Assembly: GCA_965223425.1 (NCBI GenBank)
Contig: OZ245003.1
Coordinates: 896,001-960,000 of the forward strand
Reading direction: 5' to 3'
Source of the DNA: Nitrosopumilus sp.
GTDB lineage: Archaea > Thermoproteota > Nitrososphaeria > Nitrososphaerales > Nitrosopumilaceae
DNA: 64,000 bases
Shown here piece after piece: positions 1-64,000 of this stretch. A program made the translations under genes and the position numbers. Numbering within the stretch: position 1 is the first letter of the stretch; every line of letters begins with the position of its first letter. The notes beneath the pieces are model-generated. The model searched no databases, was not told where the DNA came from, and was given only the letters and a program-made list of their open reading frames with translations.

Positions 1-213
1 CCCGTCTTCTGTATAGTGAAATATGGTCGGCATGTCTGCCAGCAGATCCGGAACCATCGGGCCGCCAACTGTGACGAAGAGCTGAGATATTGCAATCATT
101 GAGGCAAATACCAGTATTCCCATCCCAAGCATTAGCGGCATGGTAAAGAGAAAGCCGCGTCTTTTCTTGCTACGAATCCTTGTAACGTGAGTAATCAGTT
201 TTGATGCCAGCAC
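1..213 (-). CDS. Partial pilin-like/membrane protein with class III signal peptide (runs off window edge)
   Basis: Manual translation from GTG 213: ...IRSKKRRG/FLFTMPLMLGMGILVFASMIAI; TATA-like sequence at about 236-241. Confidence 0.6.
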   Translation of the reverse strand, partial: MLASKLITHVTRIRSKKRRGFLFTMPLMLGMGILVFASMIAISQLFVTVGGPMVPDLLADMPTIFHYTEDG

Positions 214-284
214 AGCCTCAAAACTTTGGATGCAATTTAAGAGAGAAATCTCAGGGCTGTTTTTTTGGGAATGTTTTTTGCCAG

Positions 285-698
285 TCACAGAATTGTTACG
301 ATGGCTACTGCACTAGGATAATCGGTTGAGAAAATTTTGTAGATTCCTGGAGGAACCCGGTTGCCTTGAAGATCTGTTCGAGTCCACTGAAATGACATTT
401 CAGAATCTGGATGCAGAGTAGTCTCCGCCTCACCTGCAGCATCTGGATATAGACGCTGATCCAACGTGTTGGTTATTGTCATGCTGTACGAGGTATCTGC
501 AAACGATACTGTTTTGTTTCCAGAATTTACTAGATGAAATTTTATCTGCTCACCTATCTGATAATGGGATTTTTCTGTAGTTATGTGCAAGTATCCTTTA
601 GGTGTGTTGAAATCTTCCACTGTGAGATAAACGCCGGTTACTGATGCGCCAAATACTGCGGCAACCACAATGCCGATTACTAGTCTCTTTGATGACAC
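285..698 (-). CDS. Membrane-anchored Ig-like protein (BsuPI/FlgD-like fold)
   Basis: N-terminal TM, FHLVNSG and W..TDLQGNRVPPGIY motifs. Confidence 0.6.
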   Translation of the reverse strand: MSSKRLVIGIVVAAVFGASVTGVYLTVEDFNTPKGYLHITTEKSHYQIGEQIKFHLVNSGNKTVSFADTSYSMTITNTLDQRLYPDAAGEAETTLHPDSEMSFQWTRTDLQGNRVPPGIYKIFSTDYPSAVAIVTIL

Positions 699-758
699 TC
701 AATATGTTTTCCCAACTTTTCATATAATGGTTTTTTTGCGCTTATAGTCGACTCGCAT

Positions 759-1172
759 ATGGAACTTGTGAACCAGATAATTGCGGCAGTCATGCTTTTT
801 GGGATAGTAACTGCAGTCTTTGCGCCGATAATAGCAGAGTCCGGCTTGCAGATATTCTCAAAGTCTGTCAGCATATCAGATGCTATGGAATCATCAAGAG
901 ACAGGACAGGCCAGATAATGGTTGCTACAAACACACAGCAGCAAGACGACACCGTCTCCGTATATCTTTCAAATATTGGCATTGCAGATATCCGTATTCA
1001 TACAGTTCTTGTGGATGGTCTAGAGTCATCATTTGTTTTGAAAAATCAGGATGATGTGCCAACTGATGTGTTTCATATAGACGAGCTTGCAATCTTGGAG
1101 ATTCAGGGTACAGGTGACGCAGTGCAGGTAATTACAGATAGTGGCAAGCTCTTTGAGTTTTTTGTACGATGA
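759..1172 (+). CDS. Pilin/archaellin-like (FlaF/FlaG-type) protein
   Basis: N-terminal hydrophobic helix; VYLSNIG and VITDSGK beta-domain motifs. Confidence 0.6.
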   Translation: MELVNQIIAAVMLFGIVTAVFAPIIAESGLQIFSKSVSISDAMESSRDRTGQIMVATNTQQQDDTVSVYLSNIGIADIRIHTVLVDGLESSFVLKNQDDVPTDVFHIDELAILEIQGTGDAVQVITDSGKLFEFFVR

Positions 1173-1210
1173 TTTTCTGATCTGCCTGAAATTACTGGAG
1201 CTGTTTACAG

Positions 1211-1260
1211 GGCTCTGTAGCGTTATGGTGACCTGAAATATGGATCTTCTCTGGATTGAA
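1211..1260 (+). mobile_element. Orphan IS6-family transposon end
   Basis: GGCTCTGTAG...GAAATATGGATCTTCTCTG aligns with both ends of the 19423-22405 element. Confidence 0.65.
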
Positions 1261-1731
1261 AATCTATACGCACAACGATCAATTAACACTTGACAACATC
1301 TTAAAAAAACTATTTTTTGGTGATCAGTTCGGGGTTGTCGCCAAATTCGACCAAATGATAATTTTGTAATTTTTCACGCGTATTGATCAGGTAGGCGTGG
1401 GTTTCCAATGACTCGCCATAAGAAACGTGATCAGTACTGGAAGTACCATCACGATGCCCACACCCGAGAACTGGATTTTCTCACATCCCATAGTTTCTTT
1501 GATTGTGGATAATTCGTCCTGTACATGCCAGAAGGTCTGGCGCGGGACGCAAGCTGGTACACGGCAAAAACAAGCTTGCATTTCTCTGCATACTATGGTG
1601 TGCCTTGACTTTACATTCAGGGACATGGAGGATCCCCCCCCCTCTAGAACGCAGTTATGCAGTTAAATGATTTATAAGAATTCCAGTCAAATACAATACT
1701 GTCATCCCAAGCCCGTCAATAAAAGACTGCA

Positions 1732-2000
1732 TCAGTCTTTGCCGTAGACTACCTTGTGATCACCTACAACAATCAACAAAATGATTTTTTGTGGATTGGC
1801 AACCTTGTAGATTAATCGGCATGACCGTCCAATCTCATAGGCAAAGTATCCATATACTTTCCTTTTTTAGAATTCCTAAATCGGCAGGGAATTCTGATTT
1901 TGCAAGGGCAAGTATGGCCTCATCTGTTTGCTTTTGCAGTCGCGAAGAAAGTTTCTTGTAACTGACCACAAAGAGTTTGGTTCTTTCCGTATAGCCACAA
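1732..2000 (-). pseudogene. RelE/ParE-like toxin, frameshifted
   Basis: Frames join to ERTKLFVVSYKKL...PADLG...FAYEIGRSCRLIY...GDHKVVYGKD*, homologous to 52956-53231. Confidence 0.75.
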
Positions 2001-2002
2001 AA

Positions 2003-2149
2003 TCACTTATGTTCGTGAAGATCAGCTATCAACTCTTCAGGAGTTTTAAATGACTTTGGTCGGTCTGCGCCTGATTCGTACTGCTCTACTATGTATTCTT
2101 CGTTTGGCCAGAGATCGTTCTCATCTGTGACTTGTTTTGCCTTTGACAT
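2003..2149 (-). CDS. Small acidic antitoxin (48 aa, not in ORF track)
   Basis: MSKAKQ...KSFKTPEELIADLHEHK resembles the 52718-52969 C-terminus (KTFSTAEELLKDLHEDD); directly upstream of the toxin. Confidence 0.7.
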   Translation of the reverse strand: MSKAKQVTDENDLWPNEEYIVEQYESGADRPKSFKTPEELIADLHEHK

Positions 2150-2169
2150 GTTCTTTTGTTTGTTCTGCA

Positions 2170-2187
2170 TCCTAAAAAATATTAGGA
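2170..2187. promoter_or_regulatory. TA operator palindrome TCCTAA-N6-TTAGGA
   Basis: Same palindrome at 52681-52698 upstream of the paralogous TA pair. Confidence 0.65.
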
Positions 2188-2251
2188 GTCAGAAATTCCC
2201 ACGAGTTCTCGCCTTATCTTTTTGGGGATAAAATGGACTCGTTTGTTGAAT

Positions 2252-2827
2252 TTAGATTCGTTTTCTGACTTGCCATACTACAATTACAGGTGTCGCAATG
2301 TATATTCCTACAATTAATCCAATAACTGACACACCAAAGAAAATTACTTCATTCTCAGAACCCTCATTTACAAGGGTCATAATAGATAGAGTGGAAATAA
2401 TAGGCGTAATGAAAATCTTGACAGCTTCCTTGAAAATTGGATTTTCGTTCTCCATTTGTGCCACCTGTGGTGAAAAAGAATAGTAGACTGAATTAAATCC
2501 ATCCATAAACAACGCACCGGAATATGTACCAAGTAGGATGTTGTCTCGAACCTCTCTTAGCATTTGGACTTGCGGTGCCAGTTCTGAACCATAGGAGGCG
2601 GTGGCAATCAGACAGTCTACACTAGGTTTTTCTCCCGGAGGTAATTCGTAGGCAGGATCGCACTTTCCATCTACAAGTATCGTTTCAGGACCGCATACTA
2701 CTTTGTCACCTGGCAGGCCTTCGGTAAGTTCCTCTTGAGCAACAATCAAAGGCATTGTAATTGTTGTTGATATTAATAAGAATATGATTAATTGATTTGT
2801 AGTAAAAAAAATAGAAGGACTATTCAT
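2252..2827 (-). CDS. CFI-box-CTERM domain surface protein
   Basis: CLIATASYGSELAPQVQMLREVRD motif, signal peptide, C-terminal TM with basic tail. Confidence 0.85.
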   Translation of the reverse strand: MNSPSIFFTTNQLIIFLLISTTITMPLIVAQEELTEGLPGDKVVCGPETILVDGKCDPAYELPPGEKPSVDCLIATASYGSELAPQVQMLREVRDNILLGTYSGALFMDGFNSVYYSFSPQVAQMENENPIFKEAVKIFITPIISTLSIMTLVNEGSENEVIFFGVSVIGLIVGIYIATPVIVVWQVRKRI

Positions 2828-3401
2828 TTTTATCCGATCTATATCTCTTGATTTCGTCTTTCAAATCTGATTCGTTCTTTTTTTCCGCATCTAATTGTTT
2901 TTTGGCTTTACCAAAATCATCTATGGTATATTTGCCTGTGAGCAGTCCTGCCACATAATAATTATCTCCCCAGATTGACTCTGGTTCTGGACCTGCAACA
3001 AATACTAGAACATGTTCGCCTTCTTCAAATGAAGCATCAATATGTGAAATGGTCTCAGCATCTCCTACTTTGCCACCTTGGATTCTTACAGTGATGTATT
3101 TTTCTTCGTATTCATCAAAGAGATCTTCTTCGACTTCAATTTTGACATCTGAGAAAATGTATTCCTCATTATCACGTATTACTATTGTTGAAACGATTCG
3201 TTGGACTTCTCCACTAATTGCGTAATTTGCCCCTTGTGACAGTTCCTCTAATGAATAATCTGGGATTATACCTTTGAGTATGATAGTCTCACTGGCTTCA
3301 ACGTTATCAGATTGCTCAAATATAGACACACCGATAGAAATACCAGTGATTGCAACGATTGCTATTAAAGATAATTTAATTTTGTTTTGCATTTTTATCA
3401 C
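2820..3401 (-). CDS. Secreted/membrane-anchored hypothetical protein (possible OB/TIMP-like fold)
   Basis: N-terminal TM; abuts the metalloprotease gene in an operon. Confidence 0.6.
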   Translation of the reverse strand: MIKMQNKIKLSLIAIVAITGISIGVSIFEQSDNVEASETIILKGIIPDYSLEELSQGANYAISGEVQRIVSTIVIRDNEEYIFSDVKIEVEEDLFDEYEEKYITVRIQGGKVGDAETISHIDASFEEGEHVLVFVAGPEPESIWGDNYYVAGLLTGKYTIDDFGKAKKQLDAEKKNESDLKDEIKRYRSDKNE

Positions 3402-4022
3402 CTAATGGTTTATGTCTAGAGCGATTTCGTCGGCAGATTGAACGTCACTAAGAATACTGGAACACCAAGGTCTCATTACAGAATGATCATAAAAGACATG
3501 CCAATGATGTTTCAAGCCAAATGAATGACCAACCTCATGATTTGCTATCCATTCAATGTCTTTATTGTTGTTAGAACAGACATTTACATCAGAACCAAAC
3601 CCTCTATCAGTTGTATATTCAATAAGGGAATGGTGAATTTTGGTTGGTTGACCTGATACAGTCCAAGTTCTTTCTTGTGCAGAAGAGCCGTATTGACCTA
3701 ATGCTGCTGATTCATGACTAATATAATATACAGAAGGGCATGAACCGTCATCATCTCTAACATCAATACTGCTACTGATATTGTCTAGTGCATCATTGTA
3801 AGTGTCTGCAACTTTGTCTAATTCGGTTTCTACTACAGATCGTTGGTTTATTGAACCATCTATTTCGATACTATTTAGTTCAGATGTATAACAAAATTCT
3901 GGATCATTTTGCCAGTAATAATTTTCTACTGAAACTGCAGTGGCAAGTACGTTTGGTATTGAAAATGCCACAATGAGGGCACTTAATGCAATTATGGAAG
4001 TTGTTGTTTTTATGTTTTTCAC
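3402..4022 (-). CDS. Secreted metzincin (matrixin-like) zinc metalloprotease
   Basis: HEVGHSFGLKH zinc motif, SVM Met-turn, signal peptide. Confidence 0.8.
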   Translation of the reverse strand: MKNIKTTTSIIALSALIVAFSIPNVLATAVSVENYYWQNDPEFCYTSELNSIEIDGSINQRSVVETELDKVADTYNDALDNISSSIDVRDDDGSCPSVYYISHESAALGQYGSSAQERTWTVSGQPTKIHHSLIEYTTDRGFGSDVNVCSNNNKDIEWIANHEVGHSFGLKHHWHVFYDHSVMRPWCSSILSDVQSADEIALDINH

Positions 4023-4075
4023 GTTATTATGATATTCGATAATATGTCACTATATATAATATCAATTTCTTTCAG

Positions 4076-4367
4076 CTAACCACAAACCAATGGAAAGCTG
4101 GAGCGCCTGCACGACGAAATACAGCGGAAGCTTCCGGAGTTTGTGGCAATCATGATGCGCAAAAGCGATCCGGTGGACCTGCTCATGGACTGGTACAACA
4201 ACCGTAGGCCCCACATGTCACTGAACAGAAAGCAGAGGGAAACGCCTGCACAGGCCTTTGTGCGCAAGATGCCGCCAAAGGGGGGAATAGTAGTTGATGA
4301 GCAGACAGGGGAGGAATATGAAACCAAGTAGCAGGGTGTGTGTGTGAACTACTTTTAGGATCCCACA
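4076..4367 (+). mobile_element. IS481-like transposase 3' remnant with right end
   Basis: PQTNGKLERLH...WYNNRRPHMSL..ETPAQAF rve C-terminus; element ends in ...CCCACA. Confidence 0.7.
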
Positions 4368-4387
4368 GGTTTTTTTATACGAAATCT

Positions 4388-6772
4388 TTATTGTTGCAGC
4401 GAATCTATAATTTGCTGGGGAATCTTAGTGGTAGGAGAGATCTCTAAAATCATATTTGTTATTAAATCTCTATATTCCTTGTGAACTTTTTCTAAGATAT
4501 CTGGATTTTCTGTTTTAATATAATTTAATGCCCGATTGAGCGGCAATACAGACTCTTCAGAAAAAGAATCTATTTCTATGATTTTATCCATAAACAAAAC
4601 AGCCTTTTCTAATTTATCATCTTTAACCAATTCTGTAACAGGTAATAACGATATGAAATATGCATCGATTGTATATCTTCGTGCAAGCGTTTCTAATGAA
4701 TCAAACAACATTTCCGTAAATTTATTTTCGTTTTCTGCCATTGTATGAGCTGCGTAATGGGCAATATCTCCGGCAATTTTTGGTACAAGTTCTTTTTGTA
4801 ATTTTTCATCCAAATTTGACAAATTACCAAATGTGACATCAACTACTTTTGATAATAATCCTAGATCGTTTGTGCCTCCCACTGCATCAAGAATTCTAAA
4901 GAAATCCTCAAAACCGCTATTTATCAGATCAATGGCTATTTTTTCAGCATCTTGTACTTTGTTGATCTCCACTAGGCACCCAAGTCGTAAAACATTCACT
5001 TCCCTTCCAATTTTGTCTTTTGGAATCTCTGATAATGCTTTTGGAATCTCTGATAATGCTTTTGGAATCTCTGATAATACTTTTAGAGCTTTTTTGAAAT
5101 CCTTTCTATGGATCATTATTATAGATTTTTCTAGCATAGATGAAGTACAAGAATAGTTAATTACCGCCATAGATAAATCAACATATTTTTCAGCCTTGTC
5201 TAGTTCATTTTTTTGTATATAGTGTGATGCTAGTTTGTGATACATTTGATGAAGCCATGCATGTTCCTTAGAATCTGATTTGTTTTGATACTTTTTAGTA
5301 ATTCTCATTAACTTGTTTTCCACCAGATCTCTTTCCTTTACAGCATCTCTTAGATGTCCATATTTTTCAGAAGCCTCAGACATGCAACACCTGGCATGAG
5401 CCATTGATAGTTCAGCTGCCAAAGAAATTATCTTATTAGACATTTGTTTTTTAAATTCCTCCACGCTTTTTATTTCACGGAGTGCAGAATCAAAATCTCC
5501 TATGAGCATAAATCTTTGCACTGTGTTTTCCAAATCAAGAATTTTCATATCAGGCATAGTATCTAAAAGGTAACATGCATAAACAAGATGTTTTTTAGTG
5601 TCTTCCTCAGAATGTGTAGATATTTCAAAAAATCTATCTGAGAGTTGCCTGTATTCAAAAAGTCTTTCTTTTCTGGTGTACCAAATTTTTAAGAAATTAA
5701 TAAACAAACTGATCCTTTTTGATCCGATTGGGGAACGCATCTCTCTCCAAATTCGATATAATCTTTCAGTTACTTGGTATGATGTTTCCTTCTTATCTCT
5801 AAATTTTATTGCCTCTGCTATGCCATTATTTTCTAAACGACGCAGTTGGGTGACCACACTTGCTACTTTCATTTTAGTTATTTGTGCCAGTTCTGTGGGC
5901 GATATTGGTCCTTTTTCTTGAGACAACGTATCTACAATCTTTCTTTGGGTTATGGACAATTGCTCCATTCGAACTTGATAGTAAGGGGTAAGTTGATCCA
6001 GTAATTCAAGAAGATTGGATTCCAAATCTACCAATGAATTTTTTTGGAGTAATATCTCACAAAGAGCATGAGTTAACCGAGGGTTTCCGCAAGTAAGAAT
6101 GTGTATCCCTTTGACTCGTTCTGTGTATTTTTCAAAATTTTTAAGCAGTTCTTTTTTCCCTCCACACTCAAATCTTTTTTTAATTAATGTTCTCATTGCT
6201 TTAACATTCAGTCCTTTCAAAAATGTTACATCCATAAAATTATAAAACGGTTCGTCATGTGAGGAAATTTCATGAAATACTGTCAAGGCCGAACCGACTA
6301 TGCAAAAGGGATTATGTTCTTGTAAAATAGCTCTTAACTTTGGTAATTCATTTTCCATCTGTTCAAATAACATTTGTAAATTATCTACAAAGATTACTGG
6401 AAATTTTTTTTGATTTTTAAGGTTATTGAATTCATTTAATGCAGTTGCTTCAACATTATTTTCATCAAATTCAACATTAAGCTCTTCTAGAATTCTTTTA
6501 AATAAATTCTCGACACTTGTTACAGAATATTCTTCCTCAGATAACCGTATAGTTGTAAAATTACTGAATTCATTTAATTTATGATATATTTGTAATAGCG
6601 TGTGTGTTTTTCCGATTCCTCGCTGACCTACTAATAAGATATGTGTAGCTAAATTACTTGAAATCGAATTTTGAAGTTTTTTAACGATATTGGCTACTGT
6701 CTTCTCCCTTCCAGTCGAAATGTATTCCAGGTCTTCTTTAGACATTAAATCAGGGGTAAATTTGTAGAACAT
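4388..6772 (-). CDS. STAND-like AAA+ ATPase with winged HTH and TPR-like helical C-terminus
   Basis: Walker A GQRGIGKT, Walker B IFVDN, GNPR motif, SPTELAQ...LRRLENNG wHTH. Confidence 0.8.
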   Translation of the reverse strand: MFYKFTPDLMSKEDLEYISTGREKTVANIVKKLQNSISSNLATHILLVGQRGIGKTHTLLQIYHKLNEFSNFTTIRLSEEEYSVTSVENLFKRILEELNVEFDENNVEATALNEFNNLKNQKKFPVIFVDNLQMLFEQMENELPKLRAILQEHNPFCIVGSALTVFHEISSHDEPFYNFMDVTFLKGLNVKAMRTLIKKRFECGGKKELLKNFEKYTERVKGIHILTCGNPRLTHALCEILLQKNSLVDLESNLLELLDQLTPYYQVRMEQLSITQRKIVDTLSQEKGPISPTELAQITKMKVASVVTQLRRLENNGIAEAIKFRDKKETSYQVTERLYRIWREMRSPIGSKRISLFINFLKIWYTRKERLFEYRQLSDRFFEISTHSEEDTKKHLVYACYLLDTMPDMKILDLENTVQRFMLIGDFDSALREIKSVEEFKKQMSNKIISLAAELSMAHARCCMSEASEKYGHLRDAVKERDLVENKLMRITKKYQNKSDSKEHAWLHQMYHKLASHYIQKNELDKAEKYVDLSMAVINYSCTSSMLEKSIIMIHRKDFKKALKVLSEIPKALSEIPKALSEIPKDKIGREVNVLRLGCLVEINKVQDAEKIAIDLINSGFEDFFRILDAVGGTNDLGLLSKVVDVTFGNLSNLDEKLQKELVPKIAGDIAHYAAHTMAENENKFTEMLFDSLETLARRYTIDAYFISLLPVTELVKDDKLEKAVLFMDKIIEIDSFSEESVLPLNRALNYIKTENPDILEKVHKEYRDLITNMILEISPTTKIPQQIIDSLQQ
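5017..5084. repeat. 21-bp coding tandem repeat x3 (ALSEIPK)
   Basis: CTTTTGGAATCTCTGATAAT(G/A) repeated three times in frame. Confidence 0.95.
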
Positions 6773-6775
6773 GAC

Positions 6776-7948
6776 CTATAATCCCCGCCTATTCCTCCAC
6801 AAGTCTTCTAAAACTTTGGTGTAAAAACGACAGTCTTTAGAGGAAATATTCACAGTTAGATAGAAATCACCTTCTAATCTGTTTACCAACGCTGTAAATT
6901 TGGTAGCATCATTGGATTCAGTTATTTGAAAAAACAATTGCTTTAATTCCTCCAAAGACACTACCTGATGAATTGCAAGATAATCTAAAATTGACTTTGC
7001 TATTTTTCCCAATCCATTTTTATAATAATTATCCAGTCTTGTAAAATAATGTTCAAAATACCCTCTTCCACCTACTCCTAACACTTTTTCACTGTATGCT
7101 TTTTCAATTATATCTACAGATAATTTGGATTCATTTTCGTTCATTTCATCAATAACTGCCTGTATCAATATTTTAATAAAAAATGGTACACCGATACCTA
7201 CTTGTTCATAAATTTTTTGAATTATTTCTGCATCGGCAGAAGTATCCAATCCCTCAAACAACTGTTTAATCATTTCTTTAGATGGGGATTCAGGTAGGGG
7301 ATTTACCACAATTCGTTTAAAATCATTTATTGTATCCACTGCATCACATTCTGTTATCACTTGATCAATTCCTATCGACCCACAAATAATAAATCGTATG
7401 TCATAACTGATTCTAAGCTGTCGTAGCCAATTTAGAAATAATTTTGCTGTTTGGATTCCATTATCGTCGTTTCTTATCATGTTAAGTAGCATCGAAGGCA
7501 GCTCATCCACAATAAAAATAGGCCTAAGCTCACTTTCAGTTGTTAGTTTTTTAAAAATATGATTTCCTTTGTTTTCCCAATCCGGTTTTATGTACTCTCT
7601 TAATTTTAATTTGACATCCATTACCCCTACCACTTCAATCATTTTTAAAATTGAGGAGAATCCCTCCATGAGTTTGGTTTTTGTGTTTTTTAGGTTTTCT
7701 GTTTTGTCCATTATCTCCACGATGAAATTTTCTGGACGATCTAGATATTCAACATCCAAATAAAATACACGATAGCCTGATTTTGGAAAATCCCTTACAT
7801 TGAAGACAAAACTTGTTTTTCCAAATCTTCTTGGCGAAACTAGCAAAACGCTTCCTTTTTTGACAGACTCCCAGATTGCTTTTAATTCACTGTCTCTTCC
7901 AAAAAGTTCTTTTCCTGAAACAGCCGAGCCAATAATACATGAAAGCAT
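6776..7948 (-). CDS. Archaeal-type AAA ATPase (ATPase_2/STAND family)
   Basis: LFGR, Walker A SPRRFGKTS, Walker B IFIVDELP, GVPFF. Confidence 0.85.
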   Translation of the reverse strand: MLSCIIGSAVSGKELFGRDSELKAIWESVKKGSVLLVSPRRFGKTSFVFNVRDFPKSGYRVFYLDVEYLDRPENFIVEIMDKTENLKNTKTKLMEGFSSILKMIEVVGVMDVKLKLREYIKPDWENKGNHIFKKLTTESELRPIFIVDELPSMLLNMIRNDDNGIQTAKLFLNWLRQLRISYDIRFIICGSIGIDQVITECDAVDTINDFKRIVVNPLPESPSKEMIKQLFEGLDTSADAEIIQKIYEQVGIGVPFFIKILIQAVIDEMNENESKLSVDIIEKAYSEKVLGVGGRGYFEHYFTRLDNYYKNGLGKIAKSILDYLAIHQVVSLEELKQLFFQITESNDATKFTALVNRLEGDFYLTVNISSKDCRFYTKVLEDLWRNRRGL

Positions 7949-7956
7949 GTTTTTTT

Positions 7957-7988
7957 ATAACATGTTTGTTATATAACATTTTTGTTAT
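7957..7988. promoter_or_regulatory. Tandem operator palindromes ATAACA-N4-TGTTAT x2
   Basis: Two abutting 16-bp palindromes 9-40 bp upstream of the ATPase start, overlapping the TATA position. Confidence 0.7.
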
Positions 7989-8105
7989 GTGTACGTGATA
8001 ATGATACAAAACAAGAGAAAGAGCAATTCAAAGCAAGCATGTTAACATATGCCTCTGTCTGCAGGAAATGCAGTAAGGTATCAGGTTATGGTAAACAAAA
8101 AACAT

Positions 8106-8528
8106 TCATCCTGATTTTTGCACGTCAAAGCATTCTATCGCAGAACCGTCTTCAGTCGTTGCCGATGCCCTCACAATGTATTCTTTATCAGATATTTTGG
8201 CAGAAAAGGAATCCATCTGTCTCCATGCGCCCCCTGGCGCAATTGCAACAGAACTATTGCCAAATCCGTGTGACGTGCCGTCATCATCTGCAAATGTGAC
8301 ATTGGCAGCAGTGATTACTCCAGAGCCCACATTGCGCAATGACACTGCAAGGTATGCCCTCTCCCCGACATCATACAAGGAGACATCAGATAGCATGCAT
8401 CCGGAATTTCTTGTCGCAATGTCTGCATAGTCTGTCAGGACTGCAAGCAGCATTCCAGACAGCACGATTCCAAATCCAATAAGCATTGATACTGCAATCA
8501 GGCCGTGCATGCCGCGCCTTTTCCTCAC
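8106..8528 (-). CDS. Type IV pilin-like protein
   Basis: Class III signal MRKRRG/MHGLIAVSML, hydrophobic helix, LRNVG motif. Confidence 0.75.
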   Translation of the reverse strand: MRKRRGMHGLIAVSMLIGFGIVLSGMLLAVLTDYADIATRNSGCMLSDVSLYDVGERAYLAVSLRNVGSGVITAANVTFADDDGTSHGFGNSSVAIAPGGAWRQMDSFSAKISDKEYIVRASATTEDGSAIECFDVQKSG

Positions 8529-10342
8529 GGTTCATCCTGCGGTGACGTATCGAAGGTTTTCCTCTCGTACTCTGATGGCTCAAACTTTACGTCAAGACGG
8601 TACTTTTTGGTCATCATTATGGCATGGCCTGACTCAAATGACTTTATCCTGGCAGTCTCCTGCGGCGATAGCCCAAGTATTTTGGCTGCGCCGTCAGTTG
8701 CCTCCTCTTCCATGTTGAGCAGAATCTTAGTCTCCATGTTGTCAACTATCTTGTTTGCCCCGCCCCTGTCCTTTGCTATGTCATCAACGTTTTGCGATAC
8801 AAACAGAAACTTTACGTTACGCTTTCTTCCCATCCGGACTATCTGCTCGATGTATTTGGCAGCTCCCTCCATCTTGAATAGCATCCATGCCTCATCTAGC
8901 AGTACGATCTTTTGCGCATCCTGCGGCATCTCCTCTATTCTCTTCCAGACCTTGTTTAGTGCCAAAATAAGCAGCATTATCTCGTGTGGCTTGCCGTCTG
9001 CCTTTCTCATTGATATTACCAGCCTGTCAGATATCTTTGGAGTGCCGCGCATCATCTTTGCAAGCGGCCCATCGACTAGATCATCGAGCCACTTTTGCGA
9101 CTCGGGATTGTCCTTGAGCATATCGTACAGCTTGTCAATGCTGTCTACCTTGTCTGAGAACTTGCGAAACTGCTTTACGACATCTTCGGGTGCGCGCGTC
9201 ACGTTTCCCAAAATGTCTGCCGCATCGGCAGGCTCCAGTAACTTGAATGGATCAAAGCCTAGCTCGTCATCTCCTGTTATCTGGATTCGGTCAAGGCTCA
9301 GCGATGATGCAATATCATAGTATTCGCCCATCGGATCAATTACAAAGCACAAACTGTCTGGATATTTTTCTAATAGCCTGCGCAGGATCATCTTTGCGGT
9401 AAATGACTTGCCAGATCCGGACGTTCCAATTATTGCAACGTTATAGTTTGTCCTTTTTTGAAAGTCAAATATTACAGGCGCGCCGCTGTCTGTATTTATT
9501 CCAAGGACCAGTCCGTTTGGAACCTCTAGCATGTCGCCGGACACCATGGAATAAAGACACGACGTGCTTCCAAGGTCAAAGGTGAGTGTCTTGCCCCAGC
9601 CTTCTGATAGCATGGCGCCCTGCTTTCCAGTCTGCGTGCAGAACACTCCGCCGCTAATGCTTGAGACATTTCGAAATTCCCTGACTGCGCTCTTTAGGCT
9701 TTTTTTGTCATGCCCCAGTATGACGCATATTATCTTGCACCGGTACAGCCCAGAGTGCGTCTGCCTCATTGACTCTTCTGCACGCTCTAGTTTCTCGTAC
9801 TCTGCTGCAGATGATCTGGAGCGCCCAGCAGACTCGTAGAGCATCTCCTTTCTTTTTCTGATATAGTTTAGCGAGTCCTTGTGACTTACCGGCGTGATAT
9901 AAATTACAATTTCATAGCATGCAGGAAATATTCCAGTTGCAATCCATGCCCATGGCAGCTCATACGGCAGACTGTGCAGCGTAAAGCATTTTGCCACTGA
10001 CTTTGAGCCGTCTCCGGGATCAACTGTGAGGTCTCTCCAGCTTTCTTGGATTATTTTCATGCCTTTGTGTCCCCCTCCCAAATCAACGGCATACTCGTAG
10101 CGCAGCATCTCAAATATCTGGTTCAGGGGCTCGTTGCTAGACACGTACAGCTGTAAAATGGGCATGCCTGATACCTGCCCGTCTATTGGGACAGACAGTA
10201 TCTTTCTTGCAAGCCTTATGCGAATCGGCTTTTGGATTACGCGCAGCATGTCAAAAAACCCTCCAATCTTTTTTCGCTGCTTTGCCTCAGTTAGGGTGAC
10301 AAAGTTTGTAGGAGTTACAGTATAATGATACGAGAACTTCAC
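8525..10342 (-). CDS. virB4: VirB4/TraC-like conjugation ATPase
   Basis: NYNVAIIGTSGSGKS Walker A, VIDPMGEY, VLLDEAW Walker B, RMGRKRN, VSQ. Confidence 0.8.
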   Translation of the reverse strand: MKFSYHYTVTPTNFVTLTEAKQRKKIGGFFDMLRVIQKPIRIRLARKILSVPIDGQVSGMPILQLYVSSNEPLNQIFEMLRYEYAVDLGGGHKGMKIIQESWRDLTVDPGDGSKSVAKCFTLHSLPYELPWAWIATGIFPACYEIVIYITPVSHKDSLNYIRKRKEMLYESAGRSRSSAAEYEKLERAEESMRQTHSGLYRCKIICVILGHDKKSLKSAVREFRNVSSISGGVFCTQTGKQGAMLSEGWGKTLTFDLGSTSCLYSMVSGDMLEVPNGLVLGINTDSGAPVIFDFQKRTNYNVAIIGTSGSGKSFTAKMILRRLLEKYPDSLCFVIDPMGEYYDIASSLSLDRIQITGDDELGFDPFKLLEPADAADILGNVTRAPEDVVKQFRKFSDKVDSIDKLYDMLKDNPESQKWLDDLVDGPLAKMMRGTPKISDRLVISMRKADGKPHEIMLLILALNKVWKRIEEMPQDAQKIVLLDEAWMLFKMEGAAKYIEQIVRMGRKRNVKFLFVSQNVDDIAKDRGGANKIVDNMETKILLNMEEEATDGAAKILGLSPQETARIKSFESGHAIMMTKKYRLDVKFEPSEYERKTFDTSPQDEP

Positions 10343-10388
10343 ACAGGCAAAGCCGGCAGCGCTTAAAAGTCAGATATTTTTTTGATGT

Positions 10389-11891
10389 GTGGAACATTTT
10401 GCTGCAGGCGAGTTTAGCATTGCAAGGCTTCAGGTTGAGGACCCAAAAGAGATAGCAGAGTCATATGACGTCAATGGCGCTGTGGTATACATCACACATG
10501 ACGGCAGGTATCTGGTATCTGAGCCTGCGCTAAGTGATTCAGCTGAGAAAGTGTGGCGGCACCTGATGGATAACCTGTACTATTCGTATTCGGACTCTGA
10601 GAAGACTGATGCAATCCAGTCGATCAAAGAAAGGCTAGAGGAAGAGGCAAAACAGACAGCGGTACTGGACATCTACAACAAGGAGCGCCAAGCAATAGAG
10701 TACTATCTGATACGCGACATTGCAGGGTACTGCCAGATAGACGTTTTAATGAATGATCCGCACATCGAGGATATAATCTGTACGCGGTTTGACAGAGAGG
10801 TTGCGATAATTCACAGGAATCATCTGGAAAAAGAGATGCTAAAAACCAACATAAAATTTCCCACTTCGGAATCCTTTGATGGCCTGCTGCAGATAATATC
10901 GCAAAGACAGGGCCATGCGCCGACCACGTCAAAGCCAATTTTATACTGCTCTACAAAAAGCAACGACAGAATCACAATAACGTGGAGGAATGAGATTTCT
11001 TATCCCGGCTCCACACTTGCAATCCGCAAGTTTCCAAAGGAGCCGTACACAATAACCCACCTGCTAGAATCCGGCGTCCTCAGCCCGTTGATGGCATCAT
11101 ACGTCTGGATAATGAATGACGCAAGATCATTTTCGTTTGTTGTAGGTGAGACAGGATCAGGAAAAACTACGGCAATAAACGCACTTGTCTGCATGTCAAA
11201 TCCCAGATGGCATATCTTGACCATAGAGGAGACAAGGGAGCTGACCATACCCCACTTTTGGAACGAGCATCTGCTTACTAGAACCAGCCCGCATCTGGCA
11301 AAGTCAGACTATGATGTGGATATCATGGGGCTGGGCATGGCCGCACTCCGAAAAAAGCCGCACTATGTCATAGTCGGCGAGGTGAGAGGTCGGGAAGCCC
11401 AGCAGCTGTTTCAGATTGCCCTGACTGGACACGGCTGTGTGTCAAGTGTTCATGCGCCCAGCGCACAGGATTTGCTGACCAGACTTGGCGGTGATGAGAT
11501 TGGAATTACCAAAACCCAACAGATGAGCATCAACTATCTGCTCAACATACAAAAGGTAAAGACGCAAGGCAAGATTGGCAGAAAGGCAACATCGCTAACT
11601 GAGATTGTTCCGGGAGTGGATGGGCCCCAGCTGTATGAGCTGTTCAGATATGATCCAGAAAACGAGTCCTTTGCGCCATGTGACATTGATGATGTGATAA
11701 AAAACAGCAGGCGGCTAGAATATGCAACGCGGTTCTTGGGAATATCTGACGTTAAACAAGACATGCAGAGTCGCATCTCCTTGTTGGAACAATGTGTAAG
11801 GCAAAAGGCGTACAGAATCAGAGAGACGTTTGGGATAATCTCAAAGTATTACAACGTAGCTGATCCCTCAGGGCCCCTGACACCTGATTGA
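10389..11891 (+). CDS. Type II/IV secretion ATPase (TadA/FlaI/VirB11 family)
   Basis: DPHIEDI, AIRKF, GETGSGKTT, TIEETREL, IVGEVRG, TGH...H. Confidence 0.9.
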   Translation: MEHFAAGEFSIARLQVEDPKEIAESYDVNGAVVYITHDGRYLVSEPALSDSAEKVWRHLMDNLYYSYSDSEKTDAIQSIKERLEEEAKQTAVLDIYNKERQAIEYYLIRDIAGYCQIDVLMNDPHIEDIICTRFDREVAIIHRNHLEKEMLKTNIKFPTSESFDGLLQIISQRQGHAPTTSKPILYCSTKSNDRITITWRNEISYPGSTLAIRKFPKEPYTITHLLESGVLSPLMASYVWIMNDARSFSFVVGETGSGKTTAINALVCMSNPRWHILTIEETRELTIPHFWNEHLLTRTSPHLAKSDYDVDIMGLGMAALRKKPHYVIVGEVRGREAQQLFQIALTGHGCVSSVHAPSAQDLLTRLGGDEIGITKTQQMSINYLLNIQKVKTQGKIGRKATSLTEIVPGVDGPQLYELFRYDPENESFAPCDIDDVIKNSRRLEYATRFLGISDVKQDMQSRISLLEQCVRQKAYRIRETFGIISKYYNVADPSGPLTPD

Positions 11892-11915
11892 CCAGTTAAG
11901 GCCACTACACTGATA

Positions 11916-12089
11916 CAGATATCTCTGCTTCTCTATTTTTAAACCTTTAACAGCCGATCTATGGATATTTTCCACGGGAAGATAGAACCCGACAGTTAAC
12001 AAGGAGAGATCCCACCCAGACTACGCCCGACACGCAGCAGGGATAAAATTTCTAGCTAACACCCGCTAACGCAACAGAACCGAACCCTG
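11916..12089 (-). ncRNA. Candidate structured ncRNA (about 175 nt) downstream of the RusA-like gene
   Basis: The minus strand forms nested G-U-containing stems: GUUAGC/GUUAGC hairpin, AUCCC/GGGAU, CUGCGU/GCGUAG, UUAAC..GUCG..UCUAU/AUAGA..CGGC..GUUAA, and closing UUCUGUU/AGCAGAG. Confidence 0.5.
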
Positions 12090-12110
12090 AAAAGTATTAT
12101 AATTATGCAA

Positions 12111-12527
12111 TTATTCTGTGTATTCAAATATCTGTAAATCAATACCTTCCTGTAATTTTTCCTTGATAATTCTCTTCTTACAGTCTATATGAAAAATTTT
12201 ATTGTCAGTGGGAATTAATCCCAATCCTTGATGATCTTCATTTTTGTCCATATAATTAGGCAAAGTATCTAGCAATATCTTGAGCAGATTATCAAGATCT
12301 TTTTTTGCTCGCCCCTCATTCTTATCATCATCATAGAGATTAAAACATACCTTCAAAGATAGTTTTTTCCCTCTGCACTGATTTTTGAGTTTCTCTAAAT
12401 TTTCTATTTTTTCCTCAAGTATTTTTTTTAACTCTGTTTTTCGCTCCATTCTATTGTTACCATCTGTCATCGGCTCAAATCCAGTTATTGATGTTTTCCA
12501 CAAACACCGAGATAAAAAACATCGCAT
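12111..12527 (-). CDS. RusA-like endonuclease/Holliday junction resolvase (true start uncertain, possibly 12467)
   Basis: KKDLDNLLKILLDTL...DNKI RusA signature. Confidence 0.7.
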   Translation of the reverse strand: MRCFLSRCLWKTSITGFEPMTDGNNRMERKTELKKILEEKIENLEKLKNQCRGKKLSLKVCFNLYDDDKNEGRAKKDLDNLLKILLDTLPNYMDKNEDHQGLGLIPTDNKIFHIDCKKRIIKEKLQEGIDLQIFEYTE

Positions 12528-12571
12528 GTCTCAAATGTATGATGTTTCATATATCAAGAATTCCATTTGTC

Positions 12572-12970
12572 TCATTGAGGGATACTCCGTCTCACAAACG
12601 TCTCATTGCTATTTGTCGCAACAATGTGTAGTAACGCAAAAAAATATGCAATTGCAATGCTTGCCCCAACATCAATGTCTAGTACAATGATAGCTGGCAT
12701 CAACATCACGCAAAAAGACTCTATCATAACAACAAACAGCATTGCAAGATTACGTGAAAACTTGCCATACACAAAAGACAGCACAAGGCTGCGCTCATAT
12801 CTTGGTATGTAGGATTCATTTGCAAAGGTAATCTGCAGGTCTAGCATCATGGATGCTGTCCACATGCCAAAGATTAGAGCAGATGTGATATAATCAACAT
12901 CAGGTCTTAGAAAAAAATACAAAAATAAGATTCCCGCCGACGCTACAACCAGAACTCTCTGGTGTGTCAT
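12572..12970 (-). CDS. Multi-pass membrane protein of the ICE
   Basis: About 4 TM segments; stop/start overlap with the upstream gene. Confidence 0.6.
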   Translation of the reverse strand: MTHQRVLVVASAGILFLYFFLRPDVDYITSALIFGMWTASMMLDLQITFANESYIPRYERSLVLSFVYGKFSRNLAMLFVVMIESFCVMLMPAIIVLDIDVGASIAIAYFFALLHIVATNSNETFVRRSIPQ

Positions 12971-13326
12971 GGCAGGGAACTTTTGGGATTATCCTCTGGG
13001 GCAAACCTGTACTGCATTCCCTTTATGCCAAAGGCCACGATGATAATTATCGCGCCTCCTATTCTGATCGCATTGAGGGCAACACCAATCAGACTTGTAA
13101 TGTCCTTTGAGAACAGGGCGTTTTCCTGGCAGTTCTCATCATCATCTACTGTACAAAAGCTGTTAATGTCAACTCCCATTAGCGGTGCCACAATGGTTGG
13201 CGCACCTATTATGAAGACAATAGCGATGAATGCCTTTTTGCCAAACTTTACAAGGTCGCCCTTGCTTTTTCCTTCGTCATCATCACCAAACATACACTGA
13301 AGACATCGGTTTGAATTTAAAGGCAA
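12967..13326 (-). CDS. Small two-TM protein, VirB2/TrbC pilin-like candidate
   Basis: Two hydrophobic helices (IRIGGAIIIIVAFGIKG) in the transfer operon. Confidence 0.45.
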   Translation of the reverse strand: MPLNSNRCLQCMFGDDDEGKSKGDLVKFGKKAFIAIVFIIGAPTIVAPLMGVDINSFCTVDDDENCQENALFSKDITSLIGVALNAIRIGGAIIIIVAFGIKGMQYRFAPEDNPKSSLP

Positions 13327-13332
13327 AAAAAT

Positions 13333-14064
13333 TTATCGGCATCTCTTTACATCAAGTGTTGCATCAACTACTGACCCGCTTATCCCGTCTGCTACCACCT
13401 TGAGACGCTTTGCGCCCTCACTTTTTGGAACAAACGTCATTCCAATGACGCCATCTGAGTCAGTAGTAATTGAGCTGAGCAGCTCATCATCAATGTATGC
13501 ACGTACAAGCTTGTGTCGCATGGGACTCCCTTTCAGATCATACAGGGTTATTGTAAGGTTTTTTGGAATCCCAAGATCAGTTACTGCCACATCATAGTTT
13601 CTAGTCTGTGATGGTACTGGTGTGATGTCGTCTTTGTGCGCAAAGCCTGCATACGAGCTTTTCGTCTCTGATTTCCTTTTGGCTTTTTTCTGTGTTGAGG
13701 ATCTTACAGAGGTGCGATGCATTGCAAACCGCACAAGAATTACAATTAATTTGTCCATTGGGACAAGCTTGGGTCGCGGCATGCCAAGTGCCAATCCCAA
13801 AGGAATCGGGGCCAACGCAAGCAGCACGTCCCATGTTATCTTTATCTGGCCATTTACCGCTGTAAATGAAAATGCTGGATCTGGAAACGCCCCACGAACT
13901 GCCTCAGAACCTGCAGAGTATATCATCATTGGAAGTATCACTGCCAGCCCGACTATGATTCCAATCTGCCTGAATGATGCCTTGCCAATAATTGGAAGCG
14001 CAATTACTGGCTCGTTTATGGTATCTGTGTTTTCAAAGACTGTAAGGACAGTATAGTTGCTCAA
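13333..14064 (-). CDS. VirB3/PrgI-like membrane protein with C-terminal Ig-like domain
   Basis: SFRQIGIIVG TM hairpin; TTDSDG beta-sandwich C-terminus. Confidence 0.5.
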   Translation of the reverse strand: MSNYTVLTVFENTDTINEPVIALPIIGKASFRQIGIIVGLAVILPMMIYSAGSEAVRGAFPDPAFSFTAVNGQIKITWDVLLALAPIPLGLALGMPRPKLVPMDKLIVILVRFAMHRTSVRSSTQKKAKRKSETKSSYAGFAHKDDITPVPSQTRNYDVAVTDLGIPKNLTITLYDLKGSPMRHKLVRAYIDDELLSSITTDSDGVIGMTFVPKSEGAKRLKVVADGISGSVVDATLDVKRCR

Positions 14065-14097
14065 GCAGAAATAAAAAGAAAAAGAGGATAAAAGGCA

Positions 14098-14568
14098 CTA
14101 TCTGACTCGAACCGTAGCAGGCTCTATCAGCTGGCTTCCATCAGCAGTAGTTGCCCGCACCACGATTGCAATCTCCTGGCCTGCAGTAAATGATGTTGCA
14201 GTACCGTTTGCATTGACTATTTTCTCGTATGCCGAACCTGTCGTGCCCGGGGTTAGTGGAGATGGAACCAGCGATACCGTAAATGGCTGCACCCCTGTAG
14301 TTGCCAAATCCGTATCTACCATGACCTGTGCCTCAAGTGCAGTAATGTCACCGTTTCCGGTGTTTTTTATATTCACTGAGACAAATGCCTCACTTCCCAC
14401 CTGTTGCACAAAGATCTTTTGCAAAGATACAGAGCCTGCTATTGTCTGCACGTCAAATATGTCGCTTGCAAAGCTAAACAATACTCCTGCAAAGATGATT
14501 ACAATTCCCACAATCATTGCAACCTGCATCAGACCGCTTATTCCGCGTCTTTTCTTGGTGATGTTCAT
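14098..14568 (-). CDS. Archaeal type IV pilin
   Basis: KKRRG/ISGLMQ class III signal, hydrophobic helix, IKNTGN. Confidence 0.85.
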   Translation of the reverse strand: MNITKKRRGISGLMQVAMIVGIVIIFAGVLFSFASDIFDVQTIAGSVSLQKIFVQQVGSEAFVSVNIKNTGNGDITALEAQVMVDTDLATTGVQPFTVSLVPSPLTPGTTGSAYEKIVNANGTATSFTAGQEIAIVVRATTADGSQLIEPATVRVR

Positions 14569-14642
14569 GGTATCAAAGAATGGATTGTATAAAAGATGGC
14601 AAAATTAGATGAAAGATCGTATCTTCCTCTTTGTCAGAAGGT

Positions 14643-14905
14643 TCAGTCCCTGCCGTAGACTGACTTGTGATCACATACCCGTAAAAATTCAACAACCCAC
14701 TCTCCGTATATGATGGAATAGATAATACGATATTTTCTGCCAAGTTCGTAGGAAAAGATTTTCTTGTTTGATTTGTATGTTCGAAGATCAGCTGGATTTG
14801 TTGCAGATGCAATGCCTGCAACTGCCTATCTGTCATGTCTTGCATATCTGAATTCAAGTTCTTGTACTGTTTGAGGAATTTGTTATCCGTCTGGGAATCC
14901 CACAT
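14643..14905 (-). pseudogene. RelE-like toxin, frameshifted
   Basis: MWDSQTDNKFLKQYKNL... shifts frame to NPADL..YK...FSYELGRKYRIIY...LRVCDHKSVYGRD*. Confidence 0.8.
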
Positions 14906-14908
14906 CTT

Positions 14909-15061
14909 TTAATCACTGTTACGTGCTTTGTGAAGTTCTTTGAGAAATTCTTCTGGCGTTCCTTGCACATGTTCTTCTGGGTGTGCATAATACTCGTTAA
15001 TATCGGCCATCTCTTCATCTGAAAGGGGTGGTGAATCTATCTGTCGTCGTGTATCTGACAT
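14909..15061 (-). CDS. Small antitoxin (50 aa, not in ORF track)
   Basis: MSDTRRQ...GTPEEFLKELHK resembles the other two antitoxins; immediately upstream of the toxin. Confidence 0.7.
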   Translation of the reverse strand: MSDTRRQIDSPPLSDEEMADINEYYAHPEEHVQGTPEEFLKELHKARNSD

Positions 15062-15097
15062 GTACTGTCATACAATTACTGATTTAAAAATTATCAG

Positions 15098-17026
15098 ATG
15101 TGGAACTGTACAACAGGTGTTAATTTCTACCTGTTTTATCTGATGTGTCATTTTACTGTATTGTCCGGATACAGGGAATGGTTTGTAATGCCGCTGGTAC
15201 TGCTAGTTACAGCATCATTTCTTTTGCACAGACCGCACTTCTTTGTGATGTTTTCTGCATTGCTTGCAGCAGTGCTGCTGTACAATAAATTCACAAAGCT
15301 TGCAGGAAAACTCAGGCAGGCAAGACCCGAAATTCCTGCAATGTCCAAAATTATAGTCACTGATCTGCAGGCAGATTCGCTGGTATCATTTTTCAAGCCG
15401 ATACTGCAGATTGCCATACTTCAAAGGATTCAGGACGGTATCGAGGAGAGGATAAAGTCCGACATTCTAAAGTCCGGCTCTGTCCAAAACCCGCGCCTCT
15501 TGGGGATAAAGAGCGTGCTGTACCCGATGATTGCAGCAATCGTAGCTGTCCCTGCAGGAGTTGTCATTTTCTTCTTGTACCATGAGGCATTCATCACGGT
15601 TTTGCTTGTGCCTGTTTTCTTGTTTGGGTTTTATTTTGCCACGCTCAAGATACGAACAGCCGATAGAAAAAACTCGATAGAAGACGAGTTTGCATCATTT
15701 GCAGCAGTCGCAAGCATAATGGAGTCAGTACACGTATCATTGTTCTCCACATTTGAAGCCGTTGCCGATTCTGCATCTGGAATATTTCCTGTAATGAAAA
15801 AAGAAGGACAGAGAATCAAAAACATAACTGCACTGGGAAAGAGTCCGACTGATGCGCTGATGGATCTGGCAGACACCCATCCAAATGAATCATTTCGCGA
15901 CTTTGTCCAAGGGTACATATCATCGTGGAACACTGGAGGGGCTGACACTGCAGCATATCTGCAAGAGCAGTCACACAGGTTTTTTAAATTCATGCAAAGC
16001 AAAATGACTCGATATACCAAACAGGCAGATTCGATTGCACAGATAATTCTGACTGTAATGCTGCTCTTGCCCATGATGGGGTTGTCCATGATGTTTTTTG
16101 CAACAGGGCAGATGGCAGCCACCATGATACTTCTTTTGATAGTGGTACTGCCATTTGTTACGGTAATTCTGATAAGCTTTGTGCAGATAAAGCAGCCAAA
16201 AAATATAGAGTGCATCAGAGTCTCACCTGTAATATTTCTGGCAGGAGGGGCAAGCGCGATTCTGGTGTATCTGCTTAGAGGATCAGTTTGGGAGGCAATA
16301 GGTGCAGGAGTAGTGGCTGGCTCTTTTCTCAACATGGTTTTGCTGCAAAAAAAATTCACAGAGATTGCAGATACAGAGTCGCCGCTTCCTGAATTTATGA
16401 GACAGATAACCCGATTCAAAAACATTGGCGCAGATATCATGCACGGAATACAAAATATAAGATACGAGGCATCCCAAAAAAACCGCTCAAAGTTCAACGA
16501 TACCTTTGATGGAATAATAGAGTCACTGTATCGAAAAATGATGTCAGGCAGTACGCTAAGCGAGGCAGTCGCAAGAACTGGAATAAGGTCACACAATGCA
16601 AGAATCGTATTTTTCATACTGGGTAAGATACACGAGTCAGGCGGAGGAACTGCAAAGACGCTTGATGATGTGACTCGGTGGGTCACAGAGTATGCAGATG
16701 CCAAAAAAGAGATGATTGTAAACCTCCGTGCATCATTATTTACCGCGTTTATCGGGCCTGTGCTGATGGTAATGATGAGCGTAGTGTCAAACCAGCTTGC
16801 AGCTGAGTTTGACAGCTCAAATCTTGCAGGTATCGGGATTGGGCTTGATGCGACAGCTGATGTTTCAGGACTGTCTGAGGTTCTCACCATTACCGCTGTT
16901 GTGTGCATGGGAGTGGTGCTGTCTAAGATAAACTATTTTACCGTACAGCACACCACATTTACCGGAATAATTACGGCAGTAACAATGGCGCTGTTATACG
17001 CAATACCGTATTTTCCAGAGTTTTGA
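15098..17026 (+). CDS. T2SS-F/TadC/FlaJ-type pilus platform membrane protein (start uncertain)
   Basis: Two GspF-like repeats (ESGGG...L; SWNTGG) with multiple TMs. Confidence 0.85.
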   Translation: MWNCTTGVNFYLFYLMCHFTVLSGYREWFVMPLVLLVTASFLLHRPHFFVMFSALLAAVLLYNKFTKLAGKLRQARPEIPAMSKIIVTDLQADSLVSFFKPILQIAILQRIQDGIEERIKSDILKSGSVQNPRLLGIKSVLYPMIAAIVAVPAGVVIFFLYHEAFITVLLVPVFLFGFYFATLKIRTADRKNSIEDEFASFAAVASIMESVHVSLFSTFEAVADSASGIFPVMKKEGQRIKNITALGKSPTDALMDLADTHPNESFRDFVQGYISSWNTGGADTAAYLQEQSHRFFKFMQSKMTRYTKQADSIAQIILTVMLLLPMMGLSMMFFATGQMAATMILLLIVVLPFVTVILISFVQIKQPKNIECIRVSPVIFLAGGASAILVYLLRGSVWEAIGAGVVAGSFLNMVLLQKKFTEIADTESPLPEFMRQITRFKNIGADIMHGIQNIRYEASQKNRSKFNDTFDGIIESLYRKMMSGSTLSEAVARTGIRSHNARIVFFILGKIHESGGGTAKTLDDVTRWVTEYADAKKEMIVNLRASLFTAFIGPVLMVMMSVVSNQLAAEFDSSNLAGIGIGLDATADVSGLSEVLTITAVVCMGVVLSKINYFTVQHTTFTGIITAVTMALLYAIPYFPEF

Positions 17027-17042
17027 CTGTAATGGATAATTT

Positions 17043-19385
17043 TTATTCGTGATTCTTTGCACGCCGGTAAACCCAATATGTCAGAACAAGCAACAGCGCA
17101 AATAGCGCAATTGGGATCAGATTGGAGGACGCAGATGGCCTCTCCTCTGGAACAAATTCCGGCGCCACACCGTGTGCCAGTCCTCCCCATGCGTTCTCTG
17201 CAGTTATTGAGATTTTCTCATTGTCTTTTGTGCTTATCGTACATTTTGTATTGCATGCTGCATTTATTGCAGTATCGTCTGCATACAGCTTTGCAATTTC
17301 CCCAAAGCCGGGATGTGCAGTGATTGTAACAGAGCCTGGATTTCTTGTCACGTCAAGCGTGTTGTCTTTGGCAAGATTTATGAGAATTTGACTGTCTGTG
17401 CTAAAATCCACATAGCCATGGTGGAATTTTTTTGTCATGTTTGCTGCCGTGACTTGTATTGTCACAGGTGAGAGTGCGCCATACCCCACATCTAACGGAA
17501 CATCCAAGCGTGCATTCTGTGAATTCTCAAAGTATAGTGATGATAAACTGACAATATCAAGATTTGCTAGACTCTGATTCCCGTTTGTCTGATACACTTC
17601 AAAATTTGATGCTGTTCTTCGCAGCTTTACATCCAGGCTGCCTGTTCCTGATTCAGAATATTTTACAGGATACACGTCTTGTGATATTATCTTTGCAAGT
17701 CCTGGGTCATCTGAGTCATGGCCCACCTTTTCACGTGTATATTCCTGTATTGACTGCATCTGGCTGTATGGCATGACATCAACTGTAATTGCAACGGGAT
17801 TGACCGTGCCGTTATTCCCCACTGACCTTACATGCAGATTTGAATTAAAAAACGACTCTGCAAACCTGTATTCGTAATGTGAAAGATATGTCAGAACCTG
17901 TCCCGCAAAGTTGCGCGATACAAGCGTGTTAAACAGCGTGGCATTCTCGTATCTTGGTCCCGTAGAACCGTGCACCGTATCCAGTATCGGATACTCAAAA
18001 TACACCTTGCAGTATCCTGCCTTTACCAGCATTGCAGTCTCCTCAAATGTCTCACACGGGGTTACGCTGGGATTCTGCGTCTTTGCGACATCTGCAAATT
18101 TGCTTACTGCATCGTGCTCTTTGAGTATTCCAACGTCTCTGGCCTCAGACCATGCCAGCGTTTCATTGAACAGTACAAGATTCCACGGGTCAAAGCCTGC
18201 CCCGGCGTACAGAAAATCATTTATCTTGCTTCGCCTGTCCTCGTGAATTCCCGCATCATCATCTGGCCCGCCACCATGCGAGCCAAAGTAGTGCAAGGCA
18301 ACGGCGGCCCTGTCCTCGTATGATGTGCGGTGATCATCAGACAGTAACGGGTATGGATACTGGGAATATTCTGGTTTGTACCGTACCGCCAGTGCATCTG
18401 TCTTATCTGAGTCCGAATCAAGCAGTATTCCTGCATTAAACACATCTGTATCATATGAAAAAAAATTTCTGCCAAGATCCGAGGTGCCAGTAGCATTATA
18501 CATTGTGATGCCGTCCCCGTTGCCAAGACTCCACGGGCTTGGCGTGACCCCTGTATGCTTGAGAACCTTGTTGCAGGAATTAAGGCCGCATTCAATATGT
18601 GTCTCTATTTTGAGGTCCGGCGTTTTTACGGTCTCAAAGTGGATTGTGTTCTCCCTGTGGTTCTTCCACAAGAGCTCAGGCACATGCCGTACCACTATAG
18701 GATCCCAGAGATAGTATGTGCCATCTAGATTTCGTGCATCGTATCTGTCTTTGTCTTGTACCTGTTCTATGCTCAAAGTTACATCCAGATTTGGAATCAA
18801 GACATCAGGCGATATTGTGGCAGTTCTCACCACTGGAATTATACTACATTTGCTTCCTCCGTCCCCGCTTGAGCGGCACACCTTTTTCTTTCCAGTTATG
18901 GTCAGTTCCAGCTTGGCAGACTTGTTTATGCACGGGTCTGAATTATCAGTACAGTTCTTTGCAATATTGCCACTAACTGAGGCCATTCCAGAGATGCATC
19001 CAGAGTATCTTTTTACACTATTACATCTTGACTCTACCGTACTTTTGAATTTATTTTTGGATTCTGAATCCATGTATTTTTGATCAGGAATATTCATTCC
19101 AGTGTATGTGATGTCTAGTCCGTTGTATGATTTGAGCGGGTGTACTGTAAGACTGATGCAGGTCGGACTGGCAGAATATTTGAATATATAGAAAAAAGCA
19201 TCGCCAGAATAGTATGTTCCATCAGGATTATTCCTTGGTTGATTCTGATACATTACAGGATATGTCTGTCCCTGTATGCTGATGTTGCATGGTCTTGATT
19301 TTGTGTGAGATGCTGATGCATCATCAATTCCATACATGACAAATATGCTGACAGTTATTGCAAGCAGAAATAATGTCTTCAACAA
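17043..19385 (-). CDS. Large Cys-rich surface protein with C-terminal anchor
   Basis: Signal peptide, two (R)NxDGTYY motifs, C-terminal TM plus basic tail. Confidence 0.75.
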   Translation of the reverse strand: MLKTLFLLAITVSIFVMYGIDDASASHTKSRPCNISIQGQTYPVMYQNQPRNNPDGTYYSGDAFFYIFKYSASPTCISLTVHPLKSYNGLDITYTGMNIPDQKYMDSESKNKFKSTVESRCNSVKRYSGCISGMASVSGNIAKNCTDNSDPCINKSAKLELTITGKKKVCRSSGDGGSKCSIIPVVRTATISPDVLIPNLDVTLSIEQVQDKDRYDARNLDGTYYLWDPIVVRHVPELLWKNHRENTIHFETVKTPDLKIETHIECGLNSCNKVLKHTGVTPSPWSLGNGDGITMYNATGTSDLGRNFFSYDTDVFNAGILLDSDSDKTDALAVRYKPEYSQYPYPLLSDDHRTSYEDRAAVALHYFGSHGGGPDDDAGIHEDRRSKINDFLYAGAGFDPWNLVLFNETLAWSEARDVGILKEHDAVSKFADVAKTQNPSVTPCETFEETAMLVKAGYCKVYFEYPILDTVHGSTGPRYENATLFNTLVSRNFAGQVLTYLSHYEYRFAESFFNSNLHVRSVGNNGTVNPVAITVDVMPYSQMQSIQEYTREKVGHDSDDPGLAKIISQDVYPVKYSESGTGSLDVKLRRTASNFEVYQTNGNQSLANLDIVSLSSLYFENSQNARLDVPLDVGYGALSPVTIQVTAANMTKKFHHGYVDFSTDSQILINLAKDNTLDVTRNPGSVTITAHPGFGEIAKLYADDTAINAACNTKCTISTKDNEKISITAENAWGGLAHGVAPEFVPEERPSASSNLIPIALFALLLVLTYWVYRRAKNHE

Positions 19386-19484
19386 ACATCATGTGTCGTA
19401 TGTTAAAAAGGATTCAATAGAGGGTTCTGTAACAAATTGGGGACATGAATACGGATCTTCTCTGAAATGAATTTTATCCATAGT

Positions 19485-20923
19485 CTAAGAATCAGAACTG
19501 CTTCCTTTACCAAACTTCATACCGTCTGCAACTAAAATCGCCCTTAGTTCTGTCATGTCAAGTTTTCCACCCTTCCGTCTGTTGCAGTTACCACATAACA
19601 ATTGGAGGTTTTTGTCATCGTCTTGTCCTCCCTTTACTCTTGGTATGATGTGATCTACTTCTAGGTCTTTGAACTGGTAATGATATTTGCAGCCGTTGCA
19701 GTATCCGTGCTGAATTCCGTATAATGTATGCTTGATGTCTTTGGATCGTCTGCCTTTTCTGTGTGGGATGTCAGTCCTATGTATGACTTCTCCAGCTCCT
19801 GTAATGAATTTGGCAATTCCTGCATCCGTTTTTAGTCTCTGCTCGATAAGCGAATAGGCCCTCTCGGATATGTCACAGCCTATCCATTTTCGGCCCTTTC
19901 GTTCTGCTGCAAGGCACGCAGTGGCACAGCCGCAGAACGGGTCAAACACGACATCGCCGGTATAACTGCTGGCCTCTATGATTCGTTCCAAAAGTGCGAT
20001 TGGTTTTTGTGTGGGATAGCCCAGTTTTTCCATACCCTTAACATTCTGTATGTCTGTCCATATGTTTTGTAACGGAAGTCCCTTTGCATCCTCTCGGTAT
20101 ATCTTGCGGCGTGGAAGCCCGCCCTTTTTCTTTGGATAGTGTATCATGTTGCTTTCTTTCAATTTCAGCATAGATTCCAAAGGCCTTTCCCATATCCTTG
20201 TATGTCCCATGAACTCATACTCATACCCGCCATTTGACAGGTTTTCGGCAGTCACTTTTTCATGGCTATAGTATCCGCGCTCATCCTCATTACTGAAATT
20301 TTTCTTGATGTATTCCTTTGAGTATGGCGTGTAAATTTTATGCCATGTGTACTTTTTGGTTTTTGTATAGAACAATATTTGATCAGAAATCTTTCCGTAT
20401 CTTTTACCGTCATTGTGTGAACTAGTTCGCTTCCACGTAATGTCGTTGCGAAATGACTTACTTCCAAATACTGTGTCAAGTGTCAGTTTTAAATAATGAC
20501 TCATTGTAGTGTCACAGTGCAAATACAATGACCCTTTAGGTTTTAGTATGCGGTACATTTCCAGAATGCGGATTGCCATGTATATCAGATATGACATGGT
20601 AGACTTGCCACCAATCTTTCCAGCAGTGCCAATGATGGAGTATAGCGGTTCGTTCTGATCTGCGATTTCACCCCACCAAGATACATCTACATCGCTTAGT
20701 GTCCATGTGTCCTTGAATTCCATACCAGCTGCCTTTGATCCTATCGGTGCGGCATAGTTGTGTTTGGAATTGAACGGGGGATCAAGGTAGATCAAATCCA
20801 CACTTTCATCCTCCATGCCTCTCATAACAGGCAGGTTATCTGCTATGAAGATAGTCCTGTTTTTGATTCCACTTGCGGAGAACCGCCACCCCCGATTGAG
20901 GAAGATTTGACTTTACGTCTCAT
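19485..20923 (-). CDS. Beta-class N4/N6 DNA methyltransferase fused to C-terminal HNH endonuclease (1-nt frameshift near the N-terminus)
   Basis: DPPF, YPTQKP, FDPFCGCAT; CNGC...DHIIP..GG.....NLQLLCGNCNRRK. ATG 20923 is 1 nt out of frame with KNRTIFIADNL. Confidence 0.85.
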
Positions 20924-20926
20924 ACC

Positions 20927-21070
20927 TTAGCGTACTCTTTCCTTGTTCCAATATGGTGACTTGCATTTTACACTGGCACAGTTCTTTGGATCTTCATTTA
21001 CGCTGTACCAGATTTTCCCACATCTGTTACACTCATGCTTCCAATAGTCGCCTTCTACTTTCATACTCAT
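20927..21070 (-). CDS. Small zinc-ribbon protein (47 aa, not in ORF track)
   Basis: HECNRCGKIW...CASVKCKSPYWN. Confidence 0.7.
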   Translation of the reverse strand: MSMKVEGDYWKHECNRCGKIWYSVNEDPKNCASVKCKSPYWNKERVR

Positions 21071-21302
21071 ACCCTTCTTATGATTCTACCATTATATAAT
21101 TCATATCCGTATATGTGTTCAAAGTATAGTATATATGTGGGTTAAACACATAGTGTAACATGAATCAAAAAGAATTGAGGGCGATGATGAACCGTGTGCG
21201 ATCTGATTTGATGATTGAAACTGACAATCATCAATGGGTTGTCTCTGAGCCCTCACTTTTTGATTATCTTTATTCTATATTAATTTTCGAGGTTGTGTAC
21301 GC

Positions 21303-22340
21303 ATGAAAACAAAACAGATCTATCTAGGCAAATATCAAGCTGGTGATCATGAGGTTAGCTCAACTGGCAAGGGTCTAGTCTGCAGCTGTGGTTTTAATGG
21401 TGACTGTGAATACATCAAGGCCACGTTGGAATTTTTAAAAAAAGCGGAATTTGGCTTGGGCTTTAGAATCATGGAACGCTCAAAACTTCAACTGTGCAAA
21501 TTCTGTAACTCTGGAAATATTGTAAAGGCTGGATTAAAGAAGAACAAAACCAAAACCATGCAGATGTTCAAGTGTAATGACTGCAAGAAAAGGTTTACTG
21601 CTAATTTTGGTTTTGAAAATACTAGGTATGATGACAGTATTATTACGAGTGCCTTGCAGATGTATTTCTCTAAAATGTCAGTACGTAGAATTTCTGAATT
21701 ATTTGAAATGCAGGGAATCAAAGTATCATATCAAGCCATTTACAACTGGATTGAAAAATACTCTAAAATGGCTTCTGTGTATCTAAATGGAATAGTACCA
21801 CATGCAGGCAACTGGTTCAGGGCAGACGAGGTATGGATAAAGATTGCAGGAAAACAAAATTATCTGTTTGCTAGTATGGATGATGATTCTAGATTTTGGT
21901 TGGCCTCTGATGTTGCAGACAACAAGTTTCAACATAATGCAGACAGCCTATTACAGTTAACCAAACTACAAGCTGGTAAGACCCCTAGAAACTTCATTAC
22001 TGATGGATTGCCAGCCTACATGAAATCATCCAAGAAAGTGTTTGGAAAAAAGACAAACCATGTAAGGCATATCCACTTGGCAGGAAAGAGAGACAAAGAT
22101 AACAACAACAAGATGGAACGACTGAACGGTGAAATAAGAGATCGTGAAAAAGTGTTTAGAGGTCTCAAAAAGATGGATACGCCTGTATTGGATGGCATGA
22201 GGGTTTACTATAATTTCACCAAAAAGCATGGTTCCTTAGATGGCAAGACCCCAGCAGAAGCATCAAAGATTGAGGTTGAGGGTACTAACAAGTGGAAGAC
22301 AATCATACAGAATGCCAGTCTGAACAAGGCTACTGTGTGA
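21303..22340 (+). CDS. IS6-family (IS240-like) DDE transposase with N-terminal zinc fingers
   Basis: CSC..C SWIM-like and CKFC..CNDC ribbons; ADEVW, TDGLPAY, NNKMERLNG. Confidence 0.9.
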   Translation: MKTKQIYLGKYQAGDHEVSSTGKGLVCSCGFNGDCEYIKATLEFLKKAEFGLGFRIMERSKLQLCKFCNSGNIVKAGLKKNKTKTMQMFKCNDCKKRFTANFGFENTRYDDSIITSALQMYFSKMSVRRISELFEMQGIKVSYQAIYNWIEKYSKMASVYLNGIVPHAGNWFRADEVWIKIAGKQNYLFASMDDDSRFWLASDVADNKFQHNADSLLQLTKLQAGKTPRNFITDGLPAYMKSSKKVFGKKTNHVRHIHLAGKRDKDNNNKMERLNGEIRDREKVFRGLKKMDTPVLDGMRVYYNFTKKHGSLDGKTPAEASKIEVEGTNKWKTIIQNASLNKATV

Positions 22341-22445
22341 GTGATTTTTTTGAATTCAGAGAAGATCCATATTTCATATCTATATCACTACAACTTGACA
22401 GAACCCAATAGAGGGATTTTAAATCGTGGTTATTCTTGGAATGTA

Positions 22446-23021
22446 ATGTTGATTGGAGGTGCAGATGTCTCAGGTGATAGTCGTGAAGGACAACAGAAAC
22501 ATATTGCCTTTCTTGTCGGAAAAGAAGAATCCATAAATAAATTACATGATAAAATTGGGCTTGAACGAATTCACATGAGTACGATTTCAGAAAAGGATAG
22601 AATGAATGTTTATCGTAATCTCAAATCAATTTCCAACGATATTCATGTTTGGTGTTTTCATGTTGATCGTCAACGTATTGAAGAACACATACAGAATCAT
22701 AAGAAATTTCTCAAGTATAAAATGCCAAAACATAATATTCACAAAAACTTTGATCTAAATTGGCTTCGATTATTCAGGAGTGAACTTGAAAACACGACAA
22801 TGCCATTTGGAATAGCTGTTACAGATCTTGTCATTCAAACAGATGGCGACATGGTCAAAACCATAAGAAACTGGAGGATGAAAAATTCCAATGTAGGAAA
22901 AGCACACGAACTAGCCGATGCAGTTGCATGGTGCAATCAAAAAAACATCAAGATTGATTGCAAGGTATTGGATCTGCGAGATGAGATAAAGAAAAAGATG
23001 GAGCAAACTCTATTAAAATAA
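22446..23021 (+). CDS. DUF3800-like RNase H-fold protein
   Basis: N-terminal GADVSGD and C-terminal ELADAVAW resemble the DUF3800 DESG and QLAD motifs. True start is 22446, after a TATA at about 22416; the ORF-track extension lies inside the IS. Confidence 0.6.
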   Translation: MLIGGADVSGDSREGQQKHIAFLVGKEESINKLHDKIGLERIHMSTISEKDRMNVYRNLKSISNDIHVWCFHVDRQRIEEHIQNHKKFLKYKMPKHNIHKNFDLNWLRLFRSELENTTMPFGIAVTDLVIQTDGDMVKTIRNWRMKNSNVGKAHELADAVAWCNQKNIKIDCKVLDLRDEIKKKMEQTLLK

Positions 23022-23029
23022 TGAAAAGG

Positions 23030-23124
23030 TCAGGAACAATTGATCCCTAGTGCCGCGAATAACTGCCAAGGCAGCAAGTGTACTTTGTACACAATCTCCA
23101 CCACCTAGAGGGTAAGTATCCTGA
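23030..23124 (-). ncRNA. Candidate structured ncRNA convergent on the DUF3800-like gene
   Basis: Closing stem TCAGGA/TCCTGA, CCCTAG/CTAGAGGG, hairpins CTGCCAAGGCAG and GTGTACTTTGTACAC; minus-strand TTTATAT at 23146-23152. Confidence 0.55.
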
Positions 23125-23162
23125 TAATAATACTACAACATACCAATATAAAAAATCTCACC

Positions 23163-25997
23163 TCATTTTCGTGACTGATTCTTTGCAGATTTTCCCTGAT
23201 CCCTCTTTCCATTTGGAATGAATCCCATGATTTTTTCCAGCAAATTCTGTATGATCCACCTAAAGCTTGACGTGTTTTTTACCAGTGTAAGGATACTGCC
23301 TGAAACCAATGGAATGACCACTAGTGCCATCAGATAGGTATAGTCTTCCCTGTATATGGCAACAATCTCCATATCCTGACTTGCAACAAAAGATGCCACA
23401 GACGAATCTGCATCAATTCCCTTCCAGTGATCAAAGACATCACGGATCAAAAACAACACCCTGTCTTTGTCTGGTGCAGATATCTCAACTATATCGCCAA
23501 TCTTGTACACGCCAGAGCCCTGCCCGTCAACCACATCAATCAGAATCTCCTCGTTGTACGATGCTGATATCCTTACATCCTGTGTTGGCGTAATGTGAAG
23601 ATAATTCCCCTTGATCTCCTCAGCGTTTACAGTCATCTTTTCAAATGTATATCCCCTGCTGTGCGCAGTCGCTTTTTTAGAAAACGCAATCTCGATATCG
23701 TCTGGCCTAAACTCTGAATAGTACGGCGATACAGCTTCGATTGCACTGCCGCCTACTGTAACATCAAACGGCATGGCCAGTCTTTTTCCCTCTGCATCAT
23801 GTATTGTAACATCAATTGAGAATATTTTTTTTACAGATATGGTTTCTGATATCGATACTGTCTCATAGCCGTCCCTTGTTGCAAGTACGGTAATTGTTGA
23901 TGATTCGTCTTCTGCATCAGGCGTTATTACAAACGTATCGTGTGCAGTATGCTCGTATGGATGATCCGTGATTAGCGTATAGCTTGCATTAACAGAGTTG
24001 AGAGCCTTCAGCACTGTCTGCTGGCCCACTCTCAAATCCGTCTTTTCAATGTCCAGGCTGACACTCATAGTATTTGCAAACCCAGATAGTTCCAGCTCTG
24101 ATGCCCCCACATCTGAGATTATCGAGGCCTGCGCATCACCGGAATTCTCCAGCAGCATGTATCCATCCCGTATTGTGACTCCAAGAGGGGAGGAGATCTT
24201 CCAGTGTGTGGCCTTGTACAGTGGCACTCCAAAGGAATCCACTGCATGTACGGCAAACGGAAACCATTCCTGAATGTGAACCTGTTCTGGCGCAAGCAGC
24301 TCTATTGATGTGGCAATCTTTGCAGGCAAGATATCTGCGCTGGCCGAATCTATGCCGTCCATTGTTGCAGTGATGGCATCTGTCTTGGATAGTACGCCGC
24401 CAATTGTCGCCGAACCCGAATGTGTGGGCTGTATGGCACCGGACAGTCTGGCAGATTCAGAGTATATCAAAAACTCTACGTCCCTTCCAAAGACGTCTTG
24501 CGCATCAATCATGGCGCCGCTTTTGTCTGTTATGCTGACTATGGCAACATCTTGTTTTGTGTGCGCAGTTGCAGCAAGTACGGTAATGTCCAGCCCAAAC
24601 TCCTCTGTGTGTTGCGGGGCAATTTCCACTCTGGCATTGCCTGACTCTAGGCCCTTACCTGATATCTGAATCTCATGAGTCCCATGATCTCCTGTGATCT
24701 CAAACTCTATTGCGTTGGTCTTTGTTATGTGCTGCTGCTCTAAAAGATAGACGCCGTCGTGTTCTAGTCCGTCTGAAGAGGAGACATAGACAGTACCATG
24801 TGAGCTTGCAGGGGTGATTGTGGCGCCTTGGGATATTGCGCCGTCCATCTTTCCGACATCATCAATGAACAGCTCCAATGACTGTGTCTTGTTTATGTGG
24901 TATGTGGCAGCTACCCCCCATGCGGATTCAGATGTAACATCAGGGTATATCCAGGATAGTATGAGGTTTGGCTCATGTTCTGTGTCATCTCGCACCACAA
25001 AGTTTTGCTCCTGAATCTTTATTGTTGCAGAGTCGCCTGTGTTGCCAATCTTTGCAGGACCCACAAATATCGTATCATGTGCCGTGCCAAACCCCGCACT
25101 TGCAGTAATTGTTGCGTATCCCCTGTTGCCAGTGTACAGTATTCCCTTTGCAACGCCATCTACTAGATGTATCTGAAATCCGTCTGAACCTGTAACGTAC
25201 GGGTTTGTGTTTAGTCTTGCAATGTCTGCGTTGCTAGAATGAACAAAGGCATCTACCACATACGGCGGTACAAACGGTCTTTGCTCCTTTTCTAACCACA
25301 CATAGTAAAATGCATAAGAGTTCTCCATGGCAATGTCCGGAGCTATGGCCATTCTGAGGGTGAATCCGTCTTGAATCTTTTCTATGTGCGTCTTGTACGA
25401 GTCCAGCTGATCGGCACTTGCAATTATGTGGCCTGTCCCGCCTATGTCCATCTCAAATGCTTTTAGAGTCGTACCGTTTCTTATGGTAATCGTATCTGGG
25501 GCATCAATTGCCTGCGTCGTGCTAATGCCTATCCTCAGGTTCTCATTTGCAGGTGCAGGAGAGCCGCCCTCATCTACAAGCATCACATATCCAAGCATTG
25601 AATCTGCTTTTGTCTTGTTTGCAGGAATTACAATTTGCAGCCCGGATGCTTCGCTTTTTTTAGAATAGACCTGCGTTGATACAGAGTATAGCTGCCCGTC
25701 AATTGCTGCAAAGACATCTGCTGTTCCCTCATGTATTGGAGCAACTGAGAATATCCCATGATTCTGATAGGGTAGAATGGAGACGCTTTCCTGAATGTTT
25801 ATTGCATCATCGCCGGCAGACAGCAAGACAAGTGAGCCCCGAGGCGTTGCCTCTGATATGACGACCCCCTCGTATTGCTCCCCTGCAATCATGTGCTCTG
25901 GCACCCACAGTATCACGTCAGCTTTTGCATATGCTGGTGCTGCCACGCACGCCAAAAAAACCATGCACAAAAAGACCACACACAGCAAGCTTTTCAT
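23163..25997 (-). CDS. Large secreted multi-Ig/S-layer-like protein
   Basis: Signal peptide, beta-rich acidic body, C-terminal TM. Confidence 0.75.
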   Translation of the reverse strand: MKSLLCVVFLCMVFLACVAAPAYAKADVILWVPEHMIAGEQYEGVVISEATPRGSLVLLSAGDDAINIQESVSILPYQNHGIFSVAPIHEGTADVFAAIDGQLYSVSTQVYSKKSEASGLQIVIPANKTKADSMLGYVMLVDEGGSPAPANENLRIGISTTQAIDAPDTITIRNGTTLKAFEMDIGGTGHIIASADQLDSYKTHIEKIQDGFTLRMAIAPDIAMENSYAFYYVWLEKEQRPFVPPYVVDAFVHSSNADIARLNTNPYVTGSDGFQIHLVDGVAKGILYTGNRGYATITASAGFGTAHDTIFVGPAKIGNTGDSATIKIQEQNFVVRDDTEHEPNLILSWIYPDVTSESAWGVAATYHINKTQSLELFIDDVGKMDGAISQGATITPASSHGTVYVSSSDGLEHDGVYLLEQQHITKTNAIEFEITGDHGTHEIQISGKGLESGNARVEIAPQHTEEFGLDITVLAATAHTKQDVAIVSITDKSGAMIDAQDVFGRDVEFLIYSESARLSGAIQPTHSGSATIGGVLSKTDAITATMDGIDSASADILPAKIATSIELLAPEQVHIQEWFPFAVHAVDSFGVPLYKATHWKISSPLGVTIRDGYMLLENSGDAQASIISDVGASELELSGFANTMSVSLDIEKTDLRVGQQTVLKALNSVNASYTLITDHPYEHTAHDTFVITPDAEDESSTITVLATRDGYETVSISETISVKKIFSIDVTIHDAEGKRLAMPFDVTVGGSAIEAVSPYYSEFRPDDIEIAFSKKATAHSRGYTFEKMTVNAEEIKGNYLHITPTQDVRISASYNEEILIDVVDGQGSGVYKIGDIVEISAPDKDRVLFLIRDVFDHWKGIDADSSVASFVASQDMEIVAIYREDYTYLMALVVIPLVSGSILTLVKNTSSFRWIIQNLLEKIMGFIPNGKRDQGKSAKNQSRK

Positions 25998-26101
25998 CTA
26001 AATACGAATTTGAGTTTTGGATTTAAGCGGGAAAGAACTGATTCATATGAGACACCTGCCAGAATTCACAATACTTTCATAAAAAAAATAGCTGCGGTTT
26101 A

Positions 26102-26278
26102 TTATTCTATCCTTAGCGCCTTTGATGGACACTCATCTACTGTTTTTCTGATCTGCTCTTCTGGAGCACCGTCCTGGATTATGACAAACTTTCCGTCCTG
26201 TACTGAAAACACAGACGGAAGGCTCTTTACGCATTTTCCAGAATGAATGCAGGTTTCCTCATCCCAGCTTACTTTCAT
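26102..26278 (-). CDS. Divergent 4Fe-4S mono-cluster ferredoxin, YjdI-like (58 aa, not in ORF track)
   Basis: MKVSWDEETCIHSGKCVKSLPSVF...VDECPSKAL. Confidence 0.8.
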   Translation of the reverse strand: MKVSWDEETCIHSGKCVKSLPSVFSVQDGKFVIIQDGAPEEQIRKTVDECPSKALRIE

Positions 26279-26336
26279 GGTTTACTTGTATGCCTACAAC
26301 TAGAAAAACTAGACGGTTTGTACGCTTGAACCCATG

Positions 26337-28562
26337 TCACATGCTTGTGTTTATGCTGGCATACCGCAAAACAGCAGTGGCAGATGCCGTACTGCTCCTT
26401 TGATATTCAGTAAATCCGGAAGGCACAGGCGGAATACTCCCCTGTGCAAATATCTGATTGTAAAAATAAAACTCTACAAAGTCTGCCTCTCTTACTGGGA
26501 CTGAAATCGTGTCTGTTATGGTAATTTCAGGATATGAGAACCGCGCAATGTGAGTAGCTGAGGTACTGTAACTTTGTGCTGTGTGGTCAGTATCTGGCGT
26601 ATCGCTGAAAAATATCTGTGTTCTGGTATTGCCGTTTATCTGTGTGATCTCCCCGTTGATGTACACCTCAATCCATGTTGTAAGCGGGTCTACGGGCCGA
26701 GGGGGCGGGGGAGGAGGCGGATTGCCCAGATACTTTCGGGTGTTTGTAATTTCAGACGTCCCAGATATGGTTGCCTGCACATGTGCTTTTGCGTTTCCGT
26801 CGTGCGTGGCAATCATGTATGCTATGGCCCCAGCCGTTGACTGTACACTGTGGATAAAGCCGTCTGGATTGTTTTGCGTAACAGTGTCTGATACAGAGTC
26901 TGCAATGTATAGTCCCGTGCCGCTCAGTACGTCTGCTACGTTCAGGGATGTCGGCACACCGTTGATTCTCATGTGAATGCTTTGGTATGTCGGGATTACT
27001 GGGACAAAGATGCCCTGTCCCTCTGTATAGTTTCCATCAAGATACCGCAAAGGCAGCGTTTCATCCAAACTGATTCCAGTTATCGTTACATCTCCTATCA
27101 CTGGAATCTTGACATAGGCATGAACGTTGTATAGGGTATCTTTTAGTTTGGATCCTGCAAATATTCTGTCATGTATGGTGTCGTGCAGTGTCACATCATT
27201 GTGGTGATCAAATATTACGGTTTGAATGTCCGGTGAACCGGCACTATGCATGATGGACTTGTCATGTATGTGGAGTATTCCGCCAATTTCAGATGACACA
27301 TCTGAATCCGGCGCAGGTATGCTTATCGTGCCTTGTTCTGTGGTAAATCCTGCCGCAATTGTGTGGCCGTCCCGGATTATGCTGTAGCCAGTATCAGGGG
27401 CCACTCCGGACACATCTATGAAATTTCTCTGCCCCAGTGCCGTTCCTTTGATCTCAGATGCCCCTCCTGCTGAATCAATTATCAGATAGTTGTCATTGCC
27501 TGATGGCAGCGTAATCGTAGTCTCAAAATTTCCAGAAAACGCATGAATCTCCCTTACTGGAAGCGTGTCATATATCCAGTGACTAAAATCGCCCACATTG
27601 TTGTAGTTTATTCTAAAGATTTTGGCACCGGGCCTCAGAATGTCCCCGATGTTCATATTTTGCGGATTTGCAGTGTCGCCAACTATGACATGGTATCTGC
27701 TAGTGGAGTCTGGCTGGACTATCAGGGGCGCATTTACTGTCACTGTATTGGTTCCAGATGCCGTGTACCTTCCCTTGCAACATTTTCCGTGGTATACAGA
27801 GGCACTGGCACTCTGCGTGTATTGGAATGTGGCAGATTTCTCAGAGTCATCTGCAGAGCCTGCCTCTAAGGCCAGACCTGTAGTTGCTGGGTTGCATGTG
27901 CAGTGATTTATCAAAAACCCGCGGGTTGCATCATGTGTAATTGTAATCAGATTATACGGGGACTCTGCTAACCGGATTGTGGTGCCCTGGCTGAGCTTTC
28001 CGGTCAGTACAATCTCTTCTACGTTATGATCATCTAGGTGCAGTATGGTTCTTCCCCTGCCTTCGATGAGAATCTTATCGTGCAGATCAACTTGTGCGTT
28101 GCCGTTTATTTTTCTAGAGTCAGTATATCCAAGTATGTTGGGATGATCATTTGATGAGACCCTTGACAAAACCCCACCGTCTCTGCCGACGTTTTCCATG
28201 TCATAGCCATGGTAAAACTCTGGTATCTCTGCAAGTCTGGAAAGCTCTGTGTCAAGTACGGCAGTTACAAACTTTGTCTGCGGATGCATTGTATTGTATG
28301 GTTTGATGGACTGTTCTTTGCCAAGCAGCAGTCCTGTTGCGTGTATTACTTTGCCGGTGTAACCCTCGTGTACGAGTCTGGAGCTTATTCCTACCCCATC
28401 TAGCATCGATGTGCCGTTGCCTGCACCGTCATTGCTTTCGTTTAATGCATCTGTGCCATCCAACACAAAGACGTTGCCTCTGCCAGTTACTATCTCGATG
28501 CTATCTGCATGTGCTGCACATGGCACAAAAAATGCAAGAATCAACAGTACGTACAGCCTCAT
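26337..28562 (-). CDS. Large secreted adhesin-like protein with poly-Pro stretch
   Basis: Signal peptide, beta-rich, NPPPPPPPRP; directly follows a pilin-like gene. Confidence 0.7.
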   Translation of the reverse strand: MRLYVLLILAFFVPCAAHADSIEIVTGRGNVFVLDGTDALNESNDGAGNGTSMLDGVGISSRLVHEGYTGKVIHATGLLLGKEQSIKPYNTMHPQTKFVTAVLDTELSRLAEIPEFYHGYDMENVGRDGGVLSRVSSNDHPNILGYTDSRKINGNAQVDLHDKILIEGRGRTILHLDDHNVEEIVLTGKLSQGTTIRLAESPYNLITITHDATRGFLINHCTCNPATTGLALEAGSADDSEKSATFQYTQSASASVYHGKCCKGRYTASGTNTVTVNAPLIVQPDSTSRYHVIVGDTANPQNMNIGDILRPGAKIFRINYNNVGDFSHWIYDTLPVREIHAFSGNFETTITLPSGNDNYLIIDSAGGASEIKGTALGQRNFIDVSGVAPDTGYSIIRDGHTIAAGFTTEQGTISIPAPDSDVSSEIGGILHIHDKSIMHSAGSPDIQTVIFDHHNDVTLHDTIHDRIFAGSKLKDTLYNVHAYVKIPVIGDVTITGISLDETLPLRYLDGNYTEGQGIFVPVIPTYQSIHMRINGVPTSLNVADVLSGTGLYIADSVSDTVTQNNPDGFIHSVQSTAGAIAYMIATHDGNAKAHVQATISGTSEITNTRKYLGNPPPPPPPRPVDPLTTWIEVYINGEITQINGNTRTQIFFSDTPDTDHTAQSYSTSATHIARFSYPEITITDTISVPVREADFVEFYFYNQIFAQGSIPPVPSGFTEYQRSSTASATAVLRYASINTSM

Positions 28563-28563
28563 G

Positions 28564-28917
28564 TTATCCCCTCGACGTAATTTGTGCTATTGCATCTGCA
28601 ACTCTGGGATCTGCAGGTATCGTATGTGTCTGCGATGAAAGAATGGTAGTTTCTGCCTTTTGCGTATGTATCACAAACCCTGAATCATCAAGTATTCGAA
28701 TCTCCCTGATGTGAATTGGAACAGAGCCCATGTTTTTTAGCCGCAGCTCCCCGTCTTGGATTGTGACTGCTGCCTGCTCCTGTAGTCGTTGTGCCTGCAT
28801 CTCTGCAGTCCTTTGCGTGGTATCTGAATATCTGACCTGCTCATCTGAAAAGGAGATCATCATGGATATCGAGGCTACTGCCACTGCCAAAACCCCTAAA
28901 ATCACAATCGGATTCAT
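28564..28917 (-). CDS. Pilin-like protein
   Basis: MNPIVILGVLAVAV helix and LKNMGSVPIHI motif. Confidence 0.65.
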   Translation of the reverse strand: MNPIVILGVLAVAVASISMMISFSDEQVRYSDTTQRTAEMQAQRLQEQAAVTIQDGELRLKNMGSVPIHIREIRILDDSGFVIHTQKAETTILSSQTHTIPADPRVADAIAQITSRG

Positions 28918-28966
28918 AACATTGCAAATTTGAGGAGTATTTAAGGCAAAAAATACCCTCACCGAT

Positions 28967-29048
28967 CACCCCGTTGTTGCCAACGGTAGGCAACAACAGG
29001 GCAATAAACCACCCCGTTGTTGCCAACAGTAGGCAACAACAGGGCAAT
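28967..29048. repeat. Tandem duplicated hairpin (43-bp period, x2)
   Basis: CACCCCGTTGTTGCCAAC(G/A)GTAGGCAACAACAGGGCAAT twice, each with a GTTGTTGCC/GGCAACAAC stem. Confidence 0.9.
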
Positions 29049-29785
29049 CAGCGGCCCTGACTTTTCTCTGGGGGTCCGGAAAATGTGGAATTGCCTGCTT
29101 GATTCAAAGAAGTCGCACCTGCATAATCTAGCAGCTCAAAGGTAAACATTACTGGCGGATCATCTGTGTTCCAAAACGGATTATATGCAATTGCAGTGAT
29201 TGGAAATGCAACGTCTTGCGATATCATAAATGTGCTTTGCTCAAAGATGCCGTACTGTATTGCAGATACGTCAAGTGTGTTGCCGTTTTGCAGCTCGATG
29301 CTGTCCTCAAAGCTTACCACAAGCTTGTCTCCGCTATACAGGGACGGTGAGACATCTCCCCAGACGGCTCCAACCTTTAGATGCTTTGGGGAATGCGGAG
29401 ATGCAAACTGTGCAATGTAAAAGATCGTCTCTTCAATGGAACGTGCGACATCCCTTCCTGCAAACGTGCTAACCTTCATCGTGTCTGAATCCAACAAAAA
29501 TATGTAGTGTGCAACTGCATTATCAACTGTGACTTCTGCTTGAACTATCCAGTAGCTTTTGTTTTCAGAAAATAGTTCTGCATAAAAATCCATTCTTATC
29601 TGGTAGCACTCATGCACTACTGATTGCGAGTCGCACACATGATACGTAAAAAAATCTCCCGGTATGATTGACTTTCCTGCATGCCACATGTCTGCTAAAT
29701 AATATGCAGCAATGTCGTCTGCATCATATGCAAATGCAGGTGTTACACATGCAATCAATACAGGTATCGCATAAACGTATCTCAT
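29048..29785 (-). CDS. Secreted hypothetical protein
   Basis: Signal peptide (TPAFA), 245-aa ORF. Confidence 0.7.
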   Translation of the reverse strand: MRYVYAIPVLIACVTPAFAYDADDIAAYYLADMWHAGKSIIPGDFFTYHVCDSQSVVHECYQIRMDFYAELFSENKSYWIVQAEVTVDNAVAHYIFLLDSDTMKVSTFAGRDVARSIEETIFYIAQFASPHSPKHLKVGAVWGDVSPSLYSGDKLVVSFEDSIELQNGNTLDVSAIQYGIFEQSTFMISQDVAFPITAIAYNPFWNTDDPPVMFTFELLDYAGATSLNQAGNSTFSGPPEKSQGR

Positions 29786-29830
29786 AAAAATAAAATGGGG
29801 TTTTTGGTTAAAAGAACAGTTTCTAATCTT

Positions 29831-30064
29831 TTATTTCCATTCTTGGTATCCGTCCAGAGTCCATACCTTCCAGCCTTTTTTGGCAAGCCTGCCATTAAAG
29901 ATCATCACCTTGCATCTGCGGCAAATCTTGATTGGTATGTTCTCCCTTTTTCGCTTCTCAAGTCTAACCAAAATACTTGGGGTGTTCAATGAGGCGATTT
30001 GGCATTCTGGACACCTGGGAGAATCATCCCGGCCATGTGTATTACTCGTCTCTTTATTTTTCAT
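29831..30064 (-). CDS. Small zinc-finger protein
   Basis: CPEC...CRRC. Confidence 0.55.
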   Translation of the reverse strand: MKNKETSNTHGRDDSPRCPECQIASLNTPSILVRLEKRKRENIPIKICRRCKVMIFNGRLAKKGWKVWTLDGYQEWK

Positions 30065-30656
30065 TATTACCGTACTGTACGGTACAGATCGATAAAAGCC
30101 TTATGTGCAGTTTGCCGTTTGCAAATGTCCCAATTGATGCAGAACAAAGAATAGAGGCAAGACCCCATGCATTCTAGATCGGATTTTGTGAGTTATCCAC
30201 TGACATGCATACCAAGCCAGCATTTCATTCAAGCTCAGATGGACTGGCAGAATATTCGAAAAATCCAAAAACGCCAAAAGAGATAATCAAGGGTTGAGAA
30301 AAATTCCGCATCCCTGACTTGCACTTTTGGTATTTTTTATTTGCAGTTCCCGTCTGAGAAAACAATATCCTGGCTGACTTGAAATTTTGGGCCTTTTATT
30401 TGAGGGCATATTTGATGCCGTGTCCAAAAATCCAAAACTGTCATTGTTTGAGGAGCTTGCAAGGGAGATGCTTGAAAATATCTGCAAGAGCCGCAGACCC
30501 TGCCATATGCCTGGCAGCTAGGACAGGCTACTGCCTTTTAAAATACTGCAGATAGCATGTCATGGATGAAACAGTAACAATTTCAAAAAAGTCATTCCAA
30601 GCCATACAGGAATTCATTATGCAGTGTGTAAAGAAGATAGATGAGATAGAAGAGGA

Positions 30657-30764
30657 CCTGCAGTGGCCCAAAGACATTACATGAGATTGCAAGCTCATGC
30701 AATGGCCATGCCAATTTCGATCATTGCGCCTGCAGTAGCTCAAAGACATTACATGAGATTGCAA
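30657..30764 (+). CRISPR. Putative mini-CRISPR (repeat-spacer-repeat)
   Basis: 36-bp repeats (34/36 identical) ending ATTGCAA, separated by a 36-bp unique spacer; no cas genes in the window. Confidence 0.45.
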
Positions 30765-30902
30765 AGGGCCACACCTCCAAAAATATTTTTTGCTGATTAT
30801 GATGTGGTTGCAAGTATTATTGTAAATGAGATCCCTGGCAGTCAATTTGCCCCAAACTGCATCTGTCTGCAGAAAATTCTGATACGAACCGTGCAGATAT
30901 AA

Positions 30903-32140
30903 TCAGATCGTATCTTCCTTGCAGACAGATGCATCCATATTTTTTATCATATGCAAGATTCCTGTTTCCTCTAGTTTGTCTCTAAGATCCCTGAGCTCCT
31001 TTAAATCCTGCATCATCTTTACGTTTGCAACAGACTGGAGCTTTTGATTCTGGCGTGCCTCCTTCTTGGTTGTTTCAAGCTCAGTCTTTAGACGAATGTC
31101 ATCAGATATTGTAAGATATGGGATTGCCTTTTGATATTCTGGGAATCGCTCAAAGTCTTCTTCTACGTATCTCTCATAGTTTTTCTCAAGGCCTACCCTG
31201 TGGCCCATCATGTCTTCCTTGTCTAGATAATTTACCTTTGCACGGCGCAACATCGTGTTGAAATATTTTCTAAAGCCATGATCAAGTTTTACTGCATGTC
31301 TCTTTCGTCCGGGTGGCAGTGGCAGTCTCAATCCTGCCTCCCTTGCAAGCATATCTACTCTTTTTCTTACTCCTTTTTGCATTAATCTCTTCATGCAGAT
31401 TTGATCAGTTGATCTTAACAATGGATTGTTAGGTTTTGGATATTCGGTGAGGTCGTTTTTCCACTTTTCTCTGTACGCCCACAAATATCCACATGCCTCC
31501 GGTGTGATAAATGTCCAGTAGCTTTCAGGGTCTCCGCGATACACCAGCAGTGCCGCTCCTTTGAATGTATCATCCTCGTGTCTGAAAAAAACTACATCCT
31601 GCCACGTAAAGTAATCCCATGACTCTAGTCTAAACCCTGCAGAAGAAAACATGGTCAAAATTACCTTGTCTGTAAGGTCATGTGCAAGTGACAGCATCTT
31701 TTGGATCTCTTCTCTGGTGTACGCCCTGTCTTGAGAGTTTACAGGTCTTGGATACAGGTGATACAAACGCTTCCAATGCAGTGCGGCATCGTTTGTATCA
31801 AGTAAAACTTTGATTGGCTTGACATAGTTTGGAATTGTGTTGGGACTAATACTGCCCTGTTCTACTAGTTTGACATAATGTTTGATGTATTCAGAAATAA
31901 TGTTGGTACCAATTATGCTGTGAGACTTGCACAACAACACAAAACATTCGGCTTGTGACTCTACAGTCTCATTTGGAATTTTACTGCTCAATTCCTCGTA
32001 AAGACCTGGTGGTATCTCTCCAAGAAATCGTTGCAGGTACTTGTATAGTGTCTTTTTGTTCCAGCATTTTTTATGCCGTCAAGAAACTTTTCATAGGGGA
32101 TACCGTCCTGAGATATTGTCTTCAAATCAATTTTTAACAT
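30903..32140 (-). pseudogene. int: Tyrosine integrase of the ICE, with a 1-nt frameshift at about 32040-32060
   Basis: AGFR, HGFRK, MGH and Y catalytic motifs. N-terminus MLKIDL...TKRHYT joins YLQRFLGEIPP in another frame. Confidence 0.85.
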
Positions 32141-32184
32141 ACGTTTTCCATGCCTAGAATCTAATTTAAGCACTCTAAGGGTAA

Positions 32185-32209
32185 TGGACCGGATGGTGTC
32201 ACAGCCCAC
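32185..32209 (-). repeat. att-like degenerate copy of the tRNA-Val 3' end
   Basis: TGGACCGGATGG identical to 35661-35672; CCCAC in the same register as the T-arm. Confidence 0.75.
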
Positions 32210-32619
32210 AGTGGGTTCAGACCGTCTTTTCATACGACGGCAGAAAGCGATTGGGGCGCTTACAATATCCCTATTTCTTATTTTTTAATCGGTGTTGGTT
32301 AAAATAGTAATAACAAGAATATGGATACATGGATAGAGACAAAAAAAAGCCAGAAAGAGAATTTACCGTAATCCGACACAACCTAATGGTGGAGGCAACT
32401 GCACCAAAGCGCCCAAAGCCTGTTGATACCAACACATCTGACTAGGTTCCAGCAACTTGCCCTTCTTTTCTTATGCCTTTGTGCACTAAAATCTGAAAAC
32501 TTGGCATCTGACCTGATCATAGAAATCTGTGTTTATCAGTTTCTAGCTAATTGACACGATGTGTTTATATATAATTAGCTTAGGCAAAAGCTAATTATCC
32601 AAACAAACATTACCAAATC

Positions 32620-33892
32620 ATGGGCATTTTGGGCGCCTCTCAAAAATATCTTACAACATGGCTTGTGGAATATACTGATGAGTTCTTTGTCTTGCTGTAT
32701 TATGATATAGGGGGAACTGCAAAGTCTACTGCCAAAGAAGTCTTTGATCACGGCAGGAGTTTGGTACTTTATGGTGGCAGGGGCATTGGCAAAACGACTC
32801 TTATGCAAGGCATACTGTGGCACGGATTAAAAAACCATGGAAATACGGGAAAGAAATTTCTTCCAGTAAATGTGGTAATTACGGGTGCAAATACGGTCAC
32901 TACCATGAGTGATTTAGAAGACAAATTCTACCAATCTGTCTTGGAAGGGATTTACTTTACACTGCACGTAGAATCAAAGTACAAAAAAAATAAACCACAT
33001 GTTAGAAAGAATAACTCCATGGCTGGGGGCCGGAGCAATCACTGCAGCTGGAATGGTCTATCCCTCGGTGGCCCTAGCAGCAGGAATAGTACAAAAAGGT
33101 CTTGAAAACCTGATCAAAAAAATCAAAGTAGATAACATTGATTCATTAATTCTGTCCAAGGATGTAAATCCAAAGATAGTAGTAAATCAGGTCTTACAGC
33201 AGATAGAAAAAGACGGCATAATTCCCATATTTACGATTGATGAACTGGACAAAATAACCGATGATGGCCTGCTTTCTGATTTTTTTGAAGGGCAGCAGGG
33301 ATGGTTTCAAGGAAAGCGATGTTTGATTTCACTGTCTCACACATACGGACAGTCATTGAAGAACGCCACGATACATTCTGTAAAGCGGTTTTGTGCTGTA
33401 CAGGAGATCCATGGAGTTACTACAAAGGAGAATTTTGACAATATAATTCAAAAGCGCTTCCAGCTGGGAATCTCCGAAATTGAGAATAACAAAAAGGTTG
33501 TGGAAAAACATTCAAAGAACATCATAACCAATCATATCTCAACACAGATAATCAACAACTTTACCCCACACATCAACCTGATGCTGGAAGAGGTCTATAC
33601 AGGAATAAAAAATGCCCTAAGGAACAACAGTACTATTCTCAGGATTGATGACTTTCCAATATTGAATAGAATGGAGACAGAACATCCAACAGAGCTGGAG
33701 CAGTTGATTTTAGATGAGCTTGCAGGGGGTAAAAAACAGCCCAACGAGCTGGCAACCACCCTTGCAAAGAACCCATCCGTAATATCGCGCAGTCTTACCA
33801 AAATGAAGAAATCCGAATGGGTTGGTTCGGAGGGATCTAGGACAAAAAATTATTTTATCAAGCAGAAAGGCGAAGCTGCCAGACACAGATAG
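32620..33892 (+). pseudogene. P-loop ATPase with C-terminal MarR-like wHTH, split by a frameshift at the A8 run (32983-32990)
   Basis: Walker A GGRGIGKT in the first ORF; Walker B IDELD and HTH in the second. Confidence 0.75.
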
Positions 33893-33965
33893 GAAAAATG
33901 ATGGCTAACTGACTGCCAAGTGAACAGAGGAATTCAAAAAGATCAATTTCTGAGTTTTTTCAAAA

Positions 33966-35219
33966 TCATGCATCAAGACGGCTCCAATCCCTATCGTCTG
34001 TTCCGCCGGTGATAAACATGGCCCCGACCAGAGTCAAATCTCCCTCTTTTGTATTATCATCTTTGATGTTTTTTTCCTTTTCGTGCATTCCCATCTTGTT
34101 TCCAATCTGCCTTATTGATTCGACCAGATTTGCCACATCGTGATCATCATCATAATCTTTGAGAATGTTAGACACATTACTTTCCCATGCCCTCATATCA
34201 GGTGACTCTATTATGCTAAATATTTCACTGCCTTCTTCATCAGATAAAATTCCTGCAGAACCTGTAATCAAACCCATTATTCTGTCTATGCTCCTACGGT
34301 ATTGTGTATTTTCAGAACGCATTTGGTTTATGGTCTGAGTATCATTTACCATTCTTTGCCTTATTGCATCCCTTGCAATCTTGTCGATAAACAGCAACTG
34401 TTCAAAGGATTTACCATAATCTTCATCATCCATCGGCAGGTGCTTGTCAGTATCTTCTGTACATACTACTATCTTAAATGCGTCTATATCATCAATTACG
34501 GTTGCCTTTCTTGTCTTGTAATCAAATAATACTGCATGAAAGCGTCTCTTTGGATTCTCCTGAATATATGCTACAATTACCGTATTCTCATGTCCTTTTT
34601 TACCGCTTCTCCTTCCCATGGGAATCTTTAGCATTTGATCAATTCCAGTTTTTTTGACATACTGGTTTATCTCGTTTAATGGTGATATTGCAGGCATCAA
34701 GTCCGATTCATGTTCAAGTTTCTCAGCGGTGTTTTTTACATCGCCGTTGCCTGCAAACGCACGTATCTGATTTGCCGTGCTGCCGTTGAATTGTTTTGGA
34801 TTTGCACCTTCACCCAATATTCCAGTATCCAAACCTATTGTATCATCGATGGTCTCAATCTTTTCAATCAGCCTTCCCACAAGCTTCAACAGTTCGTCTA
34901 GTCCCTTGTCTGGAAAACATTCCCTAGAGTGTACCATATCATAACTGCTTGTGAGTCTGTCTATCCTACCTATTCGCTGAACTATCCTCATTGGGTTCCA
35001 CGGCAGATCATAGTTTATGACATAGTTGCAGTCCTGTAGGTTTTGACCCTCTGATAATACCTCCGTTGAAATCAAGATATCTGCCTGTTCTTCTGGCATT
35101 GGTTCGTCTTCTGTGGTGTTTGCCTTGGGTGCGAATTGTTTTATCATGTTCTGTCTGGTCTTTTTTTCAACCTCACCTGTAATCAGCAAGATCTTCTTTG
35201 AGGGAAACTTCTCTTCCAT
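33966..35219 (-). pseudogene. SNF2/SF2 helicase C-terminal half, 5'-truncated at the MITE
   Basis: STEVLSEGQNLQ, NYDLPWNP, QRIGRIDR; no Walker A/B domain. Confidence 0.85.
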
Positions 35220-35319
35220 AGACCTTATGCGTAATCGACTAAGAATTCAAAATCAAATTGGTTTACTAAGGTAAAAATCATCTAGCAACATTAGTTTGAT
35301 CGATTACGCATAAGGTCTA
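35219..35319. mobile_element. MITE family A (97 bp, TA-flanked, IS630/Tc1-type ends)
   Basis: Perfect 20-bp IR TAGACCTTATGCGTAATCGA; second copy inverted at 52253-52351. Confidence 0.9.
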
Positions 35320-35646
35320 ATACACCACAAACAAGGGCATCCTGCCAGATGCACTCGTTGTCGAGATGCGCGAATCCTTTACACGCTCCGAAGAGCTGCT
35401 TGACTTGGAGATGTCAAAGGAGGATCCGATACTGGATCAAAAGCAGGAACTGCAAAACACCATACAAAACGCAACGCCAGACGAGCTTGGCTCCATGCTA
35501 GAGATGATTCAGGTTCTGAACATCGGCAAGACGGGCCAAGCCAGACGGTAGTTGCAGCAGACCAGGTCAAAGACATGTTGGTGCAAGGTTACAGGTTCAT
35601 AGGCGTACTGCCAGACGGACAGGTTGTTTTAGAAGGTACGGTTTGA
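35320..35646 (+). pseudogene. C-terminal remnant of a second archaeal tyrosine integrase
   Basis: YTTNKGILP..VEMRESF and tail VVAADQVKDMLVQGYRFIGVLPDGQVVLE, typical of an archaeal integrase family; adjacent to the tRNA. Confidence 0.7.
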
Positions 35647-35660
35647 ACCCACAAGGGGTA

Positions 35661-35754
35661 TGGACCGGATGGGATTTGAACCCACGACCTTTGCGGGAAT
35701 TACTTCCTTACGCAGTGTGAGTGCGTCATCCAAACCAAACTAGACGACCGGTCC
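35661..35754 (-). tRNA. tRNA-Val(CAC) with an apparent non-canonical intron 3' of the anticodon stem
   Basis: Acceptor GGACCGG/CCGGTCC-A, anticodon arm ACGCA-CTCACAC-TGCGT, T-arm GTGGGTTCAAATCCCAT; about 19 extra nt in the variable region. Confidence 0.92.
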
Positions 35755-35838
35755 AATAACTTTACAAAAACCAAGCTTTTGTGTCTTTAGATTCTGTAAT
35801 TACCTTGGCCTTTAGTACTGAAATTATATGATCTCCTT

Positions 35839-36087
35839 ATGTCCCTACAAGAGTTTGATGCTTTAATTGATAGAATGAAATTGGCATGTGAGTATGCTGA
35901 AAATCTTGGACAATACACTGATGCTGCTAAGGTTCTCTTTCAGATGAACGAGCAACTGCCTGATGATCTGCAGCTAACCCTTGACGAATTAGAAAATCAT
36001 GATGCTGCAAAATCATTTGTCACACAACACAAATCTGATATAAAATCTGCAATTGTGGAGCACAGGCAAAGACTGATGAGTTTTTAG
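35839..36087 (+). CDS. Hypothetical protein
   Basis: Clean 82-aa ORF in core context. Confidence 0.65.
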   Translation: MSLQEFDALIDRMKLACEYAENLGQYTDAAKVLFQMNEQLPDDLQLTLDELENHDAAKSFVTQHKSDIKSAIVEHRQRLMSF

Positions 36088-36089
36088 TT

Positions 36090-36257
36090 CTACTTCTTAA
36101 CGCCGAGATTTCTGTTCTTTAGTCTCAAGTATGGATTTCTGCATTTTCTACATCTTGTTGCCCCGATATCATTTCTGCATCCGCAGTTAAAGCAAATTCT
36201 CATCACAAGACGTGCTTGTTGCGCAATGCGTTTTTTTTCAGGGTCAGTAATTGGCAT
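36090..36257 (-). CDS. rpl40e: 50S ribosomal protein L40e (not in ORF track)
   Basis: RICFNCGCRNDIGATRCRKCRNPYLRLK. Confidence 0.92.
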   Translation of the reverse strand: MPITDPEKKRIAQQARLVMRICFNCGCRNDIGATRCRKCRNPYLRLKNRNLGVKK

Positions 36258-36288
36258 TAGTCTTTCTCCAAAACCTCTCTCTTTTATT

Positions 36289-37206
36289 CTAATCGGATTT
36301 TTCCATCTTTCCTGCTAGCAATACAGGTACTTCTGCAGGTCTTTTTGCTACTGGAATGTTGGCTTTGTTAAACATGGATACCTTGGATTCAGCAGAACCG
36401 TAGGTTCCCATAACGATTGCTCCTGCATGCCCCATTTTTTTTTCTTTGGGGGCTGCTCTTCCTGCAATGTATGCTACAGTTGGTTTGTTAAAACCGCTAT
36501 CAATAATTCTCTGCGCTAAAATTTCTTCTGAATCTCCGCCAATCTCTCCTACAACCACCAACCCCTCTAAATCTGAAATGTCTTTTACCATTTCAAACGC
36601 GTCAATGAGTCTTGTTCCGTTGACAGGATCTCCACCAATACCTATTGTGATTAACTGTCCAAATCCTGAATTAGTTAACGCATCTGAAATCTCATAAAGC
36701 AGCGTTCCGCTTTTTGACAAGACTGCAATATTTCCTGCCTTGAAAGGCATTGGTGGCATAATTCCAACTTTGATTAGTTCTGGTATCATGATTCCGGGGG
36801 TGTTTGGCCCAATTACTATTGCCTCTTTTTGTTTTGCCAACCCCAGTATCTCCATGGTATCCCTAATTGGAACATGCTCTGGAATTGCAACTAGTAGTTT
36901 GATTCCCGCCTCTAGTGCATCTTTTGCGGCTCCAAGGAAGAATTTGGCCGGAACATAAATGATTGAAATTTTTGCACCAGTGGCATCTACTGCCTCTTGC
37001 ATGGTGTTGTAAATTGGAACTTTGCCGTCAAATTTCTGGCCTCCTTTGCCAGGTGTGACCCCTGCGATAACGTTGGTTCCATATGCTATCATGTTTCTTG
37101 CATGCAGCGAACCGTATGCCCCCGTAATTCCTTGAACGATCACACCTTTTTTCTCATAATCTGAATCCCCGGGTTTTCCTTTGAGCAGCTCAAAGATGTC
37201 AGTCAT
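36289..37206 (-). CDS. sucD: Succinyl-CoA synthetase alpha subunit
   Basis: VQGITG, GPNTPG, MGHAGA phospho-His motif. Confidence 0.95.
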   Translation of the reverse strand: MTDIFELLKGKPGDSDYEKKGVIVQGITGAYGSLHARNMIAYGTNVIAGVTPGKGGQKFDGKVPIYNTMQEAVDATGAKISIIYVPAKFFLGAAKDALEAGIKLLVAIPEHVPIRDTMEILGLAKQKEAIVIGPNTPGIMIPELIKVGIMPPMPFKAGNIAVLSKSGTLLYEISDALTNSGFGQLITIGIGGDPVNGTRLIDAFEMVKDISDLEGLVVVGEIGGDSEEILAQRIIDSGFNKPTVAYIAGRAAPKEKKMGHAGAIVMGTYGSAESKVSMFNKANIPVAKRPAEVPVLLAGKMEKSD

Positions 37207-38308
37207 TTTTTATTCCCATCACTGCTGCGTTAATTGCCTCTTCAACTGAATCATAAATTTTGGTTCTAGAGCCCTGCAACATCTCTTGTGCTTTTTCTGA
37301 TTCTGCCCCCTTTAGTCTTGAAAACACTGGCAAATCAATTAGGTTGTTCTCATACGCCTTTAGAAATGCTTCAGCTACCACTGTTGTCTTTACGATTCCT
37401 CCGTAGAGATTTACTAGAATTCCCTTTACCTTGCCAATTTTACTAATCAAAGTCAACGCTTCATACACTGATTCTGTGGTTGCGCCACCGCCCACATCTA
37501 AGAAACATGCCGGCTTTCCACCATTGTCTGATAGCATGTCCAGTGTTGACATCACAAGCCCTGCACCGTTTCCGACAACTGCAATGTCTCCGTCTAGCTC
37601 CACTAACGAGAACCCGCTTTTTTCTGCCCTTTCTTCTATCTCTGATTTTTCTTGATACTTTTGTAATTCACCGTGTCTGAAATTACTATTGTCATCTGTG
37701 ACAAATTTTCCATCAAGTGCCACTATTGAATCGTCCTGCATTACTGCAAGTGGATTAATTTCTGCCATCTCTGCTTCTTTTTCAACAGTAAGCCTTGATA
37801 ATTTTTTCAAAGTATCAACTAAGCTGTCTGCTGTCTTTTCTTCTAACCCCATCTCTTTTGCAACTTCCCTTGCAACATCGTCTGAGACTTTTCCTAGTCC
37901 CACTTCTTTGATAATTTGATTTTTCACTGATTCGATTTCGACTCCGCCTTCAGCTGATGCAATAACTGTATAGCATCTTTTTGAGCGGTTCAGAAATAAT
38001 GACAAATACAACTCTTTTTTAATGTCTGCCATTTTCTCAAGTAAGATGGCTCTTGCCTTTTCCCCCTTGATTGTCAAATCCATGACTTGGGGATATTTCA
38101 GCTCAAATTCATCATCGTTTTGGCATGTTTGAATTCCTCCGGCCTTTCCTCTTCCGCCCACCGGAACCTGAATTTTAATCACAAATGGGTATCCTAGCTC
38201 TTTTGCGTGCTTTCTGCCTTCCTCTATGTTGGTGGATGCCTTGCTATCAAGTAAACTGATTCCATATTCCCGAAATAGCTCCTTTGCCTGAAATTCTAGT
38301 AAACGCAT
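37199..38308 (-). CDS. sucC: Succinyl-CoA synthetase beta subunit
   Basis: EFQAKELF, GGRGKAGG, NGAGLVM, FLDVGGG. Confidence 0.95.
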   Translation of the reverse strand: MRLLEFQAKELFREYGISLLDSKASTNIEEGRKHAKELGYPFVIKIQVPVGGRGKAGGIQTCQNDDEFELKYPQVMDLTIKGEKARAILLEKMADIKKELYLSLFLNRSKRCYTVIASAEGGVEIESVKNQIIKEVGLGKVSDDVAREVAKEMGLEEKTADSLVDTLKKLSRLTVEKEAEMAEINPLAVMQDDSIVALDGKFVTDDNSNFRHGELQKYQEKSEIEERAEKSGFSLVELDGDIAVVGNGAGLVMSTLDMLSDNGGKPACFLDVGGGATTESVYEALTLISKIGKVKGILVNLYGGIVKTTVVAEAFLKAYENNLIDLPVFSRLKGAESEKAQEMLQGSRTKIYDSVEEAINAAVMGIKND

Positions 38309-38348
38309 GCAAAAATCTTGAATTTTACGGTCTTTATTAATTATGATA

Positions 38349-38678
38349 TTACTTTAGCTGCTCCTCAAGAAAATCAATCATCTCCAAAAAGCGATCCTTG
38401 CTTTTTCTTAACAACTCTTGAGGATACTCTCCAATAGTAAACACTGATTGTTGATGAAAGCTTGGAACCAAGACTCCTCCTGATGTAACCATTTGTTCAA
38501 TCACATATCCCTTGGTAATGGTGCATACAATTTCTTCATACGACTTGTCATTTTCTTCTAAGGTCTGTCTGTACAAAACAATGGGTCTGTTTGTTTTCTC
38601 AACAATGTTTGAGCCTTTTTCTAACAGATCTGATAGATGCTGGATTTGCCAAGCATCCAAACTAATCTGTTTTACCAT
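38349..38678 (-). CDS. Hypothetical protein
   Basis: 109-aa ORF in core context. Confidence 0.65.
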   Translation of the reverse strand: MVKQISLDAWQIQHLSDLLEKGSNIVEKTNRPIVLYRQTLEENDKSYEEIVCTITKGYVIEQMVTSGGVLVPSFHQQSVFTIGEYPQELLRKSKDRFLEMIDFLEEQLK

Positions 38679-38792
38679 ATTCTTAATACATGATTTTTCT
38701 ATTTAACCGTGATAAAACAACGCATATTCACTCTTTGTCGTCAATAAAGTAACACTAGCCATGAATTGAAAATAAAGAAAGTGATTTGGCGT

Positions 38793-39377
38793 TTATGCCA
38801 TATCAAGCGCTCTAGAATGTTTTCTAGTATGCGGTCTTTCTCCGGCATACTTTCTTCTCATGTGTCCTGATGGTCGTCCATAGATTAACTCTAAGAACCA
38901 AGACTCGTGTTCGATCTCTTCGGCCAGAATATCTTTTGCAATATCGTATGTTGCAGGATCTTTGCCTGATGTCATTTTGCAAATTTTATCCCAGTTTACA
39001 ATTGCACCTTGCTCTGCCTTGAGACATTTTTCTAGAATTGCCTTGTGATCTGTTGGATTTGCTGGAAGTTGTAGGAACTCGCAACCAGAAATTTTGATAA
39101 ATTCTGTTGCGTCGTTTGGAAGGGCTCCGCCCAGCTGGTAGATTCTTTCAATACATGATTCAAAGTGGCTAAGATCCTCTAATCTTGCATCCTCGATAAT
39201 TCCTTTGAGTCCCTCACCTTCCATGCCTGTACAATGTGCTCTAAGATTGGTGAAATAGTAATATGCTGTAAATTCAACTGCAGCATTTTTGATTAGCTCT
39301 TTTACTAGCTCATCAACATCCAAGCCATTTTGTTTGAGGATATTAATTCCAACAACGTTTGGGTTTGAGTCAGACAT
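38793..39377 (-). CDS. DPS-like (DPSL) ferritin-family protein
   Basis: EFTAYYY, EDLSHF, EEIEHESWF, PSGH. Confidence 0.9.
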   Translation of the reverse strand: MSDSNPNVVGINILKQNGLDVDELVKELIKNAAVEFTAYYYFTNLRAHCTGMEGEGLKGIIEDARLEDLSHFESCIERIYQLGGALPNDATEFIKISGCEFLQLPANPTDHKAILEKCLKAEQGAIVNWDKICKMTSGKDPATYDIAKDILAEEIEHESWFLELIYGRPSGHMRRKYAGERPHTRKHSRALDMA

Positions 39378-39430
39378 TTCTTTGTACAATTATTGATTGC
39401 AATAAAAATATTACATTGGATTCCAACAAG

Positions 39431-42400
39431 CTATTCTACAGATATTCTGATTTTCTGACCGTCAATATCCTCGTCTTTGCATTCCTTACGGGATTCTGTA
39501 AAATTCACTTGCTTTACTCTGACTAAAAATGCCAGTTCTTCTGCTTTGTCTTTTAACATTTCAAGCGATTCCTCATCTAAATCTAGAATTGACGCAACGC
39601 CTAGTACATCAGTTGGGCTAAACCCCCTCTCTTTTCTAAGCGTTTGAATCCTTCTTGCAACGTCTTTTACCAATCCTTTTGCCATCATCTCTCTGTCTCG
39701 CGCAGTTGAAATAAACACAATGTAGTTGTCTCTTTTTGATACTGCAAAGTTTTCATCTGCATCAAAATCTACTACAAAGTCCTCGCTGTCCAATGAAATG
39801 GTTTCCCCGCCAACATCAAAATCATATTTTCCATCTTTTTGTAACGATGAAATAATTTCTTCAGGATTCGTTTCAGAAAACATTGCGACTAGTTTTCCCA
39901 CGTGCTGCTTTGCTTTTGGCCCTATTCTTTTTCTTTCTAACTCCATCACAGCTTTGACAGGCAATCCTAATTGTTTTAATTCCAAGATTTGTTCCAGTCC
40001 CGACTCTTTTTCTGTTTCGACAATGCTGAACTTTTCTACGTTCAGCTGGCTTTGTAACAAGTCAGACAATGACTCTAGTTTATTTTTCTGATCTTTTCTT
40101 ACGCAAATTTGTGCTTCATTTAACGGCCATCTTCTCTTTAGTTTTACTTTCGTTCTTGCAGCAGATGATACAGACACCACATCTTTCATGATGTCAAATG
40201 ACTCTTCAATCTCTTTGTTTACAAGTGATTCCTGATATTGAGGCCACTTGTCAAGCAGAATGCTTTGTTTTTCATCAAAGACTGTTTGATAGAGGTATTC
40301 ACTTGAAAATGGACAAAATGGATGAATCAGAATGTCTAGAGTTTTGAGTACCTTGCTTAGTACTGCGTAAATTGACAGTCTCCTGCTTTTCTTCTCTTCG
40401 TCCTCGTCCCACAATTCTTCTTTTGTAATTGGGATGTACACTTTGCTTAGATTATTTATGATAAAATCATCGACTGCTTTGGCACTTTCATGGAATCTGC
40501 AGGTTTGATTTTTTTCTGTAATTTTTTGGACCAGTTTTTCAAGTTTTGATAAGAGCCAGATGTCTGGGGATGTCAGCAGATTCTCTTGTTTTGCCCATTT
40601 AATGGTGGTCTTTGACTGCTCAAAGTTGTCATATTCGCTATTTTGCTTAAAGTAGAGATGTATGTTGAATAACGTGTTAATTACCTGATATGGCCTTGAC
40701 ATTAGCTCATCTGTACTGAAACTTAGCGGCTCAATCGGGCTTGCCTTCCACATGAAATAAAACCGTACGAGATCTGCTGGGTATTTTTGCAGCAAATCTG
40801 CCCCCTCCAAAACGTTTCCTTTGCTTTTGCTCATTTTGCCCCCTTTTTCATCAAGAACATGCCCTTGAAACAAAAATGCACTGTAAGGTGGGGCTGGCCC
40901 ATTGTTTAGGATTACATTTTCAACAAGTAGAGTGTATGCCCAGCCCCGGGTCTGATCAATCCCTTCGGTAAAAAATGGTGCAGGAATTTCTTTTGAATAT
41001 TCCTCATCTGTCAATGATGCATATGGTGCAGAACCACTGTTGTGCCATGTGTCTAAAACGTATTCTTCTCTTTTGGTTTTAGTACTGTTACATTTTTTGC
41101 ATTTTATCGCAATGTTGTCAATCCATGGTCTGTGTAATTCAAAATCTGGGCCATCTGGCAGATCATCTGCCGCATCAACTATCTCTTTTCTTGAAAAGAG
41201 CCAATTTTTTTCGCCACAGTCCTTACAGCCCCACACAGGTAATGGACATCCCCAAACCCTTTCTCGTGAGATGCACCAAGGATGCCTCTCTTTGACTATC
41301 CCTAGGAATCTGTTTTTTGGCTGTTCAAAAAAGTACTCTACACTTTCTGCAGCATCAACTGCTTTGCTGTCCAGTCGATCCAGCTTGTAAAACCAGCCTT
41401 TTCTGGCAAGCCAAACAATGGGATGGTGTGATCTCCAACACAGTGGATACTTGTGTCTTATTTTCCCAATTCTTACAAGGGCGTTGCACTCTTTTAGATC
41501 TTCAACAATAGTTTTGTCTGCATCTCTGACAAACATTCCTGAATATTTGCCTGCTTGAGAAGTAAATTTTACTTCATCATCAATGGGGCTAAAAATTTTG
41601 ACATTTCTTTTGTTTGCTATTTTGATATCCTCTTCACCGTTTGCAGGAGACAAGTGAACCAGGCCACTACCGGTGCTGGCATCCACAAATGTTTCTGAAA
41701 CTGCTACATGATAATTATCCAATTTTGAATGCTCTTTTAATTCTGGAATTAAACCCAGCAACGGATGAATGTATTTTTTACCTTCAAATTCTGACCCTTT
41801 TGCAGTTTTTTCAATTTTATAGTCTTCAATTTTTACTTCTGCCATGAATTCTTCTAGTCTATTTTTTCCAACAACCCAAGTCTCGCTCTCTACTTTGACA
41901 TAAACATAGTCTTCTTCTGGTTGTAGGCCAACCATTGCATCTGTGACTAGAGTAAATGGCATTGTGGTCCACACAATCAGACATGCGTCTTCATCTACTA
42001 GTTTTACTTTGTAAAATAATGAAGGATCTTTTACTTCCTCATACCCTTGATTTACTTCTGCATGACTTAATGATGTCTGGCAGCTTGGACAATATGCAAT
42101 TACTGTAAAGTCTTCTTCTAAAATCCCATTCTCATGTGCTTTTTTTAGAATCTGCCACTCTCTTTCAATAAATTCATCTCTAAATGTCCAATATGCTTTC
42201 TCATGATTAAATGACATGCCAAGTAATTCATCAACTTCCACCCATGTTTTGTTGTATTTTTCTACAACTTTTTTGCATTCGGCAACAATTCTCTCAATCC
42301 CAAATTGCTTTATGGCTTCAGTCTTTCCTCCTGTGACTCCCAATTCTTTTTCCACCTGTAACTCCACTGGAAGACCCTGTGTGTCCCACCCTCCATTGAA

Positions 42401-42631
42401 TTTAATTTTTTTTCCTTGTAATGTATTGAATCGGTACCACAAGTCTTTGATGACCCTGCCTCTTAGATGTCCTGCATGTGGGATTCCATTCATTGTTGGG
42501 GGACCTTCGATGAATCTTATCTTTTCAGGCTTGTCTGATGCAAAAATCTGTTTTTCTAAATCTATTGATTTGATGTATTCTTTTACTTGAGATTCTATTG
42601 CTTTTGCATCAAACTTTGTAGAAAACTCCAT
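39431..42631 (-). CDS. ileS: Isoleucyl-tRNA synthetase
   Basis: EGPPTMNG-PHAGH, WTTMPFTL, EGIDQTRGW, KMSKS. Confidence 0.97.
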   Translation of the reverse strand: MEFSTKFDAKAIESQVKEYIKSIDLEKQIFASDKPEKIRFIEGPPTMNGIPHAGHLRGRVIKDLWYRFNTLQGKKIKFNGGWDTQGLPVELQVEKELGVTGGKTEAIKQFGIERIVAECKKVVEKYNKTWVEVDELLGMSFNHEKAYWTFRDEFIEREWQILKKAHENGILEEDFTVIAYCPSCQTSLSHAEVNQGYEEVKDPSLFYKVKLVDEDACLIVWTTMPFTLVTDAMVGLQPEEDYVYVKVESETWVVGKNRLEEFMAEVKIEDYKIEKTAKGSEFEGKKYIHPLLGLIPELKEHSKLDNYHVAVSETFVDASTGSGLVHLSPANGEEDIKIANKRNVKIFSPIDDEVKFTSQAGKYSGMFVRDADKTIVEDLKECNALVRIGKIRHKYPLCWRSHHPIVWLARKGWFYKLDRLDSKAVDAAESVEYFFEQPKNRFLGIVKERHPWCISRERVWGCPLPVWGCKDCGEKNWLFSRKEIVDAADDLPDGPDFELHRPWIDNIAIKCKKCNSTKTKREEYVLDTWHNSGSAPYASLTDEEYSKEIPAPFFTEGIDQTRGWAYTLLVENVILNNGPAPPYSAFLFQGHVLDEKGGKMSKSKGNVLEGADLLQKYPADLVRFYFMWKASPIEPLSFSTDELMSRPYQVINTLFNIHLYFKQNSEYDNFEQSKTTIKWAKQENLLTSPDIWLLSKLEKLVQKITEKNQTCRFHESAKAVDDFIINNLSKVYIPITKEELWDEDEEKKSRRLSIYAVLSKVLKTLDILIHPFCPFSSEYLYQTVFDEKQSILLDKWPQYQESLVNKEIEESFDIMKDVVSVSSAARTKVKLKRRWPLNEAQICVRKDQKNKLESLSDLLQSQLNVEKFSIVETEKESGLEQILELKQLGLPVKAVMELERKRIGPKAKQHVGKLVAMFSETNPEEIISSLQKDGKYDFDVGGETISLDSEDFVVDFDADENFAVSKRDNYIVFISTARDREMMAKGLVKDVARRIQTLRKERGFSPTDVLGVASILDLDEESLEMLKDKAEELAFLVRVKQVNFTESRKECKDEDIDGQKIRISVE

Positions 42632-42710
42632 CTGAATTTTGATATGTATGTGTGGCATTATAAAGCTAAATTGATCTTGGATTATATAATTGAGAAAAAG
42701 ATAATTTTTG

Positions 42711-43140
42711 TTGGCAAATGTTCTGGCAATAGGTTCTAGTAGGCAAGAACATGCATTGTCATGGAAATTGGCTCAAAGTTCTAAAATTGATACTGTCTTT
42801 ACTGTTCCTGGAAATGGCGATCATCTGTGACTTTACAATCTTGAAAAATTCAGTCTGCAGTATGTGTTGTTTTGGCACCTGAAGGATATCCAGAATCATA
42901 TCCAAACAATGAAGAAATCTCTGATTTTGATTCTGTTTCAAATGAATCCTGTGTTTTTCATGCTGGAACAAAAAAAAAATCAGATGGAAAAACTCCCTCA
43001 ATAACAGACAAGTTTTAGGAGTTGCAGCATTAGGCAATTCTTTGGAACCTGCAACTGCAGACGCATATGCTGCATTTGAGAAAACCCCATGGCCCCGCAA
43101 ATATTATGGAAAGGATATTGGCAAAAAGGCCTTTCCTACC
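42711..43140 (+). pseudogene. purD: Phosphoribosylamine-glycine ligase remnant with large internal deletion
   Basis: N-terminus NVLAIGSSRQEHALSWKLAQS...PGNG joined to C-terminus AVCVVLAPEGYP...VFHAGT...; the ATP-grasp core is missing. Confidence 0.85.
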
Positions 43141-43699
43141 TTTGAGTTTTTAAAATTCTGTCTTCGGTTGCAATCCAATCAATGGTAATATCATGTTCTG
43201 ATTTTGGAATGTTTTTTACAATCTGTTTTTCCAGAGTCAAAGATATTGTCAAACTTTTGTGTTCTGCAAGAAACTTGTCATAAAACCCATGACCATATCC
43301 TAATCTAGTCCCGACAGGAGATATCCCTACCGTTGGAATCAAAATCACATCTAGATTATTGTCTGTCTCACAGTTGTCTTTGGGCTCCATTATGTCAAAA
43401 CTACCTTTTTCTAGGCTTGAAAAATCAATGATTTTTCTAAACTCCATTCTTTCCCCTATCACTTTGGGCAAAAACACATCTTTTCCATTACTTAGTAACT
43501 CTTGGATGATATTTTGTGTCAAAATTTCACTTCCGATTGGAAAATACGCTCCAATCTTCTGAGCGTTTATGAACCCATCAATTTTTTTTATTTTTTTTTG
43601 TATCTTTTCACTTGCAATACTCAAAAAATCAGCAGATGTGTTGTCTCTTTTTTCTAAAAGAAGATTTCGAAGTGGTTTTTTTTCAGGACTGTCTTCCAA
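43136..43699 (-). CDS. 5-formyltetrahydrofolate cyclo-ligase
   Basis: RLGYGHGFYD motif. Confidence 0.92.
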   Translation of the reverse strand: MEDSPEKKPLRNLLLEKRDNTSADFLSIASEKIQKKIKKIDGFINAQKIGAYFPIGSEILTQNIIQELLSNGKDVFLPKVIGERMEFRKIIDFSSLEKGSFDIMEPKDNCETDNNLDVILIPTVGISPVGTRLGYGHGFYDKFLAEHKSLTISLTLEKQIVKNIPKSEHDITIDWIATEDRILKTQR

Positions 43700-44552
43700 T
43701 TTGACTACTCAAAGATGCTGCAATAATTGTATTTTTTAATAGCATGGCAACTGTCATGGGTCCGACCCCTCCTGGAACCGGTGTTGCAAAAGATGCTTTT
43801 TGGATAATTTGCTCATAGTCTGAATCTCCCACCAGTTTTTCTTGGAGCCTTGAAATTGCAACATCGATCACGATTGCACCTTCTTTAATCATCTCCGGCG
43901 TTAGAGTGAACCTGCTTCTGTCTCCTACAGCCGTAATTATGACATCTGCGGCTTGGCAAAGTTCTGCCAAGTTTCTAGTTTTTGAGTGACACGTCATTAC
44001 AGTTGCATTTTTTTCTAATAGCAAATGATAAAGTGGTTTTCCAACAAGATTGCTTCTATTAATTATCACGGCCGTTTTTCCATTCAAATCAATTCCGTGA
44101 TAATCAAACATCTCCATAACTCCTAACGGAGTACATGCAACCAGTGCTGCTTTTTTCATTGCAAGTAATCCTGCATTATGTGGCGTTAGTCCGTCCACAT
44201 CTTTTAGTGGTGATATTCTTGATGTCGTAGTAAATTCGTCTAATTGTCCGGGCAAAGGTAATTGAACTAGGATCCCATGAACGGAATTATCATTATTCAA
44301 ATTTTCAATAATTTCATCGAGTTGTGTCTGTGAAACGCCTGCACCAAGTTTATGATCTTTGGTAATGATTTCCACCTCCTCACATGCCTTGTGCTTGTTT
44401 TTAACATATGTGGCAGATGCTGGATTGTCTCCCACTAGAACTGTGGCAAGACATGGGTTGATCCCCTGGGATTTCATTTCTTTTACTGCCTTCCTTATTC
44501 TGTCTTTTACTGACTGGGCAATGACAATGCCGTCAATTTTAGTGCCAACCAT
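43683..44552 (-). CDS. folD: Methylenetetrahydrofolate dehydrogenase/cyclohydrolase
   Basis: YVKNK, KDVDG, TPVPGGVGPMT. Confidence 0.95.
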   Translation of the reverse strand: MVGTKIDGIVIAQSVKDRIRKAVKEMKSQGINPCLATVLVGDNPASATYVKNKHKACEEVEIITKDHKLGAGVSQTQLDEIIENLNNDNSVHGILVQLPLPGQLDEFTTTSRISPLKDVDGLTPHNAGLLAMKKAALVACTPLGVMEMFDYHGIDLNGKTAVIINRSNLVGKPLYHLLLEKNATVMTCHSKTRNLAELCQAADVIITAVGDRSRFTLTPEMIKEGAIVIDVAISRLQEKLVGDSDYEQIIQKASFATPVPGGVGPMTVAMLLKNTIIAASLSSQIGRQS

Positions 44553-44643
44553 AATCTATTTCTGATTTGTAGATATTTAATTCTTGGAATTTCTTACGAG
44601 CATCTCAGAAAAGAAATTAAATGGTCGCTTTTCTAGTCATAAC

Positions 44644-44928
44644 ATGTTTGTAATGATGGCAGATGTTCAACTCAAAGAAGGTGCAGAAGATGAATTCAAA
44701 AGTTGGTTCTCTGAATCAAACAAAGTATTGTCCGCCTTCCCTGGCTTTGTATCTAGGCGATTTCTAAAATCTGCAGATGGAAGCTATAAGATAATTGTAG
44801 AACATGAAAGTAAAGAGACTTTTATCAAAATGCACCAGAGTCCCGAGCATGAAAAACTCCATCCAAAGGGGCATTCCTTTATGAGTGCGGATCCTGTAAG
44901 AAAAACATTCACCGTAGCTGCTGAGTAA
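44644..44928 (+). CDS. Antibiotic biosynthesis monooxygenase-family protein
   Basis: FPGFVSRR...SPEH ABM pattern. Confidence 0.75.
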   Translation: MFVMMADVQLKEGAEDEFKSWFSESNKVLSAFPGFVSRRFLKSADGSYKIIVEHESKETFIKMHQSPEHEKLHPKGHSFMSADPVRKTFTVAAE

Positions 44929-44929
44929 A

Positions 44930-45250
44930 TTGAAACTGGAATTTGATTTATCTGCATCTCTTGAAAAAATTAAGAAAAGTAACTCCTATTTTCACACCTT
45001 TATCAACAAGGACAGTCTAGCTGCAGGCGTATTGGTTCTTCAGCCCGGAGAAGAAGATACGCAGGCACCTCATGATAATGATGAAATGTATTATGTTATT
45101 TCAGGTAACGGATTTTTGAAAATTAAAGATAAGGATTACAAAATTTCAAAAGACAAGTTGTTTTTTGTTGCAAAAGACGTTGAACATTTCTTTCATGGGA
45201 ATACAAAGGAACTCAAAGTTTTGTATTTTTTTGGCGGAACTGATTCCTAA
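44930..45250 (+). CDS. Cupin domain protein
   Basis: PHDNDEMYYVISG...VEHFF. Confidence 0.85.
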   Translation: MKLEFDLSASLEKIKKSNSYFHTFINKDSLAAGVLVLQPGEEDTQAPHDNDEMYYVISGNGFLKIKDKDYKISKDKLFFVAKDVEHFFHGNTKELKVLYFFGGTDS

Positions 45251-45864
45251 CTAATAATTGCCCTTCTTCCAGAAACTCTGATTCTTTTTCTTGCAAACAA
45301 ATTGACTGCTTCGGGGTATATCCTGTGTTCTTCTCTTAGAATTCTTTTTGATAATGATTTTTCAGTATCGTTCTCTTTTACTTTGACTGCTGATTGGATT
45401 ATTATCGGCCCTGTATCCACTCCTGTGTCGACAAAATGTACTGTGCACCCTGAATATTTAGCACCATGTCGCAGTGCTTGCTTTTGTGACTCTAATCCTG
45501 GAAATGCTGGGAGCAACGCTGGGTGAATGTTGATAATTCTGTTCTTGTATTTTTTTACAAACTGTGGACTGATGACTCTCCTAAATCCTGCAAGGCATAC
45601 TAGGCCATTTCTTGGAGTAACCCCGTGTTTTGTTAAAACTGTAATTATTTTTTTGTCATATTCTGCTCTGCGCCCCTTGAAGTTTTCACTTTCAATAACC
45701 TCTGTGGTAATCCCTAGTCTTTCTGCAATCCTCAGACCCCCTGCGCCTGGCTTGTTTGAAATGACTACTGCTGGGCTGATTGGCACCCTTTTCTTCTTAA
45801 TTGACTTTAGAATGGATTCCATGTTGCTCCCGCGACCTGAGATCAGAATTCCTAGATTTAGCAA
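45247..45864 (-). CDS. purN: Phosphoribosylglycinamide formyltransferase
   Basis: SGRGSN, NIHPALLP, GCTVHFV, DTGPII. Confidence 0.95.
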   Translation of the reverse strand: MLNLGILISGRGSNMESILKSIKKKRVPISPAVVISNKPGAGGLRIAERLGITTEVIESENFKGRRAEYDKKIITVLTKHGVTPRNGLVCLAGFRRVISPQFVKKYKNRIINIHPALLPAFPGLESQKQALRHGAKYSGCTVHFVDTGVDTGPIIIQSAVKVKENDTEKSLSKRILREEHRIYPEAVNLFARKRIRVSGRRAIIS

Positions 45865-45907
45865 CTAGTCAATAGTAGATCAAACCTGCAATTTATATCA
45901 AATCTAA

Positions 45908-46903
45908 TTGTCTTCATTCTCATTGCCTAGACAAGTCAGGATGACAAAAAATGGAATCCTGTATGAAGTCAGTGGTAAACGCGTTTGCTTGGATCCAAAA
46001 AACACTGATGCTACGGGAGTCAATTTTGTCTCTCACGCACATTCTGATCATCTTCCAGCAAAGAATGGAGGTACAATACTGTCCTCACTTGAAACAAGCG
46101 AAATTGCTAATCTTCGTGGATTCAAAATGGAAAACCACGTTGAATCCCTTGATGATTTTTCTCTAATTGATAGCGGTCACATACTTGGAGCAAAGGGTTT
46201 GCTTTTTGATGATGCCTTCTACACTGGGGATATTTGCACCAGAAATCGCGGATTTCTTCAGGGAGCAAAAGTTCCAAAATGCAAAACCTTGATAACTGAA
46301 TGCACGTTTGGTCTTCCAGAATTTATCTTTCCCCCAATTGATGAAGTTCAAAGACAGGTAAATGAATTGATTTCTGAGCTTTATGGAAAAGGAGTTCCTA
46401 TAATTTTAATGGGATATCAATTAGGAAAAGCGCAGACTCTTACTCAGCTTTTTGGTCATTGGGCACCATTGTATTTTCATGACTCTGTAAAAGAGATGAA
46501 CTCGCTTCATCAAAAATTGGGGATTCCTCTCAATGATGGGATTGGTCATACTGAGGCTGAAAAAAATGGGTTGCTAGAAAAAAAACCCTGGATAATGGTC
46601 GCGCCGTTCATGTCTGCCAAAAATAAATTCATTCAGGACATGAAATCAAAATATGATGCAGTAACAATAGGGTTTAGCGGTTGGGCGCAATCTTCAAGAT
46701 TTCCTTTTGTACGGAGATCTGATTATTTATTTCCTATGAGTGATCACTGTGATTTTAACGAACTTGTAAATATGGTGACACAATCCGAAGCTGAGCAAGT
46801 TTACACCATACATGGTTTTGTTGACGAGTTTGCCGAATATTTGCAAAAAATAGGCATTAACGCACAACCGTTACTTGAAAACTCTTTAGATGATTACACC
46901 TAG
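45908..46903 (+). CDS. MBL-fold beta-CASP exonuclease
   Basis: SHAHSDH, GHILG, TGD, SDHCD. Confidence 0.88.
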   Translation: MSSFSLPRQVRMTKNGILYEVSGKRVCLDPKNTDATGVNFVSHAHSDHLPAKNGGTILSSLETSEIANLRGFKMENHVESLDDFSLIDSGHILGAKGLLFDDAFYTGDICTRNRGFLQGAKVPKCKTLITECTFGLPEFIFPPIDEVQRQVNELISELYGKGVPIILMGYQLGKAQTLTQLFGHWAPLYFHDSVKEMNSLHQKLGIPLNDGIGHTEAEKNGLLEKKPWIMVAPFMSAKNKFIQDMKSKYDAVTIGFSGWAQSSRFPFVRRSDYLFPMSDHCDFNELVNMVTQSEAEQVYTIHGFVDEFAEYLQKIGINAQPLLENSLDDYT

Positions 46904-47175
46904 TTTGTAAATTTACTACACTCACATTCTGCGACTAGACATGTTTCTGAATTTCTAATGTGATCATGTGAGAAATGCTTGCATTTTTCATTTTTACAAA
47001 TTCTTCTTTGTGCTTCTTTTTGCACAACTGCTTGTGCAATTGCATTTGCCTTGTCTTTACCATATCCTTTTTTATCGATATAGTAATGAACAATTCTGTT
47101 GTAAAGTAAATCTGGATTGAATTGTTTTTCTAACATGGCGTTTCTACATACTATTACGCAATTATTGTATTTCAA
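46900..47175 (-). CDS. Small Cys/His-rich hypothetical protein
   Basis: CKNEKCKH...CLVAECEC. Confidence 0.6.
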   Translation of the reverse strand: MKYNNCVIVCRNAMLEKQFNPDLLYNRIVHYYIDKKGYGKDKANAIAQAVVQKEAQRRICKNEKCKHFSHDHIRNSETCLVAECECSKFTN

Positions 47176-47231
47176 CTAGTCTTTTTTTTGGATAACCATT
47201 TGTTTAGTTTAGGTGTGAATTTTGGATATTT

Positions 47232-48542
47232 TTAACGTAAAATCACGCCTATATCCATAAGATTTGTGTGAGTAAAGTCAGTTACAATGTTTGCCTTTTG
47301 TTTTTGAAAGAATCTGCCTGAATCACTGTTTTTGAGAAACTCTTTGGCCACTTTTGAGTCAACTCTAATATTTTCAGTAATTGCCCCTGCAAAAATGGAG
47401 TTTCCGTCAATCCCATCTGTACCCATAGACGCAATGACGATTTTTTTTAATTTTTGTGTGTTCTTTAAAATTCTTAGAACCAACTCTTGATTTCTTCCCC
47501 CCATTCCTTTACCAAGAACTCTTACTGTTGTTTCTCCACCAAAAACAAGACATGTTTTTTGATCCTCTGAAATGTTTTCAAGAATTTTTGTGACTGCATC
47601 TTTAATGTCCCCAAAAACCTGCATTGTGGTTACCTTGTAACCCTTCTTCTTGGCCGTTTCCTGCATTTCTTTCAAACAACCGCTATTATTTGCAATGATA
47701 TAGTTTTCAATTTTTGGCTTCTTTGGCGTTTTTGTTTCTTTGTGCAATCCTTTTTCTAAAACCTGCAAAACCTCTAAAGGAATTTTTCTTTTTAACTTGT
47801 ATTTTTCTAAAATGTCTAAAGCGTCTGAAAACGTTGTATCATCCATGTGTGTTGTGCCTGATGCAATAGATGACAGATCATCCCCTTCGACATCTGACAT
47901 TGCCAGACCTATTCCTTGGCATTTCATGTTTTCAATTAATCTGCCGCCTTTGATTTTTGATAGATGCTTTCTGATGCAATTAAATTCTTGGATTGTCGCC
48001 CCTGATTTTAACAACAAATCTGTAACATGGATTTTGTCATCAAGAGTGATTTCATTTGGCATTGCAAGAAGTGATGAGCCTCCTCCCGAAACAAGAAAAA
48101 TTACTAGTTCGTCACTTCGTTTGTTTTGAAGAAATTTTATGACTTCTTTTGCAGCCCTTACGCTTGTTTTATCTGGTTTGGGATGTCTGGAATTGAAAAT
48201 CTGGAATTTTTTACCCTTAATTCTGGACTTTGAGCCCTTGGGAATTACTACAATTCCACTTTTTATTGGAATTATTGCATTGAGTGCTCTAGTCATAGAA
48301 TCTCCGGCCTTTCCAAATGCTATGGAATAGATGTTGGAGTATTTCTTAATCCTGATTGACTTGTCTCCAATCTTGATTTCACCTGGTGTTACAAACTTTG
48401 GAATTATGTTTTCCGGATCTGCTGCACGAAGACCTGCCTCTAAAATTTCCAGACACTCTTTTTTCTTATCAGTAGCTGCCAGATCTTTGAAATTTTTGAT
48501 AATCATACACATTCCCAATAGTGCAAGATATATAATCATCAA
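47232..48542 (-). CDS. Glycerate 2-kinase (MOFRL family)
   Basis: SGGGSSL, GGETTV, GGRNQE, TDGIDG, TN. Confidence 0.9.
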   Translation of the reverse strand: MMIIYLALLGMCMIIKNFKDLAATDKKKECLEILEAGLRAADPENIIPKFVTPGEIKIGDKSIRIKKYSNIYSIAFGKAGDSMTRALNAIIPIKSGIVVIPKGSKSRIKGKKFQIFNSRHPKPDKTSVRAAKEVIKFLQNKRSDELVIFLVSGGGSSLLAMPNEITLDDKIHVTDLLLKSGATIQEFNCIRKHLSKIKGGRLIENMKCQGIGLAMSDVEGDDLSSIASGTTHMDDTTFSDALDILEKYKLKRKIPLEVLQVLEKGLHKETKTPKKPKIENYIIANNSGCLKEMQETAKKKGYKVTTMQVFGDIKDAVTKILENISEDQKTCLVFGGETTVRVLGKGMGGRNQELVLRILKNTQKLKKIVIASMGTDGIDGNSIFAGAITENIRVDSKVAKEFLKNSDSGRFFQKQKANIVTDFTHTNLMDIGVILR

Positions 48543-48558
48543 TGATTTTTTTTATTTT

Positions 48559-49503
48559 ATGCACACAGTACGTATTCCAAAAGTTATCAAATTTGGTGAA
48601 AACGCACTTGGTGAAACAGAGTATCCAAAAAACGCTCTTGTAGTAACTACTGCCACTCCGGAACTATCTGGAAAGTGGCTTGATAAAATGGGCATTCAAG
48701 ACTACATGCTTTATGATAAGGTAAATCCAGAGCCATCAATTGATGATGTTAATTCATTAATTGCTGAATTCAAAGACAAAACGCCATCTGTCTTAATTGG
48801 ACTAGGCGGTGGAAGCTCATTAGATGTTGTAAAATATTCTGCCCAAGACTTTGGAGTAGAAAAGATCCTGATTCCAACTACATTTGGGACAGGAGCTGAA
48901 ATGACGACATACTGCGTTTTGAAATTTGATGGCAAAAAGAAACTCTTACGTGAAGACCGATTTCTTGCAGATATGGCCGTAGTTGATTCATACTTTTTGA
49001 AAGGCACTCCACAACAAATTGTAAATAATTCAGTTTGTGATGCTTGTGCCCAAGCAACCGAAGGATATGATAGCAAACTTGGAAATGATTTGACAAGAAC
49101 ATTGTGTAAGCAGGCATTTGAGATTCTTCATGATGCAATTATGAATGACAAACCAGAGAACTATCCGTATGGTTCAATGTTGTCTGGAATGGGATTTGGA
49201 AATTGCTCAACAACGCTTGGGCATGCATTGTCGTATGTATTCTCAAATGAGGGAGTCCCACATGGTTATTCATTATCATCTTGTACTACAGTTGCACACA
49301 AGCACAACAAGTCAGTTTTCTATGATAGATTCAAAGAAGCTATGGACAAGCTCGGTTTTGATAAACTAGAACTCAAAGCTGATGTTTCAGAAGCCGCAGA
49401 TGTTGTAATGACTGATAAGGGACATTTGGATCCAAACCCAATTCCAATATCCAAAGAAGATGCCATGAAGTGTCTTGAAGATATCAAAGCAGGCAATTTG
49501 TAA
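48559..49503 (+). CDS. Iron-containing alcohol dehydrogenase family protein
   Basis: GGGSSLD, PTTFGTGAE, GHALS, PHG. Confidence 0.88.
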   Translation: MHTVRIPKVIKFGENALGETEYPKNALVVTTATPELSGKWLDKMGIQDYMLYDKVNPEPSIDDVNSLIAEFKDKTPSVLIGLGGGSSLDVVKYSAQDFGVEKILIPTTFGTGAEMTTYCVLKFDGKKKLLREDRFLADMAVVDSYFLKGTPQQIVNNSVCDACAQATEGYDSKLGNDLTRTLCKQAFEILHDAIMNDKPENYPYGSMLSGMGFGNCSTTLGHALSYVFSNEGVPHGYSLSSCTTVAHKHNKSVFYDRFKEAMDKLGFDKLELKADVSEAADVVMTDKGHLDPNPIPISKEDAMKCLEDIKAGNL

Positions 49504-49599
49504 AAAACACAAATTTATTTTTACCTTTTTTATATTTTCTTGGTAAACTGCGAAATTGGCAGCTTGTCTAAACTTATTTATGCTAATATTCAGACCTAA

Positions 49600-50706
49600 A
49601 TGTACTTGACTCAAAACAAGCTAAAATTTGGTATTCAAAACGGACTAAACGTTGCAAGGGCCGGTTATACCGAAGACCAAATCTTGACGGCTTGCATGCT
49701 TGCAGACAAGACAGGTTACGATTCAATTTTTTATATGGATCACACAAATGTACCACAGTGGAAAAACGCAATTGTTTTGGATCCTTGGGTTATGTTATCT
49801 GCAATAGCTGCAGTAACAAATAATGTGGAACTGGGAACTTGTGTAACTGATGCAATTAGAAGACATCCATCTAACATTGCGCTGGCTGTAATCACACTTG
49901 ACAGAATTTCAAAAGGAAGAGCAATTCTTGGTATTGGCGCAGGCGAGGCTCAAAATCTAAAAGAATTCTGTATTCCATTTGAAAAACCAGTCTCAAAATG
50001 GGAAGAACAGATTGAAACTATTCACACGTTATACGAATCAACCCCTGATAACACCGTAAATTATGATGGAAAATATTACAAACTTGAAGGAGCATGTCTG
50101 CAAGCCCCGCCAATTAGAAAACCACGCCCACCAACTTACATGGCCGCCGGTGGTAAGAGAACCCTTGGATTAACAGGAAAACTTGGTGATGGTTGGCTGC
50201 CTATCGGTTACACTCCAGAACTTTTTGAAGATCATGCAGCACAAATTAAAAAATCAATGGATGACAACAACAGAACTCAAGAAGCAAAAGATAACTTCCA
50301 ATATGCACTTGACATTGACGTATACTTTTCTGAAGATGCTGAAGAATCATGGGCAAGAATGAAAGAAGCAGTGAAAGTTAGTTTGTTCAAGCCTGAAATC
50401 TTGAGGGTTCATGGATTAAAAGAGATCGAAGGGTTTGACTTTAGAAAATACTTTACAGAATACTCAATGTCTAATCAAGATTGGATTGTAAAAATGAGAG
50501 AAGCTGCAACAAAAATTCCTGAACATGTTGCTCGTTCTTCGACTGCAGTTGGCACACCAGATGACATCATTCCAACATTCGAAAGATTCATGGATGCTGG
50601 TGTTAATCACTTTGTAATTAGATTCTGGGGTAAGAATTACTTTGGTTCTGTTGACAAGTTTGCAAGTCATGTAATGCCTGCACTTAGAGAAAAAGCCAAA
50701 CAATAA
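49600..50706 (+). CDS. LLM-class (F420/flavin-dependent) oxidoreductase
   Basis: DPWVMLSAIAA, LDRISKGRAILGIGAG, GDGW. Confidence 0.9.
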   Translation: MYLTQNKLKFGIQNGLNVARAGYTEDQILTACMLADKTGYDSIFYMDHTNVPQWKNAIVLDPWVMLSAIAAVTNNVELGTCVTDAIRRHPSNIALAVITLDRISKGRAILGIGAGEAQNLKEFCIPFEKPVSKWEEQIETIHTLYESTPDNTVNYDGKYYKLEGACLQAPPIRKPRPPTYMAAGGKRTLGLTGKLGDGWLPIGYTPELFEDHAAQIKKSMDDNNRTQEAKDNFQYALDIDVYFSEDAEESWARMKEAVKVSLFKPEILRVHGLKEIEGFDFRKYFTEYSMSNQDWIVKMREAATKIPEHVARSSTAVGTPDDIIPTFERFMDAGVNHFVIRFWGKNYFGSVDKFASHVMPALREKAKQ

Positions 50707-50762
50707 GACGCTCGATGCTATAATATGCCGAAAATCATTTACTATGCTGGTTTTGAGAATAT

Positions 50763-50996
50763 ATGATGGATGACGATCTTCCTGAAACAGTAAAAAAATG
50801 TCTTGATATTTTAGAAGAAAATGTCGAAATTTTAGCAAATCTTGAGCTGGATTTAGAGGACGAAAAGGAAGATGAGCTAATTTCAAGTCTTGCACTTTAT
50901 CAGCTTTATGACATGACTGAGGATGTTGCCGAATCTGCAAAACTCAAACGCGCCGAATCCAATTTTGCAAGACGACAAGCTGAAGATTCTTTATGA
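50763..50996 (+). CDS. Acidic hypothetical protein
   Basis: 77-aa ORF. Confidence 0.5.
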   Translation: MMDDDLPETVKKCLDILEENVEILANLELDLEDEKEDELISSLALYQLYDMTEDVAESAKLKRAESNFARRQAEDSL

Positions 50997-51472
50997 TTTG
51001 TGTGGCCTTTTGTTTTTGCTTTTGTAAGTGATTTTGCTCTACGTTTGATTTTTTTTAATTCCTTGTGATGTTTCGTAGCGGTGCTTGCAGATATCTGTAG
51101 TTCCACGCGTCTCTCCAAACCAGATGAGCTTTGACTCTGCATTGTCCTCTTCTGGGACATCCAACACTGGGTTTGTCGTATCCTCAAGCGCGTCATCCAC
51201 CCCATGCATGAACGTCTTGAACTGTTCGTATGTTTTAGCGATTTTGATTAATGAAAAATTTGGATGAAAAAAGTCAAATTTTAGAATGTTTTCTATTTTT
51301 GATTATTTTTGTAATGATTTGCTATGAGCGTAGAATTAAAAAGTGAATGCACAGCATTAGAATGCAGAATTTTAGAAATCAAAGCATTAGAAAAAGAATT
51401 AGACGAAGAAAACTAGATCTGTTTTTTGGGGAGCATGTTTGCTCTGGATTTATAAAATGATTTTTCATAATT

Positions 51473-52111
51473 TTGATATTGAAACTAGTGGGAATATTAC
51501 AAATCAAATCATATGAAAAAATCAAAGAATTTCTACAGGAAGAACATATTGGAAGAATTTCTAGTATTGATAAAAATGGGTTCCCTCAGATCATTCCAAT
51601 GAATTTTGCTTTTCTAAATGATGCTATTTACATGCATTCTCATGTTAAGGGTGAAAAATTAGATAATATCTCCAAGAACAACAAAGTTGGTTTTGAAGTA
51701 GATAGGGAACTGGAGTTTCTGCCATCTTATTTTGAGGATCCTTGTGATGCATCTTTGGCAGATACTTTGTACATTAGCGTTGTAATCAAAGGATTGGGTT
51801 CTTTTGTTGATGATGGAGAAGAAAAAACACTTGCCCTTAACGGACTAATGGAGAAATATCAGCCTGAGGGACAGTATGAACCAATAAAGCCTGACATGCA
51901 AGTCTTAGATCACGTCACAGTAATCAAGGTGACCACACAAACATTGCATGGGAAATACAAAATTGGTCAGAATGTAAGCCCTGAAAAAAGAATGGACCTG
52001 GCACAAAAAATTCTGAAAAGAAATTCCCCCACTGCTAGACAAACCTTGAAAATTATGGGATTTGAGATCACTGACGATGGTCTAAGAATGGTTGATGAGC
52101 CTGTCTGGTAA
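51473..52111 (+). CDS. Pyridoxamine 5'-phosphate oxidase-like FMN-binding protein
   Basis: PQIIPMNF, GEKLDNI..N.KVGFEVD, YISVVIKG. Confidence 0.85.
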   Translation: MILKLVGILQIKSYEKIKEFLQEEHIGRISSIDKNGFPQIIPMNFAFLNDAIYMHSHVKGEKLDNISKNNKVGFEVDRELEFLPSYFEDPCDASLADTLYISVVIKGLGSFVDDGEEKTLALNGLMEKYQPEGQYEPIKPDMQVLDHVTVIKVTTQTLHGKYKIGQNVSPEKRMDLAQKILKRNSPTARQTLKIMGFEITDDGLRMVDEPVW

Positions 52112-52252
52112 GTTAGTTTGATACTGCCATTGCTTTAAATTCAGTTTTAGCCACAGTTTTTCGCCACATTTAATTAATGAAATTCAGTATTTTGTGCCTA
52201 GATTTGTCATATTTTTTATCGGTGTGGTCTGTCTAATAATGCGGATACAGAA

Positions 52253-52351
52253 GACCTTATGCGTAATCGATCAAACTAATATTGCTAGATGATTCTTGTC
52301 TTAGCAAACCAATTTGATTTTGAATTTTTAGTCGATTGCGCATAAGGTCTA
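52253..52351. mobile_element. MITE family A, second copy (inverted)
   Basis: Near-identical reverse complement of 35221-35319. Confidence 0.88.
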
Positions 52352-52365
52352 GACATGAAATACGG

Positions 52366-52565
52366 ATGCTGTATCTTCTGTTTGTCTTGCGACGTATCTG
52401 GTTGCGCAGCTTTCGCGGAGTCGGCGTGTTCTTTTTGCAAAGCCTGTCGGCCAGCTTTTCTATCAATGCGTACAAGACGTCCGGGCTTTTGCCTCTTCCT
52501 GGCGCGTCCCGGAGGCCATCTGCGCCATATTTTCTGAACCTGCATACCAACAGCTGGACTGTGCG
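52366..52565 (-). pseudogene. Internal fragment of the IS630 transposase
   Basis: Near-identical inverted copy of about 53627-53827. Confidence 0.88.
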
Positions 52566-52566
52566 T

Positions 52567-52646
52567 TAGTTTGTTGCATAACTTGGATCCTAGGCACGAA
52601 ATTTACCCAACTTTTGACTGGCTTAGGCGTGTTATGCAACAAACTA
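52567..52646. mobile_element. MITE family B (80 bp)
   Basis: 16-bp IR TAGTTTGTTGCATAAC / GTTATGCAACAAACTA. Confidence 0.75.
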
Positions 52647-52717
52647 GAAGATAAGGCGGGAACTCGCAGGAATTCTTGACTCCTAACATTTTTTAGGATG
52701 CAGAAAATAGAAAGGAC

Positions 52718-52969
52718 ATGTCTGAAACCAAGACCGTAAACCCCTTTGACTTCCTTCCAGAAGACAAGATGAAGATAATCAGGGAAGATTTTGAGAAAGA
52801 TGAAATCTCCAACACCAAAACATTTGAGCAGTATCTAAAAGCACTACATGAAGAAGACGAACTAATCCCAGAAGAGGTATTGGACATCATTGAAGCGCGA
52901 AAAAGCACAGATTGGAAGACATTTTCCACCGCAGAAGAATTGTTAAAAGACTTGCATGAAGATGACTAG
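52718..52969 (+). CDS. Antitoxin
   Basis: Acidic, overlaps the toxin, preceded by the operator palindrome at 52681-52698. Confidence 0.7.
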   Translation: MSETKTVNPFDFLPEDKMKIIREDFEKDEISNTKTFEQYLKALHEEDELIPEEVLDIIEARKSTDWKTFSTAEELLKDLHEDD

Positions 52970-53231
52970 ATGGAAGATCATAAGAGAAAACACTTTCAAA
53001 AAGCAATACAAAAACATCGGGCATAAAAGACAGGCAGATGTGGATAATGCAATATGTGAGCTTTCATCATCTGTAAATCCTGCAGATATTGGAAGATACA
53101 AACAACATCAAAAGGTATTCGCATATGAACTTGGAAAAAACGACAGACTGATTTACACCTTGGATTATTTTTACAATAAAATAATTCTGCTTCGTGTATG
53201 TGATCACAAGTCAGTATATGGCAAGGACTGA
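52956..53231 (+). CDS. RelE/ParE-like toxin (intact)
   Basis: FKKQYK...RLIY...LLRVCDHKSVY. Confidence 0.8.
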   Translation: MKMTRWKIIRENTFKKQYKNIGHKRQADVDNAICELSSSVNPADIGRYKQHQKVFAYELGKNDRLIYTLDYFYNKIILLRVCDHKSVYGKD

Positions 53232-53408
53232 TGCAGTCTTTACTGACTGTATTATCCAAACCAGTCTTATCTTGAAACGGAAGAACCAACTGAGTGGACG
53301 GGTATTGACAAATCATATGACAGTTCTGGAAAATATTTTTCAGAAAATACGGATGCAGACACTCTGCAAACAACAAAAAAACCAATCAACAAAGGAGGTT
53401 GATGACTA

Positions 53409-54505
53409 GAGTGGCGATTATAATTAATTTCGCCTCTCCAGACAGGACTGAACAGAAAAGCTTATTGATCACCAGATCAGCTGCAAGCTGTGAACGAAGT
53501 ACAGGCACTGACGGAGGCCATGCGTGCAGAGAAGAACATCAAGATTCGTGACAGGATGCCGGCAGTGCGCGGAGTCCTCATGGGACACTCTACGGCAGAT
53601 CTTGCAGATATTGCCAACGTAGACCAACGCACAGTCCAGCTGTGGGTATGCAGGTTCAGAAAATATGGCGCAGATGGCCTCCGGGACGCGCCAGGAAGAG
53701 GCAAAAGCCCGGACGTCTTGTACGCATTGATAGAAAAGCTGGCCGACAGGCTTTGCAAAAAGAACACGCTGACTCCGCGAAAGCTGCGCAACCAGATACG
53801 TCGCAAGACAAACAGAAGATACAGCATGTCCAACATGCGCAGGATAATGCGCGTCTTTGGATTCTCCTGCAAGACATCCACGACAGTATACGGGAACAGT
53901 GCAGGCGCCGACGAGGTACGACGGTGGCAAAAAGACGCCTCAGCAGTCATTTCACGTGCAAAAAGGCGTGGATTCCGGATTGCGATACAGGACGAGTCGA
54001 TATTCATAAGGATCGGTGAGGACGGCAAGAGGCTGTGGTCGCGCATAGGCGATCCCGTGGAGATAGAAAGGTCAGGACGCAGGGACAAGACAGTCGTATA
54101 CGGGGCGCTTGCAGATGACGGCACCAGACTGATGCGCCTGTATGACAAGTTTGACGGCCCTACGTTTGTGAGGTACCTGGCAGAGGCCCGCCGCAAGTGG
54201 GGCAAGGCGCTGCTGATAATGGACAATGCCGGCCAGCACAAGACGGCGGCGGCAAGAAAATACTTGGAGGATCACAAGGGAGAGATCGAGATACTCTGCC
54301 TGCCTGTTGCCACTCCGAAGCTTAGTGCCATCGAGGCGTTGTGGAAGCAGGCCAAGTACAGGCTGATCACGGCAGCACACTATGACACGCTTGAAGATCT
54401 CAAACACACAGTGTCAGAGTACTTTAGGACATGTTCCATTAAACTTGACATCTACAGGTATCTAGCTCGTTGTGTTTGAGGCGAAATTTTCAATGATCGC
54501 CACTC
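53409..54505 (+). mobile_element. IS630-family insertion sequence (transposase 53490-54479)
   Basis: TIR GAGTGGCGAT...AATTTCGCCTC, TA duplication, QDES/MDNA/AIE DDE triad. Confidence 0.93.
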
Positions 54506-54636
54506 TAGTCTCAGTCCTGGTTTTGCCGTATCACTGGATCTGCACCACTCCGGACGTACTTTGCACCATCATTTTCTTTATGCCTGATTCACTGCAGAAG
54601 ATTTTTAGTAAATTCAGTTTTCAAGGATTGTATCTA

Positions 54637-56589
54637 TTGAAACAAATATCTGAATTTGAATTAGCATCTGATTATACCCCTACTGGAGACCAACCTCAGG
54701 CAATTGATGAGCTAGTTGATGGTGTTAAAAAAAGAACAGTTCAAACCTTGATTGGAGTTACTGGAAGTGGTAAAACTTTCTCAGTTGCAAATGTTATTGC
54801 TAGAACTGGTAAAAACACTCTGGTTATCTCTCACAACAAAACTCTTGCAGCACAACTTTATTCCGAGTTAAAACAGTTTTTCCCAAAAAATAATGTTGGA
54901 TATTTTGTATCTTACTATGATTATTATCAGCCGGAAAGCTATCTTCCACAAACTGATACTTATATTGAAAAAGACACTCAAATCAACGAAAAAATTGAAA
55001 AACTAAGGCTGGAGGCTACTGCCATGTTGCTTTCAGGTGAGCCTACAATAATAGTATCAACTGTTTCTTGTATTTACTCTATTGGAAATCCTCTAGATTG
55101 GGAAGACTTTACAATTACAATTAACACTAATGATGAAATTAAACGAAATAAGATTATCCGAAAATTTATTGATGCCCGATATGAAAGAAATGACACTAAA
55201 GTTGCACCAGGAAATTTCCGAGTAAAGGGAGACACAATTGATGTTGTTCCTGCATATTCGGAGGATATAGTTAGAATTTCTATGTTTGGAGATAAAGTAG
55301 AAAAAATTACTTTGCTTGATCCTGTTTCGTCAAAAGAAAAACGAAAAATCTCTCAAATCAAAATTTTTCCTGCCAAACATTATCTCATTGCAAAAGATGC
55401 AAGAGAAAAAGCCATCAAGTCTATCAAAGAGGAACTAAAACATCGTTTACCTGAATTAAATGAATTAGAAAACCAAAGACTACAGATGCGAACAAACTAT
55501 GATTTAGAAATGATTGAAGAATTGGGTTATTGTTCCGGAATTGAAAACTATTCCAGACATTTTGATGGAAGAAAACCTGGAGAAAAAGCATTTTGTTTGA
55601 TGGATTTTTTTGGCGATGATTATCTTTTGGTCATTGATGAGTCACATGTGACATTGCCTCAGCTTCATGGAATGTACAAAGGTGATCATTCAAGAAAAAA
55701 AGAACTTGTTACATATGGATTCAGGCTGCCAAGTGCATATGATAACCGCCCATTAAAATTTGAGGAATTTGAAAAATACATTCAAAATACCATATTTGTT
55801 TCTGCCACCCCTGCCGAATATGAGAAAAAAATATCATCAAAAATTGCCGAACAGCTAGTTCGACCTACTGGTTTACTTGATCCAATCGTTGAGATTAGGC
55901 CAACCAGAAACCAAATGGATGATTTAATACTGGAAATTAACAAAAGAGCGGAACATTCTGAGCGTGTTTTAGTCACCACTTTGACTAAAAGAATGGCAGA
56001 AGATTTGGCCGAATATCTCTCAAAAAAACAAGTTAGGGTTCGATACATGCATTCAGAAATAGAAGGACTGCAAAGAACTGAACTAATCAGGCAGTTGCGT
56101 CTGGGTGAGTTTGACGTACTAGTCGGAATTAACCTTCTTCGAGAAGGACTAGACATTCCGGAGGTCTCTCTAGTGGCAATTTTAGATGCAGACAAGGAAG
56201 GATTTTTGAGAAATTTTACCAGCCTTATCCAGACATGTGGCCGTGCCGCAAGAAATGAAAATGGGTCTGTGATAATGTATGCTGACACTACAACGCAATC
56301 TATGAAAAATGCCGTGGATGAAACTAACCGTCGTAGAGAAAAACAAATGCAATACAATCAAGAACATAACATTGTTCCTAAAACAATCATAAAATCTGTT
56401 CCAGAACAGGTTACAACGTTGGATGATTCAAAGCTAAAGTCCACTCATGATCTTGAAGCTGACATTATTGACTTGGATGCGCAAATGAAAACATATTCTG
56501 ATGATTTGGACTTTGAGCAAGCAATAGAATGCAGGGATAGAATAAAAAGACTAGAAAAGGAGATTCAATTAAAAGATGACCGAAAATAA
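54637..56589 (+). CDS. uvrB: Excinuclease ABC subunit B
   Basis: GDQP, GVTGSGKT, YYDYYQPE, DESH; start revised to TTG 54637. Confidence 0.96.
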   Translation: MKQISEFELASDYTPTGDQPQAIDELVDGVKKRTVQTLIGVTGSGKTFSVANVIARTGKNTLVISHNKTLAAQLYSELKQFFPKNNVGYFVSYYDYYQPESYLPQTDTYIEKDTQINEKIEKLRLEATAMLLSGEPTIIVSTVSCIYSIGNPLDWEDFTITINTNDEIKRNKIIRKFIDARYERNDTKVAPGNFRVKGDTIDVVPAYSEDIVRISMFGDKVEKITLLDPVSSKEKRKISQIKIFPAKHYLIAKDAREKAIKSIKEELKHRLPELNELENQRLQMRTNYDLEMIEELGYCSGIENYSRHFDGRKPGEKAFCLMDFFGDDYLLVIDESHVTLPQLHGMYKGDHSRKKELVTYGFRLPSAYDNRPLKFEEFEKYIQNTIFVSATPAEYEKKISSKIAEQLVRPTGLLDPIVEIRPTRNQMDDLILEINKRAEHSERVLVTTLTKRMAEDLAEYLSKKQVRVRYMHSEIEGLQRTELIRQLRLGEFDVLVGINLLREGLDIPEVSLVAILDADKEGFLRNFTSLIQTCGRAARNENGSVIMYADTTTQSMKNAVDETNRRREKQMQYNQEHNIVPKTIIKSVPEQVTTLDDSKLKSTHDLEADIIDLDAQMKTYSDDLDFEQAIECRDRIKRLEKEIQLKDDRK

Positions 56590-59395
56590 ACTAAAGATTC
56601 GCGGTGCACGACATCATAATCTGAAAAATTTAGATGTAGATATTCCAAAAAATAACCTGGTCGTAATAAGTGGATTGTCTGGCTCTGGAAAATCCACACT
56701 GGCCTTTGATACCATCTATGCTGAAGGTCAAAGACGATATGTAGAATCTCTTTCTGCATATGCTAGACAATTTTTAGAAATGATGGACAAGCCAGATGTT
56801 GATTCTATTGAAGGACTCTCGCCTGCAATATCTATTCAACAAAAAACTACTAGTAAAAATCCCCGTTCTACTGTAGGCACCACTACTGAAATTTATGACT
56901 ACATGAGGTTGCTTTTTGCCAGAATCGGAATTCCATATTGTACAAATTGCAAAAGAAAAATTTCTACCCAGTCAATTGAGACAATTTGCGATTCTGTTCT
57001 CAAAGATTTCAAAGGAAAAAAAATCCTTGTTTTGGCTCCCATAATTCAAAGAAAAAAAGGAACGTATGAGAAATTATTTGAGCAAATCAAAAAGGATGGA
57101 TATTCCAGAGTACGCCTAAATGGGGAAATTTTGAGCCTAGATGAGGAGATCCCTCCCTTAGACAGGCAAAAATGGCACAATATTGAGATTATCGTTGACA
57201 GAATCGCCACTGAGAAATCTGAAAGATCTAGACTTTTTGAAGCAATACAGACTGCAATCAAAGCATCAAAAGGAGACGTAATGATTGCATTTGAAAAAAC
57301 AGAAAAAATTTTCTCACAAAACAACGCATGCCCCTATTGTGGTTTAACTGTGGGTGAGTTAGAACCAAGAACATTCTCATTTAATTCTCCATTTGGTATG
57401 TGTAAAAAATGTAATGGGTTGGGCGTTAAGATGGAATTTGACGCTGATTTAGTAATACCTGATAAAACAAAGTCCATTTTGGACGGTGCCATTGTTCCTT
57501 GGAGTGGCAGATTTTCATCATTTAGAAAGCAAGCGCTACGGGCCGTTGGAAAAAAATTTGGATTTGACTTGATGACTCCGATTGAAAAAATAAGACCAAA
57601 ACATCTTGATATTATTCTATCTGGAACAGATGATCTAGTTGATTTCAAGTATCTTTCAAAATCAGGAGATTCCTCTTGGCAGTATACTAACGCATTTGAA
57701 GGGGTGCTGGAGAATCTACAACGTGTTTTTATGGAAACTGATTCTGAATCAAAACGTGAATGGTTAAAGCAGTTCATGCGGGACACTCCTTGTGCTGCAT
57801 GTAATGGTAGAAAACTAAAACCAGAATCCCTTGCAGTTAAAGTAAACAACAAAGGAATTATGGATGTTTGTGATATGTCAATTGATCATTGTTATGATTT
57901 CTTTTCTACGTTAAAACTAACTGAAAACGAGCAATACATTGCAAGAGATGTTCTAAAGGAAATTAAAGAACGTTTAGAGTTTTTAATGAATGTTGGATTG
58001 AACTATCTTACATTAAATCGATCAAGTTCTACACTGTCTGGTGGTGAATCTCAACGAATTAGATTGGCAACTCAGATTGGTTCTAATTTGACTGGTGTCT
58101 TGTATGTTCTTGATGAGCCGACAATTGGCCTGCATCAACGTGATAATGAAAGACTCATTAAAACGCTAACAAAGCTACGAAATCTTGGAAACACTGTGAT
58201 AGTTGTAGAGCATGACGAAGAAATTATACGAAATTCGGACTGGATAGTTGATTTGGGTCCTGGCGCAGGCGTACATGGCGGTAATGTGGTTTTTGAGGGA
58301 ACAGTAGATAAAATCCTCAATGATCACAAATCTGTCACTGGTGATTATCTCAAAAACCATTCTTTAATCAATTTAGAAAATAAAATCCGCAATCGTTCTA
58401 ATTCATTAATTGTCAAGAAAGCATCAGAAAACAATCTAAAAGGCATTGATGTTGAAATCCCGTTGGGGCTTTTTGTCTCTGTCACCGGTGTTTCAGGTTC
58501 TGGAAAATCTACTCTGATAAATGACATACTGCTCAAGACACTACAAAATCATTTTTACAAATCAAATGTAAGGCCTGGAAATCATAAGGAAATTGTTGGT
58601 TTGGAGAACATAGATAAGGTAATTGCAATTGATCAATCACCCATTGGTAGAACCCCGCGTTCCAATCCTGCAACTTACATTGGTGCATTTACTCCTATAA
58701 GGGAGCTTTATGCAAGTACTGAGTTATCAAAAGAGCGCGGATATGCGCCAGGACAATTCTCATTTAACGTAGCTGATGGAAGGTGTTTTGCATGCGGTGG
58801 TGATGGTGTAAAACAAATTGAAATGCAGTTTTTGTCTGATGTTTATGTAAAATGTGATGAATGTAAGGGAAAGAGATACAATTCTGAAACCCTTTCTGTA
58901 CTGTATAAGGGCAAAAATATTTCTGATATTTTAGACATGACAGTTTATGAGGCATTAAATTTCTTTGAGAATGTTCCTGCAATAAAACGAAAATTACAGA
59001 CAGTTTATGATGTTGGCCTTGGTTATATAAAACTGGGGCAGTCATCCACAACATTGTCTGGCGGCGAAGCCCAACGGGTAAAACTTGCATCAGAATTATC
59101 AAAAAGAGGCACTGGAAAAACCCTCTATGTCTTAGATGAACCTACCACCGGCCTACATTTTGCAGATGTTCAAAAATTATTGGACGTATTAAACAGGCTG
59201 GTAAACTTGGGAAATACTGTAGTGGTAATTGAGCATAACATGGATGTGATTAAGAATTCTGACTGGCTAATTGATCTTGGACCTGAAGGTGGCGACGAAG
59301 GAGGCAGAGTCGTATCTACTGGAACCCCCCATGATGTTGCCAAAGCTCCGGGAAGCTATACTGGAAAATACCTGAAAAAATTATTAAAAAAATGA
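56576..59395 (+). CDS. uvrA: Excinuclease ABC subunit A
   Basis: Two ABC cassettes ([21 protein letters not shown]) and zinc fingers. Confidence 0.97.
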
Positions 59396-60978
59396 CTTTT
59401 GCCATCTCCAAAATCACAATTCCTACCTCTCCTGGAATTTATTTGATGAAAGACTCTAATGAAAAAATTATCTATATTGGTAAGGCAAAAAATCTAAAAA
59501 ATCGAGTAAAATCATATTTCCTAAAAAACCAAAACTACAAGACTCAGAAACTAGTCGAAAATATCTCTGATATTGAATTTGTTTTGACTGACAATGAAAG
59601 TGAGGCCTTTCTTTTAGAGTCTAACATGATCAAAAAACATCGTCCTAAATTTAACATTGAATTAAAAGATCAGCAAAGATACACATACCTTCGAATTTCT
59701 GATGAAAAGTATCCCAGATTATTAGTTGCAAGAAGAACCAGAGATGGAAAATTTTTAGGTAGGGGAAAAATCTTTGGGCCCTTTACACAAGGCAGCTCAA
59801 AACTGCTTACAATTGGCACACTACGAAAAGCGTTCCAAATCCGAATCTGTAAAACCTTGCCAAAAAAAGTATGTCTGGAGTATCACTTGGGAAATTGTGA
59901 AGGGCCATGTGAGTTCAAAGTTGCACAAGAGCGATATCCACAACATGTTGCTGCCTTGGGAGAAGTACTAAAAGGAAAAAACCAAACTAAAATTTTTACA
60001 AAAAAACTAGAAGAAGAAATGCATCAGGCAGCAAAAATCCAACAATTTGAGCGTGCAAAAGACATACGTGACACTCTGATTAGACTTGGCAGTCTACACA
60101 CTAAACAAAACATGGAATATGTTAAAAATTCTGATGAGGAGTATTTTGGTATAGGCATACAAGAACAAACTGCCACAGTCATGAACTTTAGAATGATTAA
60201 TGGTGTAATCCGAGATAGCGACAAGTTCTTTTTTGATCTAGTTGGGGATAACTCCTTTTCAAATTTTCTTTACCAGTATTACTCTACACATAAAGTCCCA
60301 AAATTTGTTTTTGTTAGTACGACTCCAGATGATCACAAATTATTAGAATCGCTACTTTCAGAACAAGCTGGGTTTGCTGTAAAAATTCAGGTTCCAACCA
60401 AAGGAAAGAAGAAAGACATCGTAAATTTAATCTTGAAAAATATTAAATTAATTCACTCCAAAGGCGGCGATCCTGGACTAGCTGAATTAAAAGAAATTCT
60501 AAATCTGCCTGTGATTCCTAGAACCATCGAGTGCTTTGATATTTCAAACCATGGTGTAGATTTTGCAGTAGGTTCGATGTCCAGATTTGTAGATGGCCAG
60601 CCAAGCAAGTCTGGATATAGAAAATTCAAAATTAAAACTGTATCTGGAAGAGACGATTTTGCAATGATTGAAGAAGTTATCAAAAGAAGATACTATAGGC
60701 TATTAGAAGAGAACTCTGAACTTCCTGATCTGATAGTAATAGATGGCGGCAAGGGACAACTAAACGCTGCTTTAAAATCACTCAAATCCCTTGGATTAAA
60801 AATTCCCTGCATATCTCTTGCCAAAGAAAATGAGGAGGTATTTGTTCCAAAGAATAAAGACCCAATAATAATCTCTAAAAACAAACCGTCGTTGAAAATT
60901 TTACAGCACGCCAGAGATGAAACTCATCGATTCGGCGTTGCATACAACAGAGCTATCAGGAAAAACCAGATAAAATAA
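59392..60978 (+). CDS. uvrC: Excinuclease ABC subunit C (no C-terminal HhH apparent)
   Basis: GIY-YIG domain, FDISN, DGGKGQ, RDETHRF. Confidence 0.95.
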   Translation: MTFAISKITIPTSPGIYLMKDSNEKIIYIGKAKNLKNRVKSYFLKNQNYKTQKLVENISDIEFVLTDNESEAFLLESNMIKKHRPKFNIELKDQQRYTYLRISDEKYPRLLVARRTRDGKFLGRGKIFGPFTQGSSKLLTIGTLRKAFQIRICKTLPKKVCLEYHLGNCEGPCEFKVAQERYPQHVAALGEVLKGKNQTKIFTKKLEEEMHQAAKIQQFERAKDIRDTLIRLGSLHTKQNMEYVKNSDEEYFGIGIQEQTATVMNFRMINGVIRDSDKFFFDLVGDNSFSNFLYQYYSTHKVPKFVFVSTTPDDHKLLESLLSEQAGFAVKIQVPTKGKKKDIVNLILKNIKLIHSKGGDPGLAELKEILNLPVIPRTIECFDISNHGVDFAVGSMSRFVDGQPSKSGYRKFKIKTVSGRDDFAMIEEVIKRRYYRLLEENSELPDLIVIDGGKGQLNAALKSLKSLGLKIPCISLAKENEEVFVPKNKDPIIISKNKPSLKILQHARDETHRFGVAYNRAIRKNQIK

Positions 60979-60992
60979 GAAAAAAGTTTTGG

Positions 60993-61568
60993 TTAGTTCA
61001 CCGTAACACTGCCCACCATCCATGGATGAACAATACAGAAATAATCATAGGTGCCTGCATCCTCAAAGTCAAATGACCATGAGTCTGAGCTTGGCATCAT
61101 TAGATCACTATGAAACACTTCTAATTTTGCATCCGCTGGTGTGCCTGCTGTTACTGTATGTACGGCTGAATCAACATTAATCCATGTTACCGTATCTCCA
61201 GCATTAATTGTGATGTCTGCTGGTGTATAACATTCGTTTGTTTCTTCACATCCTTGAACTCCTGTACCTACTGGAATATCCACTTGGTGTGTTTGTAGAC
61301 TCGTTGGTTCCTCCATGGACATCTCTTTGTCAAGTACTACTGGCTCTTCCTCGATTTCTAGCGGTTCAACTGGATCTGACTTTACTTCTGCGGCCAAATC
61401 TGCAAACGGATCTGTTTGCATTGGCTCTTCAGTTTCAGTTGAAACAACTGTGGAAGGAGCAGAGACTGTTGGAGCACTTTGTAAGGAATCTCCACTAAAT
61501 GCAATTCCTACACCGATAGCAGTAATTGCAATAGAAAATGCAATTGCTGCTTTGTCTATGTTTGCCAT
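60993..61568 (-). CDS. Membrane-anchored cupredoxin (plastocyanin/azurin family)
   Basis: HTVT...YFCIVHPWM copper site. Confidence 0.92.
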   Translation of the reverse strand: MANIDKAAIAFSIAITAIGVGIAFSGDSLQSAPTVSAPSTVVSTETEEPMQTDPFADLAAEVKSDPVEPLEIEEEPVVLDKEMSMEEPTSLQTHQVDIPVGTGVQGCEETNECYTPADITINAGDTVTWINVDSAVHTVTAGTPADAKLEVFHSDLMMPSSDSWSFDFEDAGTYDYFCIVHPWMVGSVTVN

Positions 61569-62340
61569 AATTGATTCATGGCTTGCTATATGGTAAATAA
61601 ATCTAATCGTTGTTATCACGTATGTAATTTCATTTTTACACTCAACTGGGATTTATCATAAATTTACTATTACTTTGATGCTAATTTTTTCTTAAATCTT
61701 GATTTTTTGATATTTTTCAAATATTTACAATATTTTCAAAAATCAATTGAAAATTTCACATGATCGCTTTAATCAAACGTTAACTGTTGTCAATGATGTT
61801 GAACAATTCTTTCTTTTATGAATCTAGTACGTAGTGCTATTACATAACGCAAATGGGCTGTCACCAAGTAACTAACCGTTTTTGGTCTTAAGCTCTTTTG
61901 CATTGATATTTTTTTTGGCTAAATTTGCATCCATGTTGATTATTTCAAATTCTATTTTTAATTTTCTTTGTTTGATTAATTGTTTTATGAATTGTATTGA
62001 TTTTTTGATAAGTTCATCTTCAATTTTTACATTAGATGTAAAATGATCATACATTATTTTTTTATCTAATTTTATTCTGACTGTGCGTTCATTTTTTATA
62101 GCGATGTTACAATTCCCCAAAATAAACCAACATGTAGTGCGATATACTTTGATTGTAAATTTGTCCCTGCCATTATAGATACCTGCATGAATTCTATTTT
62201 GTTTAACTACAGAATCATTGGTTTGGACAACTCATGAAATTCTCTTTGCATTTTCATATGAACAAAGAACATGTTCCAATTGTCAACCAAAAAGGGGTCT
62301 TTTGTCTATATAATTTGAATACGTCACTTATGATCATAGA

Positions 62341-62562
62341 TTGAAAGATGTATTCATGCTTGAATCCCACGCCTTCTTCTCAAAGATGGTCGATGAACTA
62401 GTAGAGTTCTCCGAATATGATCCAGAATTAGCAGATGGAATAAAATGGCTAGATGATCAAGCACAGAAAAAAGGTATCACATTTTATGATATGGTTTTTG
62501 AAGTGTTATACAAACACGATGTAAACTCTAAAGCAAAAGACTGGCTTAGTACAAGAAATTAA
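62341..62562 (+). CDS. Small hypothetical protein
   Basis: DELV...GITFYD, paralogous to the ORF at 63848. Confidence 0.65.
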   Translation: MKDVFMLESHAFFSKMVDELVEFSEYDPELADGIKWLDDQAQKKGITFYDMVFEVLYKHDVNSKAKDWLSTRN

Positions 62563-62565
62563 AAA

Positions 62566-63738
62566 TTATTTCCTCAGGTCTAGTGTTTTATATTCACAAC
62601 CTTCTGGGCCGCAGTACTTTCCAACATAGGTAGCTTTTGGTCTATACAGCGCAGGCTTTGGTGCTGCCTCTGCAAATTTTTCTTCAATAATGTGAGCTGC
62701 CCATCCTACAACTCTGGAAACTGCAAATATTGGCGTATTTAGATCCATTGGAATTTTTAACATATAGTAAATTGAAGCGCTGTACAAATCTACATTTGGA
62801 TAAATGTCTCGGTTTTTTCGTGATTTCATCTCAGAAATAGTTGAAGCTTCGATTTTTTCTGTAATTGCAAACCATGGTTCTTTGGTTTTTTCTGCAAGTT
62901 TTCCTGACAGTTCTTTTAGAACCTGTGCGCGTGGATCATATGTTCGATAAACTGCATGTCCCATTCCCATGATTCTTTCACCTTCATTTATTTTCTCTTT
63001 AATCCATGGCTCAACTTTTTCTATATCGCTAATTTCTAATAGCATCTTCATAACTTCTGTATTGGCTCCCCCGTGTAATTCCCCACTTAATGCCCCAATT
63101 GCAGCACTTGACGCCGAATACATGTGTGCTCTTGTTGATGCAACTTGCCTTGCCGTAAATGTTGATGCATTGAAGGTATGGTCAGCATGAAGAATTAAAC
63201 ATACATCGAAGATTTTTTCTACTTCGGGTGCAGGTTTTTCACCCGATATCATGTATAGAAAATTTGCTGCATGGCTCAGAGAAGGATCGGGATCTATGAT
63301 TTCTAATCCATTTCTAATTCTTTGCCAACTTGCAACAATGGTTGGAACCTTTGCAATTAGATTAATTGCTCTGTCATAACTGGCCTCTTTATTTGAAAAC
63401 TCTTCATCATAATATCCTGCAAGTGCCGCAACAAATGCCTGGAGCATATCCATAGGATCTGCATCTTTTCTCCAATTTCCCATGTTCTTTTGCATTTGCT
63501 TTGGAACAAATCTAGCCTCAACCATCTTTTTCTTAAACTCATCTAGTTGTTGCTTGTTTGGCAGAATATCATAGAGTAGCAGATATGCTGTTTCTTCAAA
63601 GTTTGAATTTTCTGTAAGATCTAAAATATCATATCCGCGATAGATGAGTTTGCCTTTTTCCCCATCAATATTTGAGATTCTAGTATCTGCAATCTCAATT
63701 CCTCTCAGGCCTATGTTTTTAGTCTCCATACTGAGCAT
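62566..63738 (-). CDS. gltA: Citrate synthase
   Basis: DHTFNAST, HGGAN, GMGHAVY, PNVD. Confidence 0.95.
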   Translation of the reverse strand: MLSMETKNIGLRGIEIADTRISNIDGEKGKLIYRGYDILDLTENSNFEETAYLLLYDILPNKQQLDEFKKKMVEARFVPKQMQKNMGNWRKDADPMDMLQAFVAALAGYYDEEFSNKEASYDRAINLIAKVPTIVASWQRIRNGLEIIDPDPSLSHAANFLYMISGEKPAPEVEKIFDVCLILHADHTFNASTFTARQVASTRAHMYSASSAAIGALSGELHGGANTEVMKMLLEISDIEKVEPWIKEKINEGERIMGMGHAVYRTYDPRAQVLKELSGKLAEKTKEPWFAITEKIEASTISEMKSRKNRDIYPNVDLYSASIYYMLKIPMDLNTPIFAVSRVVGWAAHIIEEKFAEAAPKPALYRPKATYVGKYCGPEGCEYKTLDLRK

Positions 63739-63847
63739 ATCAAAAAATCTTCTATTATGTTTTCGCCATGATTATGTCTGTGAAGTTTAGTAATTAGTCT
63801 AAAATGGCAACTTTTGATCATAAATGAAAATTTTTGATCAAAAACTA

Positions 63848-64000
63848 ATGAACATCAAAGAGCGTGAACACTTGAAAAAACTGGATGAACTGGTGCTTGC
63901 TGCATCTCCTGAAGAGTTAGAAAAAATTCAAGACATTGACCATCAAACCCAGATGGAGGGATTGTCATTTTATGATGTATATCTTGACTCAAGCTCCTTG
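63848..64000 (+). CDS. Partial hypothetical protein
   Basis: MNIKEREHLKKLDELV...GLSFYD, runs off window edge. Confidence 0.55.
   Translation, partial: MNIKEREHLKKLDELVLAASPEELEKIQDIDHQTQMEGLSFYDVYLDSSSL

Follow-up and report, generated by a model that had tools for sequence, protein, structure and literature searches.

A solitary repeat-insert-repeat unit next to the integrase gene of an archaeal conjugative element as a probable footprint of off-target spacer integration

CreA, the RNA component of CreTA, carries two repeat-like elements around one spacer-like element, with part of the repeat resembling a CRISPR repeat; its gene is part of a cas operon or adjoins one, and the spacer partly matches the promoter of a small toxin gene that neighbors it. 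Arrays without cas genes have been described on mobile elements: according to Krupovic et al. 2019 (PMC6563490), the thaumarchaeal ICEs NCAV2-E1 and NitIsl-E1 carry cas-less arrays of 69-96 spacers, with repeats identical to those of a host array and with spacer turnover, and the use of an array in trans needs near-identical repeats. Virus-borne mini-arrays exist as well (PMC6858448). Off-target spacer integration has so far been known mainly from engineered E. coli and test-tube reactions. In E. coli it spawns "neo-CRISPR" arrays (Nivala et al. 2018, as cited in 10.1101/148544, PMC7054753), and in vitro the Cas1-Cas2 proteins of P. furiosus carry out full-site integration into non-CRISPR DNA, the attacked sites being separated by one repeat length (PMC6698737); these published cases come from over-expressed E. 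coli I-E systems or from purified Pfu proteins. Our search of a library of open-access papers found no report of natural genome-wide off-target integration or of CRISPR self-acquisition in Nitrosopumilus.

In our study, we analyzed a window of 64,000 nucleotides (C1:896001-960000) from the 2.64-Mb archaeal genome G000, in which a solitary repeat-insert-repeat unit occupies positions 30657-30764, downstream of an integrase gene and just past a small conserved open reading frame that we call ORF-b. The features of this region are given below in window coordinates; G371 is a genome of the same genus, which harbors the closest related element and does not contain the unit.

30387-30521, + strand: ORF-a, 44 aa; G371 retains its peptide LSLFEELAREM, encoded there with synonymous changes.
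30534-30546, + strand: TATA-box-like motif CCTTTTAAAATAC, about 20 nt before the ORF-b start, in a stretch that is invariant with respect to G371.
30562-30684, + strand: ORF-b, 40 aa, whose N-terminal ~25 aa are conserved in G371.
30657-30692, + strand: R1, first copy of the duplicated 36-bp block; it contains the last 9 codons and the stop of ORF-b.
30675-30704, no strand: near-palindrome of 30 bp with 13 of 15 arm pairs, its center lying 3 nt inside the R1/insert junction.
30693-30728, + strand: insert ("spacer") of 36 nt between R1 and R2.
30729-30764, + strand: R2, second copy of the block, 34/36 identical to R1.
30786-30791, + strand: run of six T, 22 nt past R2.
30903-31991, - strand: tyrosine-recombinase-like integrase of an integrated conjugative element, with weak family matches.
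32184-32196, + strand: att-like direct repeat adjoining the integrase gene, 13 nt that copy the 3' end of tRNA-Val (ATGGACCGGATGG).
35660-35755, - strand: tRNA-Val(CAC), at the border of the element.

The two copies of the block differ by two transitions, at repeat positions 9 and 12, and their starts are 72 nt apart; the degenerate repeat pattern occurs twice in the window and in none of 100 dinucleotide-preserving shuffles. A first-pass annotation of this DNA, made from the sequence alone, had described a 36-bp repeat, a 36-bp spacer and a second repeat with a 72-bp period, a repeat end reading ATTGCAA(G), and a 40-aa reading frame terminating inside the first repeat, and all of this agrees with our observations, the ends being ATTGCAA(G/A) and the frame being ORF-b. 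The weak third copy that it suspected near 30801 falls outside the 72-nt register, and the best local similarity of the repeat within 30765-30860 is 14/17 at about 30795-30813, which against 2000 shuffles gives a p value of 0.045 that we consider marginal. The sequence of the unit is unchanged in contigs of three further studies, with no variants listed, and a form without the unit was not seen in those contigs, from which rare variants are dropped. If R1 is the native copy, the unit starts 8 nt past the stop of ORF-b.

When compared with the described systems, the unit resembles the neo-CRISPR cases in that an insert of spacer length is flanked by a duplication of the resident repeat length, in that the "repeat" appears to be ordinary target DNA and the inserts come from the genome's own DNA, and in that cas1 and cas2 are present. 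Unlike the laboratory cases, G000 contains about 26 fixed natural events, and 1.2 Mb of a relative contain at least 16; some of the insertions stand in frame within protein genes, which differs from the published neo-CRISPR cases. Another difference is that the off-target sites of the Pfu enzyme resemble the repeat at the borders and center (PMC6698737), whereas the targets in G000 show no detectable likeness. The resemblance to NCAV2-E1 and NitIsl-E1 lies in the setting, an integrated conjugative element of an ammonia-oxidizing archaeon whose host has type I-B cas genes; their arrays differ from the unit, whose single insert shows no turnover and whose repeat was not found anywhere else. In the manner of CreA, two repeats flank one insert and only part of the repeat resembles a CRISPR repeat, but the unit lies about 430 kb from the cas genes, its insert matches a coding motif of a nucleoside 2-deoxyribosyltransferase (NDT), and the module is not conserved.

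Special attention was given to the CRISPR-Cas systems of the host. The CRISPR-cas locus of G000 (1.357-1.380 Mb) is of type I-B with Cas6b and comprises the gene sets cas4-cas2-cas1 and cas8b?-cas7-cas5-cas3-cas6b; Cas4, Cas2 and Cas1 are encoded at C1:1362.6-1364.5 kb, while a Cas1b fragment and a Cas2 lie at 1379.7-1380.4 kb, adjoining an IS. PF01867 has two matches in the genome, and no further Cas1-family genes were found there. Array A, which stands beside cas4-cas2-cas1 and cas7-cas5-cas3-cas6b, comprises 74 copies of a 36-nt repeat, and its spacers measure 34-38 nt. Array B, situated in a second ICE-like region, consists of seven 36-nt repeats with spacers measuring 35-38 nt; the adaptation genes possibly associated with it are broken in this genome. 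Read in the orientation that ends in ATTGAAAC, the array A repeat has AGATTG.AA in common with the repeat of the unit and agrees with it at 8 of the last 10 nucleotides but at only 5 of the other 26 positions, and the array B repeat is unlike it throughout. True CRISPR repeats containing GATTGCAA are common, so that this ending is a natural variant of the handle; none of 187 arrays with repeats containing GATTGCAA resembles the repeat of the unit over its full length, the best reaching 22/37 with the 8 fixed bases included. Scans with 20-mers of the repeat, exact words that would miss diverged relatives, gave no match in genome_contigs or viral_contigs and one in metagenome_contigs, an exact 22-nt match inside a small GTPase gene, at its 3' end, which we took as chance. 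Three matches to R1 in genus g20 lie inside a conserved coding gene and also appear to be due to chance. The comparison with host and other arrays that the first-pass annotation had proposed shows likeness over the last ~10 nt only, and no array with the repeat was found in these scans. Among the outcomes that this annotation had named as speaking against its interpretation of the unit as a guide are a repeat unrelated to any CRISPR repeat, which is what we found, and a host lacking cas genes, which does not apply to this type I-B host with two arrays. A comparison of the host array spacers with their own genome gave one full self-match (TAT PAM) and none to the ICE.

The insert has its best match within the genome itself and not, as that annotation had thought worth checking, in viruses or mobile elements. 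Positions 30696-30730 agree at 31/35 nucleotides (E 7e-6) with the NDT gene at C1:1388173-1388655 (PF05014, E 2e-25), and the insert corresponds to the antisense strand of a conserved NDT motif, GVMIELGMAVAW; a 26-mer of the spacer had no match in viral_contigs. The NDT homology is restricted to the insert and about 2 nt, and 2 nt (CC) overlap between the end of the insert and R2. This gene lies 8 kb from the Cas1b fragment and Cas2, and NDT genes are present in 29 of 401 family genomes. Among NDT loci, the own gene and that of G371 are closest to the insert (30/36), the others reaching 18-27/36. The true source is probably another NDT allele, because the differences between insert and source (4/35) exceed those between R1 and R2 (2/36). 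The host PAM is known from the single self-match (TAT); the flank at the NDT source reads TTG. A reading as a pseudogene was discarded: tblastn of the NDT protein on 30001-31200 recovered an 11-residue motif only, with no collinear remains. Smith-Waterman comparisons of R1, R2 and the flanks with the NDT locus were not significant; one of the 10 tests, which compared the 36 nt preceding R1 with NDT-flanking DNA outside the gene, gave p 0.017. Such a sharp, spacer-sized patch of gene homology has the look of a captured spacer, unlike that of a decayed pseudogene.

We conducted a scan of the whole of G000 for isolated two-copy direct repeats with at least 25/26 identical positions and a repeat shorter than the period minus 15, with no further hit within 400 nt and with the two CRISPR arrays excluded. 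At periods of 40-200 nt, we identified 58 isolated repeats, 27 of them at a period of 71-75; the counts at periods 71, 72, 73, 74 and 75 are 3, 11, 6, 5 and 2, and every other period has 0-4. A looser threshold at periods 70-76 listed 31 units, from which three coding tandem repeats (C1:442267, 602280 and 1708750) and two copies of one multiplied element (532092 and 1305096) were dropped, leaving 26 independent units, the one at 30657-30764 included. The isolation criterion had excluded two extra units, which form a close pair at C1:1341213 and 1341500. The duplicated block, of about 33-40 bp with exact runs of 33-39 nt, most of them 36-37, differs from unit to unit, as does the insert of about 35 nt, and many units lie inside genes. 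For 15 of the 26 inserts, G000 contains another match of 90-100%, three of these inserts being identical to it over 29-35 nt; among these fifteen, two come from multi-copy elements and one match covers only 23 nt. The other 11 inserts have no second match in the genome. Units whose blocks and inserts are 100% identical, such as those at C1:105005, 168273 and 1303385, are regarded as young.

Empty sites were sought in paralogous copies of the sequences that carry units. Seven of ten such comparisons (units 105005, 275652, 311394, 532092, 1565091, 1951927 and 2466831) show a clean gap of 70-74 nt, equal to one block plus the insert, and in the other three the homology stops at the unit. An eighth case is unit 2401611, which stands in frame in a gene for a 1112-aa helicase/HKD-nuclease and adds 25 residues, PKPEKLGEKTLT occurring twice around 13 residues; all ten aligned homologues (1080-1089 aa) lack "SPKPEKLGEKTLT CRDQFMTANASLD PKPEKLGEKTLT" and have one short variable segment instead. 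These results establish insertion with target duplication for eight other units. For unit 849893, a DNA search of 100 genus genomes found no orthologue that could serve as an empty site. An empty site of the unit at 30657-30764 was not found either: a sample of 200 family genomes yielded no counterpart of the surrounding DNA, and among 120 genus genomes only G371 has one, at 30226-30638 with 67% identity, which covers the two small reading frames and the TATA-like motif; the unit is absent from G371, whose divergence is too great for a single block to be recognized, and the homology between the repeat and the end of its ORF-b is not significant (p 0.56-0.92). No such unit was present within 1.5 kb of the 29 closest integrase loci.

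The explanation that we regard as probable is that the unit is the footprint of off-target (ectopic) spacer integration by the host Cas1-Cas2, with Cas4 encoded at the locus, that is, a neo-CRISPR unit. Under such a mechanism, a prespacer of about 35 nt would have been cut from an NDT gene of the lineage, and staggered attacks about 36 bp apart would have joined it into the DNA of the element, 8 nt past the ORF-b stop; gap repair would then have duplicated the 36 bp between the attack sites, which would produce the repeat-spacer-repeat look. The "repeat" would thus be plain target DNA, and at least 25 other chromosomal places would have been struck likewise. From the class as a whole we infer that the unit arose as its other members did, and it is best read as an older one, given the 34/36 agreement of R1 and R2 and the 31/35 agreement of the insert with its best source. 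The CRISPR-like geometry very probably has a CRISPR cause. The dimensions of the unit, an insert of 35-36 nt and a duplication of 36-37 bp against 36-nt host repeats and host spacers measuring 34-38 nt, fit Cas1-Cas2 as the putative agent.

The distribution of the units among relatives is consistent with this assignment. Cas1 (PF01867) was found in G371 and G372 and was not found in G370, G368 or G259. Control scans covered the first 1.2 Mb of G371 and of G259 with the procedure used for G000, and the isolated repeats in the first 1.2 Mb were as follows.

G000, Cas1 found: 14 at period 71-75.
G371, Cas1 found: 16 at period 71-75 (18 at 70-76).
G259, Cas1 not found: 1 at period 71-75.

The units are thus nearly absent from one relative without Cas1, in an association with Cas1 that extends over three genomes only. 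G371 has an array of 164 repeats beside Cas1, whose 36-nt repeat and leader are near-identical to those of array B of G000; most of its periods fall between 71 and 76 (mean 73.98). In that genome, 7 of 18 inserts have a second match of 100% within the 1.2 Mb, two of the seven being copies of one unit. With a mean of 72.77, the periods of the units in G000 agree with those of array B (72.67, p 0.98) but not with those of array A (71.32, p 3.5e-6).

It is important to consider a process unconnected with CRISPR that adds about 72 nt, consisting of a short copy of own DNA and a target duplication, for which template switching in the course of replication or repair could be the mechanism. Some of our observations fit such a process and count against Cas1-Cas2. 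The target blocks are unlike the CRISPR repeats: their mean likeness to repeats A and B is 14.27 and 13.46 of 36, against 14.44 and 13.61 for random 36-mers, and the unit at 30657-30764 shares only AGATTG.AA with array A. The intact Cas1 adjoins array A, whose periods fit the units less well. Flanks at the insert sources, read by eye, show no consistent PAM, and no leader-like motif could be established at the units. There is also the one unit in the Cas1-less G259, and at our unit there are the 2-nt overlap (CC) and the 30-bp junction palindrome, the latter not predicted by the integration model; the window holds one such near-palindrome against a mean of 0.15 per window in 20 shuffles. Dozens of natural off-target events per genome are, moreover, without precedent in the open-access literature that we searched. 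The sum of insert and duplication (71-75) is indeed tighter than either part (inserts of 33-41, computed duplications of 33-38), but the duplication length is obtained as the period minus the insert, so that the compensation is partly built in and does not discriminate. On the other side, both unit-rich genomes have arrays of 36-nt repeats, with which the period and the ~36-bp duplication agree, and two Cas1-positive genomes have 14-16 units per 1.2 Mb against one in the Cas1-less genome. The units are not enriched in hairpins either, with a mean best stem score of 5.35 against 5.42 in random 108-mers (p 0.87). Naive adaptation reportedly favors replication switch points and CRISPR loci. The sources of the inserts fit these biases: of 12 that could be mapped to a unique place, four lie at 141,961-174,103, no more than 30 kb from position 143,835, where the detrended GC skew peaks, and four lie at 1.296-1.421 Mb, around the CRISPR-cas locus. 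We hold the non-CRISPR process to be unlikely.

A working cas-less mini-CRISPR array or CreA-like RNA on the conjugative element is distinctly improbable, and we consider any guide-RNA role of the unit rather improbable. Such a guide would be transcribed from the ORF-b promoter and loaded into the type I-B machinery through the ATTGCAA(G/A) handle, acting against rivals that carry NDT or regulating NDT, and it implies a processed RNA of about 44-70 nt with an 8-nt 5' tag, ATTGCAAG. The first-pass annotation had suggested a guide of this kind encoded by the ICE, and its CRISPR-like geometry and the cas genes of the host stand, while the guide function is disfavored by the repeat, the spacer, the conservation and the rest of the class. 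In its favor, the 36/36/36 geometry agrees with the host spacer sizes, the last 10 nt match array A at 8 positions, and many genuine CRISPR repeats end in GATTGCAA(C/G/T). RNA with the + strand sequence of the insert would be complementary to the NDT mRNA, and of its 6 differences from the own NDT gene, 4 would still permit G:U pairs; the motif CCTTTTAAAATAC may act as a promoter upstream, and the T-run at 30786-30791 may be an archaeal terminator for the putative ORF-b transcript. Cas-less arrays on thaumarchaeal ICEs have been published (PMC6563490), and array B itself sits in an ICE-like region. Against it, the agreement with array A drops to 5/26 outside the last 10 nt, array B is unlike the repeat, and no array was found to contain it, where use in trans would need near-identical repeats; the spacer comes from a gene of the own genome and not from a virus or a rival element; and the unit is not conserved, being absent from G371 and from the 29 closest integrase loci. 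The contigs of the three further studies show no spacer turnover, and about 25 other units with unrelated "repeats", many of them in genes, require the same explanation. RNA folding predictions for the repeat, for the unit and for the putative transcript gave no greater stability than shuffled sequences did.

It is very improbable that the repeat is a duplication within the coding sequence of a small protein (ORF 30663-30902, + strand, 79 aa) or that the two copies are paired binding sites for the integrase or an excision factor. In favor of these readings, both differences between R1 and R2 are synonymous in the + frame PAVAQRHYMRLQ, the unit adjoins the integrase gene, and there is the palindrome of 30675-30704. 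Against them, chance would by our estimate place two changes at third positions about once in 9 cases, the reading frame has only a GTG start, inside R1, and no Pfam or PHROG match, G371 has no counterpart, none of 29 related integrase loci has such repeats, and the NDT origin of the insert and the other units would be left unexplained.

Returning to off-target integration, the unit most likely has no function and would merely lengthen the 3' untranslated part of the putative ORF-b transcript. On balance, we also favor a broader interpretation, a genome-scale misfire of adaptation in a lineage of ammonia-oxidizing archaea that has placed dozens of insertions of about 72 nt in chromosomes and mobile elements, some of them adding 24-25 residues in frame. 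If this is true, Cas1-Cas2 would be a standing source of mutation, of innovation in protein loops and of seeds of new CRISPR arrays, which would provide evidence for in-frame gene remodeling by CRISPR adaptation and a concrete route to new repeat families. The ~26 events, along with the at least 16 of the relative, would supply natural data on which targets and prespacers an archaeal type I-B integrase prefers. If Cas1 is not the agent, the same data indicate an undescribed, ruler-like insertion mechanism. In either case, when a solitary repeat-spacer-repeat is met on a mobile element, the rest of the genome should be checked before it is read as a guide RNA.

As for the element itself, Rfam detects only tRNA in the window, and tRNA-Val(CAC) is likely the integration target. 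A reading of the repeat as an att site was rejected, the repeat being unrelated to tRNA-Val; the copy of the tRNA end sits at 32184-32196 instead. The hairpin of 30675-30704 recurs in the predicted RNA folds. The element context comprises TraG/VirD4-like, T2SSE and T2SSF genes and a methylase-HNH gene. The integrase is matched by Pfam Phage_integrase (E 0.007), PHROG 1 (E 0.0011) and XerA of P. abyssi (E 0.038) and, unlike those of G371 and G370, has no C-terminal CxxC...CxxC tail; its relatives are present in 198 of 401 family genomes.

Repeat-insert-repeat units resembling the one in the window, in which a duplicated block of about 36 bp lies on either side of a short insert, were also identified elsewhere. 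Two more are present in the host genome (G000:C1:1341213-1341660), with periods of 74 and 77; they are separated by only ~290 nt and lie 16 kb from array A, the host CRISPR array of 74 repeats. In addition, a single 36/36/36 unit, whose blocks are identical at 34 of 36 positions, was found in the related genome G259 (C1:106317-106424, in locus L326), in which Cas1 was not found. This unit may be the relic of a lost system or, alternatively, evidence against the reading of the units as footprints of off-target spacer integration by Cas1-Cas2.

The nucleoside 2-deoxyribosyltransferase gene, homologue of the insert, lies 1.6 kb from Cas1 in the related genome G371 (G371:C1:1638182-1641116) and ~8 kb from a Cas1b fragment in the host (G000:C1:1379849-1388655); consequently, we regard it as a conserved neighbour of the CRISPR adaptation module. 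Its distribution is patchy (29 of the 401 family genomes).

Within array A, spacer 71 (C1:1362329-1362362), the third counted from the leader end, is identical at 34 of 34 positions to the host's own chromosome outside the window (G000:C1:198216-198249), where the flank of the match, read in crRNA sense, is TAT. It is a recent self-targeting spacer, and the interference genes of the array are intact. The seven repeats of array B are enclosed by a second ICE-like region (locus L083, G000:C1:1674000-1692000) in which ATPases resembling VirB4 and VirD4 are encoded along with a TBP-like gene; a Cas3g fragment is found ~8 kb away. The repeat and leader of a 164-repeat array in G371 are near-identical to those of array B.

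The integrase gene of the window looks damaged at both ends (regions 30842-31991 and 31988-32233). It encodes 362 aa, versus about 390-470 aa in homologues; its start is overlapped by an 81-aa ORF, and a ~25-nt insertion relative to G371 and G370 closes the frame ahead of the C-terminal CxxC...CxxC tail, a remnant of which is readable in a different frame. A second copy of its N-terminal half, 99% identical, is located 1.5 Mb away (G000:C1:2411200-2411697) and takes in the att-like region upstream of it (96.7% over 784 nt); a further fragment, 75% identical, lies at 0.46 Mb (C1:463574-463969). Other repeats were listed in the window:

30858-30871 / 30920-30933: perfect 14-nt inverted repeat, flanking the integrase stop codon on both sides
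28967-29052: 43-nt tandem duplication (2 copies, 93%) that separates two ORFs of the conjugative element and contains the inverted repeat GTTGTTGCC...GGCAACAAC
5017-5087: 21-nt unit, repeated three times in tandem within the gene for a 794-aa STAND-like ATPase
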